The notes beneath the pieces were generated by a model. The model did no database searches and was not told the DNA's origin. It saw only the letters and a list, made by a program, of their open reading frames with translations. The translations under genes were made by a program, and so were the position numbers. Source: Alphaproteobacteria bacterium (GTDB taxonomy: Bacteria > Pseudomonadota > Alphaproteobacteria > UBA8366). Taken from it: a DNA stretch of 60,687 bases. Positions 1 to 60,687 of this stretch are shown here, piece after piece. Location of the stretch: assembly GCA_041557595.1 (NCBI GenBank), contig JBFFGE010000004.1, forward strand, positions 1 to 60,687, given 5' to 3'. How positions within the stretch are numbered: position 1 is the first letter of the stretch; each line of letters opens with the position of its first letter.

Positions 1-623
1 CGGGCGCGCCCTCGACTCGCGCGAACCTTCTCGACGACGCGCGCTCATATCTCGAACTGGCGATGCGCCTTCTGGCGCCGGTATCGCCGGCATTGATCGC
101 GATCGGCGGGTTGTCGGGCAGCGGGAAAAGCCGGCTCGCAAGATCCATTGCACCGAATTTCAGTGCGGCCGCGGGGGCGCTGGTGGTTCGCAGCGACGTC
201 ATCCGGAAACAAGCCTTCAACGTGGATTTGTTCGACCGGTTGCCGGCGGCGGCCTACACGAAGGCGTGCAGCGGCGCGGTGTACGCGCGTCTGATGGAAG
301 TTTGCGCGGCGGCGCTGGCGGGCGATCAATGGGTCGTCGCCGACGCCGTGTTCGGCGACCCGGCGGAGCGCGCCGCGATACGGGCGGTGGCGACCGATCT
401 TGGCCGGCCGTTCATCGGCATTTGGCTCGACGTTCCCGAGCCGGTGCAAAGGCTGCGGCTGGAAAATCGCCGGCATGACGTTTCGGACGCGTCGCCGGAG
501 ATCGGCCGTATGCAACGTTCCGGGATCGCGGCGCCCGCGGACTGGAATGTGGTCGATGCCGGCGGGACACCGGACGAAACGATCGCCGCCGTATCGGCGG
601 TGCTGGAAAACACCGGATCCTGA
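1..623 (+). CDS. Bifunctional aminoglycoside-phosphotransferase-like/AAA_33 P-loop kinase (Rv2004c-like), C-terminal part; 5' end outside window
   Basis: Frame is open from position 3 (GAPSTRANLLDDARSYLELAMRLL...). Walker A GGLSGSGKS, RSDVIRK, VADAVF and HDVSDA motifs are typical of this family's C-terminal domain. Confidence 0.8.
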   Translation, partial: GAPSTRANLLDDARSYLELAMRLLAPVSPALIAIGGLSGSGKSRLARSIAPNFSAAAGALVVRSDVIRKQAFNVDLFDRLPAAAYTKACSGAVYARLMEVCAAALAGDQWVVADAVFGDPAERAAIRAVATDLGRPFIGIWLDVPEPVQRLRLENRRHDVSDASPEIGRMQRSGIAAPADWNVVDAGGTPDETIAAVSAVLENTGS

Positions 624-710
624 AAGCGCCCGGACAGGAAAATCGGCCACGTAAAATAGCCGGCCCGCGACGGCGGCTGCCGGTAGGACGGGCAAAATAG
701 GATCGAATTT

Positions 711-2024
711 GTGTCGGTGCTGACAACGGACGTTCTGGAGATCTTGGGCCGGTTGGGCGTTGCATTGGCGATCGGCCTGTTGATCGGCTTCGAGCGTGGC
801 TGGAAGGAACGGGATCTGCCCGAGGGCAGGCGCATCGCCGGATTCCGTACCTTCGGCATTCTCGGTATCCTGGGCGGCGGCGGCGCCGTCTTGGCCGAAT
901 CATACGGTGGCCTTGTGTTGGCTGCGGTCGTTCTCGCGGTCGCCGGGGTTTTCGCCGTTGCGCAATGGTCCGAGTTCCGTGATGCATCCGGTGCCGATTT
1001 GAGCATCACCACGAGCATTGCCGGTTTGACGACCTTGGCCCTCGGGTCGATCGCGGGAAGCGGTCACTTGGCCGCCGCTGGCTCCGCCGCGGTCATACTG
1101 GCCCTGTTACTCGGGTTCAAGCCGGAGCTGCATGCCTTTCTGAAAAAGATCAACCGGTCGGAACTGCTCGCGACCTTGAGGCTCCTGTTGATTTCCCTGG
1201 TTGCCCTGCCGATTTTGCCCGATCAAGGATACGGCCCCTGGCAAGCGCTCAACCCGTATAAGCTCTGGTTGCTTGTCGTCCTGGTCGCCGGCATTTCCTA
1301 TGTTGGGTATTTCGCCGGAAAAATCGTTGGCGATCGGCGGGGCATAATGCTCACTGGATTGCTCGGGGGCCTGGTGTCATCGACGGCGACGACGCTGGCC
1401 CTGGCCCGGCAGTCGCGGAGTCGTCCGGCCGAGAGTATTCTTCTGGCCGCCGGCATCCTGTTCAGCCTCGCCATGATGCTTCCGCGCACCTTGCTTATCG
1501 CGGCGGTGATCCTGCCCGACGCCGTCAAAACGCTGGTTGTGCCCTTGTTGTTGTCTGCCAGCGCGGCCTTAGCGTTCGCATTCCTGTTCAACCGGAATCA
1601 CGGCGCCGGCGCCGGGCTTGCCGAACACACGGACCGGCAACGCAATCCGCTGGAACTTGGCGCGGCGTTTCAGCTCGCGGGGATAATGGGTGTGTTTATT
1701 CTCGCCGCACAAGCGATCAGGGTGTGGTATGGCCAGGCCGGGCTGTACGGTATCGCGGTTCTGCTCGGTTTGGTGGATATCGACGCCGTCACGGTTTCCA
1801 TCGGCGCGATGGCGGCCCGAGGCGATATCGAAGGGGCCGTCGCCGTGAATGCGTTGGCGATTGCGCTCGCGACGAATACGCTTGTTAAACCCGCCCTTGC
1901 GGTTGTCGCCGGGAGCCGGCGGACGGCGCTGTGCGTGACCGGTGCGGTGGCCGGCGTGCTGGCGGTTCTGGCGGCAACGTTTTTTGGTCAGCACATCGTG
2001 GCTATCCCGGGGTTCGGCGTCTGA
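711..2024 (+). CDS. MgtC/SapB family membrane protein with DUF4010 domain
   Basis: N-terminal LAIGLLIGFERG...AGFRTF MgtC motif; many TM segments; LNPYKLWLLVV and GGLVSSTATT motifs of DUF4010. Confidence 0.88.
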   Translation: MSVLTTDVLEILGRLGVALAIGLLIGFERGWKERDLPEGRRIAGFRTFGILGILGGGGAVLAESYGGLVLAAVVLAVAGVFAVAQWSEFRDASGADLSITTSIAGLTTLALGSIAGSGHLAAAGSAAVILALLLGFKPELHAFLKKINRSELLATLRLLLISLVALPILPDQGYGPWQALNPYKLWLLVVLVAGISYVGYFAGKIVGDRRGIMLTGLLGGLVSSTATTLALARQSRSRPAESILLAAGILFSLAMMLPRTLLIAAVILPDAVKTLVVPLLLSASAALAFAFLFNRNHGAGAGLAEHTDRQRNPLELGAAFQLAGIMGVFILAAQAIRVWYGQAGLYGIAVLLGLVDIDAVTVSIGAMAARGDIEGAVAVNALAIALATNTLVKPALAVVAGSRRTALCVTGAVAGVLAVLAATFFGQHIVAIPGFGV

Positions 2025-2054
2025 AGGGGACTCGGCATGTAAGTCTCCGCCGGA

Positions 2055-2942
2055 TTAGTCGACCATCAGCACCGGCACGGTCATGCGATTCAAGATCTCG
2101 TTCGTTGCGCCGCCGAAAATCACGCGGGCGATCCGCGTGCGGGTGTAGGCCCCCATGACCAGCAGATCGGCGCCGCAGGTCTCGATCTGCTCCAGAATTT
2201 GCGCACCGGGCGACGGCGCGGTGCTTTCCACCGTAACGCTGCGCGAGCGCACGCCATGCCATTCAAGATAATCGCCGAGATTGTCCGCGCTGGGTGCCGG
2301 TGCACCATCCTCCTTGACCGCGATGACGACCACTTCTTCTGCACGGGTGAGAAAATCCATCGCGAAGGCCACGGCGCGTGCCGCTTCCGCGCTGCCGTTC
2401 CAGGCGATCGCAACCGTGCGGGGAAAAGTCTTGATGGCCGTCTCGCGTGATATCAGCACGGGGCGGCCGGTTTCCCGCAAACTGATCTCCAGGATCGGCG
2501 GCACGCCGCTTTCGTCTTCCAGGGGCGGGCAGGCCGTGACGATCAGATCGGCAAGCCGACCGCGTGCGGTGAGCCAATTGCGCAGCGTGCCCGTTTGTTC
2601 GAGAAAGCTGACCGAGAAGCCTTTCCGAGCGCTTGGAGTCGAAATGCGCGGCGCCTTGAATTGATCGGCGACTGTCTCGAATAACTCACGACTGCGCGTG
2701 CGGCGCGCGTCGTTTTCCCATTCGATCATGTTAAGGAGCTGATCGACCGCCAGCTCGGGCATCCAGGGAGCCAGGCGACTTTGCGTGTCGCCCGGATCCG
2801 CCTCGATACAAAAGACTTCGAGATGCGCGTCCAAGCCTTGAGCGATGACAAAGCCGGTTTCGAGGGCAGGTTGCTCGAGCACCTGGGGATTTGCCGGGTC
2901 GTATGAGCCGCTCATTGGCACCAATATTTTTCGTGTCGTCAC
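2055..2942 (-). CDS. Universal stress protein (tandem USP domains)
   Basis: KILVP start, AWNGSAEAARAV, C-terminal DLLVMGAY...IFGGAT...VPVLM USP signature. Confidence 0.9.
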   Translation of the reverse strand: MTTRKILVPMSGSYDPANPQVLEQPALETGFVIAQGLDAHLEVFCIEADPGDTQSRLAPWMPELAVDQLLNMIEWENDARRTRSRELFETVADQFKAPRISTPSARKGFSVSFLEQTGTLRNWLTARGRLADLIVTACPPLEDESGVPPILEISLRETGRPVLISRETAIKTFPRTVAIAWNGSAEAARAVAFAMDFLTRAEEVVVIAVKEDGAPAPSADNLGDYLEWHGVRSRSVTVESTAPSPGAQILEQIETCGADLLVMGAYTRTRIARVIFGGATNEILNRMTVPVLMVD

Positions 2943-3048
2943 CGGCCTGTCTCCCTCGATGAAGTCCCCATGACGACCGCTTCAATGAGCCGTCAAGACT
3001 GTGCACTCGGTCCCGATCATACTATCCGATAATAGTGATGATCACCCT

Positions 3049-3062
3049 TTGATCCCGCTCAA
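3049..3062. promoter_or_regulatory. FNR/FixK-like box (TTGAT-CCCG-CTCAA), placed to serve the leftward USP gene
   Basis: 9/10 match to TTGAT-N4-ATCAA in a divergent intergenic gap. Confidence 0.65.
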
Positions 3063-3085
3063 TGCCTGCTGAACACGCCGTCGCG

Positions 3086-3099
3086 TTGAGCCAAATCAA
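3086..3099. promoter_or_regulatory. FNR/FixK-like box (TTGAG-CCAA-ATCAA) upstream of the small hypothetical + cytochrome c operon
   Basis: 9/10 consensus match, about 75 bp upstream of ATG 3174. Confidence 0.65.
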
Positions 3100-3173
3100 G
3101 GTTGCGCCCTGCAAAATGGGGGTTAATTGAATTTCCACGAACCGCTGACGGACCCGCTCGAACAGAGGACGGC

Positions 3174-3422
3174 ATGATTGCACCGGAAGAAAATCACACC
3201 CTTGGCGATGCAATCCGAAAGGAACTGCGGGACAAGGTCGAAGACGCCAAAATCACCGCGATTGTCGACACCGGTGCGACGTTGGCCGAAATCGAGCAGG
3301 CGTTCGTATGGGCGAGTGGCGACAGCGATATCGGCGATGATGCGGCGCATCCGTTGGAGGGAGCCGTGGCGCGCGTGTACGACATCCTCACGACCGATCG
3401 GAACAGTGGAGACGAACGTTAG
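3174..3422 (+). CDS. Small acidic hypothetical protein (82 aa)
   Basis: AGAGG RBS before ATG 3174; its stop directly abuts the next ATG at 3423; protein-like helical sequence (AKITAIVDTGATLAEIEQAFVWASG). Confidence 0.7.
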   Translation: MIAPEENHTLGDAIRKELRDKVEDAKITAIVDTGATLAEIEQAFVWASGDSDIGDDAAHPLEGAVARVYDILTTDRNSGDER

Positions 3423-3788
3423 ATGACAGGACCGAATGGTAGGCGGCGTTTCTTCGATTGGTTTGCGGCGGCGGTGCGGTTGCGCTCCGCGCTGGCCGGC
3501 GGGGCATCGATTATCGTCATGCTTTGGGTAAGCCCGCTCCAGGCCGACGCGGCAATCGGCGAATCCCTGGCGCGGCAATGGTGCAGTTCCTGTCATGAGG
3601 TCGGACATCGCCCGGTTGCGAACGACGGCGCGCCGGCGTTCAAAGCGGTTGCCCGCCAGCCCGGTATGACACGGGAACGGTTGAGACACTGGCTCGTCGA
3701 CCCGCACCCGCCGATGCCGAATCTCGACCTCGCGCGGCAGGATATCGAGGACCTGATCGATTACATCGAAACGCTGAAACGAAAATAG
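3423..3788 (+). CDS. Periplasmic monoheme class I cytochrome c
   Basis: N-terminal hydrophobic signal, CSSCH heme motif, HPPMP with candidate axial Met. Confidence 0.88.
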   Translation: MTGPNGRRRFFDWFAAAVRLRSALAGGASIIVMLWVSPLQADAAIGESLARQWCSSCHEVGHRPVANDGAPAFKAVARQPGMTRERLRHWLVDPHPPMPNLDLARQDIEDLIDYIETLKRK

Positions 3789-3828
3789 CGTTCGACGCCG
3801 TTAAGGGCCGGATTTGCGTCCCCGGGAA

Positions 3829-4815
3829 TTATCCGCCTGCATCCAAATTGAATTCCGCCACGACCGGCGCGTGATAGCTGTCGGCGTCCCGGCGTCCCGC
3901 GAAGAAGGCGACCAACTCGTCGGTCAGCACTTCGTTGTGAATTTCGGCGTGCCGGAAAGCGGCCAACAAGCTTCGCGAAACCAGAATGTGGTCGAGCATC
4001 AGGCGCTGGCCGTAATGCAGCACGCTGAACCGACGGTCCGCGGGCAAATTCAGTTCGACAGGCGCCAGCATGCGCCCGGCGAGGAGCGGATTCCCGGTTT
4101 CCTCGACCTCTCCCCGGAGTATCTTGAGCGGCGCATCGCGCCCGTCGGCGTTGAGGTCGCCGAGCACGGCGATCAAAGCGTGCGGATTCGCGTCGAAGAC
4201 GGAATCCACCACCAGGCGCGCCTCGAACGCCTGGCCGGTGCGCTTGATTTCGGAAATGAAGGTCCCCTCGGCCCAGCCGGCGACGGTTTTCCAGACGAAG
4301 GGTTCGAGCTTTTGTCCGTCAATGAAGGTGGGCAGCGGCGCACGAAGGTGGAGATTGATGATCTGCAGCAACCGTCCGTCCGCCAATTCGATCGTGGCGA
4401 ACAGGATCGGCCGCTCCCACCAGACCGGCTCCGACGTTCCGTGCGGCGGCACGGCGCTGACCGGCCGGTAGCTCGGCGGCGGCACCAGTTGGTTGAGATA
4501 CTGGCGCGTGATGCGGATTGGCCGGCGGCTCAGAATAACCAGATTATGAACGTCGCGCGGATTGTCGCCCGCGTCGTTTGTCGTGACCGCGCGCGAATAG
4601 TCGGCATACGGCGTTTCGCTGAGCAGCTGGTCGAGCGCGCGCAGGGATCGCCGATGGCCGCCATCCGGCTGGGCGTTGATTTCCTGCAAACAGAGAATAT
4701 CCGCATCCAGACGCTGCAGTTGCGGCCGCAGGACCTCAATCCGGGTGTCGAACGACGCCTGGTCCCGGTCGTCGAGGTTTTCGAGATTGAAGGTGGCGAT
4801 TCGCAAAGTTGTCAT
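3829..4815 (-). CDS. Endonuclease/exonuclease/phosphatase (EEP) family protein
   Basis: RIATFNLENL, DILCLQE, NLHL, GDLN, LDHIL and C-terminal SYHAP (SDH-like) motifs. Start placed at MTTLRIATFN. Confidence 0.88.
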   Translation of the reverse strand: MTTLRIATFNLENLDDRDQASFDTRIEVLRPQLQRLDADILCLQEINAQPDGGHRRSLRALDQLLSETPYADYSRAVTTNDAGDNPRDVHNLVILSRRPIRITRQYLNQLVPPPSYRPVSAVPPHGTSEPVWWERPILFATIELADGRLLQIINLHLRAPLPTFIDGQKLEPFVWKTVAGWAEGTFISEIKRTGQAFEARLVVDSVFDANPHALIAVLGDLNADGRDAPLKILRGEVEETGNPLLAGRMLAPVELNLPADRRFSVLHYGQRLMLDHILVSRSLLAAFRHAEIHNEVLTDELVAFFAGRRDADSYHAPVVAEFNLDAGG

Positions 4816-4949
4816 GTGTCCGTCACGGAAAAACCGCATCCCCCTGCTTAGAATCATGGGTGGCTGACGGTTCAGTTGCCCCGATCCGGAGGCGTCCCGC
4901 ATTGCGCTCGATCAAGGGGCGTATGGCGACGGCGCGTCCACTGTCGTCT

Positions 4950-4963
4950 TTGACACGGATCAA
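4950..4963. promoter_or_regulatory. FNR/FixK box (TTGAC-ACGG-ATCAA); a weaker second site lies at 4902-4915
   Basis: 9/10 match; TACCGT -10-like hexamer at 4986-4991 fits class II (-41.5) geometry for the 5021 gene. Confidence 0.7.
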
Positions 4964-5020
4964 TGCGCCGGACGCGCCCGGCGTCTACCGTGTTTCGATC
5001 GGTATTTGGGAGATTTATCC

Positions 5021-5584
5021 ATGAATTTTAATACTTTAGCGGCGAAGAGGCTAAGGTCGATGCGGCGTATCATGCTATGCATGGGGTTGGCGTTATTTCT
5101 GCTTCCGGCGGCAATTTCGGTTCTCGGCGATCGGATGGCAGTCGCCGCCGATTCTCGGCAAAACATCACGATACCTGCGGGCGAGCGAACGCGGATGTTG
5201 CAGCTGACCTTTCCGATTATCGATGCAAAGCGCGGGCGACAGCTTTTTGTGACCCGGGGCTGCGTGCTGTGTCATGCGATCAACAACACCGGCGGCCGTG
5301 GCGGGCCTCCGCTCGATCGGATCGGCGAGGGCAAAGGCGCCGATATTCTCGACTTTACCGCGCGGATGTGGCGCGGTGCCTACGCGATGATCGAACTGCA
5401 GAATATGGAGTTGGGGTATCAACTCGATTTCAGCGGCGAGGAGCTCGGACACATCATCGCCTTTCTATACGATAAGCAGGAGCGTTCGCGATTTTCCGGC
5501 AATGACGTGCCCGACTTGATCAAGGACATGTTCATCGATCGACCTTACAGTCCCAACGACGAAGAGAAGAGCCGGGACCGCTGA
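5021..5584 (+). CDS. Exported c-type cytochrome (single CxxCH)
   Basis: Signal-like hydrophobic stretch, GRQLFVTRGCVLCH, GPPLD, downstream MWRGAYAM region; GGGAGA RBS before ATG 5021. Confidence 0.85.
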   Translation: MNFNTLAAKRLRSMRRIMLCMGLALFLLPAAISVLGDRMAVAADSRQNITIPAGERTRMLQLTFPIIDAKRGRQLFVTRGCVLCHAINNTGGRGGPPLDRIGEGKGADILDFTARMWRGAYAMIELQNMELGYQLDFSGEELGHIIAFLYDKQERSRFSGNDVPDLIKDMFIDRPYSPNDEEKSRDR

Positions 5585-5630
5585 GAATTCAAAGCCTTTC
5601 CGGAACGTCGCGGCGTCACCGGGCGCGTCG

Positions 5631-6113
5631 CTATTGCAAGACGCGCCAGGTGCCGTCCGGCTGCCGGCAGGCGGTGCCGTACCCTTGTTGGGTCTTGCCG
5701 GCGACGGTTACTTTCTGCTGGAACTCGCGACAGTACTGACCGCTCGAGGAGGTTCCGTCGCGAACCGGCGTAACCGATCCGCTGTTGCCGGTTCTCGGGT
5801 TGTCCCAGACGATCGTTTCGCCGAGCGGCGCCGTGTGCGCCCTGTTGACGGCGGCGTCCGCTTTCATGCGATCGACGCTGTCCATGGATCGTCCGATCTC
5901 GCTGCCGACCAGCGCGCCGATCAGCACGCCGACCGCGGTTGCCGCCAATTTACCGCTGCCCGAGCCGAACTGTGCGCCGAGCAGCCCGCCCGCCGCCGCG
6001 CCGCCGAGGCCGCCGACGGTCTGTTTCGGACCATACGCATTGGGGCCCGTACAGGCGGCCAGCGCCAGGAATGACGCGACCGGTAGAGCGAGAAATTTGT
6101 GGTGAACCTTCAT
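5631..6113 (-). CDS. 17-kDa surface antigen-like lipoprotein (RT0821/Lpp0805 family, glycine zipper)
   Basis: Lipobox LAAC, glycine zipper GGLGGAAAGGLLG, C-terminal YCREFQQ...GTACRQPDGTW; AAGGA RBS. Confidence 0.9.
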   Translation of the reverse strand: MKVHHKFLALPVASFLALAACTGPNAYGPKQTVGGLGGAAAGGLLGAQFGSGSGKLAATAVGVLIGALVGSEIGRSMDSVDRMKADAAVNRAHTAPLGETIVWDNPRTGNSGSVTPVRDGTSSSGQYCREFQQKVTVAGKTQQGYGTACRQPDGTWRVLQ

Positions 6114-6214
6114 GTCGGATTCCTTCGCGGTGGTTGTGGCGATACTCCAAAATGTGCGGCGCCCGAGGCGACGCGGAGCGTCCCGTCTTATCGGACGTCG
6201 GCGGCGCGAAATCA

Positions 6215-6228
6215 TTGATGTCCGTCAA
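6215..6228. promoter_or_regulatory. FNR/FixK box (TTGAT-GTCC-GTCAA) upstream of the lipoprotein gene
   Basis: 9/10 consensus match, about 100 bp upstream of the leftward start at 6113. Confidence 0.7.
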
Positions 6229-6285
6229 TCGGGGCGCCACGAACACCGATTGCCGTGGCGTCGCCAGAAGCGCTCTTGGCATGTG

Positions 6286-6299
6286 TTGATGCATATCAA
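6286..6299. promoter_or_regulatory. Perfect FNR/FixK box (TTGAT-GCAT-ATCAA)
   Basis: 10/10 consensus; no credible protein gene on the + strand downstream. Confidence 0.8.
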
Positions 6300-6333
6300 C
6301 GAACCGAATGCCGTTTTGGCACGATGATAACCG

Positions 6334-6584
6334 CAGTTACGGAAGCGTCGTTCGCGACGTAAGGGGAAACTAAGGCCATGGAGTACCCTTCCGCCGCACA
6401 AAATTCTGCCTGGCGGAACATGTGTGTCAGGAAACCTGGGGTCGTATATGCACCCATGGAAGCGGTCCGTGACGGGGAACGGCGGCACATACTTTCTGTC
6501 CTCCCCCGAGAATGCCGCCGATTCCGTTCGCTCCGGCGAACACGATCCCGTCCTAAGACGAATAGGGCGGGATCGATTTTTTTT
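6334..6584 (+). ncRNA. Candidate small regulatory RNA; 5' end inferred from FNR-box geometry
   Basis: Bounded by a perfect FNR box and a strong + strand terminator; several hairpins; CCUCCCCC exposed in a loop; no ORF that fits inside the unit. Confidence 0.5.
6543..6584 (+). terminator. Intrinsic terminator
   Basis: 13-bp stem CGATCCCGTCCTA / TAGGGCGGGATCG (one G-U pair), 7-nt loop, followed by A and T8. Confidence 0.8.
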
Positions 6585-6613
6585 CGCCATGGCGCGACGT
6601 GCGGCAACGGCAC

Positions 6614-6686
6614 GCTGCTCTATCTTTGTAAAATCGATCGCCTTTTCTGCCTTTGATTGATTCCAATCACATGCAGGTTGATCTAG
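6614..6686. repeat. Intergenic repeat family A, copy 1
   Basis: GCTGCTCTATCTTTGTAAAATCGATCGCCTTTTCTGCC...GCAGGTTGATCTAG; matches the reverse complement of 8036-8107 and directly matches 47433-47509. It ends on the TAG stop of the USP gene. Confidence 0.85.
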
Positions 6687-7510
6687 TGCGACATCAATAC
6701 GGGAACCGTCATATGTTCGAGAATATGACGGGTCACGCCGCCAAAGACCGACTCTCGCATCCTCGAATGACCATACCCACCCATCACGATGAGATCGGCA
6801 CCGCTTTCGCTGACGCGATTCAGCAAGGCTTCGCCGATGGGCGTATCGCCGGTCTCGGTCGTGTAGACCTCCACATTCAACCGGTGATGCGCAAGATGCG
6901 CCGCGATATCGGTTCCCTGTACGTCGGCGCCGGCGGCGCCGTTCGCCACGAACACGTCGACCGCATCGGCGAGTTCGAGGATCGGCATCGCATCCGCCAC
7001 GGCGCGCGCCGCTTCACGGCTGGCATCCCATGCGACGAGTACGCGCTTACCGATCCGTTTCGGCGCCGCGCTATAGGGGACGATGATCACTGGCCGCCCG
7101 GCACCCAGCATCAGCTCTTCCGCAAGATCGTTGAGGCGCCGCTCCTCCGCATGTGGCTGGCGTTGCGACACCACGACAACGTCCGCATACCGCCCGTGCG
7201 CTTCCACGACTTGCACCGGGTGGCCCCGATCCACGCGCCACTCGCATCGTTCGATGCGGCCGATTTTCTTGGCTTTCGATTCGAATAATGCGCGCGCCTC
7301 GGCGAGGCGTTCCTTTTCCCGGGATTCCATGATTTCGAAGACCGATTGCGGGAGGCGAATCGCCGCATATCCCGGCAGTTCGGCCGGAAGCGCGATTCCG
7401 AGCCCGACGAGATGGGCATCGCTTTGTTCAGCCAGCGCGAGCGCCGCGTCGACCGCCGGGACGGAATCTTTTTTGTCGCTGACATGAACCAACAAATCCT
7501 TGATCGCCAT
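6683..7510 (-). CDS. Universal stress protein (tandem USP domains)
   Basis: MAIKDLLVHV start with GGGAGG RBS; AWDASREAARAV; DLIVMGGYGHSRMRESVFGGVT...VPVLMSH. Confidence 0.92.
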   Translation of the reverse strand: MAIKDLLVHVSDKKDSVPAVDAALALAEQSDAHLVGLGIALPAELPGYAAIRLPQSVFEIMESREKERLAEARALFESKAKKIGRIERCEWRVDRGHPVQVVEAHGRYADVVVVSQRQPHAEERRLNDLAEELMLGAGRPVIIVPYSAAPKRIGKRVLVAWDASREAARAVADAMPILELADAVDVFVANGAAGADVQGTDIAAHLAHHRLNVEVYTTETGDTPIGEALLNRVSESGADLIVMGGYGHSRMRESVFGGVTRHILEHMTVPVLMSH

Positions 7511-7577
7511 CGCATTTCCTCCCGTTCGGTCGATTTGTTTCTGATGCGTATTTTGACGCGCTGCGAGGTGGTGCACA

Positions 7578-7591
7578 TTGACTTCCCTCAA
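7578..7591. promoter_or_regulatory. FNR/FixK-like box (TTGAC-TTCC-CTCAA) upstream of the USP gene
   Basis: TTGA-N6-TCAA core, about 70 bp upstream of start 7510; a degenerate second site at 7596-7609. Confidence 0.6.
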
Positions 7592-7730
7592 GGGATTGCC
7601 GCGGCTCAAACCGGCCTCGCCGCGTCGACCGAATCATGCGGCCCATCGGCAAACCTTGAATACGGCGCGCCAGACACCACATCTAGGATCCGGAACAAAT
7701 ACAGAACCGGCTATATGGTGGATAAAGGCT

Positions 7731-8030
7731 ATGGCACAGAGAATCGACAATGGCACCCAACCGACCGCCCACACGGCGGTGCAGGCGATGATCGTTCGGG
7801 CACAGCAGGTGGCCGACCAGACGGGCAAACGTGTCGGCCTGACCTTTGACCTCATGAGAGACCAAATCGAATTGGTCGACCTCAGCGCCGAAATCTCGCG
7901 AGAGGCGGTGCTATTCCGGACCGTGTCTCCCGCCGTGGGCGAATCGGACCCCGACGCCAAAGGGGCGGAGCAATCCGGCCGGCGGGAGGGCGATCTCGAT
8001 CCCGCCGCGGGATGCAATCCGGCTGATTAA
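7731..8030 (+). CDS. Hypothetical protein (99 aa)
   Basis: AAAGG before ATG 7731; plausible alpha/beta pattern (AMIVRAQQVADQTGKRVGLTFDL); fills the gap between the USP gene and a repeat. Confidence 0.55.
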   Translation: MAQRIDNGTQPTAHTAVQAMIVRAQQVADQTGKRVGLTFDLMRDQIELVDLSAEISREAVLFRTVSPAVGESDPDAKGAEQSGRREGDLDPAAGCNPAD

Positions 8031-8035
8031 CGGCC

Positions 8036-8140
8036 CAGATCAACCTGCCTTAAATTGGAATCAATTAAAGGCAGAAAAGTTGATCGATTCTACAAAGATA
8101 GAGCAGCTTATGTGCGCCCAAATGGGCGCACGCTGCTTTA
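8036..8140. repeat. Intergenic repeat family A, copy 2 (inverted relative to copy 1), with extra hairpin AGCAGC..GTGCGCCCA/TGGGCGCAC..GCTGCT
   Basis: Reverse complement aligns with 6614-6685 and 47433-47508. Confidence 0.85.
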
Positions 8141-8244
8141 GACCATTTCTTGCTTAAATTGACGCATATGAAATGGTCTTTCTCTTGGTTTTTTGCGCAA
8201 ATACGTCGTCGCGCACCGTTTCGGATCGCCCGGGAATTGCTCTA
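8138..8244. repeat. Intergenic repeat family B, copy 1 (RIME/Bru-RS-like)
   Basis: About 107 bp, closely similar to 10115-10220 and 17501-17606; overlaps the TAG stop of the FNT gene. Confidence 0.9.
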
Positions 8245-9087
8245 ACGCTTCCGAAGGTAGACAAACCAATACACGATGCCGACCAGCACGCCGCCGCCGA
8301 TCAGATTGCCGATCGTGACGGGAATGAGGTTGTGCGCCATGCCGGCGAGGGTGAGCGCCGGATACTCTTCGATAGACGTGCCGAGCATTACCCATTGCTC
8401 GGCGTCCGCAAAGATTTTGAGCATGAGCCCGACCGGCAGAAAATACATGTTGGCCACGGAATGCTCGAAACCGGCGGCAACGAACGCCGCGATGGGCGGC
8501 ACGATCACCAGTATTTTTCCGGCGACGGTGCGGGCGCTGTAGGTCAGCCACACGGCGAGACAGACAAGAATGTTGCACAGGATGCCGAGGGCCAGCGCCT
8601 CGACGAACGGGAGGGAGGCCTTGCCGTTGGCGATCGAGAGCATTGTACGACCGACGCTGCCATTGCCGAAGGCGTGCTGACCGGAGAGAAAGATGAGGAC
8701 CGCCATACCGACCGCGCCGATGAAGTTGCCGATATAGGCGAGCGCCCAGGCGCGGAGCAGCGTTCCGAGGGATATCATCCGGCCGGCCCAGGCCATCACC
8801 ATCAGATTATTGCCGGTGAACAATTCCGCACCGCCGATCACCACCAGGATGAGACCGAGCGAAAACGCCAGGCCGCCAAGCAACCGGACGACGCCATAGG
8901 GCAGGGCGTCGGAAACGCCGGACACCGTCACCGTGGTGAAAATGGCGCCGAATGCGATGAAGGCGCCGGCGAGCACGGCGAGCGCCAGCAAGGAAACCGT
9001 ATCCAGCCGGGCCTTGGCGACGCCGACTTCTTCCGCCTTGACCGCCATTTCCGGCGGCAGCAAGGGATCGTAGGGCGGATGAGGCAT
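8242..9087 (-). CDS. Formate/nitrite transporter (FNT) family channel
   Basis: GAELFTGN, LCNILVCLAVW, GFEHSVANM and PVTIGNLIGG signatures. Confidence 0.93.
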   Translation of the reverse strand: MPHPPYDPLLPPEMAVKAEEVGVAKARLDTVSLLALAVLAGAFIAFGAIFTTVTVSGVSDALPYGVVRLLGGLAFSLGLILVVIGGAELFTGNNLMVMAWAGRMISLGTLLRAWALAYIGNFIGAVGMAVLIFLSGQHAFGNGSVGRTMLSIANGKASLPFVEALALGILCNILVCLAVWLTYSARTVAGKILVIVPPIAAFVAAGFEHSVANMYFLPVGLMLKIFADAEQWVMLGTSIEEYPALTLAGMAHNLIPVTIGNLIGGGVLVGIVYWFVYLRKR

Positions 9088-9202
9088 CGTTCATTTCCCC
9101 GGTTGACATGGTATTCGGATCTTTGCGTGACGCGCGCCGGGAATCCGCCCGATTTCTGGTCGTTCCTATTACGCAATTCTGGCCCATACGACCCCGGAAC
9201 TC

Positions 9203-9216
9203 TTGATCAAGATCAA
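9203..9216. promoter_or_regulatory. Perfect FNR/FixK box (TTGAT-CAAG-ATCAA) between divergent FNT and rhodanese genes
   Basis: 10/10 match; TACTCT -10-like hexamer at 9239-9244 fits -41.5 geometry towards the rhodanese gene. Confidence 0.8.
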
Positions 9217-9276
9217 ACACCCGCCGTCGGGCGGGCGCTACTCTTACGAAAATTGGCGGATTCACAGGAACCAGGG

Positions 9277-9672
9277 ATGGGAATGACGATGCTGAAACGC
9301 GGGTTCAAGGAAATGCTCGCCGAGGCCAATGCGGTGATTGAGACGGTTTCCGTGCCGGATTTGGCGTACCTCCTGGACGATCCGGAGGTGGTGCTCGTGG
9401 ATGTGCGCGAAACCGTCGAGCGGGATCGTGCGGGTGCGATACCGGGGTCGGTCCATGCGCCACGCGGTTTGCTGGAGTTTCACGCAGATCCCGATAGCCC
9501 GGCCTACAATGGCGAATTGCATCCCAGCGCGCGGCTCATTCTCTATTGCGGTACCGGTGGGCGGTCGGCGCTTGCGGCCAAGACGCTCGTCGACATGGGG
9601 TATCCGGACGTCGCCTCGCTGGCCGGCGGCTATGAAGCCTGGCGCCGTGCGTCGGAGCAAGGTGGATCCTGA
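9277..9672 (+). CDS. Single-domain rhodanese-like protein
   Basis: LVDVRE, GAIPGS, PRGLLEF, active-site loop YCGTGGRS, LAGGYEAW. Start may be 9277, 9283 or 9289. Confidence 0.9.
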   Translation: MGMTMLKRGFKEMLAEANAVIETVSVPDLAYLLDDPEVVLVDVRETVERDRAGAIPGSVHAPRGLLEFHADPDSPAYNGELHPSARLILYCGTGGRSALAAKTLVDMGYPDVASLAGGYEAWRRASEQGGS

Positions 9673-9673
9673 C

Positions 9674-10102
9674 GTGGTTCGGTCGAACGGCGGCGCACGC
9701 GTCCCGGGCGGTACGGCGTCGCGGGCTGCGACTGTTCGGACACGATCCCTTCGCGATTCGCTGCTGACGCTCCTGGTTCTTTTCCTGATCCTGCCGGTAC
9801 TCGCCGGTTGCGGCCGGCCGCTGTCGGCCGAGACGCGCCGTCCGTCGCCCGCCAAGGAACGGCAAAGCCTGTTGAAAGAATGCGCCGTGTGTCACGATAT
9901 TTCGCGCGGCGGCGGGATATCGCCGAACCTGCTCGCGCCACCATTTGCCGATGTCGCACGGCATCCGGCGACGACGGCGCTCAGCCTGCGCGTGTTTCTG
10001 CAGTCGATGCATCAGAATATGCCGGATTTCCTGCTGAGCGCGCGCGAACGGGATGAAATTATCACCTATATTCTGAACCTCAAGCCGAACAAGCCGCTTT
10101 GA
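9674..10102 (+). CDS. Monoheme cytochrome c, probable lipoprotein
   Basis: Hydrophobic stretch ending in lipobox LAGC; CAVCH; HQNMP candidate axial Met. GTG start 1 bp after the rhodanese stop (start uncertain). Confidence 0.8.
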   Translation: MVRSNGGARVPGGTASRAATVRTRSLRDSLLTLLVLFLILPVLAGCGRPLSAETRRPSPAKERQSLLKECAVCHDISRGGGISPNLLAPPFADVARHPATTALSLRVFLQSMHQNMPDFLLSARERDEIITYILNLKPNKPL

Positions 10103-10114
10103 CCGGACTCCGGC

Positions 10115-10220
10115 TTAGCTCATTTCTTGTCTAAATTGACTCATATGAAATGGTCTATCTCCTGGTTTTTACGCAAATACGTCGTCGCGAACCGTTTCGG
10201 TTCGCTCGGGATTTGCTCTA
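10115..10220. repeat. Intergenic repeat family B, copy 2
   Basis: TTAGCTCATTTCTTGTCTAAATTGACTCATATGAAATGGTCTA...GAACCGTTTCGGTTCGCTCGGGATTTGCTCTA; overlaps the TAG stop of the pat gene. Confidence 0.9.
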
Positions 10221-12914
10221 GCCCTGTGCAAAGCCCAAAGGCAAGGTGACGCGGACGATGCCGCCATCGTCTTCGACCACGGAACGCTCGAAGCCCAGCC
10301 GGTCGCAAATTGCCAGCATCGTGGCGTTTTCCCGCAGCACGTCGCCAAAAATCTGCCCGATGCCCTGGCTGCGTGCGTATTCGATAATACGCTGCATGAG
10401 GTGGGTGCCGAGTCCCATTCCCGTGACGTCGGGCCGAATGACGATTGCGTATTCGGCCTTGTCCTTGTCCGGATCCGTACTGATGCGCACGACGCCGAAT
10501 ATCGGCGCCTTGCCGGGCGAACCCGGCTCGGTAAGCACAAGCGCCATTTCCCGGTCGTAGTCGAGTTGCGTGAACCGGGCGGCCGCCATATGGGTCAACG
10601 TCTTCATCGGGATGAAAAACCGCTGGCGCACCTGTTCCTGCGTCAGCATCGCAAAGGCCTCGCGCAAGGCCGGCTCGTCCTCCGGCACGATGGGCCGAAC
10701 CAGCAGGGTGCGCCCGTCGCGCAGCGCTACCGTCCCCTCCAATTCCTTCGGATAGGGCCGCACGGCCAGCCGATCGACCGCCGATGCGGCGGCATGCGTT
10801 ACGCGAATGCGTGCATCGAGCGCCATGACGCCTGCATTGTCGGCGAGCAGCGGATTGATATCGATCTCCGCGATTTCCGCGAAATCGGTCACCAACTGGG
10901 AGACCTTTATGAGGGTCAGCGCGATCGCGTCGAGGTGGGCCGCCGGCACATCTCGGTATCCCTGCAACAGTTTGAAGACGCGGGTATCCTGCATCAGCGA
11001 GTGTGCGAGTTGCATGTTGAGCGGCGGCAGGCCGAGCGATCTGTCGCCGATAACCTCGACCGCCGTCCCGCCATGACCGAACAGGATGACCGGTCCGAAT
11101 TGCGCGTCCTCATGCGCGCCGATGATCAGCTCGAAGCTCTGCGGACGGGAGATCATGGCCTGCACCGTAAAGCCTTCGATGCGTGCCTCCGGCCGGCGGG
11201 CTTCGACCGTATCGAGCATGACCGCGCCGGCCTTGCGGACGGCCGCGTCGTCTTCGAGATCGAGCGCAACGCCGCCGACATCGGATTTATGGGTGATGTC
11301 CGGCGACAGGATTTTCACGGCGACCGGGAATCCGATCCGGCGGGCCGCCGCGACGGCGTCGTCGACCGAGACAGCCAATTCGGTGCGTCCGGCCGGGATG
11401 TCGTAGGCGGCCAGGACGTCCTTCGCTTCCGGCTCGGTCAGCCAGGACCGGTCTTCGGCCAGCACCCGGTCGATCATATTCCGGACGCTGTCCCTGTCCG
11501 GTGCGAACGCGGTCGGACGGGAAGCCGGGGTTTCCATCAGGTTTTCCTGCGCGCGCTGGTACCGGATCAGGTTCATGAAGGCGCGCACCCCTTGTTCGGG
11601 CGTTTCATGCGTCGACAGTCCGTGCTTCGCAAATAGCGCGCGCGCGTCGTTCGCAAGCGTCCCCCCGACCCAGCTTGTCAGGATGAGCTTTCCGTCGTGC
11701 CCGGCTACGGCCTCGATGACGGCCTGCGCGGCGTCGAGGCCCGGCGCCACCGCAGTCGGACTGTTGAGCACCAGGACCGCATCGACATTCGGGTCCGTCA
11801 GGACGATCCGAAGCGTGTCGGCGTAGCGCTGTCCCGGCGCGTCGCCGATCATGTCGATCGGATTGGCGCGCGGCCAGGTCTGCGGCAGGACGCCGTCAAG
11901 CCGCTCGAGCGTACCGGGGTCGAGTTCGGCGAGCCGTCCTCCTTCCTCGATCAGGGCATCGGTCGCCAATACGGCAATGCCGCCGCCATTGCTGACGATG
12001 GCAAGGCGGTCGTCGCGGGGCTTGGCCGCCAGCGACAGGATTTCGGCCGCATCGAATAATTCGGACAGCGTCAGGACGCGGAGCATGCCGGCGCGGCGAA
12101 AGACCGCGTCATAGACGTCGTCGGCGCCTGCCAGCGCACCCGTATGCGATGCCGCGGCGCGCGCGCCTTCCGCATGACGGCCTGCCTTGACCACGATGAC
12201 CGGCTTCATGCGCGCGGCCGCGCGCGCCGCGGACATGAATTTGCGCGCGTTGGTGATCGCCTCGACATACAGCAGGATCGCACTGGTTTTGCGATCGTTG
12301 GCGAGATAGTCGAGCATGTCGCCGAAGTCCACATCGATCATGTCGCCGAGCGACACGAGGTGGGAGAACCCGATGCCGCGTTCGTCCGCCCAGTCCACGA
12401 TTGATGTGACGATCGCACCGGATTGCGCGACGAAGGCGAGTTTGCCCGGCGCCGGCGCCGCCGGAGAAAAACTGGCGTCGAGACCGATGGTCGGAACCAG
12501 GATGCCCAGGCAGTTCGGTCCGATGATACGCATCAAATGCGGCTTGGCGGCATCGAGGATCGCTTGCTTCCGCGTCCTTTCGTCCGCCGGGTCGTCCCCG
12601 CCGAATCCGGCGGTGATCACAACGGCGGCCTTGGTGCCGCGCCGCCCCAGATCCGTGATGATCCCGGGAACTGTGTCGGGAGGAGTGCAGATGACCGCCA
12701 AATCCGGCACGACAGGCAGGCTGGCGACATCCGGATAGGCGATGACGCCGCCGACATCCGAATGTTTCGGATTGACCGGCATGACAGGTCCGCCGAACCG
12801 GCTGCGCAGCAGATTCCGGCCGATCACGGAACCGACCGACAGAGGCCGCGTACTCGCGCCGATCAGCGCGACAGATTTGGGCTTGAAGAGATAATCCAGG
12901 TTCCGGATCGACAC
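10218..12914 (-). CDS. pat: Pat/YfiQ-type protein: ADP-forming acyl-CoA ligase-like domains fused to a C-terminal GNAT acetyltransferase
   Basis: PKSVALIGAS, IIGPNCLG, QSGA, SHTGAL, ATP-grasp HKSDVGGV, DINPL, then a GNAT domain (RFTQLDYDREMAL, GMGLGTHLM, NATML). Confidence 0.88.
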   Translation of the reverse strand: MSIRNLDYLFKPKSVALIGASTRPLSVGSVIGRNLLRSRFGGPVMPVNPKHSDVGGVIAYPDVASLPVVPDLAVICTPPDTVPGIITDLGRRGTKAAVVITAGFGGDDPADERTRKQAILDAAKPHLMRIIGPNCLGILVPTIGLDASFSPAAPAPGKLAFVAQSGAIVTSIVDWADERGIGFSHLVSLGDMIDVDFGDMLDYLANDRKTSAILLYVEAITNARKFMSAARAAARMKPVIVVKAGRHAEGARAAASHTGALAGADDVYDAVFRRAGMLRVLTLSELFDAAEILSLAAKPRDDRLAIVSNGGGIAVLATDALIEEGGRLAELDPGTLERLDGVLPQTWPRANPIDMIGDAPGQRYADTLRIVLTDPNVDAVLVLNSPTAVAPGLDAAQAVIEAVAGHDGKLILTSWVGGTLANDARALFAKHGLSTHETPEQGVRAFMNLIRYQRAQENLMETPASRPTAFAPDRDSVRNMIDRVLAEDRSWLTEPEAKDVLAAYDIPAGRTELAVSVDDAVAAARRIGFPVAVKILSPDITHKSDVGGVALDLEDDAAVRKAGAVMLDTVEARRPEARIEGFTVQAMISRPQSFELIIGAHEDAQFGPVILFGHGGTAVEVIGDRSLGLPPLNMQLAHSLMQDTRVFKLLQGYRDVPAAHLDAIALTLIKVSQLVTDFAEIAEIDINPLLADNAGVMALDARIRVTHAAASAVDRLAVRPYPKELEGTVALRDGRTLLVRPIVPEDEPALREAFAMLTQEQVRQRFFIPMKTLTHMAAARFTQLDYDREMALVLTEPGSPGKAPIFGVVRISTDPDKDKAEYAIVIRPDVTGMGLGTHLMQRIIEYARSQGIGQIFGDVLRENATMLAICDRLGFERSVVEDDGGIVRVTLPLGFAQG

Positions 12915-13028
12915 GCCGATGACTTTCCTTGGTGGCTCTGCGATTGGCCGGGCGGGGCGACGGAGATTAGCGCGCCAAGCGCCGCCGGCATTGACCCACG
13001 TTACCGCCGATTAAATGGCGATCCGGAG

Positions 13029-14246
13029 TCACCGGCTCGGTTCCCGCGCCGCAATGCGGGTGCCGTCGGTTACGCTGTCGCTCGGGTGCAGCACCACGCG
13101 CGTTCCCGGGTCGACGCCATCCTCGATCTCCGCCTCGAGTTTCGTTCGGCGTCCGAGCGTAACATGCCGGCGCTCTGCGCGGCCCTCTTTCTCGACGAAC
13201 ACCGCCCAACGGTCGCCGTCGCGGAAGAATGCGGTGAGCGGCAGCTTCAGCACGTCGTCGCCGTTCCACAGGACGATGCGGGTTTCGACACGGTAGCCAT
13301 GGCCGAGCCGGCTCCAGCGATCCCGCGGGTCGCGAATATCGATGATGACGTTGACGCGCTGCTCTTCGATGCCGAGCGCGGAAATCTTCGTAAAGCCGAA
13401 AGGTTCGACACGCCGGACCGCGCCGATGAGCGGTGTCGCGCCGCCCCATTGTTCGATGATGACGCGCTGTCCCGCCTCGACCTTGACCGCGTCGGACGAC
13501 AGCAAATCGACGACGATCTCGAGGTCTCCCGGATTGCCGATTTCCACCAGCGGATCGCCCGCCTTCACCACGCCCGCGCTCTTGTGCAGCACCCGCAACA
13601 CTCTGCCGCTGACCGGCGCCGGGATGGAGACGCAGTCGCAATCGCCTTGCGACTCTCGCGTTTCGGTGGGCGACACCAGCAGCGCCCAGGCCTGTGCCAA
13701 TTCGAACTCACGCATCTTCAGGGCCGCCTCGGTTCGCGCAACCTCGGCCTTGCGCTTCTTGAAGTTGCGATCGGCCTCGTCGAGGGCGCGCTGGGAAATC
13801 GTTTTGCTCTTGATCAGGCGTTCGGCGCGCTCCCGTTCGGTCTTTGCGAAAGCGAGTTCCGCCCGCGATTGCTCCAGTTCGGCTTCGGTCAGCGCCTTGG
13901 CGGCCTCGGCGGCCTGTACTGCCGCCTTCGCCTGGGCTTCGGAGCGGACATCCAGAAAAGTAGGGTCGATGGGCTCGATGCGGGCAACGACGGTCTCGTC
14001 GGCAATCACTTGGTCACCGACGTCGCTGTCGATTCTAAGCGCGCGGCCGGTCACGGGCGCGGACAGGACGTAGACATCCTTCACCCGCGTCTCGCCTTCA
14101 TCGTCCACCGTCACGATCAGCGGTCCGCGTTCCGCCACGGCGAAATCGACCTGTATCGCCCGGGGCCAGAATGCGTAAGCAAACCCCGCGATCAGGGCCA
14201 GGGCCATAACGCCCCACAATGCGATACGTCGCCAATTCAATTCCAT
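13029..14246 (-). CDS. HlyD/MacA-type periplasmic adaptor subunit
   Basis: N-terminal TM anchor, lipoyl halves (SAPVTG, APVSGRV), coiled coil, TKISALGIEEQRV. Confidence 0.9.
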   Translation of the reverse strand: MELNWRRIALWGVMALALIAGFAYAFWPRAIQVDFAVAERGPLIVTVDDEGETRVKDVYVLSAPVTGRALRIDSDVGDQVIADETVVARIEPIDPTFLDVRSEAQAKAAVQAAEAAKALTEAELEQSRAELAFAKTERERAERLIKSKTISQRALDEADRNFKKRKAEVARTEAALKMREFELAQAWALLVSPTETRESQGDCDCVSIPAPVSGRVLRVLHKSAGVVKAGDPLVEIGNPGDLEIVVDLLSSDAVKVEAGQRVIIEQWGGATPLIGAVRRVEPFGFTKISALGIEEQRVNVIIDIRDPRDRWSRLGHGYRVETRIVLWNGDDVLKLPLTAFFRDGDRWAVFVEKEGRAERRHVTLGRRTKLEAEIEDGVDPGTRVVLHPSDSVTDGTRIAAREPSR

Positions 14247-14253
14247 GGCACAT

Positions 14254-16617
14254 TCATTCCCGTGTTTTGAGAACGGCGATCAGATCCAATCCATCGAGCC
14301 GGCGGCGAACGAGGAACGCCGAGACGGCCGTTGCCGCGAGTCCGATGAGAACGGAAAGACCGTAGGTCGAGGGCTCGACGACGAGCGGTACGCGAAACAG
14401 CTCGGTCTCGAAACTCGTCGTGAATACCCAGGCGAGCCCGTATCCGGCGATACATCCCAGCGGCAGCGCCGCCGCAATCAAGAACGCGACCTCGCCGAGA
14501 AGGATGTAGGAGACTTCGGCCCGGCCGAAGCCGAGAACGCGTAAGGTGGCGAGTTCGCGGCCGCGCTCCGACAGGGCGATGCGGGCACTGTTGTAAACCA
14601 CGCCGAAGGCCAGGGTACAGGCGAAGGTGGCGAAGAAAGAAATGAAAATCATCAATGTTTCGCCGAGCGTCCGGTTGAAAGTGTCGATCGCCGCGCGGCG
14701 CGACATCACGGCCGCGATTCGGGGGGTGTTTTTGAGGGTGGCGAAGAACGCCGCATTTTCCGACGTGTCGACCAGGAGGTTAACGATGTTCACGCTCGGA
14801 CGTTCGCGCAGCATGCGGTTCAGCGTCGCCAGGTTCATATAGGCCGCGGTGCCGATATAGGATTCAAACACTTCCGCGACGCGCATTTGGCGGAGCGGCC
14901 GCCGGCCTTCGCGAACCTGTACCCAGAGCCTGTCGCCGCGGCCCACGCGCAATTTGTTGGCCAACGCGGTCGAGAGCACGAGGCCCTCGGCGGGAATGGG
15001 AATTTCGCGGCGCCGGGCGTCATAAATCGGGCTCAGGACCGGGTCGGGCAGGATGCCTTGTATCGCGCCCCGGTGCGACCGCGCGCCCGCATGAAATGTG
15101 ACGCTCAGGATGCGCATCGGTTCCGCCGACAGGATGCCGGGCAGGCGTTCGAACGACCGGGTCACCTCGCTGGATTGCACTTCGGCCAGTCCGACGGTGA
15201 CGTGCTGCCGTTGCGACTGAAAGAAGAAGACGTCGACGATGTGGCGTATGGAGTCGATCCATTGCATGGACGAGATGAGCACGCCCAACGCCATGGCGAC
15301 GCCGAGTATGGTCATGAATGAACGCAAGGGCGAGCGCAGCAACTGCCGCAAAATGATCCGCGTGGGCTGATCGAACCAGCGGGCAAGCCGCCCCGTGCCG
15401 AGGTGCGCCTTTGTATAAAGCGGCGGTACGGGCGGGCGCATGGCCTCGGCGGGCGGCAACCGCACGGCCCGCCAAATCGCCCCCGCCGCGCCCAAGATCG
15501 TGGCGGCGAGGCTGAACACGGCGGAGATAATGAACGCCGCCGGCCCGGGTTCGAAGAGCAGAAACGGGAAGCGGTAAAGCTCCGCGTAGATTTGCGTGTT
15601 GAACCGGCCAAGCCAGGCGCCGGCGCCCCATCCTATCAGGATACCGACCCCGGTCATCGCGATGACCAGCTTGGCGTAATGCCAGCCGACCTCCCGGTTC
15701 CGGTATCCGAATGCCTTCATCAGTCCGATCTCGGGCCGCTCGGTCGCGATCAGCCGGGCGAGCACGATGTTGGCGAGAAATGCCGCAACCGCGAGAAATA
15801 TGGTCGGGAGAATGGTCGCCATATTTCGAAGTTGCTCGAGTTCGTTCATGAGGAACCAGTTTGAAATCTGATCCGCCCGTTCATAGGCGCCGACACCGCC
15901 ATACCGGTCGAGTAGCGTATCGAGCCGGTCGATCACATCGGCCGGCTGGACACCGCGCAACAACGACATCGAGACTTCGTTGAAGGCGTCGTCCAAATCG
16001 TATGCCGCCTCCAGCGCGTCGCGGCCCATCCAGAGCGCACCGAAGCGTTTGTCATCCGGCATCAAGGCGCCGGGCCCGATGCTGTAGACGTATTCCGGCG
16101 ACAGCGCCGTCCCGACGATGCGCAGTGTCTGCTTGTGGCCGTTCAGGATCGCCTGCAGCCTGTCTCCCGGCGCGAGACCGTGCGCTTCCGCGAAGGGTTC
16201 GCTGACGATGACTTCGTCGGTGCTGCCGGCCGCGACATATCGGCCCGTCCGAAGCGCCAGCCGGTTGAGAATGGATTGGCCGCGTTCCGGAATCGAGACC
16301 AGCTGGCCGATCACCGGCTCCTCGAATCCCGCAATGGAAAGCGTGGCGATCTTGACGATGCGAGTCTCGACGGTCTGCACGCCCGGAATATCGGCCAGGT
16401 GCCGCGCAAGCTTGTTGGGCGCGCGCTTAACATTGGCGAAGACCTGCGCGAACCGATAGCGCTCATAGTAGGCCGTCGCCGTTTCGTTCAGCGCCTCGAT
16501 CGTCGTCAAAGACATCAGGAGAACGGCAACGCCGGAGCCGACCACGCAGGCGATGGCGAAAATCTGTCCGCGCAACCGCCATAAATCCCGGGTGAGTTTT
16601 CGGTCGAGCGCGCGCAT
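14254..16617 (-). CDS. ABC exporter permease with duplicated FtsX/MacB domains
   Basis: LDRKLTRDLWR start; two repeats of the ERxxEIG/ELATL...GY/GF FtsX motif. Confidence 0.9.
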   Translation of the reverse strand: MRALDRKLTRDLWRLRGQIFAIACVVGSGVAVLLMSLTTIEALNETATAYYERYRFAQVFANVKRAPNKLARHLADIPGVQTVETRIVKIATLSIAGFEEPVIGQLVSIPERGQSILNRLALRTGRYVAAGSTDEVIVSEPFAEAHGLAPGDRLQAILNGHKQTLRIVGTALSPEYVYSIGPGALMPDDKRFGALWMGRDALEAAYDLDDAFNEVSMSLLRGVQPADVIDRLDTLLDRYGGVGAYERADQISNWFLMNELEQLRNMATILPTIFLAVAAFLANIVLARLIATERPEIGLMKAFGYRNREVGWHYAKLVIAMTGVGILIGWGAGAWLGRFNTQIYAELYRFPFLLFEPGPAAFIISAVFSLAATILGAAGAIWRAVRLPPAEAMRPPVPPLYTKAHLGTGRLARWFDQPTRIILRQLLRSPLRSFMTILGVAMALGVLISSMQWIDSIRHIVDVFFFQSQRQHVTVGLAEVQSSEVTRSFERLPGILSAEPMRILSVTFHAGARSHRGAIQGILPDPVLSPIYDARRREIPIPAEGLVLSTALANKLRVGRGDRLWVQVREGRRPLRQMRVAEVFESYIGTAAYMNLATLNRMLRERPSVNIVNLLVDTSENAAFFATLKNTPRIAAVMSRRAAIDTFNRTLGETLMIFISFFATFACTLAFGVVYNSARIALSERGRELATLRVLGFGRAEVSYILLGEVAFLIAAALPLGCIAGYGLAWVFTTSFETELFRVPLVVEPSTYGLSVLIGLAATAVSAFLVRRRLDGLDLIAVLKTRE

Positions 16618-16623
16618 CCGGCC

Positions 16624-17367
16624 CTACCAATGAAGATCGCGGATCGGTTTCCGCGTTGCGTTGACTTGAACGTCGACGATCCTGCCGTCCGCGAAGCGCA
16701 TGACCCGGTCCGCCATCTCCCCGATCCCGGTGTTGTGCGTAATCAATGCGGTTGTCGTACCAATCTCCCGGTTGACCGCGTCGATCGCCTCGAGCACGAG
16801 AATGCCCGTTTCACTGTCCAATGCACCCGTCGGCTCGTCGCACAGCAGGACTTCGGGCCGTTTTGCCACCGCGCGGGCAATCGCCACGCGCTGCTGCTCG
16901 CCGCCGGAAAGCTGCGCCGGAAAATGGTCGAGACGGTCGGCGAGACCGACCAGCGCGAGCGCATCGGCGGGCGGCATCGGATTTGAGGCGATGTCGGTGA
17001 CCAGCGCGACGTTCTCGCGCGCCGTCAGGCTCGGGATCAAATTATAGAACTGAAACACGAAGCCCACATGTTCGCGCCGATAGGCGGTAAGCGCGTCTTC
17101 ATCGAAGGCAGTGAGTTCCGAACCGCCGAAGAAAACCTTGCCCGCACTCGGCGTGTCGAGCCCGCCGATAATATTGAGCAGGGTCGATTTCCCACTGCCC
17201 GACGGGCCCAGGAGCACGACGAGTTCGGACATAAAAAAGTCGAGATCGACGCCCCGCAGCGCCCAGACCTCCACGGCGCCGGTCCGGTAGACTTTGGTAA
17301 GTCCCTCCGTCCGCAGCGCCGGTTCATCCGGAGAACGATCCCGATGTTCGGCCGCCGGAACGGTCAT
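16624..17367 (-). CDS. ABC transporter ATP-binding protein (LolD/MacB-like)
   Basis: [32 protein letters not shown]. Start approximate. Confidence 0.92.
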
Positions 17368-17449
17368 CGATCCGGTCTTTCTGTCCGGGGCGGGGCGAAG
17401 GGGGTGCGGCAAGTCATCCTGTAGCATCGGCATCCCGGAAACGCCGGCA

Positions 17450-17463
17450 GTGATGTAGGTCAA
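17450..17463. promoter_or_regulatory. FNR/FixK-like box (minus strand TTGAC-CTAC-ATCAC) upstream of the ABC exporter operon
   Basis: 8/10 match, about 85 bp upstream of the start. Confidence 0.5.
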
Positions 17464-17500
17464 GGAGGCCGCCGGTTAGAGGCAACGGCCATCGGCTCGG

Positions 17501-17606
17501 CTAGACGCTTTCTTGTTTATATTGACTCATATGAAAGAGTCTATCTCCTGGATTTTACGCAAACACGTCGTCGCGAACCGTTTCGGTTCGCTCGGGATTT
17601 GCCCTA
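17501..17606. repeat. Intergenic repeat family B, copy 3
   Basis: Aligns with copies 1 and 2; overlaps the TAG stop of the PPIase gene. Confidence 0.9.
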
Positions 17607-18413
17607 TTGCACCAGGGGACTCGATTCCGCGGCGATGGCAACACCGCAGATCGAGGCGTGGCCGGCCAGCAATTTGATGTATTGCGCGACCGCCCGCCGC
17701 CAGCTCGCCTCGTGAAGATAATCGGCGATGCGGGTTTGCACCGTTTCGAAGGGGAGGGCCGCTCCGGCGATTTTCTTGTCGAGCCGTAGCACGTGAACCC
17801 CATAGCGCGACTTCACCGGGACGGGACAAAGTTGGCCTTCTTCCAGATTGACGAGGAAGGTCTCGAACTCCGGAACCGTATCGCCGCGGGTAATCTGCCC
17901 GAGCCGGCCGCCATTCTGGGCCGAGGTGCAGTCCGATCGCTCCTTTGCCATCGCGCCGAAGGCGCCCGGATCGTGTTCCAGCGCCGCGATCGTCGCCTTG
18001 GCGTCCGCCACCGCCTTGCCGTAGGCCGCGTCATCTTTGGGGTCGGCGGCGAAAAGAATATGCGCGGCCTCAAAGAGATCGGGGCTTCGAAGGCGCGCCC
18101 GGTTGTTCTCGAAATAGCGGCGGCAGGTTTCTTCATCCGCTTCCGGCACGGTGACCTCGATCTCCAGCAATTGGCGGATGAGCGCGTCTTCCGGTGTTTC
18201 CCGGTTGCCGGCGGCATCCGTTTGCGGCAGCGGCGCGATGTGCAGGTCGCGCGCCTTCTGCAGCAGGAGTTCCCGAACGACCAATGCTTCCGTTGCGGCG
18301 GCGATGGCCTGATCCGGCGACGGCGCGGGATGGTTCTGCGCCTCCGCAAGGATTGCCGTTTCGGAAATTTCGACGTCGTTGATCTGGATCGCGGCGATCT
18401 GACTGCTGGACAT
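17604..18413 (-). CDS. Parvulin/PpiC-type peptidyl-prolyl isomerase (NifM-like), last gene of the nar operon
   Basis: AAHILF, SDCTSAQNGGRLG, TVPEFE, SRYGVHV parvulin motifs; starts 4 bp after narI. Confidence 0.9.
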   Translation of the reverse strand: MSSSQIAAIQINDVEISETAILAEAQNHPAPSPDQAIAAATEALVVRELLLQKARDLHIAPLPQTDAAGNRETPEDALIRQLLEIEVTVPEADEETCRRYFENNRARLRSPDLFEAAHILFAADPKDDAAYGKAVADAKATIAALEHDPGAFGAMAKERSDCTSAQNGGRLGQITRGDTVPEFETFLVNLEEGQLCPVPVKSRYGVHVLRLDKKIAGAALPFETVQTRIADYLHEASWRRAVAQYIKLLAGHASICGVAIAAESSPLVQ

Positions 18414-18417
18414 GGGC

Positions 18418-19146
18418 CTACTCCGCCGGTGCGTTGCGTCGGGATTGCACGGATTGCCACGACCGGCGCGACCGGACGACCTGATAGCCGGGGCGCCAGA
18501 GATAGCGCAGCGGTACGCTGAGCATGTGCACGAGGCGGGTGAAGGGGAATATCAGGAAAATGGTCAATCCCAGAAACAGGTGCAGCTTGAAGATGGGATG
18601 CGCATCCGCGACATAGGCTGCCGCGTCGGTATTGAAGGTGAAGATGCCGATGGCCCAGGCCATGAACTTGACCATCTCCATCCCGTCGAGATGGCCCATC
18701 GAGATCGGGATCGTCGCGAGACCGAGCAACAGTTGCAGCCACAGGATCAGGATGATCGCATTGTCGCCGAAGGTGGAGGTTGCCCGGATGCGCGGGTCGA
18801 ATAGCCGGCGATGGGCCAGCAGGGTCGCGCCGATCAGCGCCGCGGCGCCGGCGATCCCGCCGACGACGATGGCCATCAATTGCTTGAAGCCGTGCGAAAT
18901 TCCGAGTGCGTCGAAAATTTCGATCGGCGTCAACAAGCCGATCAGATGACCGAAGAAAACGATCAACACACCGACATGGAACAGCACCGAGCCCCACATG
19001 AGCTGGCGACGCCGCAAGAGCTGGCTCGATCCGGATCGCCAGGTATAGGGTTCGCGGTCGTAGCGAATGACCGACCCGACGGCGAGCACCGCGAGCGCGA
19101 TATACGGATAGATGCCGAAGACCACCGTATTCAGATATTCAGCCAT
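18418..19146 (-). CDS. narI: Respiratory nitrate reductase gamma subunit (cytochrome b)
   Basis: YPYIA, WRSGSSQLL, heme-ligating His residues (LFHVG, FGHL, KLHL, RLVH). Confidence 0.96.
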   Translation of the reverse strand: MAEYLNTVVFGIYPYIALAVLAVGSVIRYDREPYTWRSGSSQLLRRRQLMWGSVLFHVGVLIVFFGHLIGLLTPIEIFDALGISHGFKQLMAIVVGGIAGAAALIGATLLAHRRLFDPRIRATSTFGDNAIILILWLQLLLGLATIPISMGHLDGMEMVKFMAWAIGIFTFNTDAAAYVADAHPIFKLHLFLGLTIFLIFPFTRLVHMLSVPLRYLWRPGYQVVRSRRSWQSVQSRRNAPAE

Positions 19147-19158
19147 CCGATTGCCTCC

Positions 19159-19872
19159 TCACGATGCAGTTGGGTTTCGAGGGCGATCCATGCGCGCGAG
19201 CGTGTCGCGTATGGTTGGGCAGGCGCCGTCCGCGGCGCCCGGCGCGGCAGGAGCGCCCGGGCCGAAGTTCACGGCCGCTTCTTCCCAGACGCGATCGAGC
19301 GCGTTCAGGTCGTTCGGATCGTCCTCCGGTTCGGACAACAGGTCGTCGACGTCCTGCGTCTTTGCCTTTGCCCCGGGCAGCGCGGCGAGCGCGGCGAAAA
19401 CCGGCGTGTAGGCGCTTTTCCGTTTGCGATGCCGTTCCCGCAGCGCGGTCAGGATATGCAGCGGCTCGGCCAGTAAACCGAGCGCTTCCGCGAGCGGCAG
19501 GGTCGACAGGAACTCGAGGAAAAGCGGCAGGTAGTCGGGCAATTCCCGGGCCTCGATATACAGCCCGTTGCGCTCATACATCTGCATCAGATCGACCATG
19601 GCCTGGCCGCGATCCCGGCTCTCGCCGTGGATGTGCTCGAAGATATGCAGCGACAGCGTGCGCGTGCGGTCGAACAGGAACACGTAGCGCTCCTGAAGGT
19701 CGAACAGGTCCCGCGTCGCGATCTCGTCGATCAGGGCGTTCAGCCCGCGCCGGTGTTTTGCCGGCACGAGACCGTCCCGCTCGATCATTTGCTTCAGGTC
19801 GGGCGCGGCGGCGGCGACCGCCTCCGTCGGATAGCTGAGAAGGATCGACAGAGCCTTGAGCGTGCCGGTCAT
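19159..19872 (-). CDS. narJ: Nitrate reductase Moco assembly chaperone
   Basis: LLSYP, FEHIHGESRDRGQAM, ELPDYLPLFLEF. Confidence 0.96.
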   Translation of the reverse strand: MTGTLKALSILLSYPTEAVAAAAPDLKQMIERDGLVPAKHRRGLNALIDEIATRDLFDLQERYVFLFDRTRTLSLHIFEHIHGESRDRGQAMVDLMQMYERNGLYIEARELPDYLPLFLEFLSTLPLAEALGLLAEPLHILTALRERHRKRKSAYTPVFAALAALPGAKAKTQDVDDLLSEPEDDPNDLNALDRVWEEAAVNFGPGAPAAPGAADGACPTIRDTLARMDRPRNPTAS

Positions 19873-21398
19873 TACGATATCTCCATGGGCGTTTTCGCGG
19901 ATTTCTTCTTCGGATTGCCGAACAGGTTGGTCCCGGATGCGCCGTCCGAACAGCCATTGCCGAAACTGAAGCCGCAGGAGCCGCGCAGATCGTAGGCGTC
20001 TTCGTCTACCTCGCGATGCGCCGTCGGAATAACGAAACGGTCTTCGTAATTAGCGATCGCCATGATGTGATACATGTCCTCGATTTGCTGCGGCGACAGG
20101 CCGACGCGTTCCGCGATTGGTTCGTTGATGACGCCGTCGATCGTCTTGGAGCGCATGTAGCCGCGCATGGCGAGCATGCGCTCGAGCCCCTGAACCACCG
20201 GCTCTTCCTTTCCGGCGGTCAGCAGGTTCGCCAGATAGCGGATCGGGATGCGCAGCGACCGAACATCCGGCAGGTCGCCGTCGACGCCGATCTTGTTGGC
20301 TTCGGCGGCGGATTGGATCGGCGACAATGGCGGCACGTACCAGACCATCGGCAGCGTCCGGTATTCGGGGTGCAGCGGGAAAGCGACTTTCCAGTCCATC
20401 GCCATCTTGTAGACCGGCGATTTCTGCGCGGCGTCCAGCCACGTCTGCGGCACGCCGTCGGACAACGCCTGGGCGATGATCGCCGGGTCGTTCGGGTCGA
20501 GGAAGATGCCGAGCTGCGCATCGTAGAGATCGCCCTCGTCGGGCACCGATGCGGCTTCCTCGATCCGGTCCGCGTCGTAGAGCAGGACGCCGAGATAGCG
20601 GATACGGCCGACGCAGGTCTCGGAGCAGACGGTCGGCTGGCCCGCCTCGATGCGGGGATAACAGAAGATGCATTTTTCGGATTTCCCGCTCGACCAGTTG
20701 TAATAGATTTTCTTATAGGGACAGCCGGAGACGCACATCCGCCAGCCACGGCACTTCTCCTGGTCGATCAGGACGATGCCGTCCTCCTCGCGCTTGTAGA
20801 TTGCGCCGGACGGACAGGCGGCGACGCAAGTGGGGTTGAGGCAATGCTCGCACAGCCGCGGCAGATACATCATGAAGGTGTTTTCGAACTGTCCGTAGAT
20901 TTCCTTCTCGATGCCGTCGAAATTGGTGTCGGCGGATCGCTTGGAGAATTCGCCGCCGAGGATTTCCTCCCAGTTCGGCCCCCACTCGATCTTCTCCATG
21001 CGTTCGCCGGTGATGAGCGAGCGCGGCCGCGCGGTCGGCGTCGCTTCCATCTCCGGCGCATTCTGCAAATGCTCGTAGTCGAAGGTGAAGGGCTCGTAGT
21101 AGTCGTCGATCTCGGGCAGATCCGGGTTTGCGAAGATCTTTGCGAGAATCCGCCATTTCGGCCCCATCTTCGGCCTGATCTTGCCGCCGCCGGTTTTCTC
21201 CCAGCCGCCGTTCCAGCGCTTCTGGTTCTCCCACTCCTTGGGGTAGCCGATGCCGGGCTTGGTCTCGACATTGTTGAACCAGGCGTATTCCATGCCCTCG
21301 CGGTTGGTCCAGACGTTCTTGCAGGTGACGGAGCAGGTGTGGCACCCGATGCATTTATCGAGATTCAGGACCATGCCGATTTGCGCGCGTATCTTCAT
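19872..21398 (-). CDS. narH: Respiratory nitrate reductase beta subunit
   Basis: MKIRAQIGMVLNLDKCIGCHTCSVTCKNVW plus further Fe-S Cys clusters; ATGA overlap with the narG stop. Confidence 0.97.
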   Translation of the reverse strand: MKIRAQIGMVLNLDKCIGCHTCSVTCKNVWTNREGMEYAWFNNVETKPGIGYPKEWENQKRWNGGWEKTGGGKIRPKMGPKWRILAKIFANPDLPEIDDYYEPFTFDYEHLQNAPEMEATPTARPRSLITGERMEKIEWGPNWEEILGGEFSKRSADTNFDGIEKEIYGQFENTFMMYLPRLCEHCLNPTCVAACPSGAIYKREEDGIVLIDQEKCRGWRMCVSGCPYKKIYYNWSSGKSEKCIFCYPRIEAGQPTVCSETCVGRIRYLGVLLYDADRIEEAASVPDEGDLYDAQLGIFLDPNDPAIIAQALSDGVPQTWLDAAQKSPVYKMAMDWKVAFPLHPEYRTLPMVWYVPPLSPIQSAAEANKIGVDGDLPDVRSLRIPIRYLANLLTAGKEEPVVQGLERMLAMRGYMRSKTIDGVINEPIAERVGLSPQQIEDMYHIMAIANYEDRFVIPTAHREVDEDAYDLRGSCGFSFGNGCSDGASGTNLFGNPKKKSAKTPMEIS

Positions 21399-24300
21399 TC
21401 TGCCGCCTCCAGGGCCGGGGTTGCGGGACGGTCGAGCCAGTCGACTTTTTCCATCTTGCGAACGATGACGAACTCGTCTCGGTTCGATCCGACCGTTCCG
21501 TAGTAGTTGAAGCCGTAGGATTGCTGGGCGTAGCCGCCGATCATGTGGGTCGGCTTGACGATGGTTCGCGTGACCGAGTTGTGAATGCCGCCGCGCTGTC
21601 CGGTCAGTTCCGAGCCCGGCGTATTCACGATCTTCTCCTGGGCGTGATACATGAAGATCGTGCCTTCCTTCATGCGCTGGGAGACGACCGCGCGCGCGGT
21701 CAGCGCGCCGTTGACGTTGTAGGCCTCGACCCAGTCGTTGTCTTCGATGTCGGCTTTCTTCGCATCGACCTCGGAGAGCCAGACCACCGGTCCGCCGCGA
21801 TTCAGCGTGAGCATCAGCAAATTGTCGCTGTAGGTGGAGTGAATGCCCCATTTCTGGTGCGGCGTGATGAAGTTGAGGACGACATGCGGATTGCCGTTGG
21901 ATTTCTCGTCGATGATCGGCTTGACGGTCTTGAGGTCGACCGGCGGGCGATAGACGCAGAGGCCTTCGCCGAAGGCGCGCATCCACAAATGATCCTGATA
22001 GAGCTGCTGGCGGCCGGTCAGGGTGCGCCAGGGAATCAGCTCGTGGACGTTGGTGTAGCCGGCGTTGTAGCAGACATTTTCAGATTCCAGCCCCGACCAG
22101 ATGGGCGAGGAGATGATCTTGCGCGGCTGCGCGACCACGTCGCGGAAGCGGATTTTCTCGTCTTCTTTCGGCACCGCCAAATGGGTGTGGTCGCGGCCGG
22201 TGTTCTTCGACAGGGCGTCCCACGCCTTTACCGCCACTTCGCCGTTGGTCTCCGGCGCGAGCATGAGGATCACTTCGGTCGCGTCGATGTCGGTTTCGAT
22301 ACGCGGCATGCCCTTGGTCGGGCCGTCCTCGGTCACGGCGCCGTTCAGCGCGGCGAGATTTTCGACTTCATGTTCGGTGTTCCAGTTGATGCCCTTGCCG
22401 CCATTGCCGATTTCGGTCATCAGCGGCCCCAGCGCGGTAAAGCGTTTGTACAGGTTGGGATAGTCGCGCTCGATGACGGCGATTTGCGGCATCGTCTTGC
22501 CGGGAATGGGATCGGTCTCGCCGCGTTTCCAGTCCTTCACGTCGAGCGCCTGGGCGATTTCCGCCGGCGTGTCGTGCAGGATCGGCACCAGGACCACGTC
22601 CGTTTCGACGCCGAGGACCTCCGGCGCCACGTCGGAGAAGGCTTTGGCGAGTCCCTTGTAGATGTCCCAGTCCGACCGGCATTCCCACACCGGGTCCACC
22701 GCGCTGGTCAGCGGGTGGATGAACGGATGCATGTCGGAGGTGTTGAGGTCGTTCTTCTCGTACCAGGTCGCGGTCGGCAGGACGATGTCGGAATAGACGC
22801 AGGTGGTCGACATGCGGAAGTCGAGCGTGACCAGCAGGTCGAGCTTTCCTTCCGGCGCGTCGTCGTGCCAGGCGACTTCCTGCGGCTTCTCTCCGCCCTG
22901 CTCGCCCAGATCCTTGTTCATCACCCCATGCGAGGTGCCGAGCAGATGCTTCAGGAAATATTCGTGCCCCTTGCCCGATGAGCCGAGCAGGTTGGAGCGC
23001 CAGACGAACAGGTTGCGCGGCCAATTGGCCGGATCGTCCGGATCCTCGCACGACAGGTGCAGGTCGCCGGACTGCAACGCGTCGACGACATAGTCCTTGG
23101 GCTCTTTCCCCGCCTTCTCGGCGGCGGCCGCGATTTGCAACGGATTGGTCTTGAGCTGCGGTGCGGAAGGCAACCACCCCATCCGTTCGGCACGGACATT
23201 GTAGTCGATGAGCGAGCCGTCCCACGGACCTTCCGGCGCGGTCGGCGACAGAATCTCGTCGACGCCGAGCGATTCGTAGCGCCACTGGTCGGTATGGGCG
23301 TACCAGAACGACGTGGAATTCATTTGGCGCGGCGGGCGCCCCCAATCGAGCCCGAAGGCCAGGGGCTGCCAGCCGGTCTGCGGCCGCAGTTTTTCCTGTC
23401 CGACATAATGCGACCAGCCGCCGCCCGATTGCCCGACGCAGCCGCACATGACGAGGAGGTTGATGATGCCCCGGTAGTTCATGTCCATGTGGTACCAGTG
23501 GTTCAACCCCGCCCCCAGGATGACCATGGATTTGCCGTTGGTCTTTTCGGCGTTGTCGGCGAATTCGCGCGCGACGGTGATGATCTGGGCGGCCGGCACG
23601 CCGGTGATCGATTCCGCCCAGGCCGGCGTGTAGGGGGTGTTCGCGTCGTAATCCACGGCAACATGCTCGCCGCCCAAACCGCGGTCGATGCCGTAATTGG
23701 CGACGAACAGGTCGAATACCGTCGCGACCAGCGTGTCGCCGTCTTTCAGGGTTACCGATTTCACCGGCACCTTGCGATAGAGCACGCCCGGATGGTCGGT
23801 TCCCTTGAAGTGGTCGTGTTCGCGATTGCCGAAATAGGGGAAGCCGATGTCGACCACGTCGTCCCGGTCGCTTTCCCCGATCAGGGAGAGCAGCAAATCG
23901 GTCTCGTTGCCGTCGGCGTCTTTCTCCTCAAGGTTCCATTTGCCCTGTTCGCCCCAGCGAAAGCCGACCGACCCGTTCGGCGCGACGATCTTGCCGCTCT
24001 TGCGGTCGAGCGCGGCGGTCTTCCAGTCCGGATTGTTCGATTGGCCGAGGCCGTCCGCGAAGTCCGAGGCGCGCAGCAGCCGTTCGGGCACGTAGCGGCC
24101 ATCCTTCTGAACCAGCCTGACCAGCATGGGCATGTCGGTGTATTGCCGCGCATAGTCGGTGAAATATCCGACCTGCCGATCGATATGGAATTCGCGCAGG
24201 ATCACATGGCCGAGCGCCATGGCGAGGGCGGAATCTGTGCCGGGAGTCGGATGGAGCCAGAGGTCGGAGAATTTCGCCGCTTCGGAATAATCCGGGCTGA

Positions 24301-25141
24301 CCACCACGGATTTGGCGCCCCGGTACCGCGCTTCCGTATAAAAGTGCGCGTCCGGCGTCCTTGTCTGCGGCACGTTCGATCCCCACAGGATCAGGAATCC
24401 GGAGTTGTACCAGTCGGCGCTCTCGGGAACGTCCGTCTGCTCGCCCCAGGTTTGCGGCGATGCCGGCGGCAGATCGCAGTACCAGTCGTAGAACGACATG
24501 CAGACGCCGCCCATTAGCGACAGGTAACGCGATCCGGCGGCATAGGAGACCATGGACATTGCCGGAATCGGCGAGAAGCCGATCACCCGATCGGGGCCGT
24601 ATGTTTTTGCGGTATAGGCGTTGGCCGACGCGACGATCTCGTTGACCTCGGTCCAGTCGGCGCGGACGAAGCCGCCGAGGCCGCGCTTCGACGTATAGGA
24701 ATTGCGCTTCGCCGGATCCTCGACGATGGATTTCCAGGCGGCGACCGGGCTCAGCGTCTTGCGCGCGTCGCGCCACAGCTTGACGAGCCGCGAGCGGACG
24801 AGCGGATATTTCACCCGGTTGCCGGAATAGAGATACCAGCTATAGCTTGCGCCCCGGGAGCAGCCGCGCGGTTCGTGGTTCGGCAGGTCGGGCCGGGTGC
24901 GCGGATAGTCGGTCTGCTGCGTTTCCCAGGTGACGATGCCGCCCTTGACGTAGATCTTCCAGGAACACGAACCGGTGCAGTTCACGCCATGGGTCGAGCG
25001 TACGATCTTGTCGTGCTGCCAGCGCTGCCGGTAGCTCCCTTCCCAGTCGCGGTTCTCCCCCGTGGTAACGCCGTGCCCGTCCGAGAATTCACCGAGTTTC
25101 TTATTTGAAAAAAAGTTTAGTCGGTCCAGCAAATGGCTCAT
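21395..25141 (-). CDS. narG: Respiratory nitrate reductase alpha subunit
   Basis: 1248 aa; STHGVNCTGSC FS0 motif, YDWYCDLP Mo-ligand Asp, HYVGQEK, TPHQKWGIHS; no Tat signal. Confidence 0.97.
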   Translation of the reverse strand: MSHLLDRLNFFSNKKLGEFSDGHGVTTGENRDWEGSYRQRWQHDKIVRSTHGVNCTGSCSWKIYVKGGIVTWETQQTDYPRTRPDLPNHEPRGCSRGASYSWYLYSGNRVKYPLVRSRLVKLWRDARKTLSPVAAWKSIVEDPAKRNSYTSKRGLGGFVRADWTEVNEIVASANAYTAKTYGPDRVIGFSPIPAMSMVSYAAGSRYLSLMGGVCMSFYDWYCDLPPASPQTWGEQTDVPESADWYNSGFLILWGSNVPQTRTPDAHFYTEARYRGAKSVVVSPDYSEAAKFSDLWLHPTPGTDSALAMALGHVILREFHIDRQVGYFTDYARQYTDMPMLVRLVQKDGRYVPERLLRASDFADGLGQSNNPDWKTAALDRKSGKIVAPNGSVGFRWGEQGKWNLEEKDADGNETDLLLSLIGESDRDDVVDIGFPYFGNREHDHFKGTDHPGVLYRKVPVKSVTLKDGDTLVATVFDLFVANYGIDRGLGGEHVAVDYDANTPYTPAWAESITGVPAAQIITVAREFADNAEKTNGKSMVILGAGLNHWYHMDMNYRGIINLLVMCGCVGQSGGGWSHYVGQEKLRPQTGWQPLAFGLDWGRPPRQMNSTSFWYAHTDQWRYESLGVDEILSPTAPEGPWDGSLIDYNVRAERMGWLPSAPQLKTNPLQIAAAAEKAGKEPKDYVVDALQSGDLHLSCEDPDDPANWPRNLFVWRSNLLGSSGKGHEYFLKHLLGTSHGVMNKDLGEQGGEKPQEVAWHDDAPEGKLDLLVTLDFRMSTTCVYSDIVLPTATWYEKNDLNTSDMHPFIHPLTSAVDPVWECRSDWDIYKGLAKAFSDVAPEVLGVETDVVLVPILHDTPAEIAQALDVKDWKRGETDPIPGKTMPQIAVIERDYPNLYKRFTALGPLMTEIGNGGKGINWNTEHEVENLAALNGAVTEDGPTKGMPRIETDIDATEVILMLAPETNGEVAVKAWDALSKNTGRDHTHLAVPKEDEKIRFRDVVAQPRKIISSPIWSGLESENVCYNAGYTNVHELIPWRTLTGRQQLYQDHLWMRAFGEGLCVYRPPVDLKTVKPIIDEKSNGNPHVVLNFITPHQKWGIHSTYSDNLLMLTLNRGGPVVWLSEVDAKKADIEDNDWVEAYNVNGALTARAVVSQRMKEGTIFMYHAQEKIVNTPGSELTGQRGGIHNSVTRTIVKPTHMIGGYAQQSYGFNYYGTVGSNRDEFVIVRKMEKVDWLDRPATPALEAAE

Positions 25142-25163
25142 CGATATTTTCCTTTGTCGGGCG

Positions 25164-26558
25164 TCAGCACGGTACGGGTGCGTTGCGGCGGGTATAGAAA
25201 ATCCAGGTCACGGCGACGCAGAGCGCGTAGAAGGCGATGAAGAGGTAAAGCGCCAGTTCGGGGCCGCCGGTCAGGGTGATCGACGTGCCGTACGCCTTCG
25301 GAATGAAGAAGGCGCCGTAGGCGGCGATCGCCGAGGTGAAGGCGATGATCGCCGCCGATTCGCGTTCGGCCTGGCGAAGGAACTGCGTCTCGTCGAGCCC
25401 CGGCATGAGACGCGTCACTTCCTGGCGCATGATCGATGGGATCATCTGGAAGGTGGAGGCGTTGCCCACGCCGGTTGCGAAGAACAGCACCATGAACATG
25501 GCGAAAAATCCCCAGAACGCGCCCGGCTCGGTCTTGATGCCGAGGAAGAACAGCACGCCGGCGACCGCCGCGATCATCACCAGAAATGTCCAGAACGTGA
25601 CGCGCCCGCCGCCGAGCTTGTCGGAGATCCAGCCGGTCGCCGCGCGGCTCAGCGCGCCCACCAGCGGCCCGAGGAAGACGAATTGCAGCGAGTTCACGTC
25701 GGGGAATTGCGTCTTGGCGAGCAGCGGAAAGCCTGCCGAATATCCGATGAAGGAGCCGAAGGTGCCGGTGTAGAGCACGCACATGATCCAGTTGTGCTTG
25801 CGCTTGAATATGATCGATTGTTCCTTGAACGACGCCCTGGCGCTTTCGATGTTGTCCATGCCGAACCAGGCGGCGAGGGCGGTGACGATCAGAAACGGCA
25901 CCCAGACGAAGCCGGCGTTCTGCAGCCAGAGTTTCGTGCCGTCGGATGTCACCTGCGGCTCGCCGCCGATGGCGCCGAACACGCCCGCGGTAATCACCAG
26001 CGGCACGACGAACTGCATGACGCTCACACCGGCATTGCCGAGCCCCGCATTGAGGGCGAGCGCGTTGCCCTTTTCCGTTTTCGGATAGAAGAAGCTGATA
26101 TTCGCCATCGAGGAGGCGAAATTGCCGCCGCCCAAACCGCACAGCAGCGCAAGGCCGAGGAACATGACATACGGCGTCTCGGGATTTTGCACGGCGAAGC
26201 CGATGCCGATCGCCGGGATCAACAGCGACGCCGTGGACAGCGCGGTCCAGAGCCGCCCGCCGAAGATCGGCACCATGAAGGAGTAGAAGATGCGCAACGT
26301 CGCACCCGACAGGCCCGGCAGGGCGGCGAGCCAGAAAAGCTGATCCGTCGTATAGGCGAATCCGATCGCCGGCAGCTTGGCGACGACGACGCTCCAGACC
26401 AGCCAAACCGAGAATGCCAATAGGAGGCAGGGGATCGAGATCCATAAATTCTTCGACGCGATCTTGCGGCCGGATGCTTGCCAGAACGCCGGGTCGTCCG
26501 GCCTCCAGTCCTTGAGCGTATGGCCTTCGCGGGCGATTGCGGTTTCGGCGGCTGGCAT
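25164..26558 (-). CDS. narK: NarK-family nitrate/nitrite transporter (NarK2/NarU-like)
   Basis: NLWISIPCLLLAFSVW, GGGNFASSM, TFGSFIGYSAGF, GNASTFQMIP. Confidence 0.93.
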   Translation of the reverse strand: MPAAETAIAREGHTLKDWRPDDPAFWQASGRKIASKNLWISIPCLLLAFSVWLVWSVVVAKLPAIGFAYTTDQLFWLAALPGLSGATLRIFYSFMVPIFGGRLWTALSTASLLIPAIGIGFAVQNPETPYVMFLGLALLCGLGGGNFASSMANISFFYPKTEKGNALALNAGLGNAGVSVMQFVVPLVITAGVFGAIGGEPQVTSDGTKLWLQNAGFVWVPFLIVTALAAWFGMDNIESARASFKEQSIIFKRKHNWIMCVLYTGTFGSFIGYSAGFPLLAKTQFPDVNSLQFVFLGPLVGALSRAATGWISDKLGGGRVTFWTFLVMIAAVAGVLFFLGIKTEPGAFWGFFAMFMVLFFATGVGNASTFQMIPSIMRQEVTRLMPGLDETQFLRQAERESAAIIAFTSAIAAYGAFFIPKAYGTSITLTGGPELALYLFIAFYALCVAVTWIFYTRRNAPVPC

Positions 26559-26612
26559 GATGTGTCCTCCTGCTTGACCGGCCGGGCAAAACCCGCGCCG
26601 GTCGCCGGGTTA

Positions 26613-28013
26613 TTATCGGGCGGGGCTAGTTTGGCGGGGCGGACCGGTCGGATCCGGGGCCGATTCCTTGCGCCTGTTCGGGCCGAGCGCGCCTTCATGC
26701 TCGGGGCGATGCATGTGGGCGAGCTCGGGAAGTTCCGGTAGTCCCGCCAATTGATCGCCGGATGCGCGCTTCTCCATGCGCAGGATGGCGAAGTGCATCC
26801 AAAGCAGCGCAATCGAAACCAGCACGAACAGCAGCATGAAGCAGCTGGTCGAGACGCCGGTCAGATCGTTCATGGCGCCGAACGCGATGGGCAGGACGAA
26901 ACCGCCAAGCCCGCCGATCATGCCGACGAGCCCGCCGACCGAGCCCACATGGTCGGGGTAATAGACCGGGATGTGCTTGTAGACCGCAGCCTTGCCCAGG
27001 CTCATGACGAAGCCGAGGATGAAGGTCAGCGCCACGAAGGGATAAAGCCCCATGTTGATGGTGAAGGAGATCGGCCCTTCGATGCCCTTCACCACGTATT
27101 GCGTGTCGGGATATGACAGCAGGAAGCAGCACAGTGCCGAAACGCCGAAGGTCCAGTACATGATCGTCCGCGCGCCGTATTTGTCGGACAGAAACCCGCC
27201 ATAGGCGCGAAAGATGCTGGCCGGCACCGAGTAGAGTGCGGCGAGTATTCCGGCCGTCTTGATGTCGAGGCTGTAGACGCCGACAAGATAGCGGGGCAGC
27301 CACAACGCCAGTGCGACGAACGCGCCGAACACGAAAAAGTAATAGATTGCGAAGCGCCACACCTGCTGATTCTTGAGCGGCTTGAGTTGCAACAACGCGC
27401 CGCGGACCTTTTCGCAGCTCGCCTTTCTGGCTTTCAGATCCGGGTCGTCCTCGGTGGTGAACCAGAAGACGATTGCGGTGACCACGAGCGCGCCGGCCCA
27501 GACTTGCGCGACCATCGGCCACCCGAATGCCACGAGCACGAAGGGCGCGACGAATTTCGTGACGGCGGCGCCCACATTGCCGGCGCCGAAGATGCCGAGC
27601 GCGGTTCCCTGTTTTTCCGTCGGGTACCATTTCGAGACATAGGCGATGCCGACCGCGAAGGACCCCCCCGCGAGGCCGAGCCCGAGGGCGGCGACAAGCA
27701 TCATTTCGTAGGTCGTCGCGTAAGACAGCAGAAATGTCGCGATGGCCGCCAGGATCATCGTCAGGAAATAGACGATCCTGCCGCCATATTGGTCGGTCCA
27801 GATGCCGAGAAAGATCCGGCTCAACGATCCGGTCAGGATCGGCGTACCCGCCAGCAAGCCGAATTGGGTATCCGAGAGGCCGAGGTCCTGTTTGATTCTG
27901 ACGCCGATGATCGAAAAGATCGTCCAGACGGCGAAACATACCGTAAAGGCCAGCGTGCTCATACCGAGGATGCGCGTCTGTTGCGACGACGTAACCGAGT
28001 CGAGTCCGTTCAT
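26613..28013 (-). CDS. narK: NarK-family nitrate transporter (NarK1-like)
   Basis: AFTVCFAVWTIFSIIG, GGSFAVG, FGAGNVG, GKAAVYKHIP; GAGGGG RBS 9 nt before ATG 28013. Confidence 0.92.
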   Translation of the reverse strand: MNGLDSVTSSQQTRILGMSTLAFTVCFAVWTIFSIIGVRIKQDLGLSDTQFGLLAGTPILTGSLSRIFLGIWTDQYGGRIVYFLTMILAAIATFLLSYATTYEMMLVAALGLGLAGGSFAVGIAYVSKWYPTEKQGTALGIFGAGNVGAAVTKFVAPFVLVAFGWPMVAQVWAGALVVTAIVFWFTTEDDPDLKARKASCEKVRGALLQLKPLKNQQVWRFAIYYFFVFGAFVALALWLPRYLVGVYSLDIKTAGILAALYSVPASIFRAYGGFLSDKYGARTIMYWTFGVSALCCFLLSYPDTQYVVKGIEGPISFTINMGLYPFVALTFILGFVMSLGKAAVYKHIPVYYPDHVGSVGGLVGMIGGLGGFVLPIAFGAMNDLTGVSTSCFMLLFVLVSIALLWMHFAILRMEKRASGDQLAGLPELPELAHMHRPEHEGALGPNRRKESAPDPTGPPRQTSPAR

Positions 28014-28105
28014 GAGCGTCATCCCCTCGTCCATTGGGCCGCCCACGACGCATTGGCCGGCGGCTTGCTTTGAAACAATCTTCCGGCATCGGCGGGATGC
28101 GGGGT

Positions 28106-28119
28106 TTGATTCAGATCAA
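28106..28119. promoter_or_regulatory. Perfect FNR-family box (TTGAT-TCAG-ATCAA) upstream of the nar operon
   Basis: 10/10 match about 93 bp upstream of narK1; the usual position for an FNR/NarR-controlled nar promoter. Confidence 0.85.
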
Positions 28120-28317
28120 GGCGGTGGCCCGTTCCGGGGAAGATGGCGTTGCGCGATTGCGTCCCGCCGCCAATCGGCGTGGCCGCATCGGTCTTTCGGA
28201 TAGCGTACGTGCAGGATTCGGTTGCCCTTTAAACGCCGAATGGGAGCGCTAATTCGCTTGTGGCGCGTTTCGATAGGTGCTTTGAGTCCAGGGACGGCGA
28301 GTCGGTACGAATGAATA

Positions 28318-30159
28318 ATGGGTTTAATAATAAAGTACGCAGGGTTGGTGGTTCTTGCGTTGGCCGTCCTGATCGGCCCGGGTGGCGCCGTTGCCTGGGG
28401 ATCGGAAGACGGAAACGAGCCCGATGTGCCGGCGCAGGAGACGCCGCCCGCCCGCGTCGAATATGAACTATCGATTGCAGGTGTGGAGGATCGGGAATTG
28501 CGCGATCTTCTCGAAGCGGCGTCGCAACTGCGCGCGTTGCGCGACCGGCCGCCCGCAACGATCGCGGGGCTGGAACGTCGCACGCGGGACGATCTCGAGC
28601 GATTGCAGGCGGCGTTGAAATCCGAAGGATACTATGCGGCGACGCTGCGCCACGAAATCGATGCCAAGGCGCGGCCCGCGGTGGTCCGGATAAGCGTCGT
28701 TCCGGGAGAACGCTATACGATCACCGCCTTTGACGTAGACTATGTTGGGGCGGGCAAGGCGTCGCCCGGGCACCGGCCGACGCTGGAAGATCTCGAAGTT
28801 CGCCTCGGCATGCCGGCCCGCGCGCCGGTGGTCAAAACGGCGGAACGCAAGGTCCTCGCCGTACTTGCCGAACGGGGTTATCCCTATGCAAAGGTCGTGG
28901 ACCTGAAAGCCGTCGTGAATCATGCAGATCGCAAGATGACGGTCCGCATGTCGGTCGAGTCCGGGAAGCAGGCGCGGTTCGGTTCGCTCGCCATTGCCGG
29001 GCTCACCGGTGTCGAGGAAGACTATGTTCGTCGATTGGTGACCTGGGGCGAGGGCGATGTCTACGATCGCCGCTTGATCGTGAATACACGCGCCGCGCTT
29101 TCCGCAACCAACCTGTTCTCGAGTATCAAGATTTCGATTGCACCGAAACCGGACGAAAAACGGCGAGTACCCGTAACGATCGCGCTGGCGGAGCGGCCGC
29201 ACCGGTCGATCGGCGCGGGCGTCAGCTATTCGACCGACGTCGGATTTGGCGGGGAGGTTTTTTGGGAACACCGGAATATTTTTAATCGGAACGAACAGCT
29301 TCGCTTGACCGTTAAAGGCGCTCAGATTGAACAAAGCGGCAAGGCTGCGTTTCGCAAACCGGCATTTTTGTCGCGCCGGCAGGCCCTGCTCACGGAGGCG
29401 ACTGTGCTGAACCGCAAGACCGAGGCCTTCGATCAAAGAAGCGTTGCCGCGACGGTCGCGCTGGAGCGGCAGTACAGATCGTATTGGCGCGCGACTGTCG
29501 GCGTTACCGGCGGTTACGATTCTGTGAAGGACAATGAGGGAACCCGGGACTTCCAGCTATTCGGCCTGCCGATCACCGCAATGCGCAATACGATGGACGA
29601 TCCGCTCAATCCGACCCGCGGTATTCGGCTCGATCTATCGGCAACGCCCTATGTCGGCACCGGCGATGAAACGTTGACATTCGTTCGTCTGGTTGCCGGC
29701 GGCTCCACCTATCATGCGATCGACAAGGCGAAGAAATACGTGCTGGCCGGCCGGGTGCGTGTCGGGTCGCTCGTCGGCGCGGCAACCACGGATATCCCGG
29801 CTGACAAGCGCTTCTATGCGGGCGGCGGCGGCTCGGTTCGGGGCTTTGGATTTCAGGAAGTCGGGCCGCTCGATGCGGCGAACGATCCGGTCGGTGGCCG
29901 TTCCCTGGTCGAATTCAGCGGCGAGTTGCGTATTCGTCTGACCGACACGCTGGGGATCGTACCCTTCATCGACGGCGGCACCGTCTTCGATGCCTCCTAT
30001 CCCACTTTCGACGAGCCGGTTCGATGGGCCGCCGGGCTGGGATTGCGGTATTTTACCGGATTTGGTCCCTTGCGGGCCGATGTGGCGTTTCCGATCAATG
30101 GGAGAGGCGGAGTCGATAGCCGGTTCGAATTTTATATCGGCATCGGCCAGGCATTTTAG
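28318..30159 (+). CDS. tamA: Translocation and assembly module outer-membrane protein TamA (Omp85 family)
   Basis: Signal peptide, POTRA segments (SEGYY, RGYP), RFYAGGGGSVRGF, C-terminal YIGIGQAF. Confidence 0.93.
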   Translation: MGLIIKYAGLVVLALAVLIGPGGAVAWGSEDGNEPDVPAQETPPARVEYELSIAGVEDRELRDLLEAASQLRALRDRPPATIAGLERRTRDDLERLQAALKSEGYYAATLRHEIDAKARPAVVRISVVPGERYTITAFDVDYVGAGKASPGHRPTLEDLEVRLGMPARAPVVKTAERKVLAVLAERGYPYAKVVDLKAVVNHADRKMTVRMSVESGKQARFGSLAIAGLTGVEEDYVRRLVTWGEGDVYDRRLIVNTRAALSATNLFSSIKISIAPKPDEKRRVPVTIALAERPHRSIGAGVSYSTDVGFGGEVFWEHRNIFNRNEQLRLTVKGAQIEQSGKAAFRKPAFLSRRQALLTEATVLNRKTEAFDQRSVAATVALERQYRSYWRATVGVTGGYDSVKDNEGTRDFQLFGLPITAMRNTMDDPLNPTRGIRLDLSATPYVGTGDETLTFVRLVAGGSTYHAIDKAKKYVLAGRVRVGSLVGAATTDIPADKRFYAGGGGSVRGFGFQEVGPLDAANDPVGGRSLVEFSGELRIRLTDTLGIVPFIDGGTVFDASYPTFDEPVRWAAGLGLRYFTGFGPLRADVAFPINGRGGVDSRFEFYIGIGQAF

Positions 30160-30168
30160 CCAATCGTT

Positions 30169-33100
30169 ATGAAACGCATCCTCATTCGGACCGGCATCGG
30201 CGCGGCGGGAGTGGCGGGCCTCCTGATGCTGCTGTGCGCCATTTTCCTGGGCTGGGTCCAGGGCGACTCCGGCCGGGCATGGCTTGCCGGCCGGATCGCA
30301 CAGATCGCCAGCGCGCCGGGCGAGCGGGAGGTGACGGTCGGTCATCTCGGCGGAAACCTGTTCCGGCGGATAAGCCTCCGCGACGTCCGGGTGAAAGACG
30401 CGTCGGATGTTTGGCTTGCTATCCGCGCCGCAGAAATATCCTGGACCCCGGAATCCTTGTTGCGCGGCAGGCTTCATCTACGGTCAGTGCGCCTGAGCGG
30501 CGTTCGGATCGACCGACTTCCCGCATCGAGCGATGACGAACCGGGTTCCCCCTTGGCCGGTTTGCCGTCGATGCGACGCTTGCCCTCGATTACCGTGGAA
30601 GGCATTGCCGTTGACGATCTCAGCCTCGGCGCCCCGGTGCTCGGCGTTGCGGCGGTGTTGCAGATCGACGGCGCGGTAAAAAGCGACTCCGACAACAGGG
30701 TCAGCGGCACTCTGTCGGTCGACAGGCGCGATGGCCCGTTGGGCAAGTTGCGGTTAACCGCAGACTACCGAGCCGCGGATGGACACCTGGGGATCGATCT
30801 GGAGGTTGCCGAGGCGGCCGGCGGGCTGATGGCGCGGGCGTTGAATGTTCCGGCCTTGCCTGCCCTTCGCGCCAGCCTGAAAGGCGCGGCACCGCTTGCC
30901 GCATGGCGGGCGCGGTCGGAGATCGCGTTCGGCGATGTGGCATCGGCGGCCGCGGATATTGCCATTCAGTCCGGTCCCGACGTGAAGTTCCAACTTGCCG
31001 GCGACGCCAAAATCCCGCTGCAGGATCCGGCCGCGCCGCGCTCCCTGTGGTCTGGCGCGCATCGCTATAGCGTGTCCGGCCGGTACGACACGGGCGGCCT
31101 TCTCGAAATCGATGCCGCCGAGTGGGAGGGTGACGGTCTCCAACTCAAAGCGGATGGCCGCCTTAACCTCGATGACATGGCGGTCGACGCGCGCGGCACC
31201 GTGCGCAGCAAGGACGGTCGGCGCGTGCCCGACGGCCCGCCGCATGCCGGCGCCGAACAGGTCGAGTTGCAGGCGACATTGACGAAATCGCTGTTCGAAC
31301 CCGATGTCGCGCTGAAATTCGATATCGGACGCCTGGATGTGCCGGGATCGGTCTTCAGTGGCTTGACGGGTGAAATCGGTTTTCGCACGACGGAAACCCG
31401 GGACGGCCAGGTCTCGGCCGGGGCGATTGTCGGATCGGGTTCGGTCACGGCAGTGGACATCGCCGACGGACAGGAGTTGGCGGATGTTCTGCGCCGTCCG
31501 ATGAAATGGACGTTCGATGGCGCCGTCGACCTCGAAAAACCTTCGGTCGAGGTTCGAGCACTGTCCCTCGGCAACGGGATCGCCGATCTCACCGGCGCCG
31601 GAAGCTTTTCGATGGACAGCGGGACAGGGGCGGCGTCTGTGACGCTGGGCATCAAGGACCTGTTGCCGATCGGTAAGGCCTATGGCCGGCCGACCGCGGG
31701 CACCGCCGCGCTCTCTCTCAAGGGGACCATTGTGGAATTCGGCGACGTTGCCGAGGTTGCGCTTTCCGGCACCCTGTCCGGCCTCGCTCCGATGCCGCCG
31801 ATCGCGGAAAAGATGATCGCGGGCGGGCTTCGGATCGGCGGGTCGGTGTCGCTGAAATCGAACGTCGTGGCGATGCGGGATGTCTCGGTCGCATCCGATA
31901 TGGCGTCGCTCGACCTGAACGGCCGCATTCCCCTGGACGGCACGGCGGTCGATGCGACATACCAACTCAATATCAAGGCGGGCGCATTGTCGGTCCCCGA
32001 GGGAAATCTCGAAGTTCGCTGCAGCTGTACGGTAACGGGCAAGATCGCCGGCCAATTGACCGACCCGGAATCGTCTGGCGACATGACCTTGAAATCATTG
32101 GCCATGGACGGGCGCCGTCTCGACGCGCTGACGGTGCGCTACGACGTCCGCGGCCTCGTAAGCGGGCCAAAGGGACAGGTCCGCGCCGAGGCGAAATCCG
32201 ACGTTGGCCCGATCGCGCTCCGCACCGATACGCAAATGGAAAAAGATCTGCTGCGGTTGAGCGCGCTTCATTTCGAGGGCGCCGGGGCGACGCTCGACGG
32301 GGCCGTGGCGATTCCGCTTGGCGGGGCACCGATGACCGGCGATTTTCGGTTCAAGGTCGCGACGCTGCGGCCGGGCCTCAAGGTCGCCGGTGTCGAGGGA
32401 GACGGGAACGGCACCGGCCGGTTCACCCTTTCCGCCAATGCGGGACGCCAGCGCGCCGATGCGACGGTGTATTTGGCAAATTTCCGGATCGAGCCGGAGC
32501 CCGGCGGCGGGGACGTTCATGCCGAACGGGTATCCCTGACGGCCGCAAGCGACGATCTGTTCGCGGCCCGGGGCCTTTCGCTAAAGGTCGATATCGGCAA
32601 CCTGGAATCGGGAGCCGCGACATTGGAGCGGCTGTCGATCAGCGCGACGGGATCGCCGGAACGGGCCGAAATCGAACTGCAGGCCGCCGGCCGGTGGGTC
32701 GATCCGTTGACCGCACGGGCCGCATTGGTGTTCAGCGGAAAAGGCGATCGGTACGACATTCGAATGAACACATTGGCGGGTACGGCGCTCGGGCGAAAAT
32801 TCGCCCTGGGGCGGCCTTTCCGCCTGCAGTGGGACCGGCGCCGGATCGTTCTGGACGACTTTATGCTCGCATCGGATGGCGCCAGCGCGGCCGCGTCGGT
32901 CAAGCTTACCGATGGTTCCGTTGACGGCACGGTGACGATCGCGAAGTGGCCGCTTGGGTTGTTCGACCGCCTGTGGTCGTCCGGCATGGCGGGGACCTTG
33001 AACGCCACCGCCGCGATTCGCGGGACAAGAACGAAACCGCAAGGCACGCTTGCGGTCGATATTCCCAACCTTCGCCTGGCCAGCGAATCGCCGGATGCCG

Positions 33101-34551
33101 CCTTCGCCTTCGCCGTCACCGGGGATTGGCGCGCCGGACGGATGCTCCTGAAGGGCCGCTTGAGCAAGCCTGGCACGCCGGCCGCGATCCTGGATGCCGA
33201 TTTGCCGCTTCGCCTGGCGACGGACCGGTGGGGCGTGGTGCTGCAGCGGCAGGCTCCGATTGCGGCGACTGCGAAGTGGAATGGGGACATCGCGACATTG
33301 TGGAAGTTCATGCCGTTCGCCTGGCACGAACTGGCCGGGCCGGGCCGGATCGATGCGGCGGTGAGCGGCACCGTCGGGCAGCCGAAAGTGCAAGGGCGCG
33401 TGACGATCGAGAACGGGACCTATGAGAGCCTGCAACTCGGCACGGTGCTGAAATCGGTCAATCTCGCGATGGCGTTCGATGGAACCAAAGCCACGCTCAC
33501 CAAGTTTTCGGGAAACGACGGCGGTTCCGGAACGGTCGCGGCATCCGGCTTCCTGACGCTGGACCCGGTGTCACGCAATCCGTTCGAATTTGACCTGACG
33601 TTGGAGAGATTCCACGTCGCGCGGCGGGACGACCTGGAGGCCTCGGCCAGCGGCAAGATCACCGCAAAGGGCGTGCTGGACGCGGCGAAAATTACCGGAC
33701 GATTGAAGACGGATGCCGTCGAATTGCGCGTCCTCAATCAGCTGCCGCCGGAGATTGTGGATCTCGAGGTCGTCGAAGAAGGACAACGCAAGGATCGGGC
33801 GGGCGCGAAAGGCTCGCTTCCGGAGCCCCGTTTCGATCCTGTGCTCGATATCGTGGTCGAACTGCCGGGCCGCGTGTTCGTTCGGGGCCGGGGCATCGAT
33901 TCCGAATGGAAAGGCAGGCTGGCGCTTGCCGGAACGCTGCAGGATCCCAGCGTCAGCGGCACTCTGGATGTGGTGCGAGGTCAGATGTCGGTGATCGGCA
34001 AGGTCTTTCGCGTGACGAAGGGAACCGTCGTTCTTCCGGAAAGCGCTTTTGCGGAACCGGAACTTCTCCTAACCGCGACCCACGAGGGCAAGCGGCTGAC
34101 CGCGGAAGCGCATGCGGCGGGTCCCATCACGAAGCCGAAGATCACGCTCAGTTCTTCGCCCGATTTGCCGCAGGACGAGATCGTCTCGCAGATCCTGTTC
34201 AATAAGAGCGCCACCAGATTGAGCGGCGTCGAAGCCGCCCAACTGGCCCTCGCGCTGGCGCAATTGTCGGGCGCCGGCGGCGGCCCGGGTTTCCTCGATT
34301 TCGCGCGGAAGACGCTGGGAGTGGATGTTCTGCGTATCGAAACCGCCGAGACGGAGAATGGGGGGCAGCCTACCGTGGGCGCCGGGAAATACCTGACCGA
34401 AGAGGTTTATATCGGCGTCAAGCAAGGGGCGACGCCGGAATCCGGCTCGGTCGGCGTGCAGGTGGAGGTGACGCCGAACATCACGGTCGAGAGCGAGATG
34501 CGCAGAAGCGGCGAAAGCGATGTCGGCGTCCAATTCAAGCTGGACTACTGA
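30169..34551 (+). CDS. tamB: Translocation and assembly module protein TamB (DUF490)
   Basis: 1460 aa, N-terminal anchor, beta-rich repeats, VFVRGRGIDSEW, LSSSPDLPQDEI, GKYL, terminal KLDY; directly after tamA. Confidence 0.92.
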   Translation: MKRILIRTGIGAAGVAGLLMLLCAIFLGWVQGDSGRAWLAGRIAQIASAPGEREVTVGHLGGNLFRRISLRDVRVKDASDVWLAIRAAEISWTPESLLRGRLHLRSVRLSGVRIDRLPASSDDEPGSPLAGLPSMRRLPSITVEGIAVDDLSLGAPVLGVAAVLQIDGAVKSDSDNRVSGTLSVDRRDGPLGKLRLTADYRAADGHLGIDLEVAEAAGGLMARALNVPALPALRASLKGAAPLAAWRARSEIAFGDVASAAADIAIQSGPDVKFQLAGDAKIPLQDPAAPRSLWSGAHRYSVSGRYDTGGLLEIDAAEWEGDGLQLKADGRLNLDDMAVDARGTVRSKDGRRVPDGPPHAGAEQVELQATLTKSLFEPDVALKFDIGRLDVPGSVFSGLTGEIGFRTTETRDGQVSAGAIVGSGSVTAVDIADGQELADVLRRPMKWTFDGAVDLEKPSVEVRALSLGNGIADLTGAGSFSMDSGTGAASVTLGIKDLLPIGKAYGRPTAGTAALSLKGTIVEFGDVAEVALSGTLSGLAPMPPIAEKMIAGGLRIGGSVSLKSNVVAMRDVSVASDMASLDLNGRIPLDGTAVDATYQLNIKAGALSVPEGNLEVRCSCTVTGKIAGQLTDPESSGDMTLKSLAMDGRRLDALTVRYDVRGLVSGPKGQVRAEAKSDVGPIALRTDTQMEKDLLRLSALHFEGAGATLDGAVAIPLGGAPMTGDFRFKVATLRPGLKVAGVEGDGNGTGRFTLSANAGRQRADATVYLANFRIEPEPGGGDVHAERVSLTAASDDLFAARGLSLKVDIGNLESGAATLERLSISATGSPERAEIELQAAGRWVDPLTARAALVFSGKGDRYDIRMNTLAGTALGRKFALGRPFRLQWDRRRIVLDDFMLASDGASAAASVKLTDGSVDGTVTIAKWPLGLFDRLWSSGMAGTLNATAAIRGTRTKPQGTLAVDIPNLRLASESPDAAFAFAVTGDWRAGRMLLKGRLSKPGTPAAILDADLPLRLATDRWGVVLQRQAPIAATAKWNGDIATLWKFMPFAWHELAGPGRIDAAVSGTVGQPKVQGRVTIENGTYESLQLGTVLKSVNLAMAFDGTKATLTKFSGNDGGSGTVAASGFLTLDPVSRNPFEFDLTLERFHVARRDDLEASASGKITAKGVLDAAKITGRLKTDAVELRVLNQLPPEIVDLEVVEEGQRKDRAGAKGSLPEPRFDPVLDIVVELPGRVFVRGRGIDSEWKGRLALAGTLQDPSVSGTLDVVRGQMSVIGKVFRVTKGTVVLPESAFAEPELLLTATHEGKRLTAEAHAAGPITKPKITLSSSPDLPQDEIVSQILFNKSATRLSGVEAAQLALALAQLSGAGGGPGFLDFARKTLGVDVLRIETAETENGGQPTVGAGKYLTEEVYIGVKQGATPESGSVGVQVEVTPNITVESEMRRSGESDVGVQFKLDY

Positions 34552-34580
34552 ATGGCCGCCTCGGTCGAAGGCCGTGCGCG

Positions 34581-36239
34581 TCATTCATCGGTGCGGAGGC
34601 GCGAGCGCTGGACCACGGCAATCGTGACCAGCGGCAGGATAAAGGTGATCAGAGCCGCGACGATCAGTAAGCTGCCCAATTCACTATAGTCGGCGGCGCC
34701 TTCGGTTTTCCCGGTAACGGGGTCGAGTACCTCGCGGGTCACGACAAAAATCCGGTTGAGGTACTTGGTCCCCAGGCTGCTGGCGGACAGCGCCAGGTTG
34801 GTGAAGGACGCCATGACCGCGAAGAAGGTCGCCTTGAGATGCGCGGGCGCGTTCTTGGCAATCCAGGCGAGCATCGGGATCATCGAGATTTGCGCGAGCG
34901 GCGACTCCAGCGCGGTGTCGAGCAGCGCAATGAAGCGCGCGTCGACGACGCCGTTGGTCCAGCGCGCCGTCCATTCGTGCACGCCATAGAATAGTCCGAT
35001 ATTGGGGAGCGAGAGAACTCCGGCCGCGATCGTCAGCAGCAGGACGATGTGGGCAATCGACCGCTTCGCCAGAAACAGGCGGAACAGGATCATGCCGGCG
35101 AGCGCGAGCGCCGACGTAATGAGACTGAGCACGGAGAGAAACTGCTGGTCGAACGCCAGGACGTCGATTTCCCACCACGTCGCGCCGGGTCCGGGCAGCG
35201 GGGTTGCGCGAAAGACGAAAATGATCAGCGCCGTTCCCAGGAGGGCGCGCCACTCGGCGACGCCAAGCTCCCGAAACAGCCGGTGCATGAGAAAAAGGAC
35301 GATTGCCAGGGAACCGGCAAAGACCAATTCCTGCGCCAGCGGGATTTCGCTCAGCCCGGCCGTTACGGCGACCGCGACGAACGCGAGGCTGCCGCCGAAG
35401 ATCCACCAATTGGGCGTGGTCTTGCCGGCCTCGCCCTGGGTGGCGGCTGTGATCGTGGGCTCGTCGACGCCCTTGGCGCGCAGGTGGCGGGCGCGGCGTC
35501 GGACCGAAATATCGCCGAGCGCCGCGCCGAGAACGGAGATCGCGGGGATGATCAGCGCGAGCAGATATATTTGCGCATAGATTGCGGTCTTCTCGGCGGC
35601 CGACATTTCCGCGACGCCGGAAAACAGGCCGATGTTCAGGGCGGCGACGACAATCAACCCGGTCACGATTGCAACCCGGCCCAGCGTCTGCATCGTCGTG
35701 TGCATCAACTTGACCCGGTCTTCCGGAAAGCGGTCGCCATGTTCGTCGTAAAGCGGGACGGCCTCGACGGTCATGGCGTCGGCGACGACGTCCTGCACGA
35801 CATAGCCGGTCGGCGCCAGCAGTGCGCTCAGCACATACCAGGCCTCGGCGGTCATGATCTGAGTCATCGCGGCGGCATTTACGATAAGGCCATACATGAT
35901 GCCGATGCCGGACGCGATGAGCGACGCACCGATGTAAACCAGGACGGATTTCCACCGCCAAATGATATCCACGAGATGACCGAGCGGCATTTTCAGCGTC
36001 CACGGGATACCGGCCCAGAATGCAAGACCGGCCAGGAAGACCGCGGAGAGGCCAAGATGTTCCTTGATAAAGAAGGTGCCGACGATGCTGGTCAGCCCGG
36101 AAATGCCGGCCGCCAGATAGACCATCAACGGCGGCAGGTAGGCCCAGCGGAATTCCCGCCTCAACCCCATCACCGTGTCGTCGAGCCAACGTATGATCGC
36201 GGCGCCCGGCGCCCTCGCAACCGGTTTGTCGTTCACCAT
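34581..36239 (-). CDS. BT1-family (folate/biopterin-type) MFS transporter
   Basis: About 12 TM; PWTLKMPLG, QDVVADAMTVE and ATFFAVMASFTNL resemble BT1 motifs. Confidence 0.7.
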   Translation of the reverse strand: MVNDKPVARAPGAAIIRWLDDTVMGLRREFRWAYLPPLMVYLAAGISGLTSIVGTFFIKEHLGLSAVFLAGLAFWAGIPWTLKMPLGHLVDIIWRWKSVLVYIGASLIASGIGIMYGLIVNAAAMTQIMTAEAWYVLSALLAPTGYVVQDVVADAMTVEAVPLYDEHGDRFPEDRVKLMHTTMQTLGRVAIVTGLIVVAALNIGLFSGVAEMSAAEKTAIYAQIYLLALIIPAISVLGAALGDISVRRRARHLRAKGVDEPTITAATQGEAGKTTPNWWIFGGSLAFVAVAVTAGLSEIPLAQELVFAGSLAIVLFLMHRLFRELGVAEWRALLGTALIIFVFRATPLPGPGATWWEIDVLAFDQQFLSVLSLITSALALAGMILFRLFLAKRSIAHIVLLLTIAAGVLSLPNIGLFYGVHEWTARWTNGVVDARFIALLDTALESPLAQISMIPMLAWIAKNAPAHLKATFFAVMASFTNLALSASSLGTKYLNRIFVVTREVLDPVTGKTEGAADYSELGSLLIVAALITFILPLVTIAVVQRSRLRTDE

Positions 36240-36355
36240 GTTTCCCGCGGTGTCGACTGTTCAATCCCGCACAACCCTGCAATGCTGATCTCGGCTGCTC
36301 CTTCGTCGATTGGGGTTCCCGTGTCGCCAAGCATCTTCGAGGATACGCAACGGAT

Positions 36356-36997
36356 ATGCGCATGAATACGTTTAGATTGATTTTTGTCGTGCTGGCCGTT
36401 GCCGGTGGCGGCGCAATTGCGTGGGCACAGCAAACGTCCGATTGGATCGGCGAGCTGTCGAGCACGTTGCTCAACCCCTTGCCCGCCGAGCGGACTTTCG
36501 ACGTTCTGATATACGACGATACGAAAGAGAACCTTGAATTCCGGAAATATTTTCTGGGCGCGCTCCAGAAGGCCGGCCACAAAACATCGGACGACGCGGA
36601 TTTGCAATTCACCTTCGCGACGAGCATTACGTGGCAGGAAAGCCGGTTGCGCGAGCTGGAACGGAAGGAATTGCGGCGCTATCCGGTCGATCGGGAAGAA
36701 GCCAGCTTTCCGTTCGATCGGCGCGAAGACTTCCGCAACGCGCCGGTGACCAACATGTTTGGCGATCGCCGGCGAATTCCGCCCCGCATCGCATCGACGA
36801 TCACCAATACGGATCAGGACCGGCTCGATATCAGCGTCGAGCTGCGCAGCCGAAAATCCGGGAAAATTCTCTGGACTGCCGATCTGGCCTTGCCGTTCCT
36901 GACGCCGGACCGGGCGCGCATTATCGCGTCGATCACGCCGCCGGTCATCGACGCCATCGGCCGCAATGTTCGGCGGCAGCGGTTCGAGATTCAATAA
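36356..36997 (+). CDS. Exported hypothetical protein (weak resemblance to DUF4136-like folds)
   Basis: Signal peptide ending AWA-Q; C-terminal LDISVELRSRKSGKILWTA strand pattern. Confidence 0.7.
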   Translation: MRMNTFRLIFVVLAVAGGGAIAWAQQTSDWIGELSSTLLNPLPAERTFDVLIYDDTKENLEFRKYFLGALQKAGHKTSDDADLQFTFATSITWQESRLRELERKELRRYPVDREEASFPFDRREDFRNAPVTNMFGDRRRIPPRIASTITNTDQDRLDISVELRSRKSGKILWTADLALPFLTPDRARIIASITPPVIDAIGRNVRRQRFEIQ

Positions 36998-37014
36998 CGG
37001 GCCGTGTCCGGCTA

Positions 37015-38439
37015 TCAGTCGGCTGCCTCGGCGGCCGCCGCCGCGTCCGGCCACGCCGGCGCATCGCCTCCCAGCACCGGCGTCGGCCGCACCCAATGCG
37101 GCGGCGTTTCCGACAGCCTGAGAACCGGGCCGAGATGCCGCAGGGTACCCTGCGCGGGTTCGGAAACGATCCGAAGCGCGTCCAGCTCGGCATCCGATAG
37201 CCCCAGATCCGGCGCGACCGCACCGGTCTTGCCCTGACGGTAGATGAACATTCCCGATTGGCACAGCGAGACGCGGACATGATAGCTGCCCCCTTCGCGC
37301 GCGCGGCGGGCCAGCGCCAGGAGAATGCCATAGGCGCCGAGATAGCCCGTGGTGTAGTCGCAGGCCGCGGCCGGCAATAGTTTCGGCCGGTCCGGGCTTC
37401 CTTCCTGGCAGATGCCGGTCACCGTCTGGGCGACCTGTTCCCAGCCGCCGCGGTGGCTGAACGGACCATCCGCGCCGAAGCAACTGATCGAACAGCAGAC
37501 GATGCCGGGCCGGAGCTCGGCCAGCTGTTCCGGCGCGAAGCCGAGACCGGCGAGCATGCCGGGGCGGTAGCCCTGCGAAAACACGTCGGCATCGCGCACC
37601 AGATCCTTCAGGCGGGCGGCGTCCTCGGCATTCTTGAGGTCGAGATAGCAACTGCGCTTGCCATGACTGGTGTCCATCACGTGTTCCGCGATCTGCGGCA
37701 GGCCTTCGGCGGTCACCATCAGCACCTCGGCGCCGTTTTCCGCCAGGGTCCGTGCGGCGATCGGGCCGGCAAGGATTCGCGTCAGATCGAGCGCGCGGAT
37801 GCCGCTCAACGGCCGGTCGCCCTCGGGCATCGGTTCTGGGTCGCTGTCGCCGATCTTGATGATCTCGACGATGGGTTTCGCCTGCAGCACCTTGCCATGC
37901 GGATGATCGAGCCATTCCGCGTTGCTGCGCACCATGCCGCCGCAGGCGCGCGCCTCGTCGATCGCCGCTTCGAGGTCGAGCGCATCCCATTGCGCTACCG
38001 CCTTCGCGACGGAGTCGGGGTTGGGTTCGCAGCCAAGGACCTTCAGCACCCGCGCCTGCAGGTTCGGCAGGCCGAAATGCGGCAGGAACCAGCGGCCGTC
38101 CTTGGTCGGCCAGGGCTGGGTGATTTGGATCATCTTCTCGTGGTTCTCGTTCACGACGGGATGGAATTCGCCGTCCTGCCCCATCTTTTGCATGTAGCGC
38201 GTGCTGCCCAGCGCGGCGGCGGCCCGGCGTATATCGATCGCCGCGGTCTGCCGGCGCCCGGTCTTGAGTTCCCAGATGTCGGAAACGGCGGTGCCGATTC
38301 CCGCCAACACGGCGGCGCAGGTCTCGCCGATCTTGAAGCGCGTGGAAAAAACCGGATCGGCGCCGGTAATCTCGACTTCGCCGTCTCCCGGCAGGCCTTT
38401 GCCCCGAATATCCATGACTTCTTCGAATGCGGTCATCAT
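37015..38439 (-). CDS. Family III CoA-transferase (CaiB/BaiF), long form
   Basis: PLSGIRALDLTRILAGP, HGKRSCYLDLK, ADVFSQGYRPG, catalytic-Asp region AAACDYTTG. Confidence 0.9.
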   Translation of the reverse strand: MMTAFEEVMDIRGKGLPGDGEVEITGADPVFSTRFKIGETCAAVLAGIGTAVSDIWELKTGRRQTAAIDIRRAAAALGSTRYMQKMGQDGEFHPVVNENHEKMIQITQPWPTKDGRWFLPHFGLPNLQARVLKVLGCEPNPDSVAKAVAQWDALDLEAAIDEARACGGMVRSNAEWLDHPHGKVLQAKPIVEIIKIGDSDPEPMPEGDRPLSGIRALDLTRILAGPIAARTLAENGAEVLMVTAEGLPQIAEHVMDTSHGKRSCYLDLKNAEDAARLKDLVRDADVFSQGYRPGMLAGLGFAPEQLAELRPGIVCCSISCFGADGPFSHRGGWEQVAQTVTGICQEGSPDRPKLLPAAACDYTTGYLGAYGILLALARRAREGGSYHVRVSLCQSGMFIYRQGKTGAVAPDLGLSDAELDALRIVSEPAQGTLRHLGPVLRLSETPPHWVRPTPVLGGDAPAWPDAAAAAEAAD

Positions 38440-38641
38440 CCCTTCATCCTCCCGGAATTCTCAATCGTCGCTGTTTCGGTTCCATCGCGAATTGTCCACG
38501 CGTCAACGCTACCAGCCGAATGGTGGGTCGACAATGTGCCGGACAAAGCCCCGCCCTTCGCGCGCCGGATCGGGAAGCCGTGGACCCGCCGGACCCTACC
38601 GCATACCGTAGGCGCAAAGATGTACTCTGAAGGATGCACCG

Positions 38642-40021
38642 ATGGTCGCCAAAGAAAAATCCAGTATCTCGCATCGCCTTGGCGATCGACTGGTCGACCT
38701 GTCTTACGATGACATACCCGATGCGGTGATCGACCATACGCGGCGCATGGTCCTCGATACAGTTGGGGTGGCCTGGGCCGGCGCGGCGGCGCCCGGATCG
38801 GCGGATATCGAGGCGCTGATGCTTGCGGGCGGCGGGGGCGGGACGTGCCGCGGCTGGGCAACTGGACGGCGGATCGATCCGATGGGCGCCGCGTTTCTCA
38901 ACAGCGTGCATGCAGCTGCGCTCGACTATGACAGCGTTTTCGAAAAGGGTTCGGTGCATCCGGATATCGTCAGCATTCCCGTCGCCTGGGCGTTGTCCGA
39001 AGAAACCGGCGCCACGGGCAAGAAATTCCTTGCCGCCATTGCGCTCGGCAATGAAGTGATGTGCCGGCTCGCGGCGGCGGCGACCGAAAACCGGGGCTGG
39101 TTCAACACGGCGCTGTTCGGCGGGTTCGGCGCGGCGGCGGCGGCAGCGAAGATCCTCGGTCTGTCGGTCGGGCAAACGCGGGATGCGCTCGGACTCGTGC
39201 TGAGCCAGGCCGGCGGATCGCAACAGGCGCTGATCGAAAAGACCATGGCGAAGCGCGTGCAATCGGGTTTCGCCGCCCGCGCGGGCGTCTTCGCGGCCCA
39301 ACTGGCCGGTTGCGGCGTAACCGCGCCCGCCGAATGCTTCGAGGGCAAATTCGGATTCTATCGTCTGTATTGCGACGGCGACCCCGCGCCGCTACTGGAC
39401 GGCTTCGGCGAGGAGTATTTGTGCCTCGACGCGGCGGTGAAGAAATTTCCGAGCTGCACCGCAAACCACGTGCCGATCGACGCGGTCATCGGCATTGTCG
39501 AGGAACTCGACCTCGCACCGGACGACATCCGCTCGGTCAGGACGGTGGTTTCCCCATTCGCTCACGGCCTGGTCGGCGCGCCCTTCGACCCCGGCGACAA
39601 CCCGCAGGTGGCGGCGCAGTTCAGTCTGGAATACTCGATCGCCTGCGCGGCGCTGCGCCGGCGGCTGACCGTGGACGACATCCAGGAGGGCGCGGTCAAC
39701 GCGCCGGAGATCCGCGATTTCATCGGCCGCATCGCCATCGAGGTCGATCAAGGCAACAGCGGGAAGTTCGCGCCTGCCGAAGTCGTCGTGGAAAGCGCGC
39801 GGCATGGCACGATCCGGCGGCGTCAGGACCATGTGCCGGGCACGCCGGAACGGCGCCTGACGGCCAGCCAGATCGAGGACAAGTTCCGCGCATGCATCTC
39901 CGCGGGCGTGCATTCCCTGGAGCAGACGCAAACCGACCGGCTGATCGAACGCCTGACGGCGATTGCCGACATCGCGGACATGGCGACGTTTTTCGATACC
40001 GTCGGCTGCCATGCGCGTTAG
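38642..40021 (+). CDS. MmgE/PrpD family protein
   Basis: LDTVGVAWAG, AAFLNS..AALDYD, VHP, KKFPSC, AAQFSLEY, GTPE...IEDKF. Confidence 0.9.
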   Translation: MVAKEKSSISHRLGDRLVDLSYDDIPDAVIDHTRRMVLDTVGVAWAGAAAPGSADIEALMLAGGGGGTCRGWATGRRIDPMGAAFLNSVHAAALDYDSVFEKGSVHPDIVSIPVAWALSEETGATGKKFLAAIALGNEVMCRLAAAATENRGWFNTALFGGFGAAAAAAKILGLSVGQTRDALGLVLSQAGGSQQALIEKTMAKRVQSGFAARAGVFAAQLAGCGVTAPAECFEGKFGFYRLYCDGDPAPLLDGFGEEYLCLDAAVKKFPSCTANHVPIDAVIGIVEELDLAPDDIRSVRTVVSPFAHGLVGAPFDPGDNPQVAAQFSLEYSIACAALRRRLTVDDIQEGAVNAPEIRDFIGRIAIEVDQGNSGKFAPAEVVVESARHGTIRRRQDHVPGTPERRLTASQIEDKFRACISAGVHSLEQTQTDRLIERLTAIADIADMATFFDTVGCHAR

Positions 40022-40062
40022 GCTGAGACGACTGCGGCGCGTACCAGGAGAAACCCGTTCTC

Positions 40063-40926
40063 TTAAACTTTGTTGAGCGGCAGCTTGAGATAAGAGACGC
40101 CGTTGTCTTCGGGCGGCGGGAACCGGCCGCCGCGCATGTTGACCTGAACCGAAGGCAAGAGAAGCGTCGGCATATCGAGCGTGGCGTCGCGTTTGGTACG
40201 CATCTCGACGAAGTCGTCCTCGGTCACGCCGCGATGAACGTGCAGGTTCATTTCGCGTTCTTCGGCCACGGTGGTTTCCCAGACGAAGTCCTTGCGTCCG
40301 GGCGCTTTGTAATCGTGGCAAAGGAAAAGCCGGGTTTCCGGCGGCAAGGCCAAGATTTTTTGAATCGAACGATACAGCGTCCGGGCATCGCCCCCGGGAA
40401 AGTCGGCGCGGGCGGTTCCGTAGTCCGGCATGAATAGCGTGTCGCCGACAAAGGCGGCGTCGCCCATTTGATAGGTAATACACGCAGGCGTGTGCCCCGG
40501 CGTATGGATCACCGTGGCGGTGAGCGCGCCGATCCGCAATTCGTCGCCATCCCCGAGAAGCCGATCGAATTGATCGCCATTTGTGTGGAAGGCAGGTTCG
40601 GCATTGAAGATTTTCTTGAATATTTTCTGCACGTCGGTGACGTGTTCGCCGATAGCGGTGCGACCGCCGAGGTGCTCTTGCAGATAGGGCGCGGCGCTCA
40701 AATGGTCTGCATGCACATGGGTCTCGAGTATCCAGTCGACGGTCAGATCGTGCGTCCGCACATGGGCGATGATCGCATCCGCCGAAGCTGTCGCGGTGCG
40801 CCCCGACCTGGCGTCGAAATCCAGGACGGCGTCGATCACGGCGCAGTGTTCGGAGCCGGGGTCCCGGACAACATAGGAGGCGGTGTTCGTTGCCTCGTCG
40901 AAGAAGGCTTTGACGTCTGGGTTCAT
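40063..40926 (-). CDS. MBL-fold persulfide (sulfur) dioxygenase, Blh/type II PDO
   Basis: ETHVHADHLSAA, TPGHT, GDTLFMPDYGTARADFPGG, CHDY, C-terminal LKLPLN; AAGGAG RBS before MNPDVKAFFD. Confidence 0.9.
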   Translation of the reverse strand: MNPDVKAFFDEATNTASYVVRDPGSEHCAVIDAVLDFDARSGRTATASADAIIAHVRTHDLTVDWILETHVHADHLSAAPYLQEHLGGRTAIGEHVTDVQKIFKKIFNAEPAFHTNGDQFDRLLGDGDELRIGALTATVIHTPGHTPACITYQMGDAAFVGDTLFMPDYGTARADFPGGDARTLYRSIQKILALPPETRLFLCHDYKAPGRKDFVWETTVAEEREMNLHVHRGVTEDDFVEMRTKRDATLDMPTLLLPSVQVNMRGGRFPPPEDNGVSYLKLPLNKV

Positions 40927-40980
40927 CGGTTTGTTTCTCCTTGATCGGATACCGATGCCATAGCGACGACTCCCGTCGCC

Positions 40981-40994
40981 TTGATCCGAATCAA
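40981..40994. promoter_or_regulatory. Perfect FNR/FixK box (TTGAT-CCGA-ATCAA) upstream of the persulfide dioxygenase gene
   Basis: 10/10 match; -41.5 geometry puts the start of transcription about 20 nt before ATG 40926. Confidence 0.75.
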
Positions 40995-41091
40995 CGGTCA
41001 CGGTTTCGATTGCCACCGATATGTGCGGCTCCGCGACATTTCTTTTCGATGGGGCTTGATATTAACTGCATAACTTCGCATATATGCAAAC

Positions 41092-41400
41092 ATGGACATC
41101 AAGGACATGGACGCCGCGGCGGAAAAGGTCAGCGATCTCATGAAGATCCTGTCCCACAAGACCCGGCTGATGATCCTCTGCCAATTGGTCGAGGGTGAAA
41201 AATCCGTCGGCGTGCTGACGGATCTTGTTGGCGCCCGCGCACCCGCCATGTCGCAACAGCTGGCCCTGCTGCGCAAGGATCGCCTGGTTACGACGCGCCG
41301 CGACGGACAGACGATTTATTACGCCCTGGCCCGCAGCGACATCAGCAAACTGATGGCGTTTCTCTATGAAACCTATTGCGGCGAAGACACCGCGCATTGA
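41092..41400 (+). CDS. ArsR-family persulfide-sensing repressor (BigR/SqrR-like)
   Basis: RLMILCQLVEGEKSV, SQQLALLR, RRDGQTIYY, C-terminal LYETYC; both Cys typical of BigR/SqrR are present. Confidence 0.88.
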   Translation: MDIKDMDAAAEKVSDLMKILSHKTRLMILCQLVEGEKSVGVLTDLVGARAPAMSQQLALLRKDRLVTTRRDGQTIYYALARSDISKLMAFLYETYCGEDTAH

Positions 41401-41414
41401 ACGGGAGTACTGGA

Positions 41415-41987
41415 ATGAACACTGTGGAATTGCGGGAAATCGATGCCGGGACGCTTAAATCCTGGCTGGACGCGGACAAGGCCGTGGTCATCGATATCCG
41501 GGAGTCGGATGAATACGCCCGCGAACATATCCCGGGGTCCCGCCTGGTGCCGCTGTCGGGGTTCGATTCGGCGGATTTCGCCCAGGATCACCACAAGATC
41601 GGCGTCTTTCATTGCAGCAGCGGGAACCGGACGTGCGAAGCGGCCTCCCGGATCCTGAAAACCGGATTCAAGGACGTCTATCAGTTGGAAGGTGGCCTGC
41701 AAGCCTGGAAGAAGGCCGGATTGGCGGTAAACCTCAACCGGAAAGCGCCGATCAGCATTATGCGTCAAGTGCAGATTACCGCCGGATCCTTGGTCGTGCT
41801 GGGCGTCGTGCTCGGCTACTTCGTCTCGCCGTGGTTCGTGGCGCTGAGCGGCTTTGTCGGCGCGGGTCTGATGTTCGCCGGCCTTAGCGGGACCTGCGCG
41901 CTGGCGAGTGTGCTTTCGCTGATGCCGTGGAACCGGCTGCAGGTTGCACCCCCGGCCGTTTCTTCGGCTGAAGCGCAAAACGCCTGA
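41415..41987 (+). CDS. Membrane-anchored rhodanese (YgaP-like, rhodanese + DUF2892)
   Basis: IDIRESDEYAREHIPG, FHCSSGNRT, RQVQITAG, GLMFAGLSGTC...MPWN. Confidence 0.9.
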   Translation: MNTVELREIDAGTLKSWLDADKAVVIDIRESDEYAREHIPGSRLVPLSGFDSADFAQDHHKIGVFHCSSGNRTCEAASRILKTGFKDVYQLEGGLQAWKKAGLAVNLNRKAPISIMRQVQITAGSLVVLGVVLGYFVSPWFVALSGFVGAGLMFAGLSGTCALASVLSLMPWNRLQVAPPAVSSAEAQNA

Positions 41988-41997
41988 GCCGATAGGC

Positions 41998-43257
41998 TCA
42001 ACCGGCCGCGGTGCCGTTGATCGCGAAGTCGAAGACGTCGTGGCTCCGGAGCACGCCGGCCTCGGCCCGGGCGGCAAAGCGGTCGTTCAGGGGGTGGCTG
42101 ATCACGATCGGCACCTTCGCTTCGGCCACGCCGCCATGGGTGCGCAGCCGATGGCCCTTGAGCCCGGACAAATCATGGTCCTCCGCACGGCTGCCGATGC
42201 AGGTGCCGGCGTCGCTGACCACGGCGACGTCGCCCTCGCGGTCGGCCGGCAGCTCGAATCGTTCGACTGTATCGGATTTGGCATAGGCGCCTTCGATGCC
42301 CGCGATTTCGCCGGCAACGGCCAGCACCTCGCGCGGGTCCAATCCGTCCTTGCAATAGACCCGGACAAATCCGCCGAGCGCGCCATGATGGCCGACGAAG
42401 GCATCGGTAATCGGGCAAATCACCGTCGTCCTGCCGGCGCCGAGGGCGGCGTCGAGCTCGTCCTGCAGCCAGATGACGTTCGGCGTACCGTCGGCCTTCG
42501 ATTTGTCATTCATGCCGTGATCGGCGGTCAACGCGACGATGGCGCCGAGTTCGAACAGCCGGCCGAATCGCCGATCCATGTTGATGTAGAAATCGTTCGC
42601 TTCCGGTGTCCCCGGCGCATGGGCGTGCTGCACAAAATCGGTCAGCGACAGATAGAGGATGTCCGGCCGCCGGGTCTCCAACAGCTTGATCCCGGCATCG
42701 AGCACGAATAGCGATAGTTCCTGCGAATACATGTCGGGCAGGGGCTGGCCGACGAAGGACAACACATCCTCGATGCCGTTTTCGGCCATGGTGCAGCGAT
42801 CGGCATGTTGCGAGGAAAAGCTGGCGGAGCCGCCGCCGAGATCGAGGTTCTTGCCGAGTTGCTGGCGCAGCTTGTCCTTGGCGGTGATGGAAACCACCTT
42901 CGCCCCGTGCTGCGAAAACGACGCCATGATCGACTGGCTGCGCAGCAATTCGGGACCGGTCATGACCACCGCTTCGCCGGTCGCCGGGTCGAGAAAGAAA
43001 TTACCGGAAATGCCATGCACCGAAGGCGGGCGCCCGGTGACGATAGACATGTTGTTCGGGCAGGTGAAGCTCGGCACCGTGCCTTCTGCCACCGTATGAA
43101 AGCCTTCCCGCATGAAGCGTTCGATATTCGGGATGATCCCGTCGCGCAGCCCGCTTTCGAGATAGGCCGGGTCGCCGCCGTCGATGCACACGACGACGAT
43201 GGGCTGCGACGGAAATCGATACGCAATACCGTTCAGTTCAACCGCAGACTCGCTCAT
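41998..43257 (-). CDS. phnA: Phosphonoacetate hydrolase (alkaline phosphatase superfamily)
   Basis: VVVCIDG, PSFTCPNN (Thr nucleophile), TAKDKLR, YLSLTDFVQH, TADHGM, LRTHGG. Confidence 0.9.
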   Translation of the reverse strand: MSESAVELNGIAYRFPSQPIVVVCIDGGDPAYLESGLRDGIIPNIERFMREGFHTVAEGTVPSFTCPNNMSIVTGRPPSVHGISGNFFLDPATGEAVVMTGPELLRSQSIMASFSQHGAKVVSITAKDKLRQQLGKNLDLGGGSASFSSQHADRCTMAENGIEDVLSFVGQPLPDMYSQELSLFVLDAGIKLLETRRPDILYLSLTDFVQHAHAPGTPEANDFYINMDRRFGRLFELGAIVALTADHGMNDKSKADGTPNVIWLQDELDAALGAGRTTVICPITDAFVGHHGALGGFVRVYCKDGLDPREVLAVAGEIAGIEGAYAKSDTVERFELPADREGDVAVVSDAGTCIGSRAEDHDLSGLKGHRLRTHGGVAEAKVPIVISHPLNDRFAARAEAGVLRSHDVFDFAINGTAAG

Positions 43258-43359
43258 TGGGTTTCCTTAGGTCCGGTGTGCGTGGGTTCGAGCTTGGAAG
43301 CCTAAGGCGTTGCGGCGAGCCGGTCTACCGAATCATCGTCGCCCCTCGGCGGGCACGCG

Positions 43360-44859
43360 TTATGCGCCGGAATTGCTGCGCCGATAGGCGATCACCGCGG
43401 TCACCACGGCTAGGATCAGAATTGTCAGGGTGATCGGCCGTGTGACCAGGCCTACGATATCGCCTTGGGTGATCACCATCGCCCGATTGAGGTTGTTCTC
43501 GATGATCGGCCCCATGACGAAACCCAGGATCACGGGGATGGTGGAAAATTTGAATTTATCCATCCAGAACGCGATCGCGCCCAGCACCAGGACCATCACC
43601 GAATGGGTGATGTTGTTGTCATAGGCATAGGCGCCGATGACCAGCATCAGCATGACGAACGGCCCGAGAATCCGGCCGGGCACCTTCACGATCGGTACGA
43701 AATAGCGAATGCCGAAAATCCCGCACAGAAGCAGAAACAGGTTGCACACGATCAAGCCGATGAAAATGGCCAGGACCAGCGGTCCGCCCTCGCTGAACAG
43801 GGTCGGGCCGGGGACGATGTCCTTGCTGATCAGAACGCCGATCAGCACGGCGATCGCGCCCGAGCCGGGAATGCCGAGCGCGAGCGCCGGCACCAGCGCG
43901 CCGGCGACAACGGCGTTGTTGGCGGATTCGGGGGCGGCAATGCCTTCATCGATGCCGGTGCCGAATTCGTCGGGCCGTTTTGACCAGCGCTTTTCCTCCG
44001 TATAGGCGACCACGGTGCCGACGGTCGGCCCCGGCCCCGGGATCGCGCCGATGGCGGTGCCGATCAGGCTGCCGCGCGCCATCGTCGGCAGCAGTTTCCT
44101 GAAATCTTTCCAACCGAACTTGGATCCTTTGTTGGCCAGGACATCATCGGAAATTCGCGCCGCGGCCTCGGCCTCCGCCGTGACCAGACCCATCAAGCGA
44201 AACACTTCGGGCGCCGCGAGCATGGCAATGATCATCACGATGAGCGGGATGCCGTCATCCAGATAGGATTGTCCGAAATTGAATCGCACGGTGCCGAACG
44301 CCGATTCACCGAACGTCGACAGCAATAGGCCGAACGCGGCGGCGATAAACCCTTTGGTCGGGTCCTTGCCGACGAAGCTGCCGATGATGGCCAGGCCAAG
44401 TACGCCGAGCGCGAACATTTCGCTCGGCCCGAACAACAGGCCAATCCAGGCGAGGCCGGTCGCCGCGACGATGAAGACCAGGCTGCTGGAGATTCCGCCG
44501 AACACGCCGGAGGTGATGGAGATCATGAGCGCGCGATGCGCCTCGCCCTTCTGCGCCATGGGGAAGCCGTCGAGCACGGTCATCGCCGCCGCTGTCGTTC
44601 CCGGCGTTCGGATCAGGATCGCCGGGATCGACCCGCCATATTCCGCCGCCGAATAGGTCGAAACCATGAAGAGGATCGACGCTTCCGCATCCATGATGAA
44701 GGTGAACGGGAACATCAGCGCCAGCGCCTGCGATCCGCCGAACCCCGGCAGAATACCCATGCAGACGCCGGCGACGACGCCGAGCACGATCACCAACAGG
44801 TTGATCGGATCGAAGACGATCCCGATGGCGGGCAGAATGTTTGCCAGGACATTTTCCAT
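43360..44859 (-). CDS. tctA: Tripartite tricarboxylate transporter large subunit TctA
   Basis: YGGSIPAILIRTPGT, DGFPMA, APESANNA, LGIPGS. Confidence 0.92.
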   Translation of the reverse strand: MENVLANILPAIGIVFDPINLLVIVLGVVAGVCMGILPGFGGSQALALMFPFTFIMDAEASILFMVSTYSAAEYGGSIPAILIRTPGTTAAAMTVLDGFPMAQKGEAHRALMISITSGVFGGISSSLVFIVAATGLAWIGLLFGPSEMFALGVLGLAIIGSFVGKDPTKGFIAAAFGLLLSTFGESAFGTVRFNFGQSYLDDGIPLIVMIIAMLAAPEVFRLMGLVTAEAEAAARISDDVLANKGSKFGWKDFRKLLPTMARGSLIGTAIGAIPGPGPTVGTVVAYTEEKRWSKRPDEFGTGIDEGIAAPESANNAVVAGALVPALALGIPGSGAIAVLIGVLISKDIVPGPTLFSEGGPLVLAIFIGLIVCNLFLLLCGIFGIRYFVPIVKVPGRILGPFVMLMLVIGAYAYDNNITHSVMVLVLGAIAFWMDKFKFSTIPVILGFVMGPIIENNLNRAMVITQGDIVGLVTRPITLTILILAVVTAVIAYRRSNSGA

Positions 44860-44869
44860 CGCGCCAAAT

Positions 44870-45385
44870 CTACAGGGTGAGGTATTTCGGCAGGAACAGC
44901 ATGGGCAGATGGACTTTCAACAAGGCCACGAACGCCAGGTACATCAACCCCACCGCGATGATCGATGTGATGGCGGCCCACACCCATCGACCGGTGCGCC
45001 AGCCGAGCAGGATGAACAGGAACCCGAAGGCGGCGGGTTCGAAGCCGACAAACGCCATGCCGGCGATGAGGGCCAAAACGGAAATCACGGTCACGCCGAA
45101 TGAGGAAAGATCGACCGTAACGCCGGCCCCGGTCGACCCGACAGGATCCTCGTTCGGGCCGCCGGCCGGGGGCCGCCCGCGCCGAAGGCGCCGGGCCAGC
45201 AGGATCAGGCCGAACAGAAAGATCACCGCGACGATTGCACGCGGAAAGAAGGCGGCGCCCGGATCGCCCGGCAATACGGGCGGCAGGAAGTCGAGCGACA
45301 CCAGATAGGCGCCGACGGAAGTCGCCATGAAGATCAGGGCTCCCGCGATGTCGCCGCTTCGTTGGCTGATCTGGGTAATTTTCAT
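44870..45385 (-). CDS. tctB: Tripartite tricarboxylate transporter small subunit TctB
   Basis: About 4 TM, PGAAFFP, F..LLKVHLP; lies between tctC and tctA; GGAG RBS before MKITQ. Confidence 0.85.
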   Translation of the reverse strand: MKITQISQRSGDIAGALIFMATSVGAYLVSLDFLPPVLPGDPGAAFFPRAIVAVIFLFGLILLARRLRRGRPPAGGPNEDPVGSTGAGVTVDLSSFGVTVISVLALIAGMAFVGFEPAAFGFLFILLGWRTGRWVWAAITSIIAVGLMYLAFVALLKVHLPMLFLPKYLTL

Positions 45386-45487
45386 GTCCACTCCGCGGCC
45401 GTCGGAACGTTCAGAAACGGGACGTGCGCGGAAAGCGCCGCCGTTCCCGAATGAGAACGGCGGCAAAGCCATCCGCCAAGCGCACGG

Positions 45488-46468
45488 CTAATTGATCAGG
45501 CCGGCTTTCCTGAGGAAGACGCCCGTTTCCTTGCGGGCTTCATGAAAGCGCTTCGTGATCTCGGGACCGTTGTCGTTGAATTGCGGCACCACATGGACGT
45601 TCTTCTTCACGTAGTCCTTGTAGGTCTGCGTCTCGGTGGCGTTCTTGAAGGCCTGCGCAATCCGTTTCTTGATGGCGTCGGGCGTCCCGCGCTTCACGAA
45701 CATACCCTGGACCTGATGGGTGAATTCATAATCCTTGCCGAGGTCCTTCGGAGTGGGCAGGGGAATGCGATCCGTACGCTCTTCGTTGAGCAGCACGAGC
45801 GATCGCGCCTTGCCGCTTTTCACATGCGGCGTCCAGATTCCCGGCGGAATGATGCCGACCGGTACGTGGCCGCCGAGCACATCCTTCATCGCCTTGCCGG
45901 AGCCTTTATAGGGAACGTAGTTCCACTTCACGTCGAAGGCGTTGAACAGATTGATCAGGTGGCGATGATGGGCGGACCCCGGCTTGTTGCCGGCGACCGA
46001 AATCTTGCCCGGATTGGCCTTCATGTCGGCGATCACATCGGCGAATGTCTTGTACTTGCTGTCCGCCAGGACGCCGATCACGTACAGGAACTTCTCGACC
46101 TCGACCACGACTTCGAAATCCATCGGGTCGGGCTTGAAAGTGGGCATATTCATATACCCGGCATAGCTGGTGTTGCGTTGCAGCCAGGTGTAGCCATCGG
46201 CGGGTTTCTTCGCCACATAGGCTGCCGCGGTGTTGCCGCCGCCGCCGCCCTTGAACAGCACTTCGACATGTTGTCCGAGGTCCTTCGACAGCATGTCGGC
46301 GAACAGGCGGCACCATTTGGCGGCGCCGGAGGACGGCGATGTCGCGCAGACCATTTCGATTGGCCGTTCGGGCCATGCCGCGGCCGCGGATGTCGCCAGG
46401 CCGGCGACCATGGCTGCGGTCAAGACACCGGAGATGGCGACGGCTCTGATGCGTGTCATAACTCCCAT
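45488..46468 (-). CDS. tctC: TTT substrate-binding protein (TctC/Bug family)
   Basis: Signal peptide, WPERPIEMV, GGGGNTA..V...PADGYT, VPYKGSG...VLGGHV. Confidence 0.9.
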   Translation of the reverse strand: MGVMTRIRAVAISGVLTAAMVAGLATSAAAAWPERPIEMVCATSPSSGAAKWCRLFADMLSKDLGQHVEVLFKGGGGGNTAAAYVAKKPADGYTWLQRNTSYAGYMNMPTFKPDPMDFEVVVEVEKFLYVIGVLADSKYKTFADVIADMKANPGKISVAGNKPGSAHHRHLINLFNAFDVKWNYVPYKGSGKAMKDVLGGHVPVGIIPPGIWTPHVKSGKARSLVLLNEERTDRIPLPTPKDLGKDYEFTHQVQGMFVKRGTPDAIKKRIAQAFKNATETQTYKDYVKKNVHVVPQFNDNGPEITKRFHEARKETGVFLRKAGLIN

Positions 46469-46700
46469 GAGAATCTCCCTGGACTTGTTGGTTCGTGTTT
46501 CACGGTACTGTTCATGTGTCGTGATCGTATCGGGGCGCGATCGTTTATTTGACTCCAGCCTAGGGGACGGTGTGGAGTTGCAGCAAGTTGATAATGCTGA
46601 TTTCCCGGAAGGAAATACTACGCCACGGGCGATTCCGGGAACCCGGTGCCGCGCTTATTGCACGGTTGGCCTTGATCGAGGGCGACAAAAGGAGACCGCG

Positions 46701-47432
46701 ATGAAACGCCGGTTTGCCGTTATATTCGGCCGAAAACAGCCGGACGCCGCCGTTCTCAAGCGGCTGCAAGAAGCGCGGCAGGGAGAGGCCGTCGCCGGCG
46801 CCCGGATATTCGAGCCAGGATCCGCGCCGCCCCTGCGGTTGTGCAGCGACGACCGTGTCCGATTTCCGCCGTCGGTGCTCGCCGATATTCCCGACACTGC
46901 GCGCAAGGTGGCGCGGCTCAAGGCGGATGTATCGCGAGACATGGACGTGTTCGCCAAGAACCCGCGGCGGCTGCTCGATCTCTATTTCGCTTTCATCGCG
47001 GCGCGGCTGGAAGCGGAAGGCGCCACGCTCGAGGAATTGCTGCGGCCATTGGGCGGACTGTTCCGGGTCCAAGATTGGGCCTTTTCCGCGCTGCGGCCCA
47101 TGCCGAACGCCGCGGTATTCGATGCGGACGATGCCGAAACCGCGCCGGTTGTGGCGTCCTTCGACCTGGCCTTCTGGACCGGGGAGACGGTGCTCGCGGT
47201 GCGCCTCCACGGCAGCGGAACGCCATCGCCGCGCGAGGAGGAAGCCTGTGACCGCCTGCGTGCGATGGGCGTGCACATCGTCACGATCCCGGCCCGCGAC
47301 CTGGCGACCGGGATCGAAATCTTTTCGGAGTCCGTGTTTCCGGACGTCTTCCGGTCGTTCTGGCACGGGATCGCCTATCCCTGCAGCCCGTTCCGGCCGC
47401 AGGGATTGCCCGCATCATTGGCGCTCGGCTGA
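46701..47432 (+). CDS. Hypothetical protein with a C-terminal degenerate DUF559/Vsr-like pattern
   Basis: AAGGAG RBS before ATG 46701; SFDLAFW...LAVRLHG...DRLRAMGVHIVTI pattern. Confidence 0.65.
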   Translation: MKRRFAVIFGRKQPDAAVLKRLQEARQGEAVAGARIFEPGSAPPLRLCSDDRVRFPPSVLADIPDTARKVARLKADVSRDMDVFAKNPRRLLDLYFAFIAARLEAEGATLEELLRPLGGLFRVQDWAFSALRPMPNAAVFDADDAETAPVVASFDLAFWTGETVLAVRLHGSGTPSPREEEACDRLRAMGVHIVTIPARDLATGIEIFSESVFPDVFRSFWHGIAYPCSPFRPQGLPASLALG

Positions 47433-47509
47433 GCTGCTCAATCTTTGTGGAATCGATCAACTTTTCTGCCTTGATTAGTTTCCAATTATAGGCAGAAAAG
47501 TTGATCTAG
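47433..47509. repeat. Intergenic repeat family A, copy 3 (17-bp perfect inverted arms)
   Basis: GATCAACTTTTCTGCCT ... AGGCAGAAAAGTTGATC; fills the whole gap between two convergent stop codons. Confidence 0.88.
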
Positions 47510-48738
47510 AGTTCCGATTCGAGAATGTAGAGCCCGCCGGAAATGCGTTCCGCGGCATAGATCAGGCCTTTCTCGTCGACATAGACATCGTTGATCTGAC
47601 TGGCGGTATAACGCGACCCTTCCGGACAGGCGGGCATGAAGGAGGCGACTTCCTTCGGCTGGTAGGGGTTGGTGAGATCGAAGGCCCGCACACCGGCATT
47701 GAAGAAGGTCGCAAAGATGACCGTGTCGGACCGGAAGGACGGGCCGGGCCGGTTTTCATGCAAATTGTGCGAACCGTAACGCCCGCCGCGGTCGCGGAAA
47801 TCGTCCAGTTCCGGCATCGGGAAAGTTGCAATCGATACCGGATTCGTTTCCTCGCGAATGTCGAGCACCCAGGTCAGCTTTGGCCAGTCCTCCGCATTGT
47901 CCTTGTTGCTCTCGTCGGCGACGATCATCAAGTCCCGGTCCGGCAAGGGCAGCGCGGTATGGGTAAAGCCGGGATACGGCGGATGCGGGTTCCACTGCGA
48001 GATAAATTGTGGCTTCGACTTGTCCGAGATATCCAGAATAATCGCGCCGCCGTCGAGATAGCCGATATAGGCGCGGTCCGGGCGATCCGGATAGACATTG
48101 GAATTGTGGACGCGGTAGTTGTCGCGGCCGCGCGGGTCGTCGGGGGCATGGTCGTACAGCCTTGGCAGCGGCGGCGTATCGTCGTTCTCTTCGGTGCCCG
48201 GTAACCACCAGCGGCCTTCTTCCACCGGCTTGGACGGATTACGCACGTCGATGATGCGATAGCATTGATCGTCGCGCGGATGGCGCGGCATGTAATCCGC
48301 CGCGCCGCTGGCGCAATGGATGTATTCGCCGTCGACGTACCAGACGCAATGGACGCCGCGCGATCTCGGGCCGGAACAATCGAAGAAGGAAATCGATTTC
48401 GGTTGGTCGGGATTGGATATATCGAACAGTTCGATCCCCGCATTCTCGATATCCCAGCCATAGGTTTGATAGGCGACCGCCATGATGTCGCCGCACACTT
48501 CGAGGGAATTCGACCGCATGTTGGTGTGCGGCAGGTCGGTCTGCACGATGACTTGCGGGTTGCGCGGGTCCGATACGTCGACGCCGGTGAAATTCTTCGG
48601 CGGTCCTTCATGGGCAAGCCACATGATGCGCCGGCCATCCTTGGCGATCTGGAGGCTCATGCCTTCGCCCAGCCCGCCGAATCCCTGCAAGCTATTGTGC
48701 GACAGGAGTTTCATGTTTTTTATGTCGTGCTCGGACAT
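47506..48738 (-). CDS. LVIVD-repeat beta-propeller protein, cytoplasmic
   Basis: Repeated xxxDVSDPRNP / FDISNPDQP / IIDVRNPSKP / ILDISDKSKP / VLDIREETNP / AFDLTNPYQP blades; no signal peptide. Confidence 0.85.
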   Translation of the reverse strand: MSEHDIKNMKLLSHNSLQGFGGLGEGMSLQIAKDGRRIMWLAHEGPPKNFTGVDVSDPRNPQVIVQTDLPHTNMRSNSLEVCGDIMAVAYQTYGWDIENAGIELFDISNPDQPKSISFFDCSGPRSRGVHCVWYVDGEYIHCASGAADYMPRHPRDDQCYRIIDVRNPSKPVEEGRWWLPGTEENDDTPPLPRLYDHAPDDPRGRDNYRVHNSNVYPDRPDRAYIGYLDGGAIILDISDKSKPQFISQWNPHPPYPGFTHTALPLPDRDLMIVADESNKDNAEDWPKLTWVLDIREETNPVSIATFPMPELDDFRDRGGRYGSHNLHENRPGPSFRSDTVIFATFFNAGVRAFDLTNPYQPKEVASFMPACPEGSRYTASQINDVYVDEKGLIYAAERISGGLYILESEL

Positions 48739-48970
48739 TGCTTCCCTCTACGTTTCTTGGCACGGAATCTGAGGCGCGAACGGGCCCCGCTTTTCGTTGC
48801 CGATTGCGGTTCTTGGTGCCGTTGCCATCGCGCCGCGGCCGCGGTTCCGGCTGCAACAGGCGCAGGCACCTTGAGATGCCAGCATGAATACGCATGATAC
48901 TTCAAGGAATTTAACGCGGGCGGTGCACTTTCCGTCGGCGACAACCGCCGAGCGACACCGAGGGTCAACA

Positions 48971-50029
48971 ATGCCGCCGAAATCCGTCGAGGCCACGCAG
49001 AGCAACCGGGTGCCCGTCTCGGTCATTACCGGCTTTCTCGGCAGCGGGAAGACGACGCTGCTGAAGCGGCTGGTGCGGCATCCGGGCATGGCGGATACGG
49101 CGCTTATCGTCAACGAGTTCGGTGAAATCGGCATCGACCATGAATTGGTCGATTCCTCCTTCGAGAACACCGTGGTCATGGACAGCGGCTGCATCTGCTG
49201 CAGCATTCGCGGCGACCTGGTCGACACGATCGGCGATCTGTTCGCCAATGTCGCGCAAGGCCGGTTGCCGCCGTTTTCGCGCATCGTGATCGAAACGACC
49301 GGCCTCGCAGACCCGGTGCCGATCGTGCACGCGATCACCGGCGAGGCTGTGATCGCCGACCGGTGCCGGCTGGATTCCGTGGTCACCACGGTGGATGCGC
49401 AAAACGGCATCCGGCAGCTCGGCGCGCATGAGGAAGCGGAACGCCAGGTCGCCCTGGCGGATGTTGCCGTGATCACGAAAACGGATCTGGTGTCGCCGGA
49501 TGCGGTGCAGGATCTCGCACGCCGGCTCGACCGGCTGAATCCCGGCCTGCCGGCCCATACGGCGGCGCATGGCGACATCGATCCGGATTTGTTGTTCGAG
49601 GGAAGCGCCCGGGCCGTCGAGCGGATCGGCGCGGCGCTGGCGGACGGACATCATGAACACGATGAACACCATGTACACGCCCACAGCCATGACCCGGACG
49701 TGAATCGGCACGGCGGCGTCCGCGCCCATACCATTCAAGCGGCCGCGCCGCTGTCCTGGGAGCGGCTTCGCCTTTGGCTCGAGACCGTCTTTTCGCTCCG
49801 CGGCGCGGAAATCCTGCGGCTCAAGGGAATTGTCGAGATCGAGGACCAGGATCGCCCGGTCGTCGTTCAGGCCGTGGGCAATACGTTCAGCCCGCCGTGC
49901 CTGCTCGCCGATTGGCCCGCGGGCGAACGCGGTTCGCGAATCATCGTGATCGCGCAAGGGCTGGCGCCGGAAGATATCGAGCGGAGCTTTTCGGTCTTCG
50001 TGACCGACGGCGTCGCACCGGTTTCGTAG
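48971..50029 (+). CDS. CobW/COG0523 family G3E GTPase metallochaperone
   Basis: TGFLGSGKTT, VNEFGE, GCICC, IETTGLADP, TKTD, His-rich linker, LRLKG CobW_C. Confidence 0.93.
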   Translation: MPPKSVEATQSNRVPVSVITGFLGSGKTTLLKRLVRHPGMADTALIVNEFGEIGIDHELVDSSFENTVVMDSGCICCSIRGDLVDTIGDLFANVAQGRLPPFSRIVIETTGLADPVPIVHAITGEAVIADRCRLDSVVTTVDAQNGIRQLGAHEEAERQVALADVAVITKTDLVSPDAVQDLARRLDRLNPGLPAHTAAHGDIDPDLLFEGSARAVERIGAALADGHHEHDEHHVHAHSHDPDVNRHGGVRAHTIQAAAPLSWERLRLWLETVFSLRGAEILRLKGIVEIEDQDRPVVVQAVGNTFSPPCLLADWPAGERGSRIIVIAQGLAPEDIERSFSVFVTDGVAPVS

Positions 50030-50065
50030 GGGAAAACCGCGCTGCGGCGCGGCGCTCGCGGGCCG

Positions 50066-50767
50066 TCACGCCTGCAGCAGTTTTGCGGTTTCTTCCGGGT
50101 CGGTCATCATCGGGAAATGTCCGGCCTTCAAGACCAGCCAATCGGCGCCCAGGCGTTCGGCGGTTCGGCGCTGATGCGATTCCGGCGGGTTCGGGCTCTC
50201 GGTGCAGTAGATCACCGTGGCTTTCCAATCCTGTTGCCAGAAATCGTCGAGTTCGCCCGGCGCGGCGTCCGACAGGCCGATCGGATGCGGCGTCACGCGG
50301 TCCAGCGTCCAATCCTTGAGCTGTCCGGTCAGCTCGGAAAACAGGCCATTCTCGAACTGGTCACGCGTCGGCGCCCGGGTGAATTCGGTGGACGGGTAGG
50401 GCTTTGCGCCGGGCCGGCGCTCGACGATGTCGGCGACGCTCTCGCCGGGTTGCGGCACCAGGGCATCGACGAAGACCAGGTGCTTGATCCGGTCGCGCGC
50501 CAACACCGCGAGTTTCTGCACGACCAGCCCGCCCGAGCTGGTGCCCGCGACAATGACGTCATGCAGGTCTTCGTAGAACAGCATGTCGGCCAGTTCCTGC
50601 GCCACCGATGTGACGGTAATGTCCGCGCGGAGCGATCCCTTGCGCTCGGCGCATCCGTCCAGGGTCGGCACGAAGACGGTGTGGCGCGCCTTCCGCAAGA
50701 GCGCCGCCGTCGGTTGCCAGATCCAGGCGCCTTGAAACGAGCCATGCACCAATACATATGTCGCCAT
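50066..50767 (-). CDS. Alpha/beta hydrolase (methylesterase/SABP2-like)
   Basis: YVLVHGSFQGAWIW, nucleophile elbow GTSSG, LVFVDA, GHFPM. Confidence 0.88.
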   Translation of the reverse strand: MATYVLVHGSFQGAWIWQPTAALLRKARHTVFVPTLDGCAERKGSLRADITVTSVAQELADMLFYEDLHDVIVAGTSSGGLVVQKLAVLARDRIKHLVFVDALVPQPGESVADIVERRPGAKPYPSTEFTRAPTRDQFENGLFSELTGQLKDWTLDRVTPHPIGLSDAAPGELDDFWQQDWKATVIYCTESPNPPESHQRRTAERLGADWLVLKAGHFPMMTDPEETAKLLQA

Positions 50768-50815
50768 CGGTCTCCGTCCTTTTGCTGCGCGGCGTCTACT
50801 CGGCCGCTCGTCCGG

Positions 50816-50983
50816 TCAGCGCATCGACGCTGACGCCATCGTCTTCCCGCGCGGCGCGTTTGCGGACGCGTCCGCGCCGAACGTCGTAGAGCGCGATCGC
50901 CGGCCCGTCTCGTCCACCATGACGAGGTCCGCAAAGGCGCCGCCAACCTCGATCCCCAGGATCATTCGCCCGAATTTCCACAT
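50816..50983 (-). pseudogene. Probable remnant of a hydantoinase/oxoprolinase A-subunit gene (N-terminus only)
   Basis: 55-aa ORF MWKFGRMILGIEVGGAFADLVMVDETGR... resembles the GIDVGGTFTD phosphate-1 motif, then degenerates. Confidence 0.5.
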
Positions 50984-51167
50984 CGCATCGTGCCCCGACT
51001 TTGAAGCCTCCGGGGTCGGTTGGCAATGGGACGGGCCCGTCGGCCGCGGCGATGGCGGGTTGTGTATTCCTGACGAAACTCGGTTATGATTGACCGGCGC
51101 GGGTCATCCCGCGATAAATCCCTCCAGAACGCTCGCGATCACCGCATCAAAACGAAAGACACCCAAC

Positions 51168-53426
51168 ATGTCCGCAGAGAAAACCGAATATCGCTGGATT
51201 GGCCACAACACGATTCGTCCCGATGGCGCCGACAAAGTCATGGGGCGCGCCGCCTTCGGCGCAGATTTCATGCTGCCGAACATGCTGGTCGGTAAGGTGT
51301 TGCGCAGCCCGCACCCGCACGCGCGGATCGTTTCGATCAATCTCGAAAAGGCCCGGGCCCTGCCCGGCGTCAAGGCGGCGATCAGCAATGCGGATCTGGC
51401 GGATTTTCCGATCGACACGCCGGCGATGGCGGGTCCGCATGATTTGCGGTTTACCAGCCGCAATGTGCTGGCGCGTGAAAAGGTGCTTTATGCCGGCCAT
51501 GCGGTCGCCGCGGTCGCCGCGACCTCGGCCCGGATCGCCAAGGAAGCGCTCAAGCTGATCGAGGTCAAATACGAAGTGCTGCCGCACGTCATCGACGTGC
51601 AAGACGCGATGAAGCCGGACGCGCCCGTGTTGCACGATTTCATCTATACGGACGGTGTCGAGCCGAAACCGACAAAGCCGTCCAACGTCGCCAAGCGTTT
51701 CGAATTCGCGATTGGCGACCTCGAGAAGGGCTTCGCCGAAGCGGATGTGATCGTCGAACGGGAATTCACGACCAAGCCGGTACATCAGGCGTATATCGAG
51801 CCGCATGCGGCGGTGGCGAGCATCGCGCCGGACGGCAAGGCGACGATCTGGAGCAGCAGCCAGGGCCAATTCATGGTGCGCAATGTCAGCGCCCGGCTGG
51901 CCGGCATGAAGATCTCCTCGGTCAAAGCCATTCCGGCTGAGATCGGCGGCGGCTTCGGCGGCAAGACGATCGTCTATCTGGAGCCGCTGGCGTTGGCGCT
52001 CTCGAAAATTGCCGGGCGCCCGGTCAAGATGGTGATGACCCGCGAAGAAGTCTTTCGCGCGACCGGGCCGACCTCCGGCTCGGCCAACACCGTCAAGATC
52101 GGCGCGACCAGGGACGGCCGCATCACCGCGGCCCAGTCGATCCTCCGGTTCCAGGCGGGCGCCTTTCCCGGCTCGCCGGTGCGTCAGGCCGCGAGCTGCA
52201 CATTCGCGCCCTACGATATCGAGAATGTCGAAAGTATCGGCTACGACGTCGTCATGAACCGCCCGAAAAGCAATTCCTACCGCGCGCCGGGCTCGCCGAT
52301 CGCCGCGTTCTCGGTCGAAAGCACGCTCGACGATCTGGCGGCGGAACTGGGCATGGACCCGCTGGAGCTGCGTTTGAAGAACGCGGCGGTCGAAGGCACG
52401 CGGGCGGCATACGGCCCGACCTTCCGCAAGATCGGTTTCAAGGAAACGCTGGAGGCAGCGAAACGGCACCCGCAATATTCCGCGCCGCTCGGCCCGAACC
52501 AGGGTCGCGGCGTGGCGTCCGGCTTCTGGTTCAACGTCGGCGGCGAGGCGAGTGCGGAAGTCCGGGTCAACGAAGACGGCACCGTTACCGTGACCACCGG
52601 CAACCCGGATATCGGCGGTTCGCGCGCCTCCATGGTCAACATGGCGGCGGAAGTTCTGGGCGTCGACGCAAGTCAGGTTCAGGCGCTCGTGGCGGATACG
52701 GACTCGATCGGCTTCAGCGCGGTGACCGGCGGCAGCCGCGTGACCTTCGCGGCCGGCACGATGGTCATCGAGGCGGCGCGGTCGGTGATCCAGCAATTGC
52801 GCGAACGCGCGGCGAAAATCTGGGATATCGATGTCGACGCGGTCATCTGGGAGGATGGGCAAGCGCGCCCGGCCGGCCCCAATGCGGGCGATTTCGAGCC
52901 GATGACCCTGTCCGATATCGCCGGCAAGGCGGGCTCCACGGGCGGGCCGATCAACGCCAGCAAATCGTCCAATGTGCAGGGTGCCGGGCCGGGCTTCGGC
53001 ACGCATATCTGCGATCTGGAAGTCGATCCGGAAACCGGGCGCGTCACGATCCTGCGCTACACGGCGATCCAGGATGCGGGCCGGGCGATCCATCCGGACT
53101 ATGTCGAGGGTCAGATGCAGGGCGGCGTGGCCCAGGGCGTCGGTTGGGCGCTCAACGAAGAATATATCTACAACGCCGATGGGCAGCTCGAGAATCCGGG
53201 GTTCCTAGACTACCGCATTCCGGTCGCCTCGGATCTGCCGATGATCGATACGGTGATCGTCGAAGTGCCGAGCGACATGCATCCGTTCGGCGTGCGCGGG
53301 GTGGGCGAGGTGCCGATCGCGCCGCCGCTGGCCGCGGTCGCAAACGCGATCCGCAATGCCACCGGCCGCCGGTTCGCGGATTTGCCGATCTCTCCGCCGA
53401 AACTGTTGGCCGGTCTGGATGGTTAA
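51168..53426 (+). CDS. Xanthine dehydrogenase-family molybdopterin-binding large subunit
   Basis: RPDGADKVMG, LRSPHPHARI, HQAYIEPH, IGGGFGGK, YRAPG, EGQMQGG, GVGE. Start placed at MSAEK. Confidence 0.92.
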   Translation: MSAEKTEYRWIGHNTIRPDGADKVMGRAAFGADFMLPNMLVGKVLRSPHPHARIVSINLEKARALPGVKAAISNADLADFPIDTPAMAGPHDLRFTSRNVLAREKVLYAGHAVAAVAATSARIAKEALKLIEVKYEVLPHVIDVQDAMKPDAPVLHDFIYTDGVEPKPTKPSNVAKRFEFAIGDLEKGFAEADVIVEREFTTKPVHQAYIEPHAAVASIAPDGKATIWSSSQGQFMVRNVSARLAGMKISSVKAIPAEIGGGFGGKTIVYLEPLALALSKIAGRPVKMVMTREEVFRATGPTSGSANTVKIGATRDGRITAAQSILRFQAGAFPGSPVRQAASCTFAPYDIENVESIGYDVVMNRPKSNSYRAPGSPIAAFSVESTLDDLAAELGMDPLELRLKNAAVEGTRAAYGPTFRKIGFKETLEAAKRHPQYSAPLGPNQGRGVASGFWFNVGGEASAEVRVNEDGTVTVTTGNPDIGGSRASMVNMAAEVLGVDASQVQALVADTDSIGFSAVTGGSRVTFAAGTMVIEAARSVIQQLRERAAKIWDIDVDAVIWEDGQARPAGPNAGDFEPMTLSDIAGKAGSTGGPINASKSSNVQGAGPGFGTHICDLEVDPETGRVTILRYTAIQDAGRAIHPDYVEGQMQGGVAQGVGWALNEEYIYNADGQLENPGFLDYRIPVASDLPMIDTVIVEVPSDMHPFGVRGVGEVPIAPPLAAVANAIRNATGRRFADLPISPPKLLAGLDG

Positions 53427-53598
53427 CGCCGGGTTCCCCGAATGCGCGACAAGCGAGCGCAATAGGGGCGATGGATGGTTAACGGCGGAAAATGAATAAT
53501 CCGAAAGGCGCGGCGTCGAATACGAGACAACCGCGCCGGCGAAGACTAGAATAGGGTGCAAATTTCATCGACTCGGCGATAAAGAAGAGGATTATCCC

Positions 53599-54375
53599 AT
53601 GCAAGCAGTTGCCACGACGGAAGCTGAAATCAAGGTTGTCGAGCGGCCGGCCGGAGTCGGCGCCCGACACAATTATGTCGGCGCGCCAGGCCTGATCGAC
53701 GACAAGGCGCAGGCCTTTCTGGTCGTGCGGCCCTATGCGGGCGCGCGGGTCGAGCCGCATTTCCACGATGTGGATCAGTTTCAGGTTATCGTCGCGGGCG
53801 ACGGCCGCATCGGCAAGAAAGAAGTCCGGCCGATCACCTTCCAGTATGCGGACGCCTTCACGCCCTATGGGCCGATCGTGGGACGGGACGACGGCATCTC
53901 GTTTTTCACGCTGCGCAATGTCTCGAGCGGCGGCCATTGGGCGATGCCGGGAAACAAGCACAACATGCCGTGCCGCGCCGGCCGCAATATCGAAGGCCTC
54001 TTCGACCTCGGCAGCGTCAAGATGAAGGCGAACGAAACGCAGCGCGAAGAGCTGATGCAGGCCCAGGAGGACGGCGTTTGGGCGGTCGGAATCCGCATGG
54101 GCTCCAATGCGACCGCCGACGGCATCGTCAATGACCACAACGGTCAGTATTACCTGGTTTGCAGCGGGTCGTTGATGCAGGACGGCAAGGAACTGCCGAG
54201 CAACTCGCTGATCCGTGTCGACGCGGGCGAACCCGCGCCGACCCTGACCGCCGGAAGCGACGGCGCGGAAGTCCTGGCGATGCAGTTCGGGCAACCGTCC
54301 GACCGCCCGGGATCGGATCCGAGCAAGCTGGCCAGCCGCGATCCGAACGGATATGTCGAGCGCAAGAACGCCTGA
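53599..54375 (+). CDS. Cupin-fold protein (probable bicupin)
   Basis: PHFHDVDQFQVIVAGDG cupin motif 1; second barrel GQYYLVCSGSL; GAGGA RBS. Confidence 0.75.
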   Translation: MQAVATTEAEIKVVERPAGVGARHNYVGAPGLIDDKAQAFLVVRPYAGARVEPHFHDVDQFQVIVAGDGRIGKKEVRPITFQYADAFTPYGPIVGRDDGISFFTLRNVSSGGHWAMPGNKHNMPCRAGRNIEGLFDLGSVKMKANETQREELMQAQEDGVWAVGIRMGSNATADGIVNDHNGQYYLVCSGSLMQDGKELPSNSLIRVDAGEPAPTLTAGSDGAEVLAMQFGQPSDRPGSDPSKLASRDPNGYVERKNA

Positions 54376-54393
54376 GCGACGTTTGATCGTCGC

Positions 54394-55431
54394 ATGACCG
54401 AAGCCTTGATTCCCACGACGCTGGTCGGCAGTTACCCACAGCCGGACTGGCTCGTGGACAAGGCGGTGCTGTTGGGCAGCGGGCCGCCGCGGGTGCGGAT
54501 GCGCGACGTCTGGCGGGTGCCGGAAGATCGCCTCGAAGAGATGCAGGACGACGCCACGCTGATGGCGATTGCCGATCAGGAACGCGCCGGAATCGACGTT
54601 CTCACCGATGGCGAAATCCGCCGCGAAAGTTATTTCAATCGGTTCGCCAACGCCCTCGACGGAATCGATCTGGACAATCCGGCGGAAGTGCCGAACCGGC
54701 GCGGCAAGCCGACGCCGGTGCCGCGCGTGGTGGGGCCGATCCGGCGAACCCGGCCGGTCCAGGTGAGGGACGTGGAGTTCCTGCGGGCCAATACCGACCG
54801 GGCCATCAAGATCACCATCCCCGGCGCCTTCACCATGGCGAAACTGGCGCTCGACGAACATTACGGCGACCAGGAAGCGTTGATCGCCGCCTATGCCGCG
54901 GCGCTGAACGAGGAAGTGCGGGATCTGAAAAACGCCGGCGCCGATGTCATCCAGATCGACGAACCCTACATGCAGGCGAATCCCGAAGAAGCCGACCGGT
55001 ACGGCGTCGCTGCGATCGACCAGGCGCTCGACGGCATCTCCGGGTCGACCATCGTGCATCTCTGTTTCGGCTATGCCTATGTGGTGAAGGACAAGCCGGA
55101 GGGGTATTCCTTTCTGCCGCAGCTCGATCGCTGCCGTGCCGGCGCGATTTCGATCGAAGCGGCGCAGCCCAAACTGGATCCGGTCATCCTGGAACGCCTG
55201 CCCAGCAAGAAAATCCTGTTCGGCGTCCTCAGCCTGGGCACGCATGACGTTGAAACGCCGGAACTGGTCGCCGACCGGCTGCGGGGCGCGCTGCGCCACA
55301 TCACGCCGGATCGCCTCGTGGCGGCCCCCGATTGCGGCATGAAATATCTGCCGCGCAAGGTGGCGTTCGGCAAGCTGAAGGCGCTGGTGGACGGCGCCGC
55401 GATCGTCCGCGGCGAGGTTGCCAAAAAGTAG
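54394..55431 (+). CDS. Single-barrel cobalamin-independent methionine synthase-like Zn alkyl/methyltransferase (Meth_synt_2)
   Basis: TTLVGSYPQP, TDGEIRRESY, IQIDEP, Zn ligands HLC...E...PDCG; 345 aa, no N-terminal barrel. Confidence 0.88.
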   Translation: MTEALIPTTLVGSYPQPDWLVDKAVLLGSGPPRVRMRDVWRVPEDRLEEMQDDATLMAIADQERAGIDVLTDGEIRRESYFNRFANALDGIDLDNPAEVPNRRGKPTPVPRVVGPIRRTRPVQVRDVEFLRANTDRAIKITIPGAFTMAKLALDEHYGDQEALIAAYAAALNEEVRDLKNAGADVIQIDEPYMQANPEEADRYGVAAIDQALDGISGSTIVHLCFGYAYVVKDKPEGYSFLPQLDRCRAGAISIEAAQPKLDPVILERLPSKKILFGVLSLGTHDVETPELVADRLRGALRHITPDRLVAAPDCGMKYLPRKVAFGKLKALVDGAAIVRGEVAKK

Positions 55432-55516
55432 AAGTCGGCCGCTTGCACCAGTCACTGATAATTCGGACATTCTGGGAAACGGGTAATCGTTTGGGGCGGC
55501 GATCGGTGCGCGCGGT

Positions 55517-56491
55517 CTAATCCGTATACAGGTGGCACGAAACCATATGACCGGGGGCAACTTCGCGCAGCGGTGGTTCCTGGGTGACGCACTCCGGTTT
55601 GGCGAAGGGGCAACGGGGGTGAAATTGGCAGCCGGTGGGCGGGTCCAGCGGCGACGGCACCTCTCCCGTCAGCACGATTTCGTCATTCTGCACGTCCGGA
55701 TTGTCCGGTAGTACCGCCGAGAACAGCGCTTTGGTATAGGGATGTAAAATTTTTTCAAATAGATCTTCGGTGTCGGCGTATTCGACGATTTGTCCGAGAT
55801 ACATCACGGCGGTTTGATGCGCCATGTGCCGAACCGTCGCCAAGTTGTGTGCGATCAACAGGTAGGCGACATTTTCGCGCTTTTGAATGTCTTTGAGCAG
55901 ATTCAGGATTTGCGCCCGGATGGAGACGTCCAAAGCGGAGACAGGTTCGTCGAGCACGATCAATTTCGGTTCCGAGGCGAGCGCGCTGGCCAAGGCAACG
56001 CGCTGACGCTGACCTCCACTGAACTCGTGCGGATACTGTTGGGCGTGTTCCGCCCGCAGGCCGACCTGCAGCAGTAAATCCGACACACGCTCCGCGATTT
56101 CGCGGCTGTTTCCCCATTTGTTCACGACCAGGGATTCGGCGATAATCTTGCCGACCGTCATTCGGGGATTGAGCGACGACCACGGATCCTGGAAAACCGC
56201 CTGCACATGAGACCGGTATTCCCGAAGTGCCTCGCCCTGAATATTGTGGATGGGGTTGCCTTGCAGCAGGACGTGGCCGCTCGTTGGTTCTTCCAGATGG
56301 AGAATTAGCCGGGACGTCGTTGTCTTGCCGCACCCCGATTCTCCGACCAACCCAAGCGTCTCTCCGGTTTCAATCGAAAAGTCGACGCCATCGACCGCTT
56401 TCACATGACCGGTGGTTTTCGCAAACAGAACGCCTTTGGAATAGGGGAAGTGCTTGCGCAGGCTTTCGACACGCAGCAAGGGCTCCGTCAT
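55517..56491 (-). CDS. Peptide/nickel-type ABC importer ATPase (DppF/OppF-like)
   Basis: GESGCGKT, FSGGQRQR, DEPVSALD, HPYT, C-terminal GCQFHPRC...C...CH. Confidence 0.92.
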   Translation of the reverse strand: MTEPLLRVESLRKHFPYSKGVLFAKTTGHVKAVDGVDFSIETGETLGLVGESGCGKTTTSRLILHLEEPTSGHVLLQGNPIHNIQGEALREYRSHVQAVFQDPWSSLNPRMTVGKIIAESLVVNKWGNSREIAERVSDLLLQVGLRAEHAQQYPHEFSGGQRQRVALASALASEPKLIVLDEPVSALDVSIRAQILNLLKDIQKRENVAYLLIAHNLATVRHMAHQTAVMYLGQIVEYADTEDLFEKILHPYTKALFSAVLPDNPDVQNDEIVLTGEVPSPLDPPTGCQFHPRCPFAKPECVTQEPPLREVAPGHMVSCHLYTD

Positions 56492-57468
56492 GCGGATTCC
56501 TCCAATTTCCAGCAATTGGCCGTATGCTCGGTGCCGACGGTATAGGTCGGGGGATACGCGGTTCGGCAGTGGTCGTCGGCCAGCGCGCAACGGGGTGCGA
56601 ACCGGCACCCTTGTGGCATGTCCGAAAACTCCGGCGGTTGTCCTTCTATCGTGTGCAATCGGTCCACTTGAACCTTCATCTTGGGCACGGAGGCGATCAA
56701 TGCCTGGGTATAGGGGTGGGCAGGGTTATTGAAGACCTTGCGCACCGGCCCGCTTTCGACGATGCGCCCGGCATACATGACGGCGACGCGGTCGCACATT
56801 TTTGCGACCACACCGAAGTCATGCGTGATGAACAGGATCGCCATGTGGGAGACTTTTTGGATTTCCTTGAGCAATTGCAGATACTGCAATTGAATTGTCA
56901 CATCGAGCGCCGTCGTAGGTTCATCCGCGATCATCACCTGGGGCTCGCAGCTGATCGCGATGGCGCCCACCACCCGCTGTTTCATGCCGCCGCTCAACTG
57001 GTGCGGATACTGATGTATCCGTTGTTCCGGCGCCGCCAGTTTGACCTTGCGCAAAGCGTCGACGGCTCGCTGAAACACCGTGTCGGCCGGGCCCGCGAAA
57101 TGCTTGGCGATGGCTTCACGGAGTTGATTGCCGATGGTGAACACCGGATTCAGCGACGTCTGCGGATCCTGCAGGATCATGGCGATCTTGCGTCCGCGAA
57201 TTCGGCGCATTTCCTGGTCGCTTTTGGTCAGCAAATCCTCTCCATCCAGCAGCACCTTTCCCTGAACCGTGCGGGCTGCTCCTTGCGGAAGCAAACGGAG
57301 CAGCGACAGGGCGGTTACGCTCTTGCCGCAGGCCGATTCCCCAACCAGGCCCAGCACCTCCCCCCGCCGGAGCGAAAAACTGACTCCATCGACGGCCTTT
57401 ACAACGCCGCGGCGCAGGAAGAAATGCGTGTGCAAGTCGCGCACGTCGAGAACGACTTCTCCACTCAT
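56488..57468 (-). CDS. Peptide/nickel-type ABC importer ATPase (DppD/OppD-like)
   Basis: [36 protein letters not shown]. Confidence 0.92.
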
Positions 57469-57508
57469 GATCGCCTACCGTGCGGTTTTCGATTGATTGT
57501 TCGTTGCA

Positions 57509-58336
57509 TCACAGTTGCCGCAATTTGGGGTCGAGGCGATCCCGGAGCCAATCGCCGAACAGGTTAAAGGCAAGCACGACCAAGGTAATGGCGATCCCCG
57601 GTATCAGCGACAGCCACCAGGCGCTGGAAATCTTGCCGCGCCCTTCGGCGACCATCAATCCCCAGGATGGGGTCGGCGGCGGAACCCCGGCGCCGAGGAA
57701 ACTGAGCGAGGCTTCGGCCACGATCACCACGCCGACATGCAGGGTCAGCAGGACCATGAAGGTGTTCAGCACGTTCGGCAGGATATGCGTCGCCATGATG
57801 CGCATCGGCGAACAACCATGCACCCTGGCCAGTGCGACGAAGTCTCGTCCTTTCACGGCCAGCACCTCGCCGCGCACCACCCGGGCGAATCGCGCCCAAA
57901 GCAGCAGGCTGATGGCGATGACGATGGTTTGCAGACCCTGCCCCATTGTAACCGCCAGCAGCAAGGCAAAGAGGATGGTGGGGAAGGCGAGGGCCGCATC
58001 GACGATGCGCATGAGCAGACTGTCCAGGCGGCCGCCGACATAGCCGGAGACAATTCCGATCACAAGACCGACGCCGCCGCCCACCAGGAGCGCGAGCGCG
58101 GTCACGATCATGCTAACCCTGGCGCCATAAAACAGACGGCTGAGAACGTCGCGCCCGAATATATCGGTGCCGAGGATAAATTTCGTCGTTCCGCCTTCTT
58201 CCCAGACCGGAGGGATTAGCTTTTCGGGGAGCGATTGATCGATCGGCGAATGCGGAGAGATCAGGGGTGCGAAGATCGCCATGAACAGCATGGCAACGAT
58301 AATTCCCACTGACAGCCAAGGCAGGTTTCGCATCAT
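57509..58336 (-). CDS. Peptide/nickel-type ABC permease (DppC-like)
   Basis: LGTDIFGRD, YGARVS, EAA-like loop, HILPN, AEASLSFLG, P.PSWG. Confidence 0.92.
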   Translation of the reverse strand: MMRNLPWLSVGIIVAMLFMAIFAPLISPHSPIDQSLPEKLIPPVWEEGGTTKFILGTDIFGRDVLSRLFYGARVSMIVTALALLVGGGVGLVIGIVSGYVGGRLDSLLMRIVDAALAFPTILFALLLAVTMGQGLQTIVIAISLLLWARFARVVRGEVLAVKGRDFVALARVHGCSPMRIMATHILPNVLNTFMVLLTLHVGVVIVAEASLSFLGAGVPPPTPSWGLMVAEGRGKISSAWWLSLIPGIAITLVVLAFNLFGDWLRDRLDPKLRQL

Positions 58337-58340
58337 CTTG

Positions 58341-59261
58341 TTATTCCGCCAATCGGATGCGCGGGTCGATATATGCGTAGAGGATATCGACCATCAGATT
58401 GATGAGGAGGATAAGGACGGCGTCCATGATGATGACGGCCTGCAGGAGCGGGTAATCCCGGAAGATCACGGCTTCAAAGGTCAGCCGGCCGATGCCGGGC
58501 CAGGCGAAGACCGTTTCTGTGACGATGGCGCCGGTTACCAGGCCCCCCATGAACACGCCCCACAGCGAAAGCACCGGGATCAGTGCATTTCGCAGGCAAT
58601 GCTTCCAGACCACGGTTGTCTCGCTCAAACCCTTGATGCGGGCGAGCTTGACGAATTCGCTATCCAGGATATCCAGCATGCTGGATCGGATCAGCCGCAT
58701 GAACCCGGCGACAAGGAAGGTACCCAAGGTGATGGTCGGCAGGACGTAGTGAAGGGGCGTGCCCATGCGCGCGGAGGGCAGCCAGCCCAGCTGCACGCTG
58801 AAAATATAGATCAACAGGATTCCGAGCCAGAAGTTGGGCGTGGCGATCCCCAACACGGCGATGGTTCCCGAGACCCTGTCTATCATGCTGCCGCGGCGCA
58901 CCGCCGACACGATGCCGAGCGGAATGGCCATGATCATGGCGAGAATCATGGCGGCCGGAACGATCTTGAGGGTGTTGGGCAGGCGAGAAAAGAATATTTC
59001 CACCACTGGTCTGCGATAGCGGTGAGATACGCCGAGGTCGCCTTGCAGGACATTCACGACGAAGATGCCGAACTGTTTGTACATCGGGGCGTCCAGCCCC
59101 AAGGTTTCGATCAGGGCGATGCGGTCTTCTTCGGTCGCATCTTCCGGCAGCATTAGGTCGACCGGATTGCCGGTGAGGCGCCCGAGGAAAAAGACGATCG
59201 TCGTCACCAGAGCGAGGAGAATGATCCCCTGCCATAGCCGCTGCAAAATATAGCGCCGCAT
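58341..59261 (-). CDS. Peptide/nickel-type ABC permease (DppB-like)
   Basis: GDLGVS, PNFWLG, ARIKGL, HCLRNA, ETVFAWPGIG, RDYP, DPRIR. Confidence 0.92.
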   Translation of the reverse strand: MRRYILQRLWQGIILLALVTTIVFFLGRLTGNPVDLMLPEDATEEDRIALIETLGLDAPMYKQFGIFVVNVLQGDLGVSHRYRRPVVEIFFSRLPNTLKIVPAAMILAMIMAIPLGIVSAVRRGSMIDRVSGTIAVLGIATPNFWLGILLIYIFSVQLGWLPSARMGTPLHYVLPTITLGTFLVAGFMRLIRSSMLDILDSEFVKLARIKGLSETTVVWKHCLRNALIPVLSLWGVFMGGLVTGAIVTETVFAWPGIGRLTFEAVIFRDYPLLQAVIIMDAVLILLINLMVDILYAYIDPRIRLAE

Positions 59262-59321
59262 TTAATTTTGTCTTTCGGCAAGGGGAGTCCCCGCGGCCGC
59301 AAAGACCGCGGGACGAAACCC

Positions 59322-60687
59322 TTACTTCCAGGCCATTTGGCCAGGCAGAGGCATGCGCTCAAACACGTCGCCGAACTCGTGGCGTCCGGGAATTGGCTTG
59401 AACGCACCGACCTTCTTGGGATTGACGGCCCAGTAGCCCATCCCTTCGAGGATCGGAACCGCCACCCAGGAATCCGCCACCAACTTGATCATGCGGTTGG
59501 TGTTCTTGGTCCGGGTCGCGTCGTCCTGCTCCGCCACGACAAGCTTGTGAAGGCTGTTGAATTCCTTGCAGAGCGCCGGACAAATATTGTTGTCGCCCTT
59601 GGTGTTGCCGAACAGATGCGACAGGCTCTTGCTGTGAAAGCCCGACATGTATCGGGCGACGGCGACCGGCCGCCCCGCGGTGCGATACATGGAAGCGCCG
59701 CCCCGCAGTTTTTCTTGTCCCCGCCGCAATGCGCGGAAGGCGCCCCACTCATAGTGCTTGTATTTGACCTTGACGCCGATTTTGCTCCAGAAATCTGCGA
59801 CGGCCAGACCGATCTGGACCATATACGGGGTCCCCGGTAGGGCGGTATTGGCGAATTTGAGATCGAATCCGTTCGGATACCCCGCCTCGGTCAGCAGTTG
59901 TTTTGCCCGCGCCGGATCGTAGCGCAGAGCCTTCCGGCTCCAATCCCGCCATTTCTTCGTGTCCATATCGACGCTGTATCCGAAGGTGGCGAAGGGCATC
60001 GGCCAGCGCGCTTCGCCATTCATCACGTGGTCGATGATTTGCTTGCGGTCGATGGCGAGCGAGAGAGCTTCCCGCACGCGTTTGTCGGCGATCGGATTGC
60101 TTTTCTGATCGTCGCGATAGGTGCCCCAGAGATAATAGACGGCCTGCATCGTCGACGGGACCGAGACCACCTTCAACTTGGCCGACTTGACCTCCTTGAG
60201 CGATTCCGGGCTGATACTGGCGATTGCCGCCTCGCCGGTCCTGACCATGGCGACCCGGGTGCTTTCCTCGGGCACCAGCAGGAGGATCATGCGTTTGAAT
60301 TTGGGCGTGCCGCGCCAATGCGGATAGTCGACCGCTTCATACTCGATGCGGTCGCCGGGCACGCTTTTGACGATCTTCCAGGGGCCGCTGCCGACCGGAT
60401 TTTTGCGGAATTCGGCGACGCCGACCTTCTCGATGTATTTCTTGGGCATCATCTGCCCTTCCTGGAACACCGCCCGGCTCATGCTCGCGGGAAAGTGGAC
60501 CTGCACGCCCTTGGTGTTTACGCGCACGGTAAGGTCGTCGATCACCTCGATGCTCTTTACGTTCCGCCGTAACGCCGCCGAACGGGAGGCAACCGATTCC
60601 TTCGACATGGTGCGTTCGAGGCTGAATTTCACATCATGCGCGGTGAGGGGATCGCCATTGTGCCATCGCTGGCCTTTTCGAAGATAG
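59322..60687 (-). CDS. Family 5 ABC substrate-binding protein (DppA-like); 5' end outside window
   Basis: Frame stays open to the window edge with the SBP_bac_5 motif YLRKGQRWHNGDPLTAHDVKFS; also PVGSGPW, RVREALSLAIDR, YDPARAKQLL. Confidence 0.92.
   Translation of the reverse strand, partial: YLRKGQRWHNGDPLTAHDVKFSLERTMSKESVASRSAALRRNVKSIEVIDDLTVRVNTKGVQVHFPASMSRAVFQEGQMMPKKYIEKVGVAEFRKNPVGSGPWKIVKSVPGDRIEYEAVDYPHWRGTPKFKRMILLLVPEESTRVAMVRTGEAAIASISPESLKEVKSAKLKVVSVPSTMQAVYYLWGTYRDDQKSNPIADKRVREALSLAIDRKQIIDHVMNGEARWPMPFATFGYSVDMDTKKWRDWSRKALRYDPARAKQLLTEAGYPNGFDLKFANTALPGTPYMVQIGLAVADFWSKIGVKVKYKHYEWGAFRALRRGQEKLRGGASMYRTAGRPVAVARYMSGFHSKSLSHLFGNTKGDNNICPALCKEFNSLHKLVVAEQDDATRTKNTNRMIKLVADSWVAVPILEGMGYWAVNPKKVGAFKPIPGRHEFGDVFERMPLPGQMAWK

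Follow-up and report, generated by a model that had tools for sequence, protein, structure and literature searches.

Within a 60,687-nt stretch of DNA from an uncultured alphaproteobacterium (hereafter, the window), positions 6334/6336–6584 of the plus strand are probably the gene of a ∼250-nt non-coding RNA that has a promoter and a terminator of its own, is activated at low oxygen by an FNR/FixK-type regulator and acts through a C/U-rich loop on Shine-Dalgarno (SD) sequences. In the mechanism we favor, a low oxygen level would lead an activator of the FNR/FixK family to bind a box at 6286–6299, from which, centered about 41.5–43.5 nt before the transcription start, it would recruit RNA polymerase in the class II manner. 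The transcript would end at an intrinsic terminator (6543–6584) and would thus comprise a 138-nt 5′ domain and a variable 3′ part, with a C/U-rich hairpin loop ahead of the terminator. By analogy with FnrS of enteric bacteria and with alphaproteobacterial C-rich-loop sRNAs, the exposed loop would most likely pair with the SD regions of mRNAs and lower their translation during oxygen limitation.

The features noted for 6286–6584 in the original prediction are all present in the sequence. Both flanking genes lie on the minus strand, as had been said; one encodes a 17-kDa-antigen lipoprotein (5631–6113) and the other a tandem-USP protein (6683–7509). The locus is part of a nitrate-respiration/stress island (narK-narK-narGHJI, a formate/nitrite transporter and USP genes), and the host belongs to an uncultured lineage of sediments and soils.

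The predicted promoter and the 3′ part of the RNA

The FNR/FixK-type box reads TTGATGCATATCAA and is a perfect match to TTGAT-N4-ATCAA, as claimed. It exceeds chance: the window contains 10 boxes with at most one mismatch, compared to 1.14 expected from shuffles, and none of 100 shuffles reaches 10. Genome-wide, 24 perfect boxes were counted, compared to ∼0.7 expected from base composition, with 7 of the 24 falling in a dispersed repeat. Eleven loci, termed Type A, are orthologues of the window copy (four in genus g1, including the window, and seven in genus g2). In all of these and in one other locus, L066, a box with zero or one mismatch is found at a fixed distance from the RNA (12/12). Box center and the GAAAC motif of the 5′ domain are 73 nt apart in the four genus g1 copies and 78 nt apart in the seven genus g2 copies and L066. 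In 12/12 loci the center is 42–43.5 nt upstream of base 1 of the first helix, P0 (43.5 nt in the window), the start itself being only predicted. Given this fixed distance, the start is predicted to fall 0–2 nt before P0, and with the start so placed the spacing would correspond to class II activator geometry. Box geometry and the beginning of P0 together suggest a start near 6334–6336, preceded by a weak predicted –10 region, GATGATAAC (both within 6322–6336, plus strand); in genus g2 the orthologues carry TATAAA where a –10 element would be expected. Among 11 paralogue loci examined for the box (Type B), none has one, even with up to two mismatches allowed.

The gene upstream of the box differs among copies. 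For L002 (the copy in genome G001) the nearest call is an ATP-synthase gamma subunit gene, for L062 an ATP-synthase alpha/beta-type gene, and for L064 an ORF without a Pfam match, each of them co-oriented with the RNA; genus g2 copies have yet other neighbor genes. At loci with a co-oriented upstream gene the box is not usable by a divergent gene, which argues that it belongs to the RNA. Two Crp/Fnr-family genes are present in the genome. One of them is FixK-like: its helix-turn-helix contains ...ETVCR..., and a cysteine cluster is lacking from its N terminus. An activator of the CRP/FNR family, the type cognate to such a class II promoter, is therefore encoded. With the genome 88% complete, an Fe-S FNR could have gone undetected.

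Downstream of the 5′ domain, folding and comparison indicate a long hairpin (6474–6525) that exposes the C-rich loop GUCCUCCCCCG (6498–6508), a candidate anti-SD seed. Its pairing is as originally described: GGAA-CGGCGGCA at 6476–6487 pairs with TGCCGCCG-A-TTCC at 6513–6525, and the inner TTCT (6494–6497) with AGAA (6509–6512), leaving GTCCTCCCCCG at 6498–6508 in the loop. The sequence UGUCCUCCC is invariant in the four genus g1 copies, in which the stem shows compensatory changes; in genus g2 the exposed sequence is UCCCUCU or CCCCUCU, and the hairpin that carries it is a different one. Overall, an exposed C/U-rich loop was found in 7/7 Type A copies folded and was absent from the 7 Type B copies folded. 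In L066, which has the box, the C-rich loop is not clear. A small hairpin follows at 6526–6541, GUUCGC-UCCG-GCGAAC; the TTCGC hairpin proposed earlier is thus found as GTTCGC/GCGAAC, and it is kept in 4/4 genus g1 copies. The strong plus-strand terminator (6543–6584) also stands, with a 13-bp stem (6543–6575) containing eight G-C pairs and then U8 (T8 in the DNA). It is conserved in genus g1 and has an analogue in genus g2 copies, such that a terminator follows the RNA in the window copy and in 10 further Type A loci. On the minus strand no T-run follows the stem, and termination is predicted for the plus strand only.

The original prediction drew attention to complementarity between the loop and the ribosome-binding sites of narK2 and the adjacent USP gene, with the proviso that SD matches are easy to get by chance. 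Both sites exist: the second MFS/NarK-type gene starts 4 nt downstream of TGTCCTCC (26563–26570), and TCCTCCC at 7517–7523 is the SD of the USP gene. As evidence for targets, however, they are uninformative, and the proviso was apt. When the genome was scanned for complements of the loop region of 8 nt or more that lie ahead of a start codon opening an ORF of 80 codons or longer, 258 hits were returned, counted as k-mer rows and not de-duplicated by gene. The complementarity is generic, extending to ordinary SD sequences, and with this many sites no target can be named. One lead, not a finding, is the start region of an amidase gene (contig C245, about 466–480), where 15 contiguous bases are complementary to the loop. 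This pairing is partly kept in G001 (7 + 5 bp) and not kept in genus g2, and the amidase gene is a candidate target only. For the linker and P2 loop of the 5′ domain, a genome scan for complements with two mismatches allowed gave scattered matches only, and no exact complement elsewhere than in the RNA genes. The genome also encodes Hfq.

A conserved 5′ domain and its family

Most of the RNA consists of a conserved 5′ domain (6336–6473, plus strand), defined by covariation and an RNAalifold consensus, that was missed in the first reading. The domain is closed by P0, in which GUUACGGA (6336–6343) pairs with UCCGUGAC (6466–6473). Inside are helices P1 (6345–6350/6355–6360), P2 (6361–6365/6386–6390), P0b (6391–6394/6462–6465), P3 (6409–6414/6426–6431) and P4 (about 6437–6456), all on the plus strand. 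P2 closes a nearly invariant 20-nt loop, GAAAC.AAGGCCA.GGAGUA; P3 has the loop GGAAC..GUGU; and a near-invariant linker, GCACAAAAUUCU, occupies 6396–6407. One hairpin of the original prediction, CAGG-AAA-CCTG, gives way to this structure, since its CAGG (6428–6431) is better read as the 3′ arm of P3, CCUGGC/GUCAGG, which covaries.

Across 26 distinct sequences the helices of the 5′ domain covary, providing the structural conservation that had been looked for. Pairing is seen in 88.2% of cells, compared to 74.8% in shuffles (0/500 reach the observed value), although the alignment used (A5) was fitted to the model, which favors the structure, and consists of non-independent sequences from few lineages. 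Both sides have changed in 14 of the 17 pairs, and when the partners are slid against each other only 35–47% of cells pair. P0, 6–14 bp in length, is present in 28/28 members and is formed by at least 10 different, unrelated sequence pairs. Cognate P0 partners form 9.75 bp on average, versus 5.9 bp with the 3′ arm shuffled; this contiguous-helix control is moderately discriminating, as the mean for non-cognate partners is 6.4 bp, with 8 bp or more in 32 of 132 pairs. A matrix of duplex energies separates the lineages better. The 5′ domain is more conserved than the remaining RNA, its loops being almost invariant.

The search of related genomes recovered 28 related loci (26 distinct) with conserved structure in uncultured alphaproteobacterial genomes and metagenomes. 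Several other hits were rejected as chance matches, namely L050 (a coding region), L055 (a junction between efflux-pump genes), and L028 and L058 (AT-rich coding regions). The RNA had been called undescribed, and Rfam 15 (4227 models, enteric FNR-dependent and alphaproteobacterial sRNA families among them) indeed gives no match at gathering score across the whole window. Within 6100–6700 the best match has E = 0.7 and lies on the minus strand over the terminator, and for seven homologous loci the sole match is RT-3 (E = 0.43), on the opposite strand. The RNA thus most likely defines an uncatalogued structured family. Of 91 genomes searched in the order, 10 have the 5′ domain, the window's own among them. 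One genome was also searched from each of 150 other families of the class, and none of these gave a match under stricter filters that may miss weak matches. Gene context varies across the family and includes otsA, an alpha/beta hydrolase, a HAD hydrolase, an amino-acid binding protein and USP genes.

Upstream regions and 3′ parts of at least three kinds accompany the domain. It is a module common to paralogues with other promoters, in the same and in related genomes, a point that is new here. Because Type B paralogues keep the domain without the FNR box and without the C-rich loop, the main function of the RNA may lie elsewhere than in that loop, and the anti-SD loop may be only part of the RNA's working. 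Stability, protein binding and sensing are possible roles. CsrA-type titration by the AAGGA-like loop was considered and rejected, as no csrA gene was found in the 88%-complete genome.

These observations bear on a different reading, in which 6336–6473 is the functional core, either a riboswitch-like sensor or a protein scaffold, and the C/U-rich segment is its effector arm, masking SDs in cis at some loci and acting in trans or not at all at others. The window copy would then bear a sensor, and its output would be set by the state of the domain; it would not be a simple base-pairing sRNA. We regard this as unlikely. A conserved, covarying, aptamer-like domain with near-invariant loops is what a riboswitch or leader would contain, and its combination with several promoters and 3′ parts fits as well. 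In one locus (L054, genome G078), the domain has a fixJ-like response-regulator gene on one side and, on the other, a Crp/Fnr-family gene that has a C-X2-C-X7-C motif and whose SD and GUG start come 25–30 nt after the domain. In this arrangement, also new here, the domain is clearly placed in the 5′ leader of an Fnr-type gene, with the fixJ-like gene adjoining. A C/U-rich UCUUCC in L054 can pair with either the 5′ extension of P0 (GGAAGA) or the SD (GGGAGG), and in L069 and L042 a C/U-rich run comes directly after P0. Against these points, the alternative pairing is read from one sequence, and L054 lies on a 2.3-kb contig in a genome bin with 7% contamination. It is also the only one of the 28 loci in which the leader position is clear, L069 being perhaps a second, and a consistent leader location, as expected of a riboswitch, is not seen. 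Moreover, a terminator follows the RNA in the window and the other Type A loci, genus g1 copies have no co-oriented downstream gene, and the varied gene context hints at no ligand or protein.

A bolder version, speculative and to be given little weight, is that the P0–P4 domain is a new sensing or protein-binding module tied to this lineage's regulons for oxygen and stress. As a leader in cis it would free or mask the SD of the Fnr-type gene (L054) and maybe that of a HAD hydrolase gene (L069). With its C/U-rich anti-SD arm, it would have been recruited into stand-alone RNAs, under an FNR/FixK box in the window and under RpoH-like and EcfG-like promoters in relatives that have part or all of the domain. 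The window RNA would in that case be a trans-acting 'detached riboswitch', with its anti-SD loop gated by the state of the domain.

Strand and coding capacity

Metatranscriptome data were available as assembled contigs from four runs, and such contigs give neither strand nor true ends. The RNA is present in these libraries, with contigs at 6364–6534 (X15), 6364–6528 (X16) and 6403–6605 (X17, from a second study), which are separate from the contigs of both neighboring genes. The contig ends at 6364 and 6528/6534 are not ends of the RNA, and strain variation may lie behind them. None of the four runs covers the promoter regions 6168–6309 and 7517–7700. Contig depth, which is no expression measure here, is 32.6 over the RNA in X15 versus 16.8 and 7.8 for the neighbors, and 15.6 in X17 versus about 3.

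As the contigs carry no strand information, the signal could in principle come from the minus strand, as a long 3′ UTR of (or read-through from) the USP gene or as an antisense RNA, with the box serving only the lipoprotein gene. An X16 contig (6543–6741) links the terminator region with the 3′ end of the USP gene, the X17 contig extends 21 nt beyond the U-tract, the box is palindromic, and to the left of the RNA locus there are an imperfect second box (6215–6228) and the lipoprotein gene. We nevertheless consider a minus-strand origin improbable. The X15 contig over the RNA is separate from that of the USP gene (6622–7513); structure, promoter geometry and terminator are conserved in the plus orientation despite differing neighbors; and the loci with a co-oriented upstream gene leave no divergent gene for the box to serve. 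A further box at 6657–6670, tried as an antisense promoter and thus a possible driver of minus-strand transcription, was rejected, because this palindrome lies in a dispersed 73-nt repeat with >150 copies.

It is very improbable that the locus encodes a small protein, such as the product of the 92-codon frame that begins at 6378 or of a shorter frame, with AAGGAG as a true ribosome-binding site: an SD-like AAGGAG (AUGGAG in the window) does occur in the conserved unpaired P2 loop, and plus-strand ORFs exist (6378–6656 and 6424–6660), but no group has a start codon 5–12 nt after AAGGAG, both ORFs run through the strong terminator, as originally observed, the ATG at 6378 is replaced by ACG in the three other genus g1 copies and by AAG in the other aligned members, the 6378 frame contains 1-nt and 2-nt indels in the genus g1 comparison, and substitutions track base-pairing rather than codons. 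These comparisons indicate that the ORFs are not conserved and that the RNA is non-coding. A predicted promoter of its own, a Rho-independent terminator and no conserved ORF are the features expected of a trans-acting sRNA. With promoter, terminator and C/U-rich loop conserved in two genera and in differing neighborhoods, they argue for the independent plus-strand non-coding unit that was originally proposed.

Relation to known regulatory RNAs

FnrS of Escherichia coli and Salmonella is described as an FNR-activated, Hfq-dependent sRNA (review, PMC8139620). Like FnrS, the window RNA has a stand-alone gene with an upstream FNR-type box and an intrinsic terminator, and the action proposed for it, pairing near the ribosome-binding site to repress mRNAs unneeded without oxygen, is the same. 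The window RNA differs in being about twice as long, with 55% of its length forming a closed multi-helix domain, which FnrS is not known to have. Its host also differs, being an uncultured alphaproteobacterium in which the likely activator is FixK-like and not an Fe-S FNR. Rfam holds an FnrS model, and the absence of a match to any Rfam model therefore extends to FnrS.

Among Alphaproteobacteria, AbcR1/2 and the CcsR 'cuckoo' RNAs are sRNAs with C-rich anti-SD loops (CCUCCC or CCCUC). They share with the window RNA an SD-complementary C/U-rich hairpin loop and the occurrence of paralogous copies per genome. In contrast to them, the window RNA matches no Rfam family and has one motif hairpin only, and what its paralogues share is the larger 5′ domain, not repeated C-rich hairpins. 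PcrZ of Rhodobacter sphaeroides is reported as a low-oxygen sRNA that depends on PrrA and FnrL, with FnrL control possibly indirect, and DenR, another alphaproteobacterial sRNA, is listed beside it without an assigned regulator (both in PMC8139620). The window RNA resembles PcrZ as an alphaproteobacterial RNA with predicted low-oxygen control by an FNR-family factor, and differs from it in having a consensus box at class II distance; the two sequences are unrelated.

A different parallel is offered by SreA/SreB and EutX/Rli55, regulatory RNAs that derive from or contain riboswitches and act in trans. In both cases a conserved structured domain is found in 5′ leaders as well as in terminated stand-alone RNAs, although the window family has one clear leader (L054), and a path from domain state to output is conjecture.

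FNR-activated sRNAs are well studied only in enteric bacteria, and our full-text literature search found no FixK/FNR-box-driven sRNA of this kind. The predicted FNR/FixK-box RNA would add to the low-oxygen response of denitrifying environmental bacteria a post-transcriptional arm that is concrete and can be tested. With its covariation, its near-invariant loops, and its reuse with different promoters and, once, in the leader of an Fnr-type gene, this uncatalogued family is a candidate Rfam entry and a candidate for structure-function work.

Locus and surrounding island

The candidate sRNA gene occupies a 570-nt spacer between a lipoprotein gene of the 17-kDa-antigen type (5631-6113, − strand) and a tandem-USP gene (6683-7509, − strand). 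The spacer contains a perfect FNR-type box, TTGAT-GCAT-ATCAA (6286-6299), and a + strand intrinsic terminator, for which terminator prediction gives a stem of 13 bp (6543-6575) followed by T8. It also contains a long hairpin (6476-6525) with the loop GUCCUCCCCCG at 6498-6508, a small hairpin (6526-6541), and + strand ORFs (6378..6656 and 6424..6660) that both read across the terminator. Every coordinate in the original prediction is borne out.

FNR-type boxes are strongly enriched in the window, with 10 at no more than one mismatch compared to 1.14 expected. The island includes narK-narK-narGHJI, a formate/nitrite transporter, two USP genes and others, several with a box in front, and we conclude that the window is a low-oxygen island. 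Other FNR/FixK-type boxes (0–1 mismatch) lie at 3049, 3086, 4950, 6215, 9203, 12523, 28106 and 40981, and most of them precede a − strand gene (narK, the formate/nitrite transporter, the lipoprotein gene or a USP gene). This gives the window the appearance of a nitrate-respiration and stress island under FixK/FNR control. A TTGA-N6-TCAA site is also found upstream of the USP gene (7578-7591).

Genome-wide, there are 24 perfect FNR-type sites, compared to ∼0.7 expected from base composition, and 7 of the 24 fall inside copies of a dispersed repeat. This repeat (∼73 nt; >150 copies in the genome) includes a hairpin as well as the palindrome TTGATTCCAATCA, and occurs in the window at 6614-6686, 8037-8107 (inverted) and 47433-47509. 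Many copies sit at contig ends, and the repeat is probably the reason why the assembly is fragmented. One copy, together with a GC-rich hairpin (8112-8131), occupies the right end of a 630-nt region (7610-8240) that separates the USP gene from the end of the gene for the formate/nitrite transporter. No gene with Pfam support was found in this region, and the ORF at 7578-8030 has no Pfam match.

A narrow RNA family with a covarying 5′ domain

The covariance search against Rfam put forward in the original prediction, run on Rfam 15, yielded no family for the element: there were zero matches at the gathering score in the whole window, no meaningful match in 6100-6700 at E values up to 10, and none in 7 homologous loci. 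Relatives were sought in four ways, namely BLAST of 6280-6600 against 61 related genomes, a covariance model (R1) run on the family, on the order and on a sample drawn from the class, and two pattern scans, one of GTDB species genomes and one of metagenome contigs. Together these gave 28 loci, 26 of them distinct. Every record that carries a name is a MAG, under the title ‘Alphaproteobacteria bacterium’ or ‘uncultured Rhodospirillaceae bacterium’. R1 matched 10 of the 91 genomes of the order (the window's own included), which belong to genera g1 (that of the window), g2 and g9, all in the window's family, with a single further genome from another family. A sample of 150 other families from the class, one genome each, gave no match. 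The RNA family is real but narrow. The element first proposed from the window is genuine, and probably belongs to an undescribed family.

Type A (11 loci) comprises the copies in or near g1 (the window, L002, L062, L064) and those in g2 (L004, L005, L006, L016, L048, L061, L067), and every locus combines an FNR-type box with a C/U-rich loop and a terminator. Type B (11 loci) has only the 5′ domain in common with Type A. One Type B copy (L012/L040) is found in the window's own genome, on the − strand of contig C79 (4108-4202), with otsA (trehalose-6-phosphate synthase) on one side and an alpha/beta-hydrolase gene on the other; a terminator of its own is present, an FNR box and a C-rich loop are absent, and the same arrangement recurs in 10 further loci. 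In six further lineages (L042, L054, L056, L057, L066, L069), the 5′ domain is joined to other flanks. A weaker third class, Type C, has in common only the linker-plus-P3 module (GCACAAAAUUCUGCC.G.CGGAAC...GUGUG.C.GG), again with its own terminator, and includes L052 in the window's own genome (contig C41, 26729-26811, + strand) as well as L051 in genome G001 and L053 in genome G002. Upstream of L051 and L052 is CTTGAA-N16-CCATCT/CCACTT, and upstream of L053 is GGAAC-N16-CGTT; in appearance these are RpoH-like and EcfG-like, respectively.

The 5′ domain spans 138 nt (6336-6473) and is closed by helix P0 (GUUACGGA/UCCGUGAC). This helix is built from different sequences in each lineage, for example AUUACGGAUGCCGG/CCGGCUUCGUAAAU, CGGCUAUGGAA/UUCUGUAGCCG, AGCUUCGGA/UCCGAAGCU, GAUCACGA/UCGUGAUC and GAUGGCCGUG/CACGGCCAUU. 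P0 duplex energies are best for cognate pairs, and the mean helix is 9.75 bp for cognate arms versus 6.4 bp for non-cognate and 5.9 bp for shuffled ones. Covariation analysis, another check named in the original prediction, bore out helices P1–P3. In a MAFFT alignment of 13 sequences, 83% of cells are paired, compared to 72% in shuffles; in a model-fitted alignment of the 26 distinct sequences, the values are 88.2% and 74.8%, while slid partners give 35–47%. Both sides have changed in 14 of the 17 pairs of the larger alignment, and none of 500 shuffles reaches any of the measures. One P2 pair alternates between AU and GC (13 sequences each), and another shows five pair types. A further helix, P0b, has the arms CCGC/GCGG in Type A; in Type B they are CUGUC/GACAG or CUGAC/GUCAG. 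Three unpaired segments hardly vary, namely the loop of P2 (20 nt, GAAAC.AAGGCCA.GGAGUA), that of P3 (GGAAC..GUGU) and the linker GCACAAAAUUCU. The linker and the 5′ arm of P3 could also form an alternative hairpin, perhaps as a switch, and one substitution in L042 is compatible with both folds.

Promoter, transcripts and coding potential

Each of 12 loci (the 11 of Type A and L066) has a box with 0–1 mismatch, set at a constant spacing from the conserved core. From the box centre to GAAAC in the P2 loop there are 73 nt in g1 and 78 nt in g2 and L066; the first base of P0 precedes GAAAC by 30 nt (g1) or 36 nt (g2), and hence the centre of the box precedes the first paired base by 42–43.5 nt. 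Such spacing corresponds to a predicted class II FNR/FixK promoter. TATAAA is present at the expected −10 position in the g2 copies, and the window's own −10 is weak. No box (≤2 mismatches, within 140 nt) was seen in any of the 11 Type B loci or in L054, L056, L057 and L069. Two proteins of the Crp/Fnr family are encoded in the genome; one is FixK-like and lacks an N-terminal cysteine cluster.

Co-oriented upstream neighbors in relatives rule out the possibility that the box is part of a divergent gene's promoter. The nearest upstream call is a co-oriented ATP-synthase gene in L002 (gamma subunit) and L062 (alpha/beta-type), and L064 has a co-oriented ORF without a Pfam hit. The g2 copies lie in yet another neighborhood, where an APH/AAA kinase and an amino-acid-binding protein are encoded.

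Could the element encode a protein? In place of the ATG at 6378, the remaining three g1 copies have ACG and the rest of the aligned members AAG, and indels of 1 nt and 2 nt occur inside the 6378 frame. These data argue that the element is not coding.

Six metatranscriptome runs contain part of 5600-7700, and four were examined, as assembled contigs, which carry no strand, level or true ends. Run X15 has a 171-nt contig covering exactly 6364-6534, apart from the lipoprotein contig, which stops at 6151, and the USP contig, which starts at 6622. Run X16, of the same study, has contigs 6364-6528 and 6543-6741, and X17, of another study, has 6403-6605. The promoter regions 6168-6309 and 7517-7700 are uncovered in all runs examined, which fits an origin from RNA and not from contaminating DNA. 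Where the contigs stop is probably a matter of strain variation and not of RNA ends.

Exposed loop, candidate targets and interpretation

Within the loop, UGUCCUCCC is unchanged in the four g1 copies, with compensatory changes in the stem. In g2, UCCCUCU or CCCCUCU is exposed on a shorter hairpin, and a second CUUUCCCCC is single-stranded. Folded Type B copies show no such C/U-rich motif outside P2.

The loop of the window's RNA is complementary to generic SD sequences, on which it may act in trans. A whole-genome scan (≥8 complementary bases, then a start codon and an ORF of 80 codons or more) returned 258 matches, counted as k-mer rows without de-duplication by gene; the narK2 RBS, one of the original candidate targets, is among these generic hits. 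One site is conspicuous: at the start of an amidase gene (contig C245, ∼466-483), 15 bases in a row, from the SD up to the AUG, are complementary to the loop. In G001, both loop and amidase site have changed and pairing is retained only as 7 + 5 bp, and in g2 it is gone. The amidase is a candidate target as a lead only. This amidase-signature gene encodes 433 aa and adjoins a tRNA gene. Hfq is encoded in the genome, and a search of the genome for CsrA found none.

In L054, from a genome of another family (G078; 2.3-kb contig, bin with 7% contamination), the domain (690-870, − strand) has a P0 of 10–14 bp. Immediately upstream are a histidine-kinase fragment and a fixJ-like response regulator, and the domain forms part of the leader of the next gene; downstream, 25–30 nt from the domain end to the SD, is a Crp/Fnr-family gene whose protein has C-X2-C-X7-C and ETVSR. 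UCUUCC at the 3′ edge of P0 has two possible alternative partners, the 5′-end GGAAGA and the SD GGGAGG, an arrangement that, in this one sequence, resembles a translational switch. In L042 and L069, a C/U-rich run lies directly 3′ of P0. That the 5′ domain is a sensing or protein-binding module acting both in cis and in trans appears unlikely.

Among known RNAs, FnrS, treated in a review (PMC8139620), would be analogous in function and shows no kinship to the window's RNA. The rreB mRNA, the subject of PMC5711450, has no relation to it either, and passages of PMC5596092 and PMC2245857 report no FixK-driven sRNA. With reasonable confidence, we view the window's RNA as a terminated, non-coding transcript driven by an FNR/FixK box and bearing a conserved C/U-rich loop, probably an analog of FnrS from an unrelated and undescribed structured family.
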